DNA of 41,983 bases. Origin: Methanobacteriota archaeon. GTDB lineage: Archaea; Thermoplasmatota; Poseidoniia; Poseidoniales; Poseidoniaceae. The stretch is taken from the NCBI GenBank assembly GCA_002726395.1, contig PBTA01000046.1:52772-94754 (forward strand), given 5' to 3'. The notes below the pieces were generated by a model that saw only the letters and a program-made list of their open reading frames with translations, did no database searches and was not told the origin of the DNA. Positions 1 through 41,983 of the stretch are shown here, piece by piece. Position numbers and translations under genes: made by a program. Numbering within the stretch: position 1 is the first letter of the stretch; every line of letters begins with the position of its first letter.

Positions 1-1563
1 CTTGCGGCAGCATTGAGCGGAGCAGATGTCCTTCTTGGGTTATCTAAAGGTGGGTTGGTGACCAAAGAAATGGTCGCTAGTATGGCGGCAAAACCAATTA
101 TTTTCGCCCTTGCCAATCCAACTCCGGAAATAACGCCAGAAGAAGTAATGGAGGTAAGAACAGATGCGATAATTGCTACCGGGCGATCAGATTATCCAAA
201 TCAAGTAAACAATGTACTAGGTTTCCCTTATATCTTCAGAGGCGCCTTAGATGTACGCGCCACAGATATCACGCAAAACATGAAAATGGCTGCTACAAAA
301 GCCCTAGCCGAATTAGCGAGGCAACCAGTACCCGATTATATCTCTGAGGCGTATGATGGAGCAACGATGCAATTTGGTCCAGAATACATCATTCCAAAGC
401 CGTTTGATCGCCGAGTTCTAATTTGGGAAGCATCAGCAGTAGCCCAAGCAGCAGTGGATGAAGGAATTACTCAAGTCAGTAAGGATGAGTTCTCAATAAC
501 TCAGTATCGTGAAGAATTAGAAAGTCGCCTTGGTTTATCTTACTCTATAATGCGCCATATGATCAATCAAGTTAGAGGACGCGGCAAACGAATTGTATTT
601 CCTGAAGGTGATAATGAAAAGGTGCTAAAGGCATCAGCACAATTAACCGAACAAAAAATTTGTCAACCAATTCTATTGGGTTCAAAAGAAAGAATAGATT
701 CTATGGTTGAGGAACTTGGTCTAGAGTTTGATTATGAAGTTTTTGACCCACGATATGACGACCGAAGAAAAAACCTCTACGCACCGGCTTTGTTCAAACG
801 ACGCATGCGTAAGGGGATGACGTTGGAAGACGCTGAACGATTACTCAAGAGCCGTCCTTACTTTGCTAGCCAAATGGTTGCTTCAGGTGATGCAGATGGG
901 TTTGTTGGTGGAGTAAGCAGAAATTATGCCGACGTATTACGGCCAACTATCGAAGTTATCGGTTCAGATTCTTCGGCTCATTGCGTTATTGGATGCTACA
1001 TGGTTAACGTGAATGGAAGAACAATATTTCTCGCTGATGCAACTGTCAATGTATATCCTGATAGTCCAACCTTGGCTGAAATTGCGATACAAACTGCAAA
1101 GATCGCTCGAAGGTTTGGTATTAGGCCAAAGGTTGCCATGTTATCATTTTCTAATTTTGGCAGCACTAGAGCCCAACGATCAACAAGGATAGAAGAGGCT
1201 GTTGCAATGGCTAAAGAGATTGATCCGACTTTGATAATAGATGGGCCAATGCAGGCTGATACTGCGTTGAATAGAAGCGTCCAGGAAGATTACCCATTCA
1301 TGCACTTTGAAGGGCCGGCAAATGTCTTGGTGCTGCCAAACCTTGCGGCAGCTAATATTGCTTACAAATTACTTGAGGAACTTGGCGGCGCTGAAATGAC
1401 GGGACCAATTTTGGAAGGAATGGACAAACCAGTCCAGTTGGTAGCCCGCACAGATGGTGTGCGACACATCGTAAATATGGCCACAATATGTGCTGCAGAC
1501 GCAATTAGACAGGACTCTTACTGGGAGACATTAGCAGCGGCTGAAAACATTAATCAAGATTGA
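1..1563 (+). CDS. maeB: NADP-dependent malic enzyme, C-terminal part (NAD(P)-binding domain plus phosphate-acetyltransferase-like domain). The 5' end lies outside the window.
   Basis: Frame 1 is open from nt 1; the track start at 13 is an internal TTG. '[13 protein letters not shown]...[25 protein letters not shown]' is the malic-enzyme NAD-binding signature. The downstream '[15 protein letters not shown]...PILLG...GDADGFVGG' matches the PTA-like domain of MaeB-type enzymes. Confidence 0.93.
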
Positions 1564-2402
1564 TGCTGTTCTCCATCCTCATACATGATGATTGGTCGTC
1601 TTGGTCGCCAAAAAGCACCTGTGACAAATCCTGCACATAACCCACCAAACAGTAGATTCACCCAGCCAGAATACACATAATCCCCCATTCCTCTAAGCCA
1701 AGGGATGGCAAAAGAAGGAACAACACCTAGTAAAACTGTCCAAATTAGTTCTGATTTTATGTTACCTGCTAAATCAGCCTTCCTAGGGACAGTAACCGGA
1801 CTGCCTTTTCTGATTGGTGTTAGCACAAGCCTTAGTGATAACCCCTTATTTTCTCGGTCCATAGGAGCGCTTGACAAGGCAATAATATCCTTATTTGAAG
1901 GGTGGATTTCCATGGTTGCACTATGCCATTGCATTGGACCATGCCCCTCAAATCCTCGAGGGCGACCGTCCATCATGGCACCCCGATAATTCCCAGTAAC
2001 CGCATCAGCTAAAATCTCCTTCGCTTTACAATTAATTTCAATGGCCTGTTGTTCTTTAGCATGCATCCATTCTCCTTGGGTTGGGCAACGTATTTCCCAA
2101 TTGGTAAAATCGCCAGTTAATATCTCAAGACTTTCCCGTAGTGAATCATTTACTAGCGCAATAATAACCGACAACCTTTCAGAATTCCACACATTTTCAT
2201 CACCCGATGCAATGTTGCTATCTATCAGGTTTGACAATTGTTGGTTAGTTAACGTATTTTCCATGATGTAAAATTCAGGACATCTGACTTCATGACACGG
2301 CCTCTGGCCAGCATATATCCAACCACCTTTTGACTCTCCAACAAAAACGGAGCCACGCTTGACTTTAGAAAATTTAAGTCCGTTAATTTCCAAGGATGAC
2401 AT
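1554..2402 (-). CDS. Degenerate FGE/SUMF1-like domain protein with two C-terminal TM helices
   Basis: '[23 protein letters not shown]', '[14 protein letters not shown]' and '[10 protein letters not shown]' follow the E-x-P-x-H-x-V / F-x-i-x-x-x-x-VTN, RLPTEAEW and GFRLV blocks of the formylglycine-generating-enzyme fold. The GNVWEW block is absent. The hydrophobic C-terminus is '[17 protein letters not shown]...[16 protein letters not shown]'. The ATG at 2402 is preferred over the track's GTG at 2411. The 3' end overlaps the maeB stop by 10 nt (convergent). Confidence 0.55.
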
Positions 2403-2410
2403 GCTAATCA

Positions 2411-3100
2411 CTAGTTTAGTAAACCGCTCATTCGATTATACCAAGCGATTCCGTTTTTGTGATCCTCTAGCATAGCAAATTGCGGGAATGGAGAAATTGA
2501 CCGCATATAACCGAATACCGAGAAGTCCACAATGCTTGGCCCACTGCCGCCAAAGAAATCTTTTCCTTGATGCTCATCAGTAAATTCGGTAAGTAAATCA
2601 TGCCAAAGTTGCTTGGGCTTTCGCCCGTCCTTTTTGACGCGCTTTTTTGCAATAATCCCCCACATTATAGGGAATCCTGCCCAAGCATATAGGCGCTTAG
2701 AGATGAAACCAAATTCTTCTAATTTTGAAATACGGGTTGTTGTTTTGAAGGCTGACCCTAAGGTGCCATATAGTATTGGAACGGTTGCCTTAGACATCTT
2801 TTGGTCAGACCAATCTAGCCACTTTGTTGTGCGTTCCTGTTCTGTTACATTTAGTAATTTATTTCCATTATATTGTTCATCAATGAACTTCATAATTGGT
2901 GTTGAATCGACATGGTGAACTCCATTTTCGTCGGTAAAAACAGGCACTTTGCCCCAGTCATCAGTAAACGAAACCGCCTTTTTGATTTTCAATCCGTTAA
3001 CTGCAATAAGGTCTACATCTAAATCTAAATATTCTATGAGTCCCCTTACTTTCCAACAGAATGGACAAGTGTGCAACATGTGCAGTGCTGCTTTTGACAT
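2411..3100 (-). CDS. Glutaredoxin-2 / prostaglandin-E-synthase-2-like GST-fold thiol transferase
   Basis: The N-terminal thioredoxin-fold has a 'TCPFCWKVR' (CPFC) active site followed by 'KVPVF...VDSTPIMKFI', as in Grx2/PGES2-type GSTs. ATG start. The stop lies 8 nt before the next gene's ATG. Confidence 0.75.
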   Translation of the reverse strand: MSKAALHMLHTCPFCWKVRGLIEYLDLDVDLIAVNGLKIKKAVSFTDDWGKVPVFTDENGVHHVDSTPIMKFIDEQYNGNKLLNVTEQERTTKWLDWSDQKMSKATVPILYGTLGSAFKTTTRISKLEEFGFISKRLYAWAGFPIMWGIIAKKRVKKDGRKPKQLWHDLLTEFTDEHQGKDFFGGSGPSIVDFSVFGYMRSISPFPQFAMLEDHKNGIAWYNRMSGLLN

Positions 3101-3125
3101 ATCCTAGCCTGTAATCGAACACTAT

Positions 3126-3461
3126 TCAATCCTTGTCTGCTGAATCGGATACAGGTTTCCAACCAGTTTTCCAAAATTCAAGGTCATCAAGCCATCTTAG
3201 CCATTCTTGATCAGTGCATGACAAGAGCCTAAACGCTCTGCTTTCTAGGGCGTCTTTGTTTACTTTAGACAGTGAACCGTTATCAAAACATTCTTGCCAT
3301 TCTACTTGCATTTGCCTAATTCTTCGTTTTGCTTCTTCGGGATTGTCAAAATTACGTTCACACATATCTCTAAGCTCTAGTAGCCAGGTTCGGCCATCTT
3401 TCATTATTGGCTCAATCGCTCTACGGGCCGACTTAGGTTTTGAAAATGGCCACCAGCCCAT
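3126..3461 (-). CDS. Hypothetical Trp-rich 111-aa protein
   Basis: Clean ATG ORF placed 25 nt upstream of the Grx/GST gene on the same strand. No recognisable motif. Ten Trp in 111 aa ('MGWWPF', 'EWLRWLDDLEFWKTGW'). Confidence 0.55.
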   Translation of the reverse strand: MGWWPFSKPKSARRAIEPIMKDGRTWLLELRDMCERNFDNPEEAKRRIRQMQVEWQECFDNGSLSKVNKDALESRAFRLLSCTDQEWLRWLDDLEFWKTGWKPVSDSADKD

Positions 3462-3562
3462 GTTGAACCCTATTGGTCGTAGTTATTGAATATGGTTCAA
3501 ATTATGAAATTACCTCATTGTTAACCAATACATTTCAAGTGACTGGGGAAGGTGAGCCAATT

Positions 3563-3991
3563 ATGGGGCGCATAACACTACACCTCCATGGGCAAGCAAG
3601 AGAACGCTCTTACCGCGAGATGTTAGAGACATATTCACACCGCCTAAGTGTTAAAAACATCAAAATAATCTCCCATTCAAGCAAAAAATCTGTGCAACAA
3701 TACTATGATGAGATCAATAACAACGCAACGTTGTTTATTCTAGATGAAGCTGGAAAGCAGTATACTTCACGTCAATTTGCCGAATTGGTAAAAACATGGA
3801 CTATTGCCACAGAAGACATTAATTTAGCAATAGGGCCAGTCGACGGCTGGCAGAAAATTAACCATTCTATAAAACGCACAATTTCGCTTTCTAATATGAC
3901 TCTGCCACACGAGCTTGCAGGAGTCATTTTAGCCGAGCAAGTTTATCGTGCAACAGAAATAATCAAGGGGACAAAATACCATAGGGATTGA
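3563..3991 (+). CDS. rlmH: 23S rRNA (pseudouridine-N3)-methyltransferase RlmH (SPOUT family)
   Basis: The C-terminal 'LSNMTLPHELAGVILAEQVYRATEIIKGTKYHRD' matches the RlmH signature (pH..vR..L.EQ.YRA......YH). 'LFILDEAGKQYTSRQFA' is the SPOUT knot region. The start is set at the ATG at 3563 ('MGRITLH'), which is where RlmH homologues begin. The track start at 3473 adds 30 non-homologous residues. Confidence 0.85.
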   Translation: MGRITLHLHGQARERSYREMLETYSHRLSVKNIKIISHSSKKSVQQYYDEINNNATLFILDEAGKQYTSRQFAELVKTWTIATEDINLAIGPVDGWQKINHSIKRTISLSNMTLPHELAGVILAEQVYRATEIIKGTKYHRD

Positions 3992-4036
3992 GCAAATACT
4001 CAAAGCCGAGGGGTATATGCATTGGATTGAGAGAGC

Positions 4037-4783
4037 ATGATACTAGAAGAGACTACAGTAGTTTGGTTGCTGATTGGATTTGAATTAGTGATTTCGATAA
4101 TTTTAATTTTAGGCTCTAAAAGCCAACCTTTCCCGACACCTGCAAGGCGGTTTGGCTGGTTTATACTAATGGTTAGCGGGTTGTTGCTGCTAGGCCAGTC
4201 CGCACCAAACCCGACCAGTCTTGAAGCCCATTTGACCATACTCTCGGTATTTGGAGCGTTTGGTCTGGTTAGTGGAATAAACCTGATGCTAAGAACTAGA
4301 CGTGAAGTGCTAGTTGCTCCAATGTCAGGTTTTATGTTCTGCGTAGGAGTTACTGGCCTGATTACTCAAACCTGGGATGAACTAAACAAATTTGAACACT
4401 GGGCCGGATTTTTAGCACTTGTTGTATTGGCTGGAGGGCAAACTTGGCTAGTGTTCAGAGGCTTGCTGATCGGCAGATTACCATTAGCGTGGAGCCAAGC
4501 AGGAATGGTTGCCTTGCATAGAGGTCAGTTACGTGGCCCTCATGGCGCAATAGAATGTTTTGAGAAGGCATGGGATGCGGAAGAAGAACATCTAAATCCA
4601 ATGGCTTATTCTGCGTTAAGCAAAATATTTCAAGCACTAGAGGAGACCGATAGAGCAACCCATTGGAATGAATTATTTCTCGAATCCGGGGGTAGTGAAT
4701 CAGTGGCAATTGAATGGCTTTCGGCAATAGATGATTGTTTGAGCAATATGGGTTTTACAACATTCTCTAGCGACAGCGAGTAA
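4037..4783 (+). CDS. Hypothetical membrane protein: about 5 N-terminal TM helices plus a soluble TPR-like C-terminal region
   Basis: ATG ORF. Hydrophobic segments run through about aa 150. The helical tail is 'GAIECFEKAWDAEEEHLNPMAYSALSKIFQALEETDRA'. Confidence 0.65.
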   Translation: MILEETTVVWLLIGFELVISIILILGSKSQPFPTPARRFGWFILMVSGLLLLGQSAPNPTSLEAHLTILSVFGAFGLVSGINLMLRTRREVLVAPMSGFMFCVGVTGLITQTWDELNKFEHWAGFLALVVLAGGQTWLVFRGLLIGRLPLAWSQAGMVALHRGQLRGPHGAIECFEKAWDAEEEHLNPMAYSALSKIFQALEETDRATHWNELFLESGGSESVAIEWLSAIDDCLSNMGFTTFSSDSE

Positions 4784-4871
4784 TGCCGTTTTAGAGAATT
4801 TATTGGTATTTTTACGCCGAAATTCAGCATTTATCCGATTGTTTTATGTATTTTAAAGTCGATATATAATC

Positions 4872-5177
4872 ATGGGAAACAACAATACGCAGCAGAATAA
4901 AAAACAAATCTCACCAATACTTGGAGCAATTTTAGCAATTTGGTTTGTAGCAAACCTAACCTCCCAACTCGTGTACATTTCAATTCATGGTAGCCCATAT
5001 GACGGACTTGCGATGCTAATGTCGCTTGGGCCGATCTATATGGCAATTTTAATTGCCGAAGCAATACTTTGGCTGTGGGTGCTATTTTACGTTGTATACA
5101 AGGCCTACAACCACATATTATCTTCAGATTCACCCGAGATTAATGGCACTGGACAAATGGCTACAAAATCAACATAA
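4872..5177 (+). CDS. Hypothetical small membrane protein (101 aa, 2-3 TM)
   Basis: ATG ORF preceded by an AT-rich stretch ('ttttatgtattttaaag', about -20 to -30). It has hydrophobic helices. No family was recognised. Confidence 0.55.
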   Translation: MGNNNTQQNKKQISPILGAILAIWFVANLTSQLVYISIHGSPYDGLAMLMSLGPIYMAILIAEAILWLWVLFYVVYKAYNHILSSDSPEINGTGQMATKST

Positions 5178-5228
5178 TTCATTCAATAGTATCGATGTAT
5201 TCAAGACCCTTCTCGTCAAAAGACACAT

Positions 5229-5714
5229 GTGTCTGATACCTCCGAAGTACCAATATATTCTGGTAGGCCTATGTCTATCACAGATTTGCTTAACCATGAA
5301 ACAGCTATTGATCAAATCCCAAGTGGAGCAAAAATAGTAACCATTGAAGAAGCGAGGATCGGCTTGAAAGAGGCCTCTCGATGTTTAGTAGAACTTCAAT
5401 CAATTAGCGATATATCAGGAGATTTAACCGAGGAATTAGATATTATTTTGGAAAGCTATGACTCGAAACATGACCATGTTACTGAGATTGCTGATTATTT
5501 GGCGATAATGATACAATCGTGGCACAGCGTAGTGAAGAGGCTGGAATCAACGGGCGCTCGAATGGCTTGCTTAGAGCTTGGTAGACTTGAATGGTACGGA
5601 GTAGTCGATGAGAAAGTGGTCCAATATTCTTGGTGCATTGGTGAAGAAGATATCGAATGGTATCATGAATTAAACTCAAGCTTCCTCTCCCGCAAACCAC
5701 TCATAGAAGCATAA
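5229..5714 (+). CDS. DUF2203-like protein
   Basis: The C-terminal 'GRLEWYGVVDEKVVQYSWCIGEEDIEWYHELNSSFLSRKPL' follows the DUF2203 pattern (G.vDF....g..v.LCW..GE..i..WH....GF.GRkPl). This is recalled from memory and unverified. The start is either the GTG at 5229 or the ATG at 5271. Confidence 0.6.
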   Translation: MSDTSEVPIYSGRPMSITDLLNHETAIDQIPSGAKIVTIEEARIGLKEASRCLVELQSISDISGDLTEELDIILESYDSKHDHVTEIADYLAIMIQSWHSVVKRLESTGARMACLELGRLEWYGVVDEKVVQYSWCIGEEDIEWYHELNSSFLSRKPLIEA

Positions 5715-5740
5715 CCTCGGATGGTTAGGTCGGGTGTGTT

Positions 5741-6439
5741 ATGGTTCGAATTAATCGCGTTTATACTGGAACTGGAGATGACGGGTCCTCCTCATTTGTT
5801 GATGGCTCAAGACACCGAAAATCTCACCTAAGATTTGTTGCAGTAGGTACATGTGACGAATTAAATTCAATTGTCGGCTTGATAAGAAGAGAGTGTAAAG
5901 TGTTACCAAGTCACGCTGATGGCGGCTCCAGTGCATCTATTAATCGAATCCAAAATATTGCTGAGTCCGCACTAGATCGGCTACAAAATGAATTATTCGA
6001 CCTTGGTGCTGAACTAGCCTGTGAACCTGACAAATTGCCTGAATATATGCAATTAATTGATTCAGTACAATGCGATAGCCTAACTGGCGAAATGGATGCA
6101 TGGCTAGAACAACTCGACCCATTAACCAGTTTCATTTTGCCGACAGGAGCGGGGCCAGAACCAATAATCCATTTGGCTAGAACCGTAACTAGGCGCTTGG
6201 AAAGAAGCCTTGTCGCAATAGAAGACGAAGAAGGTAGTAAAGCAGTTAGAGAAGTCGCTAAAGTTTATGTCAACCGACTATCGGATTGGTTCTTTGTATT
6301 TGCAAGATGGGTGACAAAAAATATGGGTGAACAGGAAACTCTCTGGACACCTCTAGGGAAACGCGGAGAGTCATCAAATGTCGCCAATATGATTAGGAAG
6401 ATTGGTTCAAACGACGCCGATTATGACGATCTAGACTAA
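5741..6439 (+). CDS. ATP:cob(I)alamin adenosyltransferase, PduO/MMAB type
   Basis: 'RVYTGTGDDGSSSFVDGSRHRKSHLRFVAVGTCDELNSIVG' matches the PduO-type N-terminal signature (iYTrtGD.G.Tsl..g.r..K....i.a.G..DELns.iG). 'LPTGAGP...LHLARTVTRRLER' matches the second block. At 232 aa it is longer than the typical ~190 aa. Confidence 0.88.
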   Translation: MVRINRVYTGTGDDGSSSFVDGSRHRKSHLRFVAVGTCDELNSIVGLIRRECKVLPSHADGGSSASINRIQNIAESALDRLQNELFDLGAELACEPDKLPEYMQLIDSVQCDSLTGEMDAWLEQLDPLTSFILPTGAGPEPIIHLARTVTRRLERSLVAIEDEEGSKAVREVAKVYVNRLSDWFFVFARWVTKNMGEQETLWTPLGKRGESSNVANMIRKIGSNDADYDDLD

Positions 6440-6841
6440 GCCAATTCTGTCAGCATGAGTCTTGGCTTTGGTTAGAGTGCCCTTGGTCTCTTCATGAGTC
6501 GCCATATCAATTGCCAAATCCCAATCAAGCCACATATAGCGATGGTGTTCTTTGGACAATTTCACGGTTATTTTTTCAGTAGTAGCTAAAAACCAAAAAA
6601 CCTGTTTTTCGGTTAATCTTCCCTTTTGCTTGAAACTATATGTTGTCTTTTCTTCAAACCCATCGATAAATTCTATTGCCGAAATACCAGTCTCTTCGAT
6701 TAATTCTCTAGCCGCAGTAGCTTTTCGGTCACGATCAATGTCTTCGACGTGACCCTTTGGTAGATCCCAGTGCCCTTGTGGATATTGCAGTAATAACACC
6801 GTTCCATAATTTACTAGGACGATGCCACAAGAGGTTTCCAT
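6431..6841 (-). CDS. Nudix hydrolase, Ap4A-hydrolase (NUDT2)-like
   Basis: The Nudix box is 'WDLPKGHVEDIDRDRKATAARELIEETGI', with one residue inserted relative to the canonical G-x5-E-x7-REUxEExGU. The 'W..PKGHvE' context is typical of Ap4A hydrolases. The 3' end overlaps the adenosyltransferase gene by 9 nt (convergent). Confidence 0.85.
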   Translation of the reverse strand: METSCGIVLVNYGTVLLLQYPQGHWDLPKGHVEDIDRDRKATAARELIEETGISAIEFIDGFEEKTTYSFKQKGRLTEKQVFWFLATTEKITVKLSKEHHRYMWLDWDLAIDMATHEETKGTLTKAKTHADRIGLV

Positions 6842-6923
6842 ACTAACCCCAACACATAGTTAGTCAAGTTATTTGCGTAAGTTACTGCAAAAATACTTCA
6901 ATCTAGTTGCTTGAGTTGAGCAT

Positions 6924-7919
6924 ATGGGTGCCAAAGAGATTCCACAGTTCACCAAAATTGTAGCAGACTCTGATTTTGATGGGTTAATTGGGGCAGCAAT
7001 TCTAAAAGCTTACAATCCTGCTGCAGAAGTGAAGTTTTCACATGCAGCACTGGTAAGAAATGGCAACATGGACGGGGAAATAAATGCCTCTACAGTAATC
7101 GTCGATTTACCATTTCATCAAAACTGCGGGTGGTATTTAGACCATCACCAAACCAACAAACCAACTAAGCAAGAATCGCTAGAATTTGAAAAAAAAGGCG
7201 GAGTTACTGATTGGCAGGCAACTCCATCAGCAGCAAGATTGGTCTATGACCTAATTCATTCCCATTGTGATTTAGCTAATTTTGTTGAGGTAATGCCGTT
7301 TGTTGATGCCCTTGATTCGGGGGGAATCACGATTGAACAGTTTCGCGAAGACGATGAATTAATGCGCTTCAGTCGAACGCTAAAAGTTACCGAAAGCGAT
7401 TACATGAATGATATTGTTACCCATTTATCCCAAGGTAAAACCATCTTCCAAATTCTACAATTACCAGAGGTAAAATCACGACTATTGGTACAGCAAGAAC
7501 AACGATCAGCAATAGAACATGTGGTCCAAGCCAATACCGTAATAATTAACCGACTCGCAGTATGCCATTTACAGGACACAAGATATTTTTCTAATGGATA
7601 CCTAGTGACTGCCTGGGCTGGAGATAAGGCAGATGCTTGTTGCATAATCCATGGATACTCAGATGGCAATATTGACGACCCTAACAGGCCACCACTGTCA
7701 GCAAGTTTCTATGCAAACTCGTTTATCCAGGGCGGGCAAGGCAAGTATGATCTCTCTCGACTTGCCACAAAATTCGACCCAAGTGGCGGAGGACACATGA
7801 ACGCTTGTGGTTGCCGAATTCAGCCTCCGGGGCTTGATGATAACTTAGCAAAATGGCTTCAAATGTGGGCCGATAGAGATACCGTTTTAGCGATTAATCA
7901 CAATACTGCAAATATGTAA
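6924..7919 (+). CDS. DHH/DHHA1-family phosphoesterase (mini RecJ/NrnA-like)
   Basis: Motif I is 'ADSDFDGLIGAAIL', motif III is 'YLDHHQT', and the DHHA1 motif is 'GGGHMNACG'. Confidence 0.8.
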   Translation: MGAKEIPQFTKIVADSDFDGLIGAAILKAYNPAAEVKFSHAALVRNGNMDGEINASTVIVDLPFHQNCGWYLDHHQTNKPTKQESLEFEKKGGVTDWQATPSAARLVYDLIHSHCDLANFVEVMPFVDALDSGGITIEQFREDDELMRFSRTLKVTESDYMNDIVTHLSQGKTIFQILQLPEVKSRLLVQQEQRSAIEHVVQANTVIINRLAVCHLQDTRYFSNGYLVTAWAGDKADACCIIHGYSDGNIDDPNRPPLSASFYANSFIQGGQGKYDLSRLATKFDPSGGGHMNACGCRIQPPGLDDNLAKWLQMWADRDTVLAINHNTANM

Positions 7920-8365
7920 AGGAATCCCAAAAAAGCATGAATGAATATTAACGCCATAATAAAATCCGCCGCCCTGCCATGCTTTAATTTCTCATCAGCG
8001 AACTTCTCACCAGCCAGCCGTTTGCGCTTGACCGATTTTCCTAAGTTAGTCATTATTAGTAATAGCGCGAGGCCAAGAGGGCCAATAAAGCCATGAAGAC
8101 TAGTCGGCCAAATTTCCGCAAAAATATCGCCACTAGAACGCCAGCCTGCAATCATACGTCCAATAAAAGCAACCACTACGACAATAATTCCCGACCATAA
8201 AATAAATTCGCCATTTTTTTCATGTTTTTCTAGAGCATCTTTTCGCAATTGACCTTTCATTCCCTTACTTGTCTTGCGCCATGAGTATTGCTGCCAAATC
8301 CAGTAAATCAGTGCACAGGCTAATACTGGGTGGGCCAGTAATGCAATGGCTCTGATGAAATCCAT
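7898..8365 (-). CDS. Hypothetical 4-TM membrane protein with conserved-looking His residues (DUF4079 / b-type-cytochrome-like?)
   Basis: Four hydrophobic helices. His residues sit at helix ends ('LAHPVL', 'SLHGFIG', 'KHGRAADF', 'FIHAFLG'). The ATG at 8365 is preferred over the TTG at 8377. The 3' end overlaps the DHH gene by 22 nt (convergent). Confidence 0.6.
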   Translation of the reverse strand: MDFIRAIALLAHPVLACALIYWIWQQYSWRKTSKGMKGQLRKDALEKHEKNGEFILWSGIIVVVVAFIGRMIAGWRSSGDIFAEIWPTSLHGFIGPLGLALLLIMTNLGKSVKRKRLAGEKFADEKLKHGRAADFIMALIFIHAFLGFLYIFAVL

Positions 8366-8498
8366 GGTCTCAATCAACCCTCGCTAAAGCCTCTTCATTG
8401 ATGAACACTGGTGATAAAAACCATTTCCCGGATAGTTTTAGCGATAATTGTTGCCGGTTAGTTGAATAGCGACTTAACTAGCCGTCAATATGTAGGGG

Positions 8499-11400
8499 GT
8501 GTATAGTATGCAGGAAGGGCACATGGCAAATTGTTTAGAAATTGCATTCAAACACAATATCCCCAAGCAACAGAGAAAAGCCAAAGTTGCTAAATCACCA
8601 GACTGGCAAATCATGGACAAAAGTTGGCGAAGCATTCTCACGATTGCTTTGGACGAGGTAGAAATTCCGGGTGATGATGAGGATAACAACACTTCTCGCT
8701 CAAGCAGGATGATGCGCCGCAGAGGGCGTGGTTCAGCAGGTAAATCGTCGTTAGACTGGTTGCCCAGTAGTGAAGAAATAACTTCAGACAGTTCTGAAAC
8801 AGCAGCCTATAGACTGGCAGTTTTATTAATTAATAAACAATTAAAGCGCGGGGAGTGGACTGATGATTTGTCCGCAGCTGAAAACGCCATACGCGAAACC
8901 TGTCTTACTAACGGAGTAGACAAGGTGTGGCATCAAATCGGTGAAAAAACCCCCCTACTTGCCCAGTTTATTGGTTTCCCCGTGGCTAAAAAGAAAGCTA
9001 AGAGCAAAAAGAAAGTATCACTATCTGTCGCCAAAATTGACATTTTTGACAACGAACAACTTGGTCAAGCAATATCTCAATTGTCTGTCCTTTGCGGTGA
9101 TGCAGCCCAACAAATTGCGATTCAAAAAATACAATCCCAAATTTCCTCCAGAAGAAGTATTGAGGCGGGGGAAAGTCTACTGTCCCTTACCGGTGATGCG
9201 TCAGTAATATCTGTAATACTTGCAATTGCTAGCGGCTTAAACTCACAAAAAGCGCTGAAAGAATTAGCTAAGAGCGATAAGGAATTAGCCGACCAATTCA
9301 TTGATCTTGTAGATTTAGTCAACGGTAAAGTAAATGATTGGAACAAGAGCATTAATGGCGGAGATGACGGGTTATCAAAAGCAAGAAGGAGATTTGCGTG
9401 GCTTAATTTTACCGATGAGGTTGAAAAATTATCACCTGGTGAAATTTTAGCCGGGATAGAACTGTTAGAGACAATTCCTAACTCACAATTGCAAGTTCAA
9501 AATTTGAAATGGATTCATTTATCTGCCTTAGCGGCAAGCGGTAAAAGCGAGGCTGCAGCAGATGCTTTAGTCACTTACAGCCTTGATAATGCGATAGATA
9601 TTGACAACCTATACCAATTAGTATCTCAATTAAATTCTCCAGCAGTAGAAGATTGGCTTAAGAGCCAGCTAAACGTTCTTGATGAAGGTGCATTAGTGTA
9701 TATAACTCAGCATAAAACCTCATCACTAGATTTGAAAAATGAATGCTTCAAGATGCTTCAAGACAGTGACGGAGAAGCATGGGAAGAATCAAGCATAGCA
9801 GCAATAGCAGTATTTGCTCAAAAACTCGAATTAAGAAGATTGAGTAAAATTTTGACAAATAACGATTTAGCACCTATGTCACATCCGCATGAAACCCTGT
9901 TATCGTATCACTTACTTGCTACCAATCAAGAGCATAACCTGTGGGAAAAGTCAACTCAGATGAGAAAACTTGCCCTAAACTCAATTCACAGTACCGCTTC
10001 GCCAGAGTATTTGTCTCCAATGTCACAGAGTTTAATCATGCTAATGGAAGGCAACAAAATAGATGATGAACACTTTACTGTACTTGGTAAGAAAGGCTAC
10101 CAAGCACTTAGGCAAGCTAGAAATGCATTGAAGCAAGGTGGTACAGGGATTACATCAAGAACTCACATCAATCATCTAACCAATAGTGTAGAAAAGGCAG
10201 ACTTAACCACCTTAGAATCTAATCTTCTGATGGCCTTAATTTCAACATTGAAATTAAATCAGGCAACGATTTCATTACAACATGGTGATGCTGATGAAGA
10301 AATATTTGCCACCTTAAACAGTTTAGTTATTGGGTCTGAAATTCCTACTAGATTTATTCGTGCAATTCGTCAATTAGTCTTCAATCATGATATTGGCTTA
10401 GAACAACTGGTCACCTGGTATCAACAAAACGATCCATTATCTCCTTGGCATACTTTGTCTAGAGCAGCGTTATTTGCGCAAAACAATGAGGAGCTGAATG
10501 CTGCAAGAGAGTACCGCAGAGCCGCAGAAAGTGAAGAATACGACTATGAACATTCAATGATTCTTTACCGTAAATCAATCATTCATCTTGCTCATGCCGA
10601 GCAATGGAAAGAAGCCGTTGAACTATTAGATACCAAACCCGCGTTGCGTACTGCAATAACCAAACGCTTCCAACTTTATCTCAAAGTCTCATTTACTGCA
10701 AGCAATCAAAAAACCAATGAAGCAACACAGTTATTGAAAGACTTTGTTCGCTATTCAAAAGAAGTCGAGGAAGAAAACCTTGACGGAGAAATGGAAACAA
10801 AAACCATCACATTCTTTGCCGAAGATGAACTAGATACGTTGAGAAATTATCCGTTTGAACATTCAAGAGAATTGCCCGGCGATCCGTTTTTGGGGCGCGT
10901 TACTGCAGCACTAAATGCGATTCAACGCAACAAGCGACGTAATCGACATAGTTTTGATAACAGATTCCGCAATGAAATGCAGCAAAATCCGCCGACGATA
11001 ATGGCGATTTATGATATCGCTCGGGACGCTGCTGAAAAGATACCTATTGAAGGTCTAACCTATCTTGAGAGGGCGCAGAATTCTGGTAAATTCAAGCCAT
11101 CAGAAATGAAGACATTATTTGACGCTGAAAGAGCACTATTTGCTACACATAAGTTACAAATTCCTAATTCGTCAAGACGTTATCTTAAGAATTTAGCATT
11201 GCCTCCGTTGGTAGTTGTAGATACTAACATCCTAGTGGATGCATTGGTGGATAAAATTGCCCACAATCTTGAGTTAGCTAGTGAAACAAGTCTAGACTTG
11301 TTTGAGCATGATAACTTCCACAAAGTGCTCAAAAGCCGTGCAGATGCAGGGAGAATCAATCTTTGGCTACCTTCCATAGTGAAACAAGAACTTACTGAAC

Positions 11401-11891
11401 TAAGTAAACGCCACGGCAAATTAAAAGCTAAATTTAGTTCTTCTTTAGTTAAGCCAGAAGTGCTTGAGTCAGTGCTTGATGACGCTAAAATTGCTAAATT
11501 AGTTGATGAAATAATTTCAGAGTATAGCCGCTGGAAACCACTTGATATCCATACTGAAAGAGACGCCATGGACGAACAATCAGATCAGGAAATCAGCCAC
11601 TTCTTAGCCGAATTTTCGGAAATATATGATGAATTAACCGATATGAAATTAAGAAGAGATCCTAAACAAAACCGTACAGAAATTAACGGCAAGGCAATCT
11701 TCCCAGAACCAGCAGACCGTGAAATTATGGCAATTTGCCGAAACTTAGCGTCTCAGTCCTTAGAAGGATTAGGCAGTATTTTGGTAGCAACTAGGGATGG
11801 AGATTTTACTTTGACCGCAAGAGCCTTTGAAGAAAGGTTTGGCTATGGAATAATCAAGAATAGTAAGATGCTAAACTCCTGGTTAAACTAA
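8499..11891 (+). CDS. Large (about 1,130 aa) helical-repeat protein with a C-terminal PIN-domain nuclease
   Basis: A 3.4-kb uninterrupted ORF. Candidate starts are GTG 8499, ATG 8508 and ATG 8523. The C-terminal ~230 aa carry a PIN acidic tetrad: D908 in 'LVVVDTNILVD' (nt 11220), E964 in 'LPSIVKQELTEL' (11388), D1073 in 'PEPADREIM' (11715) and D1100/D1102 in 'VATRDGDF' (11796/11802). The N-terminal ~900 aa look all-helical and TPR-like, with charged patches ('MMRRRGRGS', 'KKKAKSKKK'). Confidence 0.85.
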   Translation: MYSMQEGHMANCLEIAFKHNIPKQQRKAKVAKSPDWQIMDKSWRSILTIALDEVEIPGDDEDNNTSRSSRMMRRRGRGSAGKSSLDWLPSSEEITSDSSETAAYRLAVLLINKQLKRGEWTDDLSAAENAIRETCLTNGVDKVWHQIGEKTPLLAQFIGFPVAKKKAKSKKKVSLSVAKIDIFDNEQLGQAISQLSVLCGDAAQQIAIQKIQSQISSRRSIEAGESLLSLTGDASVISVILAIASGLNSQKALKELAKSDKELADQFIDLVDLVNGKVNDWNKSINGGDDGLSKARRRFAWLNFTDEVEKLSPGEILAGIELLETIPNSQLQVQNLKWIHLSALAASGKSEAAADALVTYSLDNAIDIDNLYQLVSQLNSPAVEDWLKSQLNVLDEGALVYITQHKTSSLDLKNECFKMLQDSDGEAWEESSIAAIAVFAQKLELRRLSKILTNNDLAPMSHPHETLLSYHLLATNQEHNLWEKSTQMRKLALNSIHSTASPEYLSPMSQSLIMLMEGNKIDDEHFTVLGKKGYQALRQARNALKQGGTGITSRTHINHLTNSVEKADLTTLESNLLMALISTLKLNQATISLQHGDADEEIFATLNSLVIGSEIPTRFIRAIRQLVFNHDIGLEQLVTWYQQNDPLSPWHTLSRAALFAQNNEELNAAREYRRAAESEEYDYEHSMILYRKSIIHLAHAEQWKEAVELLDTKPALRTAITKRFQLYLKVSFTASNQKTNEATQLLKDFVRYSKEVEEENLDGEMETKTITFFAEDELDTLRNYPFEHSRELPGDPFLGRVTAALNAIQRNKRRNRHSFDNRFRNEMQQNPPTIMAIYDIARDAAEKIPIEGLTYLERAQNSGKFKPSEMKTLFDAERALFATHKLQIPNSSRRYLKNLALPPLVVVDTNILVDALVDKIAHNLELASETSLDLFEHDNFHKVLKSRADAGRINLWLPSIVKQELTELSKRHGKLKAKFSSSLVKPEVLESVLDDAKIAKLVDEIISEYSRWKPLDIHTERDAMDEQSDQEISHFLAEFSEIYDELTDMKLRRDPKQNRTEINGKAIFPEPADREIMAICRNLASQSLEGLGSILVATRDGDFTLTARAFEERFGYGIIKNSKMLNSWLN

Positions 11892-11893
11892 AC

Positions 11894-12559
11894 CTAGTTT
11901 CTCCATGCTGCATAATATCTTGTAACGTCTTTCGATTCTTGGTAGGAAAATTGAGTAAAGCCGTGCAGTTTTAGACTGCGAAATGAGTCTTTTAACCAAA
12001 CTTCTTTCAGCGGCCAAGGAGGTGATTGTATCATTTGTCCACCGTTATCCAAGCGTCCAATGCACAATAAAAACCCTTCTTTATCGAGTAATTTTGGTAA
12101 ATTTTTAGCCGCAAGTTCTCTTATTCCGCCATCTGGTATTGCTTGCAAAATATGAATTTCAACAACCAAGTCAAATTGTTCAAGCCATTGCTGTGGGGGC
12201 TCGAGGATATCAGCAACTTGCCAATCTACTGAGGACTCAGGAAATCGTTCTTTACACCAATCAATGCATTGCTGTGAAATATCAAAAGCGGTTACCTGGA
12301 AGCCAAGTTCTTCTAAACCTACGGCATCATCACCAAGTCCACAACCAACAATTAACGCTTTACCACTAGAGTGATTTCCTTTTACCCAATCCATCATTAT
12401 CGGATTAGGTGACATTCTTGCCCAAGGAATCATTGACGAATCTCTGTTAGCCAAATCATATAATTCATCAAACCAAGCAATAGGATCATCATTTATTGCG
12501 GCCTTTGCCGTAGAAATTAATTCTTCACGCTCAATTTCGGTCATATCACTCATAATCAT
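11894..12559 (-). CDS. Class I SAM-dependent methyltransferase (TPMT-like)
   Basis: SAM motif I is 'GKALIVGCGLGDDAVGLEELGFQVTAFDIS'. Its ATG (12559-12557) shares one nucleotide with the icd TGA (12561-12559). Confidence 0.85.
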   Translation of the reverse strand: MIMSDMTEIEREELISTAKAAINDDPIAWFDELYDLANRDSSMIPWARMSPNPIMMDWVKGNHSSGKALIVGCGLGDDAVGLEELGFQVTAFDISQQCIDWCKERFPESSVDWQVADILEPPQQWLEQFDLVVEIHILQAIPDGGIRELAAKNLPKLLDKEGFLLCIGRLDNGGQMIQSPPWPLKEVWLKDSFRSLKLHGFTQFSYQESKDVTRYYAAWRN

Positions 12560-13785
12560 CACATGTATGAGATGATTGCATCACCAAACTCGCTACACTT
12601 CAGCAACTTTGCATCGTCCATTAATCTTTCAAAGTCATAGGTAACTGTCTTAGCCGAAATTGCGCCTTCCATTCCTTTGACAATTAGGTCCGCAGCTGCA
12701 GCCCAGCCCATGTGTCTTAGCATCATTTCAGCGCTCAATATAACGCTTCCAGGATTTACTTTATCTTGTCCTGCATATTTTGGTGCAGTTCCGTGAGTTG
12801 CTTCAAAGATAGCAATTCCTGTATCATAATTGATGTTAGCACCAGGCGCAATACCAATTCCACCAACTTGAGCAGCTAATGCATCGGAAATGTAATCACC
12901 GTTAAGATTCATTGTAGCCAGTACAGAATACTCTGCCGGTCTTAGAATAATCTGTTGTAACATTGCATCAGCAATAACATCTTTAATGATGATTTCATTG
13001 CCAGTATGTGGATTTTTCATTGTACACCAAGGGCCGCCATCCAGTTCAGTAGCGCCAAATTCTTGCTTGGCTAATTCATAGCCCCAATCTCTAAATCCAC
13101 CTTCAGTGAATTTCATGATATTTCCTTTGTGCACTAGAGTTACCGTATCCTTATCGTTGTCAACAGCATATTTTAGCGCAGCCCGGACGATTCTTGCAGT
13201 TCCTTCTTGAGATATCGGTTTGATTCCTATCCCTGAGGTATTGGGGAATCTAATCTTATCAACGCCCATCTCATTTTGCAAGAAATCAATAACCTTAGCA
13301 ACTCCTTCAGTGCCTGCCTCCCATTCAATTCCGGCATAAACATCCTCACTGTTTTCACGGAAAATAATCATGTCAACATCTTGTGGTGCTTTAACTGGAG
13401 AAGGAGTGCCGTCATACCATCTAACTGGTCTTACGCAAGCGAATAAGTCCAACTTTTGTCGCAACGCAACGTTGAGTGAACGAATTCCTCCGCCAACAGG
13501 TGTTGTCAGTGGTCCTTTGATAGAGACCAATCCTGACCTCATAGCGTCTAGTGTTTCTTCAGGTAACCACTGACCAGTTTGATTGAATGCCTTTTCTCCA
13601 GCAAGCACCTCACTCCAATGAATCTGCTTTTCACCAGAATATGCTTTACTGACCGCAGCATCGACGACTTTTATCATAACTGGGCTGATATCAACACCAA
13701 TTCCATCACCTTCAATAAAGTGTATTGTAGGATTATCAGGCACATTCAGCAAGCCATTGTTAAGGGTAATAGTCTCTCCAGTCAT
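12559..13785 (-). CDS. icd: Isocitrate dehydrogenase (NADP)
   Basis: '[25 protein letters not shown]', '[20 protein letters not shown]' and '[26 protein letters not shown]' are prokaryotic ICDH signatures. The ATG at 13785 ('MTGETITL') aligns with the start of homologues. The track start at 13794 is a TTG. Confidence 0.95.
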
Positions 13786-13843
13786 TCCAATCAATACGTC
13801 CGAGAGGCATTTCCTTCAAGAATGAACCGCCCATAGGCGCGTC

Positions 13844-14236
13844 ATGTTCGGCCGCGTTGAGTGGAAAGGTGAAAGTAAAGTCGATTGTTTTAATGAAGCG
13901 GGAGATTGTATAGAAATCGACTGGGATAATGGTCCTACACCGGTGCAAATAGTGTTGCAGATGATCGGTGCATGCTCTTTAGCGGATATTCAAACCGGAT
14001 TGAAAGATCGCGAAATATCACGAATTTATATTGAACTATCAGGGCAAAGAAAAACCGAAGCACCAAAAGTGTTCACCGCAATTGAAATGAATTATTTCAT
14101 TGAGGGCGATGCACCAAAGAGACTTGCTAGAAAATTGGTTGAAAAGAGCCATGAGAAATACTGTACAGTATCAAATATGTTCAAATCGACGGTGGATATT
14201 TCTTCAAACGTTTTTGTTAATGGTGAAACTTGTTGA
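13844..14236 (+). CDS. OsmC/Ohr-family peroxiredoxin-like protein
   Basis: The two conserved Cys contexts 'IGACSLADI' and 'HEKYCTVSNM' are typical of the OsmC family. Confidence 0.82.
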   Translation: MFGRVEWKGESKVDCFNEAGDCIEIDWDNGPTPVQIVLQMIGACSLADIQTGLKDREISRIYIELSGQRKTEAPKVFTAIEMNYFIEGDAPKRLARKLVEKSHEKYCTVSNMFKSTVDISSNVFVNGETC

Positions 14237-14833
14237 GGAAAGTGCCTGCATTGCTTTTGCTAACATATCACGTAGTGCCTCATATAGCGGTATCCAACTA
14301 CTTGGGATAGTTTTAGGCGCTGGCTCTATCATTAGTGAGTTATTTTCACTGCGAACCTTAGCGAATGGTCTTAGTGGTCCTGAACCATCAACTTCGATTA
14401 TTACAGACAATTCATATTCCTCATCACTCTTACTTACTCTAGCGGTCTCTAAATTGAATTTGGCCTTAGTAGGGATTTTACTGATTATGGAATCTTGGTC
14501 TAGTGAGTGCAACTCTTTCTTTACTAAGACTTCTAATAATTCGGTGATTGTTTCATCTGAAATGGTAGTCACTTGAGTTTCAATTACCGTCTCATTGTGT
14601 GCAGCATTGATTTGCTGGACTTCCTCTTGAGGCTCTGATTCATCGTCTTGTGCCAGCAATATAGCTAGGTTTTCACTTTGGAAATCTTGGCTCGATTTTA
14701 CGGCAGCAGGGCGGTTATTGACAACGCCTAGTTCAGCAAAAATATCGATGTCATCTTCCTCAAATGAGTTGGGCAAAACAAAGGCTTCTTCTTGAAACAT
14801 TAAACTAAACTTAAATTTCATTATACTTAACAT
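14204..14833 (-). CDS. Hypothetical acidic protein (about 210 aa)
   Basis: Long ORF with an Asp/Glu-rich N-half and no recognisable motif. The track start at 14863 is a GTG; ATG candidates are at 14833, 14821 and 14800. The 3' end overlaps the OsmC gene by 33 nt (convergent). Confidence 0.5.
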   Translation of the reverse strand: MLSIMKFKFSLMFQEEAFVLPNSFEEDDIDIFAELGVVNNRPAAVKSSQDFQSENLAILLAQDDESEPQEEVQQINAAHNETVIETQVTTISDETITELLEVLVKKELHSLDQDSIISKIPTKAKFNLETARVSKSDEEYELSVIIEVDGSGPLRPFAKVRSENNSLMIEPAPKTIPSSWIPLYEALRDMLAKAMQALSSTSFTINKNV

Positions 14834-14923
14834 AATGTTCCTCACTGTCGCGTTTTGCGTCACGATACTTTAATTTGGTAAGAATATGATAAGTGTCAAA
14901 GGTGGTGACATTTTGGGCGAAGC

Positions 14924-15556
14924 GTGGCTACTAGATTGCCAAGGGTAATTGCGATAATTTTCTTGTTCGCAGTATTAATTCTATTACCAGTCCACAACGT
15001 GGATGGGTTTCCCAACGGAGTTGGAGATATTGGCGAGCAAGGATGTCTTTGTCATGGGGCTGAAAATGACTTGACCTCAGTGGAAATAGTAGGATTGCCA
15101 GATAAGTTTGAATCAAACACAACTTATTTTCTGCAATTAATTGTTGATAATCCTGAAATCGATGTTAATACAAGTTCTGCCCATGGCGGCTTTAGACTCG
15201 TTGTTTCCTCCGGAATCATTTCGTTTAATGAGACAAATAAGAGCCAAATAATCGGTGACGGTTGGACGCACACAGAGCTTGGCAACCAGCAAAGATCTTG
15301 GAACCTTACTTGGCAATCACCGGCAGATAATACCTCATTAACTGCCCTAACACTATACGGCAATGCCGTTAACGGTAATGGTGAATTTACCGGAGATGGT
15401 TGGAATAAAATCAAGATATATGTTTCAGGGGTTGAAAATTACAATACCTTTGAGCAACCTAACGCTAATCACGAACTTGATGTATTTGACAAAGTAATGT
15501 TGGGACTAGGGTTACTAGTCTTGCTTTACATATCGGTTAAGGTAGTCAAGGATTAG
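14924..15556 (+). CDS. Secreted Reeler/DOMON-like beta-sandwich protein with a C-terminal TM anchor
   Basis: GTG start. The signal/anchor sequence is 'VIAIIFLFAVLILLP'. 'CLCHG...HGGFRLVV...NLTWQSPADNTSLTALTLYGNAVNGNG' resembles the Reeler/DOMON layout (weak recall). Several N-x-S/T sequons are present. The C-terminal helix is 'VMLGLGLLVLLYISVKVVKD'. Confidence 0.55.
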   Translation: MATRLPRVIAIIFLFAVLILLPVHNVDGFPNGVGDIGEQGCLCHGAENDLTSVEIVGLPDKFESNTTYFLQLIVDNPEIDVNTSSAHGGFRLVVSSGIISFNETNKSQIIGDGWTHTELGNQQRSWNLTWQSPADNTSLTALTLYGNAVNGNGEFTGDGWNKIKIYVSGVENYNTFEQPNANHELDVFDKVMLGLGLLVLLYISVKVVKD

Positions 15557-16683
15557 TTAACAAATTCAATACTTTTGTTTCTAAGGGCTCTTAGTTGACG
15601 GTTTTCGCTTGATCCGTGTATTTGTTCACTCTTCACTCCAGTTAGAACAAGCATTACTCTAATTTCGTCACCTAGGTCTTGGTCAACAGCCGCCCCCCAA
15701 ATTATCTTGGCATGTGGCGATATTCGTTCTTGAATTATCTGAGCACACTTTTCGGCTTCACCCAATGTCAAATTAGGTCCACCAACCACATTGATTAGAG
15801 CACCACGAGCATCAGTAGTGTCAAGCTCAAGTAGCGGAGAATGTAATGCTTCTAGAGTGGCTTCTTCGGCTCTATTTGTTGCTGAAGAAGCGCCAAGACC
15901 AATCATGGCAACACCGCTACCAGATTTGATAACAGCCTTCAAATCTTCAAAGTCAAGATTAACCATGCCATCAGTGGTTAGAAGCTCAGTTACTCCGGTA
16001 ATTGACCGAACAAGTAATTCATCACCAACTCTAAACGCACTAGCGATTGGTAAATCTTTGACACCATCAATTTCCAGTAGGCGTTCGTTGGGTATTACCA
16101 ATATTGTATCACAATGCTCTCTAAGTCTTTCCAAACCCCATTCGGCGTTTTGTTTCCTAAGAGATCCTTCTGATTTAAACGGATAAGTAACTACGGCAAT
16201 TGTCATTGCACCTTGTTGCTTTGCTAATCTAGCAATATGCCCGGCAGCGCCAGTACCAGAACCACCACCCATGCCAGCAGTAATGATTGCAAGTTGTGTA
16301 TCATTGGTAATTCTTCGAAGCACCATTTCAGATTCTAGGGCAGCAGCTTCACCTTTACTTGGATCGCCTCCAGCACCTCTACCTCGAGCAGTTCTGCCAA
16401 TCAATACCTTTTCTTCTAATGGCGACATCAAAAGAGCTTGAGCATCAGTATTAATTGCATAACCTGTCACGTAACTGCTTTCGAATAGACCTTCTTCTGC
16501 TAATCGACTAATTGCGTTACATCCAGCACCGCCGGCGCCATAAACTCGGATACGTGGTTGTAGCGATTCTAGCAGTGCCTTCAGTTCTTCTTCGTTACCT
16601 TGGCCAGGAGGGACTTCACTTGGAGACACCCTAACTTGCTCTTCTTCACTTAACTCTAAAACGCGGTCAATTAAATGGCGCAT
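15553..16683 (-). CDS. ftsZ: Cell division GTPase FtsZ
   Basis: 'VYGAGGAGCNAISRL' and the tubulin signature 'GMGGGSGTGAAGHIARLAK' are present. The ATG at 16683 is preferred over the track's TTG at 16701. The stop overlaps the convergent gene by 4 nt. Confidence 0.95.
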   Translation of the reverse strand: MRHLIDRVLELSEEEQVRVSPSEVPPGQGNEEELKALLESLQPRIRVYGAGGAGCNAISRLAEEGLFESSYVTGYAINTDAQALLMSPLEEKVLIGRTARGRGAGGDPSKGEAAALESEMVLRRITNDTQLAIITAGMGGGSGTGAAGHIARLAKQQGAMTIAVVTYPFKSEGSLRKQNAEWGLERLREHCDTILVIPNERLLEIDGVKDLPIASAFRVGDELLVRSITGVTELLTTDGMVNLDFEDLKAVIKSGSGVAMIGLGASSATNRAEEATLEALHSPLLELDTTDARGALINVVGGPNLTLGEAEKCAQIIQERISPHAKIIWGAAVDQDLGDEIRVMLVLTGVKSEQIHGSSENRQLRALRNKSIEFVN

Positions 16684-16771
16684 GTTAGCAAGATTGTCCA
16701 AGCATCTTTGAAGGTGCCGACTGATTTTCCGCTAAAATAGCCTATTTGTCTACCTTAGTGATTTTGCCAAT

Positions 16772-17809
16772 TCAATCTTTGAGTCCTTCTTCAGTTACTT
16801 GATAGACGCACTCGCCGTCAGGTAAGTTTGGTGAATCTACTAGTCTGGCTATTCTTCTGCCACCCTTAGCTTTCCTCAAATATAGTCTGAATGTACTTGC
16901 GTGTGCAAGAACGTGACCACCAACTGGTTTTGTTGGATCTCCCCACATAGCATCTGGTTTCGAGTGAACTTGGTTGGTCACTAAAACCAAAGCGTTGTTA
17001 ATATCTGCCAGCTGTTTTAGTTCTTTCAAGTGCTTGTTTAATTTTTGCTGCCTGTTGGCTAGCATTCCACGACCAATGAACTCAGCTCTAAAGTGGCTAG
17101 TTAACGAATCAACAATAATCATCTTGACGTTCAAACCCTTCCCCACTCTCTTGATTTCATCCACTAGCAACATTTGGTGAGCCGAATTGTAGGCTCTAGC
17201 TACGTGAATTCTAGCAAGAACTTGGTCAGGATCCAAGCCTTGGCCTCTTGCCATTTGAGTAATTCTCTCAGGTCTGAAAGTATCTTCGGTATCGATGTAG
17301 AAAACGTCACCATCAAATCCACCTTCACTGACAGGTAATGTGCAATTTACTGCTAATTGATGGCCAATTTGGGTTTTCCCACTACCAAATGCTCCGTAGA
17401 CCTCTACTAGTGCTTGAGTTTCAAATCCTCCGCCAAGTAAATCATCAATTGATTGAACTTTTGCCGATAACTTTTGAACCTCTTTTCGTCGTTCTAATAA
17501 GTCTCCACCAGATACGAAACCACCAATATTTGCCATCTTTTTAGCCGCTGCAATAATTTTTCCAGCTACCGATTCGCCAATTTCTGCTTGTTCTGCTAGG
17601 TCAGCAGGCGACATTACCGCTAAAGATAGTAAGTCATCAAATCCAGCCTCACGCAGCTTCTCTGCGGTTGCTGGGCCTACGCCTGGTAAATCATCAATTT
17701 TGACTTCAGGTGCATCATCGTCTAACGCCATCATTAACACCGTGTCCTCTTGAGGGTCTTCATTCTTTTCAATTTCAATCTTGGTTTTTTTCTTCGCTTT
17801 GGTCGCCAT
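16772..17809 (-). CDS. radA: DNA repair and recombination protein RadA
   Basis: The N-terminal HhH is '[20 protein letters not shown]'. Walker A is 'GAFGSGKTQ'. '[15 protein letters not shown]' and '[14 protein letters not shown]' match the RadA/Rad51 core. There is a Lys-rich N-terminal tail, '[15 protein letters not shown]'. Confidence 0.96.
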
Positions 17810-17932
17810 CCTTTCACTTCCAACCTATACCATCGGGCTGGGGTATATGAATAGATTAAACACTCATGATTCCTCAAAACAGCCATATATTGTTGACTAA
17901 TCGCATGATTAAAGTCAATATTTTAGTTTAAC

Positions 17933-17961
17933 TTTCAGTTTCACAGCGGCTGAAACTGAAA
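17933..17961 (-). terminator. Hairpin (11-bp stem, 7-nt loop) directly downstream of the lipoprotein gene
   Basis: 'tttcagtttca cagcggc tgaaactgaaa' is a perfect 11-bp inverted repeat located 10 nt after the stop at 17971. The minus-strand RNA reads 'ccuuuauuuucaguuuc...', which is U-rich. Confidence 0.4.
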
Positions 17962-17970
17962 ATAAAGGTG

Positions 17971-18774
17971 TTATTGTTCTTGAGTTGGCAGAGGATTAGG
18001 TTTGCTTTCTTCATCAATATATGTTATTGTTACATCATGGTCAATGTTAACTTGCTCATCATTTGAGTTAAGTTCTACATCTAACGACCAACTTTGTTTA
18101 CCAGGATTGAATTCATCATGAAGCCACTGCGCATTTTGTCCATCAGCAATTTGTTCTTGGCCAGAATCTCGCTCAACACCTTCTCCGCTGAGTAACCAGT
18201 TAACTGAAACAGGGCTACCACCAAAGCCGCCAAGGTTCCCGGGGTTTTCGACAGTTGAGTCGATAGCGATCTTACTAGGTGCATCGCATTCACAATCCGG
18301 ATTGGTATCGATAGTCATAGTACTTGGGTTATCAGTTCCAGATTGTCCCCAAAGAGTGCGTTTATCGATTCTAATTGTTATGCTTTCATTCGCCTCATTT
18401 CCCGCCTCGTCAATCGCCCCTAAAACCGCAGTGAACAAGCCGTGAGTGGCATAATTGTAGGTGATTTCACCAGTATCATTGGCTTGTGCAGTAATCCTGG
18501 AACTGCCGTCCCCGGCTTCAAAATAATAACTTTCAATATTGCCATCGGCAGAGTTAGTATAAGCATAATCGAAGGTTAACTCAACTCCACTAAACGACAC
18601 TTGTTGCCCGTTTTGAACATTTTCTTGAATCATTCCCGATGTAGCATCGTAGTAGATCACTAGGTCAATTGCCGAATCATCATCAGATGAACCCTCCTCA
18701 CTGGTACACCCTGCTAAACAGGCGGAGGCGATGAGCAAACTAAGTAAAACCGCTCGTTTAGCCACATTCCCCAT
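17971..18774 (-). CDS. Secreted lipoprotein with PKD/Ig-like beta-domains
   Basis: Signal peptide plus lipobox 'MGNVAKRAVLLSLLIASACLAGC' (ATG at 18774). The 'GAIDEAGNEANESITIRID' motif (D.AGN) is typical of PKD/Ig-like repeats. The sequence is acidic and Thr/Ser-rich. Confidence 0.72.
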   Translation of the reverse strand: MGNVAKRAVLLSLLIASACLAGCTSEEGSSDDDSAIDLVIYYDATSGMIQENVQNGQQVSFSGVELTFDYAYTNSADGNIESYYFEAGDGSSRITAQANDTGEITYNYATHGLFTAVLGAIDEAGNEANESITIRIDKRTLWGQSGTDNPSTMTIDTNPDCECDAPSKIAIDSTVENPGNLGGFGGSPVSVNWLLSGEGVERDSGQEQIADGQNAQWLHDEFNPGKQSWSLDVELNSNDEQVNIDHDVTITYIDEESKPNPLPTQEQ

Positions 18775-18872
18775 GAACACTATGTGGGGGGCCTGAGTAG
18801 ATAAGTCAATGCCAATCATTAGTAAAATACGGCAGATTTGACACTAAATTGGTTTGTTTCGCCAAGCGGTGG

Positions 18873-18881
18873 TTTGAAAAT
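18873..18881 (+). promoter_or_regulatory. Candidate TATA-like box for the tRNA gene
   Basis: 'tttgaaaat' is centred about 27 nt upstream of tRNA position 1, the expected archaeal TATA spacing. The match to TTTAWATA is weak. Confidence 0.25.
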
Positions 18882-18903
18882 GGGGAATGCGGGCGCTTTG
18901 TAT

Positions 18904-18981
18904 AACGAGGTGGGGTAGTCTGGATATCCCGTCGGGCTCATAACCCGGAGATCGATGGTTCAAATCCATCCCTCGTTACCA
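18904..18981 (+). tRNA. tRNA-Met (anticodon CAT), initiator-type, with genomically encoded CCA
   Basis: Manual cloverleaf fold. The acceptor stem is aacgagg/cctcgtt (A1:U72). The D arm has A14 and G18G19. The anticodon stem is tcggg/cccgg, giving three consecutive G:C pairs at 29-31:39-41. The anticodon loop is ctCATaa. The T arm is gatgg-ttcaaat-ccatc. The discriminator is A, followed by CCA. A1:U72 together with the triple G:C pairs is the hallmark of archaeal initiator tRNA. Confidence 0.9.
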
Positions 18982-19731
18982 TCAACTGTATTCGTAATAG
19001 TCGTGTTTTGGCTTTAGAGAATCAAGTGCACTTTGCAACTTCGCGTTGGCTGCCATCTCACCTTTTTTAATCATCTCGATTTCCCGTGATATCCTGCTTG
19101 CTTGTTCTAAGGCTTGCGGGTTATTTTCAAATTGTGAGTCGCTTAGTAATAATAGAATTTCGTTAGCATCTACTGGAATTAAGTTACTTGGCGCAACCAA
19201 AAACAGTTGGCCACTTTTTGTTACTGGGCCAGAATTTTGTAAAGCAGTAATAAATGTAGTAATCATTTTCTTATCACTGGAAATAAACCTGACTCCATCT
19301 GAAGCAGCGGCAACACAACCATTTGAGGAGTTGTTGGCTTTAGTAAAATATGCCTTTGCTTTGCGCCTTTTTCCCGCCAATGCTAGGCTTTTAGCGCAGC
19401 GATGCAAATCAGTATGAATCAAGCCGATGTTTGAACTTCCTTGGGTAACTTTTTTGCGCTCCCGCAACAATGTTTTGGCGGCGGTAACAGCAAGTGAGTA
19501 TTTTTGACGTAAGGTTAACACATCGCATAATATTTGCAAACCTCTTACTAGCATAATCTGTTCTTGAGAAGTTCTTTTTTTATTACTAAGAAACATTTCA
19601 GTAAACTGTGTTGCCATCACTTCTGACATCTCAAACCGACCATCTTTGATATAACTTTCAAGTTGCATCAAAGTTTGTGCGGGGTCATTCATTCCAAACA
19701 TGGTGATGTTAATCCTATACCCTTCTATCAT
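18982..19731 (-). CDS. Hypothetical protein (249 aa)
   Basis: ATG ORF with a helical N-half. No confident motif. The stop codon directly abuts the 3' end of the tRNA. Confidence 0.6.
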   Translation of the reverse strand: MIEGYRINITMFGMNDPAQTLMQLESYIKDGRFEMSEVMATQFTEMFLSNKKRTSQEQIMLVRGLQILCDVLTLRQKYSLAVTAAKTLLRERKKVTQGSSNIGLIHTDLHRCAKSLALAGKRRKAKAYFTKANNSSNGCVAAASDGVRFISSDKKMITTFITALQNSGPVTKSGQLFLVAPSNLIPVDANEILLLLSDSQFENNPQALEQASRISREIEMIKKGEMAANAKLQSALDSLKPKHDYYEYS

Positions 19732-19804
19732 TTGATGACTTGGTAATTACAATTTCAATGCCCAAAGTAGTTGTAGCAATACCCATTCGGTTGATTTGAG
19801 CAAT

Positions 19805-20326
19805 ATGTCCGTAATCGCGATTACCGGTACTCCTGGAGTTGGAAAAACCACGATTGTGGAGTTGTTCTCAGAGGGCGATTTCACAATTCTTTCGGTAAAA
19901 GACCTAGCCAAACAGTATGGCTGCGAGGGCGACTTTGACGAATTAACGCAAAGCATGGATATTGACATTCATCGATTAGCAGAACAATTCGAACCAGAAT
20001 CATTAGATGGGACGATTGTTGATGGCCATCTGTCTCATTTACTTGATGTTGATGCGATTGTCATGTTGAGGTGCAATCCATCCTTATTGCGTGAAAGATT
20101 AGTCAAAAGAGGTTACAGTGAGACAAAAATAACCGCTAATGTGGAGTGGGAAATGATTGCTGGCACATGGTCTGAGATACTTGAATTTGAACTTGACCAA
20201 CCAATCTTAGAGTTGGATACGACAAATTGCGACCCTAATGCGACCTATGAGAAAATCATTGAATGGATAAACGATGGTCACAGTCAAGAATCGATACAAA
20301 CTAGAATCGATTGGTTGGCAGAGTAA
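19805..20326 (+). CDS. Fap7/AK6-type adenylate kinase-like NTPase (small-subunit ribosome biogenesis factor)
   Basis: The P-loop 'VIAITGTPGVGKTT' sits at the N-terminus. 'VDGHLSHLL...IVMLRCNPSLLRERLVKRGYSETKITANVEWEM' matches archaeal Fap7/AK6. The ATG at 19805 is preferred over the TTG at 19796. Confidence 0.85.
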   Translation: MSVIAITGTPGVGKTTIVELFSEGDFTILSVKDLAKQYGCEGDFDELTQSMDIDIHRLAEQFEPESLDGTIVDGHLSHLLDVDAIVMLRCNPSLLRERLVKRGYSETKITANVEWEMIAGTWSEILEFELDQPILELDTTNCDPNATYEKIIEWINDGHSQESIQTRIDWLAE

Positions 20327-20402
20327 ATTAACGCCACATTTTGTAATCTTTCGGCCGTAACAATCAACCCCCTTATTGAAGTGGGACGGTTTGGTAAGGG
20401 AT

Positions 20403-21107
20403 ATGGCTTTAGAGAAATTACGTAAGGTTTGGGAGCGAACGTTAACTCCTATTGTCGAGGCAATGTCGTGGATGAGTCCAGCGGCAATCACCTGGATTGC
20501 TCTGCCAATCGGCATACTTGGTGGGCTATCTGTTTACTTGGCAACTGCAGATAATCTCGGGGCTGCAATGCTACTTGGCGGTGGAACGTTAATCACTCTG
20601 GCGATGGCATTGGACGGACTAGACGGGCCGGTTGCAAGAGCTACTGGAAGAGTCACTAGATGGGGTGATTATCTTGACCACACCTTTGATCGTTTACTCG
20701 ATGCCGTTTGGATAATCTGTATTTCAGCCTCTATTTTTGTTGATGACATCGTCTTGGGTCTTGCCGCGGCTTGGTTCACTCTGCTTGGCTCATACATGGG
20801 CACCCAGGCTCAGGCGGTTGCAGGAACTCGCAACTATCGTGGGTTTTCTCGGGCTGATAGAACAATCTTGAGCATAGTTGCAATATTTGTAATGGGCATA
20901 TTAGTTTACAATGATAATTATGATTGGGGCAATTACCCTAGCTTATTTGACCACATTCAAATTAATCCGCTGAGTATTGTTGTATTCATTTCGGCCATCG
21001 GCGGAATTTGGACATTCCTGATACGATTTATTCAAGCCCGCCAGCAAATCACTCAAATTGACAAAGATGACCCACTTCCTCAACCTGAAATGGGCAATGA
21101 AGAATGA
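20403..21107 (+). CDS. CDP-alcohol phosphatidyltransferase (archaetidyl-inositol-phosphate/serine synthase-like)
   Basis: 'DGLDGPVARATGRVTRWGDYLDHTFDRLLDA' matches the signature D-G-x2-A-R-x8-G-x3-D-x3-D. Multi-pass membrane protein. The ATG at 20403 is preferred. Confidence 0.88.
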   Translation: MALEKLRKVWERTLTPIVEAMSWMSPAAITWIALPIGILGGLSVYLATADNLGAAMLLGGGTLITLAMALDGLDGPVARATGRVTRWGDYLDHTFDRLLDAVWIICISASIFVDDIVLGLAAAWFTLLGSYMGTQAQAVAGTRNYRGFSRADRTILSIVAIFVMGILVYNDNYDWGNYPSLFDHIQINPLSIVVFISAIGGIWTFLIRFIQARQQITQIDKDDPLPQPEMGNEE

Positions 21108-21196
21108 TTTGACGTTTTCAGGTTTGTCTTAAAATCGGTATTATTTGTTGAAAAAATAGCGGTATGCTCTTAACGGTTGCATGCTAGAAAGGTGTG

Positions 21197-24100
21197 ATGA
21201 GGGGCAGGTCCAAGGCTTATAGTGGGAGAGCCATTGCTACGCTATTGATTTTATTGATGGGTTTTTCCACCTTGCCAATAACCAATGCAAGTAACCTAGA
21301 TACGGGCGATTTGTATCACCTACAGGCACAAGATATATCAGCAGATTTTGATAGTGCTACAGAGCTAACAACGATTACTTGGCGTAACATCGATAGTCTA
21401 GACCAGCCCAACGCACTTGATAATTTCTTTAATGCGGTTTACAAGGTCTATCGACATTCTGAAATTATTGATTCCCAGAATGTAGTTAATGCTACTTTAG
21501 TTGCGCAAGTCGATGCTTGTGACAGTGAGACGTACTCAGTAAAGTATCTCTGTCTTGGAGGGGCTAATGGCTCCCATCCAGGTCACAGTTTCTCATACTT
21601 GGTAGCGCCTGGTACTAATGACTCATTCTATTATGGAATTACCACTTCAATTACCGCACAAGATAACTCCGTGTCCACTTATGATAGTTTTATCAGCAAT
21701 GAATCTGCAACTTATGAGGCAACAATTGAATCTACCACGCCGATAAGATCGCCGTATAATTTACAAGCCAATTTTAATCCAACAACAAGTATTACTACGC
21801 TTTCATGGATTAACTATAATGATATTTTCTTCATCCTGCCCGAAACCGGTCCAAATGCATACGAGACTAGAATTTGGCAATCCTTCTCACCAATTAACCG
21901 TAATACAAGTCAAACATTGCTCGCTAGTGCAACCCCTGTAGCAGAGTTGTCCCCAGGTATCTCAACATATCAACTTCAAATACCCCTAAATACGGATCGT
22001 GAAGTCTATTACGCGATAACTTATGTTCTGCCAAACTACTTACAAGAAGGGCAAGTTTACGAAGATATCCGGTTCTTGTCTAATAATGCGTTACCAGGTC
22101 CATTCGTCGAAGACAATATGCCACCAAGCCCGGTTTCCTCTGTGAATGCAAACTTCCTGTCAAACCCGTCTACAGGCGATGGAATTACCACGGTTACTTG
22201 GCAAGACTTGTCTAATGAAGATGGGGAAAATTATGCCATTTACAGCTCAGGTGAAGCAATCAATCGTACAGATCAATTTGGCGCCGAGCAAATTGGATTA
22301 GTTGGAGAAGAGATTGGTGAATTTGACTTCACCCTCCCAGTAGGGCGTCTAGGGACTTCACATTATTGCGTAGTGGCTGTTGATAAGAACGGAATTTATG
22401 ACCGTGATATCCAGCCACAATCCTGTTCATTCACTTATGAAAATGCCTTTTATGATTGGATAGCAGAACCCACACAAGTCACAGCAACCTTCCTTGGCGA
22501 GTCCCAAACTCTAATCACATGGAATGATCAACTAGGTGCTGAAGGAGAAAAGTATCATATCTGGCGTTCAAATTATCTCGTTGCAGGTAGTCAATTTGTG
22601 GAAAATGTAACAGTTGAATATCAGGGCACGGTTACCGATGGAATCCAACAATTTATGGTTGATTTACCCAGTGAACAAGATAGAACATCATTTTATTTCG
22701 TTACCAGCGAGGCTCTTTACCAACATAATGCCGGGCCTTATCACTATACATCTCTAATCCAAAATTGGGCCGGCCCGGTGTATGAATACACTCAGACGCC
22801 AAATCCAGCCAGAATTAATGAATTACAAGTCGACGGAGAAATAAAGTTATTGACAATCGAATGGCTTAATGACCCACAATTGGATTTTGAAACATATTCT
22901 ATTTGGCGACATACTGGAAACCCATTTGGAGAAAATGAGGACCAAGTATCTATCACTAACATAGAAAATGGTTGGGAGGTCTTTGACGCGACAATAATCG
23001 ACACCGGCTCTTCAATTACCGAGTTTAAATTCACCAGAACTTACAATCTACCTGCTGATGTTGAGATGTCTGTTTGGTATGCCATTGTTGTTGAGGATGA
23101 AGCAGGCAATGTAAATTTAGAATCATTCCCAGGCTCTGGAGGTAATGCTCTGAAAGTGAAAGAAGATACTGTTCCTCCAACTGCCAATTACACCCTGTAT
23201 GATGATGATGGTGAAATATACACTAGTAGTTCATTGACTTCTGGAAGTTATTCGATTCACTTGTTAAGTGATGAATATCTCTTATCGGCTCCAACAATTA
23301 GTTTGGTAACTTCAACCGGCGGAGATATAACTAATTCAGCCAGACAAATGTTACTTTATGCTGATAATTACCTAAATCCAGGCATTGGTCCAGAATATTA
23401 TCTAACTTTCGATGTACAAAATTCAGTCTCTGCTGGAATGATCACCATTGAAACCGCGTTGGTAGACGAAAGCTATAACAGCAATACTATTCAGTGGGAA
23501 GATAGAAGTTTAGACGCTCAAAACCCCGTGTTATCTGTCTATTCTCCATCATCAATGCAAGATGGCTCAAAGTACCTTTACGGCAATAAAATCACCATTA
23601 ACTCTGGTGCTAGCGATGATGTAGAGATTTCAACAGTACAATACAAATTCACCTATAATTACGCAACCGGGGATTCTTCAACAACACCGTGGACATTCCC
23701 GACAAATCTCCAATCATTAGACGAAGATAACAAAACAGTTGTTTTCTCCGAAGAAATAAGTGCAGGAAATTTCGAACCCGGGACTCACGCAGTATCAATT
23801 AGAGCGATAGATTCTGCAGGAAATGAAGTAGTGGAACAGATAATATTCATTGTTGATTATTGTCGAAACAGAATCGATGGAACCACAGTGTGCAACTATG
23901 AAGAATCACTTAAGCCAGAGCCAGAGCCAATAGTAGTTGAACCATCATTTAGCGACCCGCCATACGTCTTTGTTTGGGTGACTTCGAGTATTGCTCTCTT
24001 GGCAATTATATTGATGCTGTTACTAATCAGTTCTGGAATGCGAGGTCCAAAGAAGAAAAAGTCTGATGATGAATATGATGATGACGATTGGATGTCTGAA

Positions 24101-24448
24101 TTTATTGGAACAAGTCAAGATGTCGATATGGACTCAATAACTAATACTAACAAAAGCCTCCCGGTAGAAGAAGAAGAAAAAACAGTTCTTGATGTTGAAG
24201 AACCAGAAGACAAAGAAGAGGATCCATTTGCCGTCAATGTTCTAAGTAGGAAATCTCGAAGAACCAAGGCCAAGGCGGAACCTGAACCAGAGGATGATGA
24301 CGATTCATTCTTTGGTTTGGATGATGATGATTTTGATGATGACGAGGTCGAAGAGAAGCCCAAACCAAGGCGCAAGGTAGGTCGCAAATTAGCGCCCAAA
24401 AATGCGCCAAAGCGTAGGCCCACTAGAAGGAAAAAATCGGATGATTAA
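21197..24448 (+). CDS. Large surface (glyco)protein: signal peptide, five FN3-like modules, Ig/cadherin-like modules, one TM helix and a charged cytoplasmic tail
   Basis: The signal sequence is 'AIATLLILLMGFSTLPITNA'. A module signature recurs five times: 'TTITW..YKVYRHS..FYYGIT', 'TTLSW..YETRIWQS..VYYAIT', 'TTVTW..YAIYSS..HYCVVAV', 'TLITW..YHIWRS..FYFVTS' and 'LTIEW..YSIWRH..VWYAIVV'. 'EDEAGN' and 'IDSAGNE' motifs are present. Many N-x-S/T sequons. The TM helix spans aa 923-948 (nt 23960-24037). Confidence 0.85.
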   Translation: MRGRSKAYSGRAIATLLILLMGFSTLPITNASNLDTGDLYHLQAQDISADFDSATELTTITWRNIDSLDQPNALDNFFNAVYKVYRHSEIIDSQNVVNATLVAQVDACDSETYSVKYLCLGGANGSHPGHSFSYLVAPGTNDSFYYGITTSITAQDNSVSTYDSFISNESATYEATIESTTPIRSPYNLQANFNPTTSITTLSWINYNDIFFILPETGPNAYETRIWQSFSPINRNTSQTLLASATPVAELSPGISTYQLQIPLNTDREVYYAITYVLPNYLQEGQVYEDIRFLSNNALPGPFVEDNMPPSPVSSVNANFLSNPSTGDGITTVTWQDLSNEDGENYAIYSSGEAINRTDQFGAEQIGLVGEEIGEFDFTLPVGRLGTSHYCVVAVDKNGIYDRDIQPQSCSFTYENAFYDWIAEPTQVTATFLGESQTLITWNDQLGAEGEKYHIWRSNYLVAGSQFVENVTVEYQGTVTDGIQQFMVDLPSEQDRTSFYFVTSEALYQHNAGPYHYTSLIQNWAGPVYEYTQTPNPARINELQVDGEIKLLTIEWLNDPQLDFETYSIWRHTGNPFGENEDQVSITNIENGWEVFDATIIDTGSSITEFKFTRTYNLPADVEMSVWYAIVVEDEAGNVNLESFPGSGGNALKVKEDTVPPTANYTLYDDDGEIYTSSSLTSGSYSIHLLSDEYLLSAPTISLVTSTGGDITNSARQMLLYADNYLNPGIGPEYYLTFDVQNSVSAGMITIETALVDESYNSNTIQWEDRSLDAQNPVLSVYSPSSMQDGSKYLYGNKITINSGASDDVEISTVQYKFTYNYATGDSSTTPWTFPTNLQSLDEDNKTVVFSEEISAGNFEPGTHAVSIRAIDSAGNEVVEQIIFIVDYCRNRIDGTTVCNYEESLKPEPEPIVVEPSFSDPPYVFVWVTSSIALLAIILMLLLISSGMRGPKKKKSDDEYDDDDWMSEFIGTSQDVDMDSITNTNKSLPVEEEEKTVLDVEEPEDKEEDPFAVNVLSRKSRRTKAKAEPEPEDDDDSFFGLDDDDFDDDEVEEKPKPRRKVGRKLAPKNAPKRRPTRRKKSDD

Positions 24449-24496
24449 CTGTAATTGGATAGATACCTCAATTAGTGTATTTTCAATCACAATGCC

Positions 24497-25657
24497 ATGG
24501 CAGAGGCAGGTTTAGAGGCAGTCGCTGAGGAAATAGTCGATGAGGTCGAACACGCAATGGATACCTTGCTCGATGCATTTAGCCCGTTTAAGAATAAATT
24601 AAATTGGTTGCTAATCGCTTTACCACTAGCAATTTATTTTAATTACGATCATAACCTCACGATGGCTTTTCTGTTCTCAATGATTGCTATTATGCCCCTA
24701 GCATTTCTCATGGGTAAAGGTACCGAAGAAATCGCTCTGCGTACTGGTGAGGCGATCGGTGGATTTCTCAACGCAACGTTTGGCAATGCTGCTGAATTAA
24801 TCATTGTTGGACTTGCCATTTATGCTGCCTCAAAAGACCCTGATATTGTTGATACAATGGTAACTGTCACCCAAGCATCCCTAATTGGTTCGATACTTGG
24901 CAATATGCTGCTTGTACTGGGCTTAGCATTGGTTTGGGGGGGACTAAAGCATAAGGAACAAACTTTCAACAGTGACGCAATTCAAATGAACGGAACACTG
25001 CTATTACTGGCAATTGTCGCCTTTATCATTCCAAGTGCACTACATCATTCAGGCGGTACATCAACTGATGTTGAAATTATATCTCGTTATGCAGCAATAG
25101 TTTTGTTGGTTATCTATGGACTTGCTTTACTGTTCCAACTCAAAACTCATGCCCACGTATTTGCTACAGAACCGGGGCACGGCCATCATGAGGACCCTAC
25201 AATGACCAACAAAGATGCCTGGACATTACTAATCGCAGCAACTGTATTAGTTGCTTGGATGGCTCATATCTTAGTACATAGTCTAGAGGCTGCAGTAGAT
25301 GAATGGGGATTGCCTGAACTATTTATCGGAGTAATTCTGCTGCCGTTCTTTGGTAATGCAGCAGAACACTTTACCGCAGTAATTGTTGCTGGTAAAGACA
25401 AGATGGATTTGTCAATTGCTATCGCAATAGGAAGCAGTGTCCAGATTGCTTTGTTCGCAGCCCCTGCAATGATATTGTTTGCGTGGGCTGTTGGCGTACC
25501 TCTTACCTTAGAATTTGGCATGCTTGAAACGGCCGCAACCTTTGTTGCAGTACTAGTGGTAAATTCAATTTTAGCTGATGGTAAATCAAATTGGCTAGAA
25601 GGTGCAATGCTACTTGGCAGTTATGTCATACTTGCTCTAGCGTTTTTACAATTGTAG
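24497..25657 (+). CDS. Ca2+/H+ antiporter (CaCA/CAX family)
   Basis: Both alpha-repeat signatures are present: 'GNAAELIIVGLA' and 'GNAAEHFTAVIVA'. About 10-11 TM helices. Confidence 0.92.
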   Translation: MAEAGLEAVAEEIVDEVEHAMDTLLDAFSPFKNKLNWLLIALPLAIYFNYDHNLTMAFLFSMIAIMPLAFLMGKGTEEIALRTGEAIGGFLNATFGNAAELIIVGLAIYAASKDPDIVDTMVTVTQASLIGSILGNMLLVLGLALVWGGLKHKEQTFNSDAIQMNGTLLLLAIVAFIIPSALHHSGGTSTDVEIISRYAAIVLLVIYGLALLFQLKTHAHVFATEPGHGHHEDPTMTNKDAWTLLIAATVLVAWMAHILVHSLEAAVDEWGLPELFIGVILLPFFGNAAEHFTAVIVAGKDKMDLSIAIAIGSSVQIALFAAPAMILFAWAVGVPLTLEFGMLETAATFVAVLVVNSILADGKSNWLEGAMLLGSYVILALAFLQL

Positions 25658-26197
25658 GTGGGTTATTTGCACAGAAATGGTAAAATTGGTACTGGCTTAA
25701 TCACCTTGTCAGTGATTATTTGTTTGCTTGGAACCATTGGTTTTACCACAGAAGAAAGTGTTGAAGGCGTGCCAACGCCAAATGTTCCTAATTCAGTATT
25801 TTTTTCTGACGAACCAATCCAATCTAATCCATTGGCATTATTCATCACAGCCAATGCTGAGGTGACCTGGGATCGTAATGATGTTTTTTTGGTAGTCGCA
25901 GACGCTGATAAGAAAGCTCAGTGTGATGGATTAACCTTGATAGAACAAATGGGCAACAATGAACTTTGTACTTCAAGAGATAATGAATTTGAAGCAATTG
26001 GTGACGATAATCAAGCCGGAGTTTCGTGGAACGTCAAGTCTGGTGAATATTTCGTTGGTATTGGAACTATGACCGAGGTTCCAGACGATTTTGAGTTAAA
26101 TGTTGATTATACAGTGGAGATTTCCTTATCTGCTACAGGTTATTTTATCGGATTCATTATTATCATAATTGGTTTTACATTAACCAAATATGAATGA
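25658..26197 (+). CDS. Hypothetical bitopic protein (N- and C-terminal TM helices, acidic extracytoplasmic domain)
   Basis: The ORF starts at a GTG directly after the CAX TAG and in the same frame. An alternative start is the TTG at 25667, preceded by 'aggtgg'. TM segments are 'GLITLSVIICLLGTIGF' and 'GYFIGFIIIIIGFTL'. Confidence 0.5.
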   Translation: MGYLHRNGKIGTGLITLSVIICLLGTIGFTTEESVEGVPTPNVPNSVFFSDEPIQSNPLALFITANAEVTWDRNDVFLVVADADKKAQCDGLTLIEQMGNNELCTSRDNEFEAIGDDNQAGVSWNVKSGEYFVGIGTMTEVPDDFELNVDYTVEISLSATGYFIGFIIIIIGFTLTKYE

Positions 26198-27463
26198 TTA
26201 CTCAAGACCCTCATAATATGACTGAATCGAAACTTCAAGGTCATTCATCGCCTTGCGTTGATCCACGGTATTAGTTGTGCCATCTTGTCGTACTGCCTGC
26301 CCTTCAACCCACATATCAAGACAGTTTGCACCATTGAATACTAAGTTAGCTAAATGTCGGTTGCTAGATCTGCCGCGTGGATACATTCGCACATCATCTA
26401 AATCCCAAGCAACCCAATCTTGACTGCCCTTGGTTGCCATTTGAAAGATATCCTTGGCTGGCAAAAGGGTAGCATCCCAATGATCGTGTCGTTGAACTAG
26501 TGAAGCAGTACGAGCTTCAGATAATACATTCAGTCCATTACCAGAAGATGCAGCACCATCAGTCCCTATTCTGACGTCAACGCCCACCTCTTGGTAAGCG
26601 GGCAAAGACAGAGTACCGCCGCAAGCTAATTTCATGTTTGAAGAAGGACAATGTACGGCAGTAACACTGCGATTTTTTAGAATCCGGATTTCATTTTTCT
26701 TAACCCAACTAGCATGTGCACACACTGTGCCCGGCTTGAAAAAATCAATACTATCAAGATACTCAACAGGATATTTGCCGGTTTTTTCAAAGCAATCAGC
26801 AACTTCCTTTCTTGTCTCACTGACATGAATATGTAATCTTCCTTGCCTTCGTTCTGCTAAATCCGCTGCCCTGACTAGCGTCTCCTCGCTACATAGGTAA
26901 ATTGAGTGGGTAGCAATTGCATACTGAATACGATCGTGAGTTGATTGGGTTTGAAGTAAGTTATCAATTTCATCTAATGCCGATTTTGCATCAGGGTGTG
27001 ATGGTAGTGCAAAATCACTGACAGGTCCGCCAACAAGGCCCCTAATGCCAGCATCTTCGAGGACTTTACCAGTTATTGCTGGATAAAAGTACATATCAGC
27101 CGCGAAACTACAACCAGTAGCAATCATTTCACTTGCTGCTGCTGTAGCGCCAACTCGAACATATTCTGGACTCAATCTTGCTTCGGTAGGGAATATCACT
27201 TCATTGAGCCATTGATTTAACGGGTAACCATCACTAAAATCTCTCGCATTTAATTGCATAGCAAGATGAGTATGCCAGTTTTGTAGGGAACGGGTCAAAA
27301 GTCTAGAACTACCGTCAATATCCTGCCTAACATCTTCGTCACCATTAGACTTTGACCAAGACCCGTCATCGTGGATTAATACATCACCAACAAACTTGTT
27401 GGTACTGCTGTCATACAGAATTGTATCTGTATATCTTGCAGCATATTCTTCTGACATTGGCAT
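26198..27463 (-). CDS. Amidohydrolase-superfamily deaminase (MtaD / 5'-methylthioadenosine-SAH deaminase-like)
   Basis: Metal ligands 'NWHTHLAM' (HxH), 'HIHVSETRKE' and 'IGTDGAASSGNGLNVLSE' match the MtaD/guanine-deaminase subgroup. The ATG at 27463 is preferred. Confidence 0.82.
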   Translation of the reverse strand: MPMSEEYAARYTDTILYDSSTNKFVGDVLIHDDGSWSKSNGDEDVRQDIDGSSRLLTRSLQNWHTHLAMQLNARDFSDGYPLNQWLNEVIFPTEARLSPEYVRVGATAAASEMIATGCSFAADMYFYPAITGKVLEDAGIRGLVGGPVSDFALPSHPDAKSALDEIDNLLQTQSTHDRIQYAIATHSIYLCSEETLVRAADLAERRQGRLHIHVSETRKEVADCFEKTGKYPVEYLDSIDFFKPGTVCAHASWVKKNEIRILKNRSVTAVHCPSSNMKLACGGTLSLPAYQEVGVDVRIGTDGAASSGNGLNVLSEARTASLVQRHDHWDATLLPAKDIFQMATKGSQDWVAWDLDDVRMYPRGRSSNRHLANLVFNGANCLDMWVEGQAVRQDGTTNTVDQRKAMNDLEVSIQSYYEGLE

Positions 27464-27495
27464 CAATCCTGGTTGATGGGTGATGGCTGTGTTAT

Positions 27496-28758
27496 TTAAT
27501 TGTCAGTTATGGACTGAGAGATGGTTAATTGGTATTTTCGGGCACTGTACTCAAGGCTTGCAATACCTGGCAAGACCTTACCCGCTAGATAATTCAAACA
27601 AGCACCTCCGCCTGTTGATAGATGGCCCATTTTCCTAGATAACCCTCGATTCTTGATTAAGGTGGCAGTATGACCTCCTCCTACCACGACATAGCCAGTT
27701 GATTCGGCACAAGCGTTCAACATCTCAATCGTGCCTAGAGCAAAATCAGTAAGTTCGAAAACACCTGCAGGACCATTTAGAATTATTGTTCCTGCAGATT
27801 TAATGGCGGCCGAAAGGGTCATTGTTGAGTTGATTCCAATATCAAAAATCGGCGCAGCGACAGGCAAATCAGCTAGTGTTAAATCCACTCGATTATCTTC
27901 AATATTTGCCGCAAGGTCTGTTGGCAGTTTTATTTTATCAGCAAAATCATTTAGCATTGATTTGGCAGTTGCTACTGTAGAGTGATAGGCCTCGCCTAAT
28001 TCCCCAACCAAAAAATTATGATTCAATTCACCAATATCAATGCCAGAATATTCAATCAATAAATTTGCTCCCCCGCCAGTGGCCCACACCTCATCAGCGA
28101 TACCTTTTCTCAGCATATTATCTGCGACCGATATTGAATCTTCAACTTTAATTCCGCCAACCACTGCTATACATGGTCTACGTGGTGATTCTAAAGCAGC
28201 ATCAAGGCCGTCAATTTCCCTTTTCATCAATTCTCCAGCCACACATGGAAGTGTATGAGTAAAGCCAACAATAGATGGTGAATTTCTGTGAGAACAGGCG
28301 AATGCATCATTAACAAATACATCGACAACGCTAGATAGTCGTTGGATTATTTTTGTTTCCGACATTACTAAAAAATCACCTTTAGTCGATACTTCTTCAA
28401 GATCCATCCTTACGTTATTGAGCATCAAGATTTCTCCATCCGCTAGACTTTCAATTGCTTGCATTGCTTTTACGCCATGGATATCTTCGACCCATTTGAC
28501 ATTACGCCCCAAGATTCTGCCAAGTTCTCTAGAATGGCCAAGAGTGTTGGTGAAGTCTTTTTTGCCAGGTCTAGATTGATGGGCTAACAAAACTACTTTT
28601 GCTTTAGTAAGTAGATTCAATGTCGGTACAATCGCCTTTATTCGAGTGTCATCAAGAAACTCTTGGCTTTTGGGTTGTAAGGGACTATTGATGTCAACTC
28701 TTACCAGCACAGTCTTGCCTTCGACATTGATGTTGCGCAAGTTTAACACTTGTGCCAT
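27496..28758 (-). CDS. pgk: Phosphoglycerate kinase
   Basis: 'GKTVLVRVDINSP', 'SRPGK', 'VNDAFACSHR' and 'VVGGGHTA...STGGGACLNYL' are PGK signatures. Confidence 0.95.
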   Translation of the reverse strand: MAQVLNLRNINVEGKTVLVRVDINSPLQPKSQEFLDDTRIKAIVPTLNLLTKAKVVLLAHQSRPGKKDFTNTLGHSRELGRILGRNVKWVEDIHGVKAMQAIESLADGEILMLNNVRMDLEEVSTKGDFLVMSETKIIQRLSSVVDVFVNDAFACSHRNSPSIVGFTHTLPCVAGELMKREIDGLDAALESPRRPCIAVVGGIKVEDSISVADNMLRKGIADEVWATGGGANLLIEYSGIDIGELNHNFLVGELGEAYHSTVATAKSMLNDFADKIKLPTDLAANIEDNRVDLTLADLPVAAPIFDIGINSTMTLSAAIKSAGTIILNGPAGVFELTDFALGTIEMLNACAESTGYVVVGGGHTATLIKNRGLSRKMGHLSTGGGACLNYLAGKVLPGIASLEYSARKYQLTISQSITDN

Positions 28759-28883
28759 GCTACTCCCAACAGCAGACAGTTTTTGATTTATCGTCTGTTG
28801 ATTTCACGATAATAGAGGATAATTTCATCGAAAAGTCAGACATCATCGGTTAGAGTTTTCAACATCTACTACGACCCACAACC

Positions 28884-30158
28884 ATGTCGTCATGGTCAAC
28901 CGAGGATTTACTGGGACCTGAAGGCCAGGATTGGCGAGTACCAGTTAGTGAACTTGAACAACGGATTAGTAAACTAGCAAATCTGTTACAAGAAAACAAT
29001 CTACCAGGTGCATTAATTCAAAGCCCAGTTGACTTGTACTACTACGCTGGAGGACGGCAAAATGGAGCATTATTTATTCCTGCTACAGGTTCCAAAGCCA
29101 GCATAGATTCTGGCGGCGATGGTAGTACTTTTTTTGTCAGACGGTCAATTAAGCGAGCAGAATATGAGGCTGGAGGCACGGACAGCCCAATTAACATAGC
29201 GAAATTTCCTAGTTTGCGGATACTTGCTGACTCGCTTTCCAACATGGGAGCAGAAGCCAGTCCAGCATTACAAAAAGGTGAGATTCCAGCCGATTTCCAC
29301 GCGAAGTTCGAATCAGTATTGGCACCGTTGGGAACACCTGCTGACTGTACTCAATTAATTCACTCTCAAAGAGAAGTAAAATCCTCCTGGGAATTAGCTA
29401 TGATGCGAGAGGGGGCTTTAGTGCAACAAGCAATGTTCGACTCAGTCAGCAATGAAATTGCCGCCGGCAAAACCGAATTGGAACTGGTTGCCGCTGCTGA
29501 AGCAATTAGTAGAGAAAGCGGATTTGGCGGCAATATCCAAATGCGCCGCTTTCCATTACAATGTGACAGAGCCGTAATAGTTTCAGGCAGAGCAGGAGGA
29601 ATCCCGTCGTTTTTTGATTCAGCAATAGGCGGCACTGGCCCTCACCCGTTAGCTGGAATGGGTTCAGGATTCAATAAGGTACGAGAACACCAACCTATCT
29701 TGGTTGACCTTGTTCATGCTCACAGAGGTTATGTTGTTGATGCTACTAGAATGTTTAGCGTTGGAAAATTAGATGATATTTGGTTGCAGAGACTAGACGA
29801 TATGGTTGAAGTCAGTGACAAGGTTGTGAATTCACTTGGTCGTGGCGATGATTGTTCAAAAGCATGGGAAGTTGGCTCACGATTAGCCATCAATATGGGT
29901 CATGGCGAACATTTGATGGGCATGAGTCCAGATCAAAGCAAGTTCTTAGGCCACTCAGTTGGTTTACAACTAGATGAATCTCCTGTTGTCGCACAAGGCT
30001 TTGATCGGCCATTACCGAGTAATGGAGTCATGGCCATTGAGCCAAAACTGGTCTTTACAGAAGGCAGTATTGGTATTGAGGATACTTGGTTAAAGACGGA
30101 AAGCGGATTACAGCGGTTAACATTATCTGGTAATAATGAATCGTTAACCAATTGCTAA
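28884..30158 (+). CDS. M24-family Xaa-Pro aminopeptidase/prolidase with a creatinase-like N-domain
   Basis: Pita-bread metal-site blocks are present: 'VDLVHAHRGYVVDATR', 'GHSVGLQLDESP', 'MAIEPK' and 'GIEDT'. Confidence 0.85.
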   Translation: MSSWSTEDLLGPEGQDWRVPVSELEQRISKLANLLQENNLPGALIQSPVDLYYYAGGRQNGALFIPATGSKASIDSGGDGSTFFVRRSIKRAEYEAGGTDSPINIAKFPSLRILADSLSNMGAEASPALQKGEIPADFHAKFESVLAPLGTPADCTQLIHSQREVKSSWELAMMREGALVQQAMFDSVSNEIAAGKTELELVAAAEAISRESGFGGNIQMRRFPLQCDRAVIVSGRAGGIPSFFDSAIGGTGPHPLAGMGSGFNKVREHQPILVDLVHAHRGYVVDATRMFSVGKLDDIWLQRLDDMVEVSDKVVNSLGRGDDCSKAWEVGSRLAINMGHGEHLMGMSPDQSKFLGHSVGLQLDESPVVAQGFDRPLPSNGVMAIEPKLVFTEGSIGIEDTWLKTESGLQRLTLSGNNESLTNC

Positions 30159-30189
30159 TAATGAAAAGCATCCAATGTAAGGCCCTCAT

Positions 30190-30978
30190 ATGCCGGCTAA
30201 ACCATATTCCTCAGGTCACATCGGAGCAGTTGCTGCCAATTTCACGCAAATGCGTTTATCTGGTGCGGTAAAACAACAACTAGTCGAATTATTGTGTGAG
30301 GAGTTAGACCGCCTAGTTCCAACAATGGAATCAGAAACTCTAGCCCAAGACCCAGAGAGAAAAACATTGGACGACCCCAACAGAACACGATTGAATTATA
30401 ATCGAACCAGAGAGTTGATGATTGATAGAATTAGTAGTATTGATTCTGTTGGCTCAGCTGCAGTTCAAGCAGGAATTGAACACGTTGAGACTCATTTGGC
30501 TAAGATTTTGAAACACGCAGAGGCAGCAGCGGAAAAAGACCGAGTTGCCACAATTAAGCCAAGGCATCTGGAAATTGCTGTGTCTGGAATGGGGCTTAAT
30601 TCAGATGACGAGGAAGCAGAGGTTGACACAATCGAAGAATCTGAAACCCTGATAGTTGGCCAAGGAGGCGGCGTATTAACCCGTTCTTCCTTGCTTTCTT
30701 TGGCTAGGACACACGCTAAAATGCCAGTCACAGATGATGCAATTGAGGAATTAATCGACACCTATTACATGGTAGTAGAAAAATTGGAATCAGACATAAG
30801 AAGTCACGCACAACTTGGCGGTAATCCAGTTCAATTCATCGAATCAATCAACCGGATGAAGACTCTAATGTCACTTGGTTGGATGCGCTCAATGCTAATC
30901 AAAGCCGCTACGAATGCTCGTGATCGAGGTTACAAGCGTATTGATATTGAACAAATAGTTCACTTAGATCCTTATTGA
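30190..30978 (+). CDS. Hypothetical protein with two histone-fold-like halves
   Basis: The ORF is well supported (ATG, tight spacing). In half 1, 'IGAVAANFTQMRLSGAVKQQLVELLCEELDRLV' and later 'LAKILKHAEAAAEKDRVATIKPRHLEIAV' parallel archaeal histone alpha1-L1-alpha2 and 'KLAKHAGRKTIKAEDIELA'. In half 2, 'LLSLARTHAKMPVTDDAIEELID' and later 'IKAATNARDRGYKRIDIEQIVHL' repeat the pattern. The assignment was made by eye only. Confidence 0.6.
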   Translation: MPAKPYSSGHIGAVAANFTQMRLSGAVKQQLVELLCEELDRLVPTMESETLAQDPERKTLDDPNRTRLNYNRTRELMIDRISSIDSVGSAAVQAGIEHVETHLAKILKHAEAAAEKDRVATIKPRHLEIAVSGMGLNSDDEEAEVDTIEESETLIVGQGGGVLTRSSLLSLARTHAKMPVTDDAIEELIDTYYMVVEKLESDIRSHAQLGGNPVQFIESINRMKTLMSLGWMRSMLIKAATNARDRGYKRIDIEQIVHLDPY

Positions 30979-31036
30979 AAGTCAGTGCATTTGTTAAAAT
31001 ACTTCTTTCATGAGGTTGACAGGAAGAGGTCTTACC

Positions 31037-31498
31037 ATGATAGGAGAAGCAGCACCAGAATTTACTTTGAAGAATACATCAAAAGAATCAGTCTCGTTAG
31101 CAGATTACCGAGGCAAAACAGTAGTTATCGCGTTTTATCCAGGCGCTTTTACTGGTGTTTGCGATAAGGAAATGTGTGCTTTTCAAGACAACCTTGCTAA
31201 GCTTAACGGTTCATCGGCTACAGTTATTGGTATCAGTGTCGACTCACCGTGGGCTAATGCAGAATTCGCTAGAAAGTACAACCTAGAGTTCGAACTATTA
31301 TCTGATTTAGACCGCTCAGTGGTTGAGGCTTACGATGCTAAGTTTGTTGGTCTTGGAGGGCTGGAAGGCTATGTTTCAGCCAATAGGGTCGTCATTGTAG
31401 TCGACAAAGAGGGCTTGGTCCAACACCGCTGGGTTGCTGAAAACCCTGGCGTTGAGCCAGATTATGACGGCATTGTTACTCTGGCAGAATCTCTTTGA
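31037..31498 (+). CDS. Peroxiredoxin (AhpC/TSA / Bcp-like thiol peroxidase)
   Basis: 'APEFTLKN...VVIAFYPGAFTGVCDKEMC' is the peroxidatic-Cys motif. The ATG at 31037 ('MIGEAAPEF') is preferred over the track start at 31010. Confidence 0.9.
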   Translation: MIGEAAPEFTLKNTSKESVSLADYRGKTVVIAFYPGAFTGVCDKEMCAFQDNLAKLNGSSATVIGISVDSPWANAEFARKYNLEFELLSDLDRSVVEAYDAKFVGLGGLEGYVSANRVVIVVDKEGLVQHRWVAENPGVEPDYDGIVTLAESL

Positions 31499-31529
31499 GA
31501 CAGAGTATTAGCCTCAAAGGACTGATTGG

Positions 31530-32354
31530 ATGGTTAACTCGACAATCATTCTGTACGCCTTTTTTGCTGGTTTTGTAGCAATTTTAGTCACTGTTTCAAT
31601 CGAGAAATTTGGTGGTTTTATTGGCGGAGTGTTAGGTACGGTACCATCAACGATAATTCCGGCCGCGGCGGGAGTTTATGCAATTGATGGAGGTGAGTCA
31701 CTAAGATCTAGTATGTCTGTAGTGCCGCTTGGTATGTTAATCAATGGTCTGTTTCTTGGAGTATGGATATTACTGCCAAATCAAATCAAGCAAGATAAAT
31801 TAAAATTGCCAGTAACAATAATTGCCTCATTAGCAACTTGGGCAATTCTTGCTTGGTGTGGTTTAATGATCGCAAGAAATGCAACAGATGGCCTAGTTAG
31901 TGAATTACAGTTTGCCATAACTGGTTTAGTAGCCTTAGCAATACTGGCTTTCCTCTTCAATATAAAGAATCGAGAAGCACCTGGAGGTAGTAATAAAGTT
32001 CCGTTAGTGATTCTTTCAATGCGAGGTATAGCCGCTGGGCTAGCCATTGGGGCTTGTCTTGTGTTAGCCGAAAGCGGTTTGCCATTTATTGCTGGGCTAG
32101 CCAGCGCATTTCCGGCTATTTTTCTAACTAGTATGGTCGCACTGTGGGTTTCTCAAGGCCCTCAAGTGCCCCAGGGTGCTGCAGCCCCAATGATGCTTGG
32201 AGGAGCTAGCGTTTCAGTATACGCAATCATTGCGATATGGTCATTACCTGAATTTGGCGTTGTGCTCGGTTCGGTTATTGCTTGGTTTGCTTCGGTAATT
32301 CTTTGGACATTACCGGCTTTTACCTTACTTAGGCGCCATCGATTAGCCGCCTAG
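31530..32354 (+). CDS. Hypothetical polytopic membrane protein (about 8 TM)
   Basis: ATG ORF that is hydrophobic throughout. No family was recognised. Confidence 0.65.
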   Translation: MVNSTIILYAFFAGFVAILVTVSIEKFGGFIGGVLGTVPSTIIPAAAGVYAIDGGESLRSSMSVVPLGMLINGLFLGVWILLPNQIKQDKLKLPVTIIASLATWAILAWCGLMIARNATDGLVSELQFAITGLVALAILAFLFNIKNREAPGGSNKVPLVILSMRGIAAGLAIGACLVLAESGLPFIAGLASAFPAIFLTSMVALWVSQGPQVPQGAAAPMMLGGASVSVYAIIAIWSLPEFGVVLGSVIAWFASVILWTLPAFTLLRRHRLAA

Positions 32355-32387
32355 AGAGCCTGTATTGCTAGGTATTGAATTCTTGGT

Positions 32388-32600
32388 CTACTCAGACAAT
32401 TTCTCTTCTATCTCTGACAGACGCATCTCGTTTAGACGCCCTTCTGCACTGGCTAATTCTTGTTGACAGAATTCTAACAGTTTAGCCCCTTCCTCATATA
32501 ATTTCAAGGTCTCATCTAATGCTATTCCCCCGCGCTCCAAATCTGCAACAATTTCCTCTAAACGCTTAATTGCAATACTGTAACTAATTTCTTCACTCAT
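32388..32600 (-). CDS. xseB: Exodeoxyribonuclease VII small subunit
   Basis: 'SYSIAIKRLEEIVADLERGGIALDETLKLYEEGAKLLEFCQQEL' matches the XseB signature. The ATG at 32600 overlaps the xseA stop by 8 nt. Confidence 0.88.
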   Translation of the reverse strand: MSEEISYSIAIKRLEEIVADLERGGIALDETLKLYEEGAKLLEFCQQELASAEGRLNEMRLSEIEEKLSE

Positions 32601-33924
32601 TTTTTCCACTCTCTTTTGTTATTTCTCCAACTGTAGCCTTAGCAGTTCCATCTGCTAATGCAAGAATTATATTTTGACCTTTACTTAAGTCATTAGTTCT
32701 CGAGATAACTTCACCATTTTCATTTGAAATCATACTATATCCACGCTGTAAAACATTGTTTGGATGAGCCGAATTAAGAGCGGATGCAAACACAGCAAGC
32801 TTAGTCTTCTCTGCAGCAATACTTTGTTGTGCTGCTAGCACCATGATATTACCTAAAGATGCCAATTTCTGTTTTGATTGGCTAAATTTATTGATTACTG
32901 CGGTTGTCAGCCGGTTTGATAAATCGCTTATCTGTTGGTTGGCATTGTATACTCCTTGTAGGGGAGCGTTAAGCAACCTAGATTGTAAAAGGCGTAAGTT
33001 GTTGCGCCAATCGACAAATAATCTTGTTGTTGCATCTGTGATGCGGAGTTCAAAGTTGAGCATCATCATTTGATGTTGATCAAATTCAGGAACTAAACGC
33101 TCTATTGCATTAGAGGGAGTTGATGCTCTCAAGTCAGCCACTAAATCAGCTACTAACATGTCTGACTCGTGTCCAACAGCAGAGATAACGGGTACTGCTG
33201 AAGCAATTATCGCTCTGGCAACCGGCTCAAGATTAAACGCCCACAAATCTTCAGGAGACCCACCCCCCCTTCCAACTATTATCACATCAACAGGTGGTTG
33301 ATTAAGCCGTTTAGCGACCTCAATTTCGGCCAACTTACCTGCGGCAAGAATCCCTCTGACAATTTCATTAGGAGCAGAATTTCCTTGAACAGTAACTCCG
33401 ATGACCGTTCTGCGAATTCCAGGCCATCGGTTTTCGGCCAATCTATTCATATCAGCCAGTGCTGCTGAGCCAACACCAGTGATTATTGCTATGTGTTTTG
33501 GAATTGCTGGTAGAGCCATTCTAGGGCGATCTAACATTCCTTCCGACCGCAGCAACTCAATCAATTGCTTGCGCTGTTCTTCAAGAACTCCAAGCTTGTT
33601 AATCGGCTCGATTCGGTTAACGATTAATTGTATTCTTCCAGACTTGGCATAGAGGTCTAAATTAGCGATAACCACAACGACACTTCCCTCGCCAATACTT
33701 GAATCAATAGTACAACGACCTTGCCAGATAACTGCACTAATTTGCCCATCAGAATCTCGCAATGTAAAGTACGTATGACCGCTTGGGTAGGATTTCCATT
33801 GAGTTATTTCCCCTTTAATGACCTGATTTTGAAATAAATTATCATTACGAATGGTCGTTCTAATCAAATTAACAAACTGTCCCACAGGGATTGGTCCAGT
33901 GGTTAGTTCACTACCACCCCTCAT
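32593..33924 (-). CDS. xseA: Exodeoxyribonuclease VII large subunit
   Basis: The N-terminal OB-fold is 'VIKGEITQWKSYPSGHTYFTLRD'. The catalytic region is 'IIVGRGGGSPEDLWAFN...PVISAVGHESD'. Confidence 0.93.
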   Translation of the reverse strand: MRGGSELTTGPIPVGQFVNLIRTTIRNDNLFQNQVIKGEITQWKSYPSGHTYFTLRDSDGQISAVIWQGRCTIDSSIGEGSVVVVIANLDLYAKSGRIQLIVNRIEPINKLGVLEEQRKQLIELLRSEGMLDRPRMALPAIPKHIAIITGVGSAALADMNRLAENRWPGIRRTVIGVTVQGNSAPNEIVRGILAAGKLAEIEVAKRLNQPPVDVIIVGRGGGSPEDLWAFNLEPVARAIIASAVPVISAVGHESDMLVADLVADLRASTPSNAIERLVPEFDQHQMMMLNFELRITDATTRLFVDWRNNLRLLQSRLLNAPLQGVYNANQQISDLSNRLTTAVINKFSQSKQKLASLGNIMVLAAQQSIAAEKTKLAVFASALNSAHPNNVLQRGYSMISNENGEVISRTNDLSKGQNIILALADGTAKATVGEITKESGKNE

Positions 33925-33995
33925 AAATCCATTAAGCAGTCACAGGTTCTTGAACATGTCCAAACAATAGTTGAATCAGTTTATCGATTAGCCGA

Positions 33996-34181
33996 TTAGT
34001 CATTTTTATCTTTATTCAATTCTCGTCTTTGGCGCGTTTGGAAACTTTGCCGTAACTCGACCTCATTGAGTTTTCTCCGAATTTTATTTCTTAGAAATCG
34101 TACAACAATAATCACCGCAACGATGTCAACAACCAGAATAAACCATTCAGTTGTACCCCAATTTTCAAACATAGCAATCAT
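33996..34181 (-). CDS. Hypothetical 61-aa single-pass membrane protein
   Basis: The TM helix 'WFILVVDIVAVIIVV' is followed by a basic tail. Its ATG (34181-34179) shares one nucleotide with the ferredoxin TGA (34183-34181). Confidence 0.5.
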   Translation of the reverse strand: MIAMFENWGTTEWFILVVDIVAVIIVVRFLRNKIRRKLNEVELRQSFQTRQRRELNKDKND

Positions 34182-34492
34182 CACAATGGTGGTCGAATAT
34201 CAATATCACAATCGGTAGTCGGGCAGCCAATACAACCTAAGCGAGCCTCTTGCTCTATTAGGTAATCATCAAGCCCGGGTGGAAGTATTTCGGGGACTGG
34301 AATTTTACCCCTGACCAATGTCACCATACAAGTTCCACAGGTTCCAGAAGTGCAGTTTGTTGGCACATTAACTCCTGCTGACTCTGCATGTTCAACTAGA
34401 GTTTCACCGAGAACTAATCTGGTTTGGCCAAGTAATTTTGCCCCTTGCATAAATCTCACAAGTTTGAGCGTCTCTCCAACACTCTCTGTCAT
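34181..34492 (-). CDS. Plant-type [2Fe-2S] ferredoxin
   Basis: The cluster motif is 'CTSGTCGTCMV' (C-x4-C-x2-C), with a distal Cys in 'RLGCIGC'. Confidence 0.88.
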   Translation of the reverse strand: MTESVGETLKLVRFMQGAKLLGQTRLVLGETLVEHAESAGVNVPTNCTSGTCGTCMVTLVRGKIPVPEILPPGLDDYLIEQEARLGCIGCPTTDCDIDIRPPL

Positions 34493-34501
34493 GCCATCGC
34501 C

Positions 34502-35593
34502 TCAACGTACATCTTTGTGACGTGTCCAACGGCCAGTTTGTTTGTTGAAGTATAACCCGGCCTTCTTCATCCACTTGTTGAACTTAGTAGCACCAGCACC
34601 GGTTCTTAAGATGAAGTCTTCTCTATCTTCTTGCGCTTGGATGTAATCCTTAGCGGCCAATGTTTGATCAATCCAATCATTGATGTCCATTAATCCACCG
34701 CCAAGAGTGCTTTCTTCTACCACTCGGCTCATCTCATCAGCGTCAGATCCAGTTTGAACGAGGTCTTTCTTAATCATGTCATTTACTGAAGAGAAATCCA
34801 TTGCCGCTGGTTTAGGAGGTACTGGGTTTCTTGGTCGCTTACTCTCATCGATAAATATACGGTTACCATTTACCAAACGCTGTTCAACATTAGCGGCTAG
34901 GTCAGGAGTGAAATTCTCTTCACACTCCCAGCAAATAAACACCCATTCCCCTGGTTTATCTTGGTCTCTGGCCTGTCTAGGGTCCATTTCGTCACCACAA
35001 AGCGGGCAAGCGTGGAAAATCAGTGCAGGAACAAACTTTCTTCTAAAGTCAACAATATCTTGAGGAGTCCCTTCTAGTTCTAACATTTCATGATCTCTAG
35101 CGGCTTCTAAGCCTCTAGTTTCTAGTTGGTCTCTAATCTTGACTTTTTGATCGTCTTTACCCTCATCATAGAGATTGTTTTCTAGTTTAACAATCAATTC
35201 GACAGTCTTGCCTAAACGGTTCATAATCAATTTCTTACCGCGAAAAGCCTCGACTTTAGCAATTTTTAACCGCTCTTTTTGCTCAGCTAATTCTGTAAGA
35301 ACGTCTTTTTGCTTACGCTTAAACTTTATTTCTTCAATTTTAGAGTCAACTTTCTTTTCAGGCGCTAAGACCGATGCTAGAAACCGTTCTTTACCGTGGG
35401 AAGAGTGAGCGGAATTGATAATTGAAATGACACCATCAGCGATATCTGGCTTTAGTGCATAGTTTTCAATCAACATATTGCGGTCAATTTTCTTTAAATC
35501 GCCAATTTTTAATCCAGCATCGGCTAACTGCTGGGCTGTAGTATCATCAATTCCACGCCTTAATAGTGCAAGATATGTGTCTTTCTTTGCCAT
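34502..35593 (-). CDS. Hypothetical protein: N-terminal HhH-like motif, coiled coil, C4 zinc ribbon and a conserved-looking basic C-terminus
   Basis: ATG preceded by an SD-like 'ggagggg' 7 nt upstream. 'TAQQLADAGLKIGDLKKI' is HhH-like. 'KIEEIKFKRKQKDVLTELAEQKERLKIAK' is the coiled coil. The Zn ribbon is 'CPLCGDEM...ICWECEENF'. No family was recognised. Confidence 0.72.
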   Translation of the reverse strand: MAKKDTYLALLRRGIDDTTAQQLADAGLKIGDLKKIDRNMLIENYALKPDIADGVISIINSAHSSHGKERFLASVLAPEKKVDSKIEEIKFKRKQKDVLTELAEQKERLKIAKVEAFRGKKLIMNRLGKTVELIVKLENNLYDEGKDDQKVKIRDQLETRGLEAARDHEMLELEGTPQDIVDFRRKFVPALIFHACPLCGDEMDPRQARDQDKPGEWVFICWECEENFTPDLAANVEQRLVNGNRIFIDESKRPRNPVPPKPAAMDFSSVNDMIKKDLVQTGSDADEMSRVVEESTLGGGLMDINDWIDQTLAAKDYIQAQEDREDFILRTGAGATKFNKWMKKAGLYFNKQTGRWTRHKDVR

Positions 35594-35707
35594 AGCATCC
35601 CCTCCGACAAGTCCTGCCCAGTAGCCACTCCTAAGAAAAACCTCTCCCCGCTAATTTCTTTAAAAACCATCAAAACATTGGACATAAACGATAGATTGAG
35701 GTCAAGT

Positions 35708-36583
35708 TTAAGATTTATCTTGGATTTTTTCCAGATCTTGACAAAACTCTATCCAGTCATCAAAATCAAACTCTTCTGGTCGAGCGTTCATTCTCTCATC
35801 ATCAGCCAGACTTGAAATCGCCAACTTCCAGCGAGCAGAATACCAGTTAGGAACTCTATTGAGGCGGCGCGGAATAGATTTCAGACTGGTACGAATTTTC
35901 TTCCTTCGTTGTTTGAAGGCCTGATGGATTACTTGTTTAACAAGACGCTTATCACATTCAAATTGTTCATGACTAGGTTTCATTTCAATAAAGCAGGAAT
36001 TTACTTTTGGATTTGGACTAAAGTTGTGAGGGGGTACTTTTTGCAACATCTCGGATTGCCAATCTAATAACGCAGTCATTCCAAGGGAGCCAACGTCAGA
36101 TTCATACTCCATAACTAGTCTTTCAGCAAATTCTTCTTGCACCAAAAGTACAACTTTCTGCAACAATTTTACTTCATCATCACGCAGATATTTGGTTAGC
36201 AACTCTACTAGGGGCGATGAAATTTGGTAAGGGATATTAGCAACAACTTTCGAGATTGAGGTAGGCCACTTCACCTGTAATGCGTCCCCTGAGAGTAAAT
36301 TCAATTGTCCAGACGCAATTTCGCTGGCGAATATGCTCTGCAGATGTTTTACCGCCCCCTCATCAATTTCAATTGCTGTTACTCTACATCCTTGCATCAG
36401 TAAAGCCTCTGTTAACACGCCAGGCCCGGGACCTATTTCCAACACGTGGTCTGGTTTGACAATCTCAGCGTATTGTATAGAGAGCGTAATTAGCTCATCA
36501 TTGATCAAGAAATGTTGGCCAAGAGACTTGTCATTATCCTGTTTACTACGAAGTAAATCAACTAGAGTTCGAGCGCCCTTCAT
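35708..36583 (-). CDS. rsmA: 16S/18S rRNA (adenine1518/1519-N6)-dimethyltransferase KsgA/Dim1
   Basis: 'LGQHFLINDELI', 'VLEIGPGPGVLTEAL' and 'VANIPYQISSPL' are present. There is an ATGA overlap with the upstream gene. Confidence 0.95.
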   Translation of the reverse strand: MKGARTLVDLLRSKQDNDKSLGQHFLINDELITLSIQYAEIVKPDHVLEIGPGPGVLTEALLMQGCRVTAIEIDEGAVKHLQSIFASEIASGQLNLLSGDALQVKWPTSISKVVANIPYQISSPLVELLTKYLRDDEVKLLQKVVLLVQEEFAERLVMEYESDVGSLGMTALLDWQSEMLQKVPPHNFSPNPKVNSCFIEMKPSHEQFECDKRLVKQVIHQAFKQRRKKIRTSLKSIPRRLNRVPNWYSARWKLAISSLADDERMNARPEEFDFDDWIEFCQDLEKIQDKS

Positions 36584-37404
36584 GCTGTCACCGGTAACAG
36601 TAGTTCTGTAAGTCGCGGTTGTAAGTTTCTATCGCTAATTTCAGCAACAAAACGCTTTGCTAGCAGTTCTGCTGCATCTATGGTGCAAGATTCGTTTAGA
36701 TGTTCAAGGCCAGTAAAGCCACTCGAGCCTCTAACCTCGACCATCTGCAAAGCCTTCTTTTTACCAATTCCAGGTAATAGTTCGAAGGCGTGTTGCTTGA
36801 GGGATAGTGGGCCTGCAATGTTGAAAAATGCCTTGATGAAGTGGGCCGCCTTTTCTTCGATAAATAATTGGATGACTAATGGTAAATCGCTGGCTGCTGA
36901 ATTAGACAACAGTTCCATTTTTGCCATACCGAGAATATCTCCCACGTCCGTGCGCTTGTCGCCATCAACTCCGACATATATTCTATCACCTACTGAAGAA
37001 TTAGTGTTCTTGGCAGTAAATCTGCCGAGCAACATCTTACTTTCACCAAAGGCAACAATCACATTGGTTTGAGGATCGTTTTCGATAACTCTCGCCCAAA
37101 CCTCGTCATCAAGGGGAGTTGGGCGGCGTTGACGTGGGGGCTTATCTCTTCCAGGATTATTGCGCCCCCTATTGCCGCGATGTTGTTGTCCTTGACGTCG
37201 TTGATTATTTGGACGTTGATTTGTTCTTGGCTTTTGTTCAACCTTTTTCACGACATCTCTGCGGCCTTCCGCAGGTCTTGTTGGCAAGTATTGTGAAGGC
37301 TTAGCATTGCTCTTCTTATCAGACTTTTTTGGAATCTTGACATTACGGTCACGACTGAAACCGCTCATAAAATCATCTCGGCCAATTTCACTCGAAGCCA
37401 ACAT
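36580..37404 (-). CDS. DUF655 (COG1491) nucleic-acid-binding protein with a ~95-aa Arg/Gln/Asn-rich N-terminal extension
   Basis: 'HFIKAFFNIAGPLSLKQHAFELLPGIGKKKALQMVEVR' is the DUF655 HhH signature. Its position between rpoF and ksgA is the conserved archaeal arrangement. The start is the ATG at 37404 (17-nt overlap with rpoF) or at 37368. Confidence 0.85.
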   Translation of the reverse strand: MLASSEIGRDDFMSGFSRDRNVKIPKKSDKKSNAKPSQYLPTRPAEGRRDVVKKVEQKPRTNQRPNNQRRQGQQHRGNRGRNNPGRDKPPRQRRPTPLDDEVWARVIENDPQTNVIVAFGESKMLLGRFTAKNTNSSVGDRIYVGVDGDKRTDVGDILGMAKMELLSNSAASDLPLVIQLFIEEKAAHFIKAFFNIAGPLSLKQHAFELLPGIGKKKALQMVEVRGSSGFTGLEHLNESCTIDAAELLAKRFVAEISDRNLQPRLTELLLPVTA

Positions 37405-37759
37405 GCTGCCTTACTGTATCTAGAATTGCATTGATTTCAGAATCATCAATAGCAATTCTCTTGGAGACTAATACTGCTTTTACATCACTAGGATATAGTG
37501 GCATTAGTTCAGCAAGTTTTGCAGCTAGGTCAGGATATTGAGCAAGTTTGTCCATCTCAAGTAGTGCAGCCTTTAGAGTTACAAATACATCAGGAGTAGT
37601 CTTGTAACCAACTCTGTTGTCACTTGCAGCCCATTGAGCATGCTGTAGTGCAGCAACCTGTTCGTAAGTTAAATCGCCCCTTCTTTCTTGAGCGCCCTCA
37701 AGCATGTCTCTTACGGTAGCAAAGTCAACAAATTTCTCTTCTTCGGTCAAGTAAATCAC
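37388..37759 (-). CDS. rpoF: DNA-directed RNA polymerase subunit F (Rpo4)
   Basis: Aligns by eye with archaeal RpoF ('YEQVAALQHAQ', 'AAKLAELMPLYPSDVKAVL...EINAILDTV'). It lies directly after rpl21e, the conserved order. The GTG start overlaps the L21e stop (GTGA). Confidence 0.85.
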   Translation of the reverse strand: MIYLTEEEKFVDFATVRDMLEGAQERRGDLTYEQVAALQHAQWAASDNRVGYKTTPDVFVTLKAALLEMDKLAQYPDLAAKLAELMPLYPSDVKAVLVSKRIAIDDSEINAILDTVRQHVGFE

Positions 37760-38046
37760 TCCAATGGGCGTAGGTGTTCTGGTCTAGCAATGACAGTCTT
37801 TTGCATATTGCCGTCTTTTACTGCAACGACCCATGCAACGCCTTGTTTCTTCTGAATAAATCCAGTTCTGCCATTGAATCTTCTGTGCGGCATTCCACCT
37901 TGTTGACCACCGTCTAGTACGATAGCAACACGATCACCAGTATCATATTCGTGCAATACACGACTGATATTCAAGCGACTGCGTTCGCTTTTTCTCCTTC
38001 TTAGAATGCTTCGAGTTCTTACTCTCTGGCCCTTGGAACGCTTCAT
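37756..38046 (-). CDS. rpl21e: 50S ribosomal protein L21e
   Basis: 'KGQRVRTRSIL...ISRVLHEYDTGDRVAIVLDGGQQGGMPHRRFNGRTGFI' matches eL21. Confidence 0.95.
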   Translation of the reverse strand: MKRSKGQRVRTRSILRRRKSERSRLNISRVLHEYDTGDRVAIVLDGGQQGGMPHRRFNGRTGFIQKKQGVAWVVAVKDGNMQKTVIARPEHLRPLE

Positions 38047-38114
38047 GGTTTTCGCCTCACTTTACCCCGACACAGCATATTGCCATCTTCGGAGCAATTT
38101 GCCGACCTACCAAT

Positions 38115-38125
38115 CGCATATAAGC
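38115..38125 (-). promoter_or_regulatory. Candidate TATA box for the rpl21e-rpoF-DUF655-ksgA operon
   Basis: The minus strand reads 'gcttatatgcg'. It lies between the pus10 terminator hairpin and the rpl21e ATG, about 70 nt upstream of the ATG. It is the only TATA-like element in this spacer. Confidence 0.25.
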
Positions 38126-38129
38126 ACCG

Positions 38130-38168
38130 CGACGAAAATAACCGACTAAAAACCGGCGAGTTAGTCGG
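38130..38168 (-). terminator. Hairpin plus U-tract at the 3' end of pus10
   Basis: An 8-bp stem pairs 'ccgactaa' (38142-38149) with 'ttagtcgg' (38161-38168), with an 11-nt loop. It overlaps the pus10 stop codon. The minus-strand RNA continues 'uuauuuucg' immediately after the stem. Confidence 0.45.
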
Positions 38169-39900
38169 CATGAATGTCCCCGACATCTAGCCATAGAACC
38201 TCGCATTTGGCTTTGAGTAAAGAGGCCACACTGGGCTGTGTGCGACCACTGTCACCATGGATGGTTTCTTTGACATAGGTACCAGATTCACAGCGAAGGG
38301 TAACTTCGACTTCTCTGGTACCATCTGGCATAATTTCTACAATCGGCTGGTTGACATCAATCACGTCCCGCCGCCTAATCAGGTCAGCTCTTCGGTGGGC
38401 TACTCGGTCAGGTGTGCGTTGGTACAACTTTACTCCATGCAATGATAAAATTGTGGAAATAATTGTTTCGTCGCTAGGTAATTCAAACAGGGCACTACCA
38501 GGCGCCGGCATAGCGAGGATTCGTTCAATTAACTCTGATTTTTTACCGGTCTTTTTGAGGTTATTTTCAGTACAAATAGCCTCTAGTTCACTCTTCTTCA
38601 TGTTTGACAATTCTTCTTCAGAGGGTCCTTGTTCTTCGGTGACGATTTCGGTTGGCAGTGGCTTAGTGTTGTCTTTCCGCTTGTCGCCTCTTCGATGGCG
38701 TTTTTTATTTGGTTTTTTACTTGATTCTTTGGTTAAATCTAGCGGAGCTGTCAATACGGCGTATTCGCGTTCTTTCATCTGCTCAATTCTAAATCTGATG
38801 GTGTAGGATTTCTCTGCAGGGGTGTCTTTGATTCGTACAACTTCACTCTTATTGGAGGAGCGCAGGTCAGTTACATGAATCGATCCGCCGGCTGCTTCAT
38901 TGATTAGTTGCATAGCATATTGGTAATCAAAATCTCTTACTTTTGGCTCTTTCATCTCGATAACAAAAGGCCTCCCGCGGCCCATGCACCGAACATCGAT
39001 ATCTTCACGCCCCATGCCGTGGAATGAATGTTCAGGAGCGCCAAATACTTCCAGCAGCGGATTGCCGATTAAATCCTGCACACTTCTTAGGTATTGCAGT
39101 CCAGTGTTGTTGCAACGCTCACAGCCGCGACCTTTGCAGGCACGACACGGCCACCTTGTTTGAGGAATGCCTCGTTCGAGCTTTTGATATCTACCGTAAA
39201 TGTAATGCGACCTTATGTCAAGGGAGACAGTAAGTGTTAGGACATCGATTAAAGCAAGAACATGTGGATTCTCATTGACCAATTTAGCACCTTTTAGCCT
39301 GGAGGTTAAATTTCTTGCAATCTCTGTAACCAGTCCGGTTTTCAAACCATCTGAACCACCAGCGCCGAAGCGTTTTCTCTGAATATCTTCTTCCTCAACT
39401 TGGTCTTTGGGAAATCTTGTACCTAATTGCAATCGCTTAATTTGGTAAGGCTGTACTGCGTCATAGATTATGTCAGCAAGTAAATCAGCTTCTTCAAATA
39501 AATTTTCACAAAGCGGGCAAAGCGAAACCTCCTGTCTAATATTTGCTAATTGCTTATTGCCACTTACGACAGTATTACGGATCTCTTGTCCTGATTCTTC
39601 AATGGTTTGGCTAAACCGCTTCTTACCGCCAAGGCGGCCGATGCAATGGTCACAGCACCCGATTCTAACCAAATGCTTCAGGCCAGCAGGATTGGGTGCG
39701 CGTGGGACCTCTTCCATGTGGGTTCCTAGTTGTTCAGTGGGTAACGAGTCGAGTTGTTCTGGCTCCTCGCCCTCCTCATCCGATGCAGCGGTTTCTTCTT
39801 CCTCCCAAAGCGAATAATTAGTCTGCCCAAAGCCGGCACTGGCATATTTCATCCAGTCTTCATCATTTTCATTTTCAGACATTAAATTCACCACTGCCAT
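38161..39900 (-). CDS. pus10: tRNA pseudouridine(54/55) synthase Pus10, with an acidic N-terminal extension and an internal Lys-rich/SAP-like insertion
   Basis: The Zn-ribbon is 'CCDHCIGRLGG' plus 'CPLCENLF'. 'WPCRACKGRGCERCNNTG', 'HGMGREDIDVRCMGRGRPFVIE' and 'YQRTPDRVAHRRADLIRRR' are present. At 579 aa it is longer than the ~400-440 aa I recall for archaeal Pus10. Confidence 0.92.
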   Translation of the reverse strand: MAVVNLMSENENDEDWMKYASAGFGQTNYSLWEEEETAASDEEGEEPEQLDSLPTEQLGTHMEEVPRAPNPAGLKHLVRIGCCDHCIGRLGGKKRFSQTIEESGQEIRNTVVSGNKQLANIRQEVSLCPLCENLFEEADLLADIIYDAVQPYQIKRLQLGTRFPKDQVEEEDIQRKRFGAGGSDGLKTGLVTEIARNLTSRLKGAKLVNENPHVLALIDVLTLTVSLDIRSHYIYGRYQKLERGIPQTRWPCRACKGRGCERCNNTGLQYLRSVQDLIGNPLLEVFGAPEHSFHGMGREDIDVRCMGRGRPFVIEMKEPKVRDFDYQYAMQLINEAAGGSIHVTDLRSSNKSEVVRIKDTPAEKSYTIRFRIEQMKEREYAVLTAPLDLTKESSKKPNKKRHRRGDKRKDNTKPLPTEIVTEEQGPSEEELSNMKKSELEAICTENNLKKTGKKSELIERILAMPAPGSALFELPSDETIISTILSLHGVKLYQRTPDRVAHRRADLIRRRDVIDVNQPIVEIMPDGTREVEVTLRCESGTYVKETIHGDSGRTQPSVASLLKAKCEVLWLDVGDIHAD

Positions 39901-39994
39901 GGGGCCAACCCCGGTGGAAGCAACCGTCCCTCAAATCTTTCATTGATGAAGATAGCGCATGAATTGAGCGTGAATAAAATAGTCCATCGCAATA

Positions 39995-41983
39995 TTACTC
40001 GTTTTCAAGATGAATTCCCATTGGCGCTGAATTTTCCCGTAACATTAGCGCCAAAATCCCTAACGCAGCAGTGGTCAATACAAGACTTGCGATGAGGGAC
40101 AAAGCAATCATCGCTGCTGAATAAATTCCAAAGTTACTAAACAGTCCCATCGGCGATAAAGCAATTACGCTGAATCCAGCAATATCTGAGGCAGCGCTAC
40201 CAATTAGAGCAAGACTACAAGCGCCACCAACCGCAACTAAAGCCTCATTGTGCGACTCGCCTTTTTCCCGACTTTCACGATACCGTTCGGTAACGTGGAT
40301 ACAATAATCAATACCTACGCCAAGCGATATTGTAGCAATTGTGACAGTCACGATGTTGAGTGATGAACCTGCTGCGTACATGAGTCCGTACAACCACACC
40401 ACAACCAGTAAAATTGGTATTAGCGTAATACTAGCTTGCTTAAATGACTTGAAACCGATTGATAGGGTGATAAAGACGAAAAGAGAACCTAGAATCAACG
40501 AAGATTGCATTTCATTTTGCATAGCATCAGATGCCACATACCTGGTGACTGGTCTGCCAGTTATCATGACCCAAGTAAGTGGTTTTTCTTCGGTTTGTTC
40601 GCCTGCCTCAGCAATTGTGCCGCTAGATTGATTGGTGAACACTTCAAGATCTCGCCATAATTCTTCCAATCCTTCACCCATGCCGGGGAAATCTTCAGGA
40701 GAAGTCATACCGAAACGAATTAGCATGCGATCATATTCTGCCGGTTGTCCATTAACATCTAACCAAGGCTTTAGTGGGTTAAGTTCGACTTCAGGCTTGA
40801 TGTATAATTCGACAATACTTGGGGGTATATCTGGGATTGGACCAGTTCCCGGGACGCCATTTAGGACTAAGAAACCGTAGAAATAGGACAAACAGTCACG
40901 GTCGGTCAAATCTAGTAATGGTCCAGCGCCATCATCCGAACAATTCATACCATGGCCTTCCATTGTGGAATTCCATCCTGCCGCCTCAAATGGTGTGGGG
41001 TCAAGAGCGAGAGATCCTTGGGCTGCGAAGACCATTTCATCAAGCGCCAAAATATCAATATCGCCATTGGGTAGTTTAGTTATTTTATCGGCAACCCCGT
41101 CAGGTAAAACCCCCATCTCAGTTCTAAAAATATCGATAGCAGCATAGACTTCAGGGTCAAGGACATCGCCTTCTATCAATAGATAAGCGGGCTCGCCCTC
41201 GTCGGCAAACCGTTCGGTCACTATTGCCACACCACGAGCGAAATCAGAACTCTCGTCAAGGAAATCTTCAACGCGGAAGTCACCCTCTAACTGGGCCATT
41301 CCTACTGCGGCTGGTATTGTTATCAATGCCGCAATCAAGGCAACGATTAAGGAAGGCTTTGCTTTACCAGAAGTGGTGGTAATCTTACGCAATAAATCTT
41401 CAGAAACTAAGTGAGTCATCTGTTTTTCTGTGATATTTTTATTTCGTTTAACCATCCATTCATCCACACTTAACCGGATTAAAGGCACCCATAAACCAGT
41501 TAGTAAGAATGCGGATAGTATTCCCAGAGCGGCCTCTACACCAAATGACCTTAACGCGGCAACATCGCTAAACAAATTAGCCGCAAAAGCTGCCATGGTA
41601 GTTAGAGATGTGAGCATGATTGCCCGACCTACACGGGTTATTGTCACCTCGGTAGCAGCGGTAGTATTCGCCCCGTTTTTCCGCTCTTCTTTGTATCTAT
41701 GAAGTGCGTGGAGTGAATCATCTATGCCTAAAGCAAGTACCAAAATTGGTAGCAAATTGGAAAACTGTGATCTCGCGATGATTGAAAATCCGAAAAACGA
41801 TGAGAAATTAGCGACGTGGCCAATCATGCCCTGCATCCAAAGTAATGCAGCGCCAAGGGCAACAATAACTATACCAACATCAGTCCATCTTCGCAAACTG
41901 ACGTATAGCAAACCGACAATGACAAAGCCCATTAGAACAATTAGTCCAGCACTGGACTGCAATTCCCGGTTGACCTCAACATT
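39995..41983 (-). CDS. RND-superfamily/MMPL-type exporter (COG1033-like). The 5' end lies outside the window.
   Basis: There are two TM bundles, each with the MMPL/SSD motif ('LALGIDDSLHALHRYKEE' and 'LGVGIDYCIHVTERYRE'), separated by a large extracytoplasmic loop. The reading frame stays open to nt 41983; the track start at 41962 is an internal TTG. Confidence 0.9.
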   Translation of the reverse strand, partial: NVEVNRELQSSAGLIVLMGFVIVGLLYVSLRRWTDVGIVIVALGAALLWMQGMIGHVANFSSFFGFSIIARSQFSNLLPILVLALGIDDSLHALHRYKEERKNGANTTAATEVTITRVGRAIMLTSLTTMAAFAANLFSDVAALRSFGVEAALGILSAFLLTGLWVPLIRLSVDEWMVKRNKNITEKQMTHLVSEDLLRKITTTSGKAKPSLIVALIAALITIPAAVGMAQLEGDFRVEDFLDESSDFARGVAIVTERFADEGEPAYLLIEGDVLDPEVYAAIDIFRTEMGVLPDGVADKITKLPNGDIDILALDEMVFAAQGSLALDPTPFEAAGWNSTMEGHGMNCSDDGAGPLLDLTDRDCLSYFYGFLVLNGVPGTGPIPDIPPSIVELYIKPEVELNPLKPWLDVNGQPAEYDRMLIRFGMTSPEDFPGMGEGLEELWRDLEVFTNQSSGTIAEAGEQTEEKPLTWVMITGRPVTRYVASDAMQNEMQSSLILGSLFVFITLSIGFKSFKQASITLIPILLVVVWLYGLMYAAGSSLNIVTVTIATISLGVGIDYCIHVTERYRESREKGESHNEALVAVGGACSLALIGSAASDIAGFSVIALSPMGLFSNFGIYSAAMIALSLIASLVLTTAALGILALMLRENSAPMGIHLENE

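Follow-up and report, generated by a model that had tools for sequence, protein, structure and literature searches.

Why should an archaeon carry a protein of about 1,130 residues that ends in what looks like the active site of a PIN nuclease? The question is raised by one gene in a stretch of 41,983 nucleotides (the window) of a Poseidoniaceae genome (contig PBTA01000046.1), for which a preliminary description, made from the letters of the DNA, had proposed an orphan protein built like the eukaryotic SMG5/SMG6/EST1 factors.

A large gene conserved throughout the Poseidoniales

Counted from GTG 8499, the open reading frame comprises 1,130 codons and a stop, and among the window's genes without a known function it is indeed the largest; the runner-up in size (21194..24448; 1,084 aa) has a marginal DUF4625 match and nothing else. 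A Shine-Dalgarno-like GGGGGTG precedes ATG 8508 (M4), several close homologues, among them P0001 (93% identical), are 1,127 aa long, and ATG 8508 is probably the true start, which gives a protein of 1,127 aa. When the translation was checked, all of the motifs and residue numbers previously quoted proved correct: VVVDTNILVD lies at 905, LPSIVKQELTEL at 957, PEPADREIM at 1069 and ATRDGDF at 1097, and residues 908, 964, 1073, 1100 and 1102 are D, E, D, D and D, respectively. Coordinates are collected in Table 1.

A first search returned 28 full-length homologues, and a second about 30 divergent full-length representatives. The family was seen solely in Marine Group II archaea (Poseidoniales), where it is present in both families, Poseidoniaceae and Thalassarchaeaceae, with conserved length; the gene is carried by 53 species-level genomes and is single-copy at its locus across the order. 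Because the family is order-wide, the term orphan is inaccurate. Comparison with four orthologues gave a dN/dS of 0.03-0.05 over the full length, indicative of strong and uniform purifying selection, and given these values along the whole length, the full-length homologues and the 53 genomes, the open reading frame is a real gene, far beyond chance. The protein diverges fast relative to its neighbours, its identity falling to about 40% in comparisons in which IDH, FtsZ and RadA retain 81-87%, and the whole alignment of 29 full-length members, which extends down to 25% identity, has only 32 invariant columns. Some fragments bear the JGI annotations 'predicted nucleic acid-binding protein' and 'LabA/DUF88'.

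Table 1. Positions in the window of the gene, its predicted regions and two conserved neighbours
Feature	Positions	Strand	Basis or remark
Complete gene	8499..11891	+	ORF list, start context, homologue lengths, dN/dS
Arg-rich disordered loop, residues 58-82, ...SRMMRRRGRGSAGK	8670..8744	+	pLDDT <50 at 58-82
All-helical solenoid-like scaffold, residues 83-750	8745..10748	+	AF2 model
Lys-rich loop, residues 161-175, PVAKKKAKSKKKVSL	8979..9023	+	pLDDT <50 at 165-170
Predicted beta-hairpin (751-773) and conserved linear segment	10749..10898	+	AF2 strands 751-759, 765-773
Basic helical linker, residues 801-885, scaffold to nuclease	10899..11153	+	Helices 800-883 (AF2)
PIN-like nuclease domain (predicted), residues 886-1130	11154..11888	+	AF2 domain model, Foldseek, sub-threshold Pfam
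D908-T909-N910, first putative catalytic acid, end of strand beta1	11220..11228	+	Codons checked
E964, second putative catalytic acid, helix after beta2, P-x-x-V-x-x-E	11388..11390	+	Alignment, hhalign
Helical insert of ~85 aa, residues 972-1055, between E964 helix and beta3	11412..11663	+	
P1069-E1070-x-x-D1073, third putative catalytic acid, beta3/helix junction	11703..11717	+	Alignment
D1100-x-D1102 then F1103, fourth acidic position after beta4, T-x-D-x-D-F	11796..11804	+	
g11, conserved neighbour, 331 aa	6924..7919	+	Related to PggH structure
g12, upstream neighbour, 159 aa	7898..8377	-	Divergent; four hydrophobic segments; 121 nt from PIN-protein gene

The C-terminal PIN-like domain

The last ~230 residues had been read as holding a complete PIN acidic tetrad, and the family bears this out, down to 25% identity. 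D908, T909, N910, P1069, E1070, D1073, D1100, D1102 and F1103 are invariant in 29/29 sequences, E1070 being an extra invariant acid, and E964 is present in all but one of the 29 full-length members (the exception, P0046, has Q). The orthologue survey proposed earlier thus found the acids kept in Poseidoniales members and the neighbourhood, discussed below, conserved as well. The spacing from E964 to D1073 is 109 aa, roughly 50 aa more than in VapC, as had been claimed (E42 to D98 in Shigella VapC, its sequence verified against PDB 3tnd, is 56 aa); in SMG6, going by the residue numbers in PMC5499597, it is 71 aa. The spacing is long because of the helical insert, in which AF2 predicts five helices, W1012, F1035 and K1050 are nearly invariant, and dN/dS is about 0.03 or lower.

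Modelled alone with AF2, the C-terminal 245 aa gave a structure of alternating strands and helices (pLDDT 88.9, pTM 0.88) in which each acidic motif has a strand before it. In a Foldseek search of the PDB, the top three matches were all PIN structures, namely SMG6/EST1A (2dok; probability 0.96, E=0.036) and two chains of VapC2 (3zvk; best probability 0.91, target-normalised TM 0.62), with VapC-1 (6nkl; target-normalised TM 0.49) at rank 5, and in BFVD the top two were annotated viral PIN proteins (0.97 and 0.95), all others scoring 0.13 or less. The E-values in these searches are 0.013-0.3, none being at or below 1e-3, the usual Foldseek significance criterion. When the 29 members were compared with the ~24,700 Pfam families, those matched by more than one member were all of the PIN clan (PIN_12 by 7, PIN by 4, PIN_4 by 3), all sub-threshold; PIN_3 and NYN were matched by one member each. 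In one member the PF01850 alignment spans profile positions 1-118 of 120, and with the insert excised scores were still below the curated cut-offs (best 20.7 bits versus 21.9). HMM searches against PDB sequences recovered no PIN chain, and among 5.8 billion proteins the domain profile retrieved the family itself alone. The PIN fold suggested in the preliminary description therefore stands as far as structure comparison goes, with PIN ranked first in two libraries, but no sequence search was significant.

Given these results, it was reasonable to ask whether the domain might instead have another alpha/beta metal-binding chemistry, or be a non-catalytic module, its motif convergent and its AF2/Foldseek match spurious. 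The sub-threshold sequence tests and the Foldseek E-values would be compatible with this, as would the full-length AF2 run, which left the C-terminal domain unfolded (pLDDT 30-50, without strands). On the other hand, the acids occur in canonical PIN order and at canonical positions in the secondary structure (D-T-N at the end of beta1, the next two in the helices after beta2 and beta3, and T-x-D-x-D-F after beta4), two independent structure libraries put PIN first with probabilities of 0.95-0.97 where unrelated folds reach at most 0.13, and Pfam matches recur for the PIN clan alone. We consider a non-PIN domain improbable; a PIN-like nuclease domain, predicted from the models and with a complete and invariant acidic site, accounts best for the C-terminal ~245 aa.

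Within the PIN superfamily, the order and placement of the four acids and the predicted alpha/beta fold, for which PIN structures are the best matches, resemble the VapC-like group (CL0280; Matelska et al. 2017, PMC5499597). Unlike that group, the protein passes no Pfam PIN model and has the helical insert, and in place of a stand-alone toxin of ~130 aa the PIN domain here sits at the C-terminus of a helical protein of ~885 aa.

The helical scaffold and the comparison with SMG6

The preliminary description had the preceding ~900 residues as continuous alpha-helix, and AF2 secondary structure agrees: in the full-length model the N-terminal ~885 aa are almost entirely helical, with pLDDT mostly 75-92 over residues ~90-750 and lower values in the Lys-rich loop and around residue 545. 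The TPR-like repeats also proposed were not borne out at the sequence level, since no Pfam repeat family recurs over the 29 members (single members match PPR or TPR_12 at E~0.08) and hhalign detected no internal repeats. Nor did this region fall into an already characterised family, Foldseek with the full-length model returning generic TPR/HEAT/ARM scaffolds alone (TM <=0.2).

The Arg- and Lys-rich patches described earlier are present (MMRRRGRGS at 71, KKKAKSKKK at 164), each in a loop of low pLDDT. In the Arg-rich loop (pI 11.3) R74 and R75 are nearly invariant across the family, and it may have a role in nucleic-acid binding; conservation of the Lys-rich loop (pI 10.8) is limited to the closer (MGIIa) members, K164 being invariant in alignment A1 and variable in A2. 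Beyond the hairpin, a linear segment at about residues 776-800, EDELDxLxxYPxEHxxxLPxxPFxGR, is highly conserved, with Y784, L792, P793, G799 and R800 invariant at 25% overall identity, and AF2 renders it as low-confidence coil. The linker that follows has a pI of 10.2 and a net charge of +6.

SMG6/EST1A (PIN_4, PF13638), the endonuclease of nonsense-mediated decay, a process described as uniquely eukaryotic (PMC5031192), has the same gross architecture, a long helical region followed by a C-terminal PIN domain with the full acidic tetrad, and P-x-x-V-x-x-E-L surrounds the second acid in both proteins (VPLIVINEL versus LPSIVKQEL). In hhalign comparisons E964 paired with SMG6 E1282 against both a single SMG6 sequence, where D908 also paired with D1251 (P=2.7e-4), and the SMG6 family profile, where the match was not significant (P=5e-3, probability 7%); Shigella VapC gave P=0.085. 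The earlier assignment to an SMG6/YlaK type rather than to VapC agrees with the top PDB fold, the SMG6 PIN domain, but not with the family profile or with PIN_4 matching only 3/29 members, and this subtype is a weak lead. As for the scaffold, the N-terminus is without detectable homology to the 14-3-3-like/TPR region of SMG/EST1 and the host is archaeal; SMG5/6/7 or EST1 domains gave no Pfam match and were absent from the 50 Foldseek matches listed. Because the scaffold shows no specific SMG/EST1 similarity, the parallel drawn in the preliminary description holds for gross architecture and is not one of homology.

PRORP (protein-only RNase P) offers a second comparison, in design principle: a helical array presents the substrate to a PIN-like metallonuclease at the C-terminus. 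PRORP combines PPR repeats with an NYN/PIN-like nuclease, whereas PPR and NYN each gave one weak match here, in 1/29 members, and it has a zinc-binding Cys cluster, none of which was found in the PIN protein.

A scaffolded RNA-processing or surveillance enzyme like SMG6 or PRORP, recruited by its solenoid to ribosomes, pre-tRNA or pre-rRNA, would fit the gross architecture, the best PDB fold match and the pairing with the single SMG6 sequence, and a core, single-copy, order-wide gene suits an essential role in RNA metabolism. Against it are the lack of specific SMG/EST1, PPR or TPR similarity, the absence of SMG5/6/7 and PRORP structures from the 50 Foldseek matches listed for the full-length model, the non-significant family profile and the missing Cys clusters of a PRORP-type zinc site. 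We regard such an enzyme as rather unlikely, and a role in RNA surveillance or ribosome quality control is pure speculation.

A fixed locus and a probable housekeeping role

The gene lies in a core syntenic block of NUDIX, DHH-type, membrane, PIN-protein, IDH, OsmC, FtsZ and RadA genes, and the synteny around it is identical in 53/53 species-level genomes; in MGIIb the locus is the same, and the neighbourhood is partly retained even at 27% identity. The immediate neighbours are those noted before, a divergent membrane protein with four hydrophobic segments upstream (g12) and a convergent class-I methyltransferase downstream (Pfam Methyltransf_25/11 and TPMT). The sole Pfam signal of g12 is a weak, cytochrome b561-like one (E=0.05). 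A g12 homologue (35% identity, E=5e-26) still adjoins the gene at locus L062, where all other neighbours differ, and g12 is missing at locus L059, where g11 is the gene immediately upstream, in the same orientation; a functional link between g12 and the PIN protein is unproven.

The other conserved neighbour, g11, was found in every locus with sequence reaching that side except L062. It had no Pfam match, and phmmer against the PDB gave 7d62_A (PggH) at E=4.2e-11; on this similarity it is taken to be a DHH/DHHA1-type phosphoesterase. PggH is a DHH/DHHA1 nanoRNA/pGpG hydrolase, of the type that clears short RNA fragments, and its relative next door might seem to favour the RNA-processing enzyme considered above. 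However, with the entire region syntenic, this adjacency carries no information, and for the same reason the neighbours in general do not discriminate between functions.

PIN domains are frequent as toxin effectors (PMC5499597), and the preliminary description had included a defence nuclease among its options. The protein could be a stand-alone toxin or anti-virus nuclease, a PIN effector with the N-terminus as sensor or in-cis antitoxin, freed on infection or stress. Its fast evolution is compatible with this, as is the top sub-threshold Pfam family, DUF4935/PIN_12 (PF16289; 7/29 members, best E=2.2e-4, all matches well under the 32-bit cut-off), whose function is unknown and which is usually mono-cistronic and has a long helical insert at the same position, after strand S2 (PMC5499597). 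DUF4935 proteins are nonetheless of ~350 aa, with an N-terminal PIN domain and an alpha/beta C-terminal region, and nearly all come from bacteria (310 members, as against 2 from archaea; PMC5499597), whereas this family is archaeal with its PIN domain C-terminal behind a helical scaffold. The VapC toxins of type II VapBC systems likewise share the predicted fold, the acidic residues and a last motif of the T-x-D-x-D-F type, but they are of ~130 aa and the PIN protein of ~1,130, at a fixed core chromosomal locus without a VapB-like neighbour. As had been noted, no small antitoxin-like ORF adjoins the gene, and a VapBC-type toxin is therefore unlikely.

Defence genes are typically patchy and island-like in distribution, and this gene is fixed in a housekeeping block, under strong and uniform purifying selection. 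PADLOC returned nothing when given the whole protein; with the C-terminal part it returned one match, to Cas12a and below threshold (E=0.027), and the viral contigs searched held no relatives. We consider a toxin or defence nuclease very unlikely.

The identical synteny (n=53), the low dN/dS and the lack of antitoxin, defence or viral context support a housekeeping role. The best reading of the analyses is a predicted scaffold-tethered, metal-dependent endoribonuclease, and we think it fairly probable that the protein is a lineage-specific, chromosomally fixed housekeeping PIN-like nuclease of Poseidoniales, a divergent C-terminal metallonuclease joined to a helical platform. D908, E964, D1073 and D1100/D1102, together with E1070, would coordinate Mg2+ or Mn2+, and the metal-loaded cluster would cleave phosphodiester bonds endonucleolytically. 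By analogy with characterised PIN domains of the VapC group, single-stranded or structured RNA would be the likeliest substrate. The solenoid-like platform of ~885 residues, with its basic loops and linker, may select or position the substrate or dock the enzyme onto a partner complex, and the insert in the PIN domain may help to recognise the substrate.

No described family was found to combine a helical scaffold with a divergent C-terminal PIN domain in this way, although the PIN protein of Poseidoniales varies a familiar class of enzyme.

The gene, its distribution and its conservation

The big PIN gene, as we call the ORF for a helical scaffold with a C-terminal PIN-like domain, is uninterrupted, and indeed no other gene of unknown function in the window is as large. 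The runner-up, an ORF at 21194..24448 (+), encodes only 1,084 aa; its sole Pfam signal is a marginal match to DUF4625 (28.3 bits against a 27-bit cut-off, residues 770-879), and its function is essentially unknown. All six peptide strings quoted in the preliminary description lie where it placed them, and residues 908, 964, 1073, 1100 and 1102, numbered from the GTG at 8499, are D, E, D, D and D. The true start is likely the ATG at 8508, which a GGGGGTG string precedes; the resulting 1,127 aa is the length of several close homologues.

Coordinates of the big PIN gene, its flanking genes (window positions) and segments of its product (residues)
Feature	Position	Strand	Description
g11	6924..7919	+	331 aa; matches PDB 7d62 (PggH), E=4.2e-11 (phmmer)
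g12	7898..8377	-	159 aa; His-containing, four hydrophobic segments; divergent from the big PIN gene, 121 nt away
Big PIN gene	8499..11891	+	1,130 aa
Downstream neighbour	11894..12562	-	TPMT/TehB-like class-I methyltransferase; convergent, 2-nt gap
Arg-rich loop	residues 58-82		predicted disordered, strongly basic; R74 and R75 nearly invariant
Lys-rich loop	residues 161-175		predicted disordered, strongly basic; conserved in MGIIa only
Beta-hairpin	residues 751-773		AF2 prediction; follows the helical array
Conserved segment	~residues 776-800		low confidence in AF2; Y784, L792, P793, G799 and R800 invariant
Basic helices	residues 800-883		AF2 prediction
PIN-like domain	residues 886-1130		C-terminal

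The gene had been described as an orphan, which is refuted by homologues found throughout the Poseidoniales. A word-indexed search returned 28 full-length homologues at 51-93% identity, and a profile run exhaustively against 1.8 billion cluster representatives gave 215 matches; about 30 of these are full-length, with 1,090-1,170 aa and identities as low as 25%, and the others are fragments. Scanning GTDB species representatives yielded 53 loci, labelled Poseidoniales, Poseidoniaceae, Thalassarchaeaceae or, generically, 'Euryarchaeota', 'Methanobacteriota' or 'Thermoplasmatota archaeon' marine MAGs, while the most divergent clusters carry the NCBI names Candidatus Thalassarchaeum, Thalassarchaeaceae and Poseidoniales. 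From these labels and names, the big PIN family covers both families of the order, Poseidoniaceae (MGIIa) and Thalassarchaeaceae (MGIIb); in these searches no member was seen outside it. Measured against four close orthologues, dN/dS was 0.03-0.05 overall, 0.04-0.05 in the N-terminal part and 0.01-0.02 in the C-terminal domain. This is a real, constrained gene.

Nearly all members are named 'hypothetical protein' in the databases. One homologue bears the JGI name 'negative regulator of replication initiation'; this name was rejected, as it probably derives from a chance SeqA match, found in one member at E=0.08. At one locus the orthologue (L061:3239-6711) is called as two proteins of 921 aa and 236 aa that overlap by 4 nt near the PIN domain boundary; because the frame of the PIN part stays open beyond the upstream side of the junction, the split reflects a frameshift, probably introduced in the assembly of this pilon-polished contig. 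At another (L062:3541-6906) the gene is called as 774 aa and 301 aa, with a lone in-frame stop within the linear segment that is conserved best (YPxEH...PF.GRV); a sequencing error, a pseudogene or recoding could each account for it. On long contigs, two PIN genes that seemed to stand alone (homologous proteins P0186 and P0210) proved to be one frameshifted gene call and one stop-interrupted gene, and no true gene fission.

The C-terminal domain

The 29-member alignment spans 25-93% identity. Where overall identity falls to 25-30%, no more than 32 columns are invariant, among them D908-T909-N910, R1059, P1069-E1070, D1073, G1092, A1097 and D1100-x-D1102-F1103, and E964 is kept in 28 of the 29. 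The orthologue survey proposed in the preliminary description thus found the acids conserved, and the neighbourhood, described below, a stable block. The acids follow the order of the three or four conserved acidic residues of the PIN superfamily (end of beta1, helix after beta2, helix after beta3, after beta4) and stand where expected relative to the predicted strands; the family-wide motifs PLVxVDTNILIDAL, IPxxVxxE, IYPExxDxxIM and GSVLVATRDSDF form the classic PIN pattern. A Toprim-type reading of the E...DxD residues was rejected, the acids being in PIN order, from which the Toprim order differs, and no listed Foldseek match being described as Toprim.

Pfam matches of the window protein were to PIN (PF01850), PIN_12 and PIN_3, all below the cut-offs. 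Only PIN_12 (seven), PIN (four) and PIN_4 (three) were matched by more than one of the 29 members, PIN_12 thus collecting more sub-threshold matches than PIN_4 (PF13638); PIN_3 and NYN, which belong to the same PIN clan, were matched by one member each, again sub-threshold. Scores stayed beneath the curated thresholds (18.9 against 23.6 bits for PF01850, 20.7 against 21.9 for PF13638 and 20.1 against 32 for PF16289) even when the insert was excised, which brought little or no gain, one member then covering positions 1-118 of the 120 in the PF01850 profile. Among PDB sequences, no PIN chain was recovered by domain, full-length-profile, domain-profile or insert-excised-profile search, and the short matches returned (a C-type lectin neck repeat, a SaPI capsid-morphogenesis protein sharing 'DTNLLI', and FabH) were judged spurious. 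Extending the domain-profile search to 5.8 billion proteins gave only fragments of the big PIN family and no bridge to other PIN families or architectures.

The full-length AF2 model left the domain unfolded (pLDDT 30-50). Modelled alone with the more diverse 29-sequence alignment it reached pLDDT 88.9 and pTM 0.88, with predicted strands VVVD, NLW, a hairpin ending IFPE, ILVA and GII, and with E964 separated from the hairpin by five additional helices. Against the PDB, Foldseek ranked the human EST1A/SMG6 PIN domain first (2dok; probability 0.96, E=0.036), followed by two chains of Rickettsia VapC2 (3zvk; best probability 0.91, target-normalised TM 0.62), with Haemophilus VapC-1 at rank 5. 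Against BFVD the top two matches were annotated viral PIN proteins (probability 0.97 and 0.95), the others reaching at most 0.13. Across both databases, the matches to PIN proteins, whose fold is a compact alpha/beta/alpha one, have E-values of 0.013-0.3 and target-normalised TM of 0.28-0.62.

The profile and structure searches suggested in the preliminary description therefore gave a divided answer, PIN proteins coming first in both structure databases and every sequence-profile match falling short of threshold. Although no single test is formally significant, we consider it highly probable, from motif pattern and predicted fold, that the domain is PIN-like with an intact active site. That it is not a PIN domain at all would accord with the sub-threshold profiles and not with the ranking of the fold matches, and is very unlikely.

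The same preliminary description had put the E964-D1073 spacing some 50 aa beyond that of VapC-type domains, and this is borne out: it is 109 aa, against 56 aa in Shigella VapC (verified identical to PDB 3tnd). The equivalent distance in human SMG6, from the residue numbers in PMC5499597, is 71 aa.

The helical scaffold and known PIN architectures

AF2 folds the preceding ~885 residues into an array made almost entirely of helices; from about residue 90 to about 750 its pLDDT is mostly 75-92. Foldseek matched it only to generic TPR/HEAT/ARM scaffolds (IFT-A, Ctr9, CAND1, Ski3, importins) at TM <=0.2, and no SMG5/6/7 or PRORP structure was among the 50 matches listed for the full-length model. 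The region has no Pfam family recurrent across the 29 members, no internal repeats detectable by segment-versus-segment hhalign, and no conserved P-loop or Cys cluster. It had been read as helical, TPR-like repeats; because the model is helical but neither a Pfam family nor repeats were found, the helical scaffold is upheld and the TPR-like repeats are not demonstrated. Two [AG]xxxxGK[ST] strings, at 76-83 and 343-350, were rejected as evidence of a P-loop ATPase, the family consensus being without GK[ST] and the first string lying in a disordered loop. Also rejected was a zinc site, the protein having only five scattered Cys with no CxxC and no Cys cluster.

Most likely the big PIN protein is a housekeeping, scaffold-tethered, metal-dependent endonuclease, whose activity, substrate and partners we infer. 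By analogy with the characterised VapC-group PIN domains, which are described as cleaving RNA (PMC5499597), the PIN acids would bind Mg2+ or Mn2+ and cut RNA, and selection of substrates or partners may fall to the helical platform together with the basic loops and the PIN-domain insert.

On the assignment of the domain to the SMG6/YlaK type, made in the preliminary description, the evidence points both ways. In its favour, the top PDB fold match is the SMG6 PIN domain, and the two share a P-x-x-V-x-x-E-L motif (VPLIVINEL in SMG6, LPSIVKQEL in the big PIN protein). When the insert-excised profile was aligned by hhalign with the verified SMG6 PIN sequence, D908 paired with D1251 and E964 with E1282 at P=2.7e-4, against P=0.085 for Shigella VapC, but the match to a 23-sequence SMG6 family profile was weaker (P=5e-3, probability 7%). 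Also against the SMG6 type are the last motif, T-x-D-x-D-F, a form more characteristic of VapC-type domains, the larger number of sub-threshold matches to PIN_12 than to PIN_4, and an insert position described for PIN_12 too. For the N-terminal 14-3-3-like/TPR domain of the SMG5/6/7-EST1 proteins, there was no EST1-type Pfam match in the 29 members; the PhoH-type P-loop ATPase domain of PhoH2/YlaK is likewise lacking, with no PhoH Pfam match. PRORP, which processes pre-tRNA 5' ends, combines PPR repeats, a zinc-binding central domain and an NYN nuclease, and PPR and NYN were each matched by only one of the 29 members (E ~0.03-0.08). A factor for RNA surveillance or processing that resembles SMG6 or PRORP would be a special case of the scaffold-tethered endonuclease, and we consider it unlikely.

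DUF4935/PIN_12 (PF16289) has been described as carrying a long helical insert behind strand S2, where the big PIN protein has its own. Its members, however, are ~350 aa proteins with an N-terminal PIN domain and an alpha/beta C-terminal region, whereas the big PIN protein has its PIN domain at the C-terminus and is otherwise all-helical, and its best score was ~20 bits against the 32-bit cut-off. VapBC toxins are ~130 aa, against 1,130 aa here, a full length kept in ~30 divergent representatives; the short matches examined were frameshifted or truncated gene calls. No adjacent co-oriented antitoxin, which usually lies upstream, was found in the window or in related loci. The reported lack of an antitoxin-sized partner is thus confirmed, the neighbours being a divergent four-TM protein and a convergent methyltransferase or isocitrate dehydrogenase (IDH).

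Genomic neighbourhood and significance

Synteny was assessed by aligning 22 window proteins to every locus with local tblastn. With Pfam labels, this revealed a stable block, in the order NUDIX, g11, g12, big PIN gene, an optional methyltransferase, IDH, OsmC, FtsZ and RadA. The block is present wherever a locus extends far enough to reveal it, and marks the big PIN gene as a fixed core-chromosome gene. Within this block the protein evolves fast, at ~40% identity where IDH, FtsZ and RadA hold 81-87%. Because the whole region is syntenic, linkage to particular neighbours cannot discriminate between functions.

As first described, the upstream neighbour g12 is a divergent membrane protein and the downstream neighbour a convergent class-I methyltransferase. 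The latter is a variable insertion, found in the window, in related loci L003-L005 and L059 and in ~20 GTDB loci, and absent between the big PIN gene and IDH in the others, including L001 and L002. The sole Pfam signal of g12 is a weak cytochrome b561-like match (E=0.05). At the L062 locus, from a divergent lineage, the neighbours all differ except for a g12 homologue (L062:2960-3448 (-); 35% identity, E=5e-26), still divergently adjacent. At L059, where the big PIN protein is 27% identical, g12 is absent and the order is Cob_adeno_trans, NUDIX, g11, big PIN gene, methyltransferase, then IDH and OsmC, with g11 immediately upstream on the same strand. This MGIIb-like locus also carries a Bac_rhodopsin (proteorhodopsin-type) gene (L059:12047-12916 (+)) that separates the methyltransferase from IDH and lies within a few kb of the big PIN gene; the window has none at the corresponding position.

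Except at L062, g11 stays beside the big PIN gene in all loci reaching that side. It has no Pfam match; from its PggH match and the DSDFDG, DHH and GGGH motifs seen by eye, we take it to be a divergent DHH/DHHA1 phosphoesterase, probably nanoRNase- or pGpG-hydrolase-like. One could imagine the big PIN protein acting with this PggH-related protein as an order-specific, essential RNA-processing or RNA-surveillance endonuclease that independently evolved the SMG6/PRORP design of a helical recruitment platform with a C-terminal PIN-like nuclease. One version would be translation- or ribosome-coupled quality control of mRNA or rRNA, another protein-only processing of stable RNA; we think this proposal quite unlikely.

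The gene could instead encode a defence or toxin effector. Its locus, however, is fixed in the core chromosome, purifying selection on it is uniform, and its context is neither defensive nor viral: PADLOC returned no match except one sub-threshold Cas12a (E=0.027), and no big PIN relatives were found on viral contigs. Such a role is very unlikely.

Elsewhere in the window, a gene at 38161..39900 (-) encodes a Pus10-type tRNA pseudouridine synthase (Pus10_C with archaeal THUMP) that also matches a SAP domain at residues 431-462, an unexpected combination. Just one Rfam match in the 42-kb window reaches the gathering threshold, a tRNA at 18904..18978 (+) (62 bits). An ORF at 32593..33924 (-) clearly matches the exonuclease VII large subunit (XseA-type, E=3e-73); exonuclease VII is mostly bacterial, and this archaeal gene may have been acquired horizontally.

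The big PIN protein joins a large, non-repeat helical scaffold to a PIN domain that carries an 85-aa insert and lies at the C-terminus. This architecture was not found in the 2017 PIN superfamily classification as far as that source was searched (PMC5499597). Nor did the literature searched hold a prior description of the family, which is a PIN family overlooked by current Pfam models and restricted to one archaeal order. There is no sign yet of a new mechanism: PIN nucleases fused to accessory domains are common, and the protein therefore does not represent a new mechanistic class.

In place of 'hypothetical protein', the description scaffold-tethered PIN-like nuclease is now available, and with it a concrete biochemical hypothesis: metal-dependent RNA cleavage that would be lost in D908A or D1073A. 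Marine Group II archaea have been described as the most abundant planktonic archaea of the surface ocean and as still uncultured, and genes that are order-universal, lineage-specific and strongly constrained are good candidates for what is distinctive in their cell biology.
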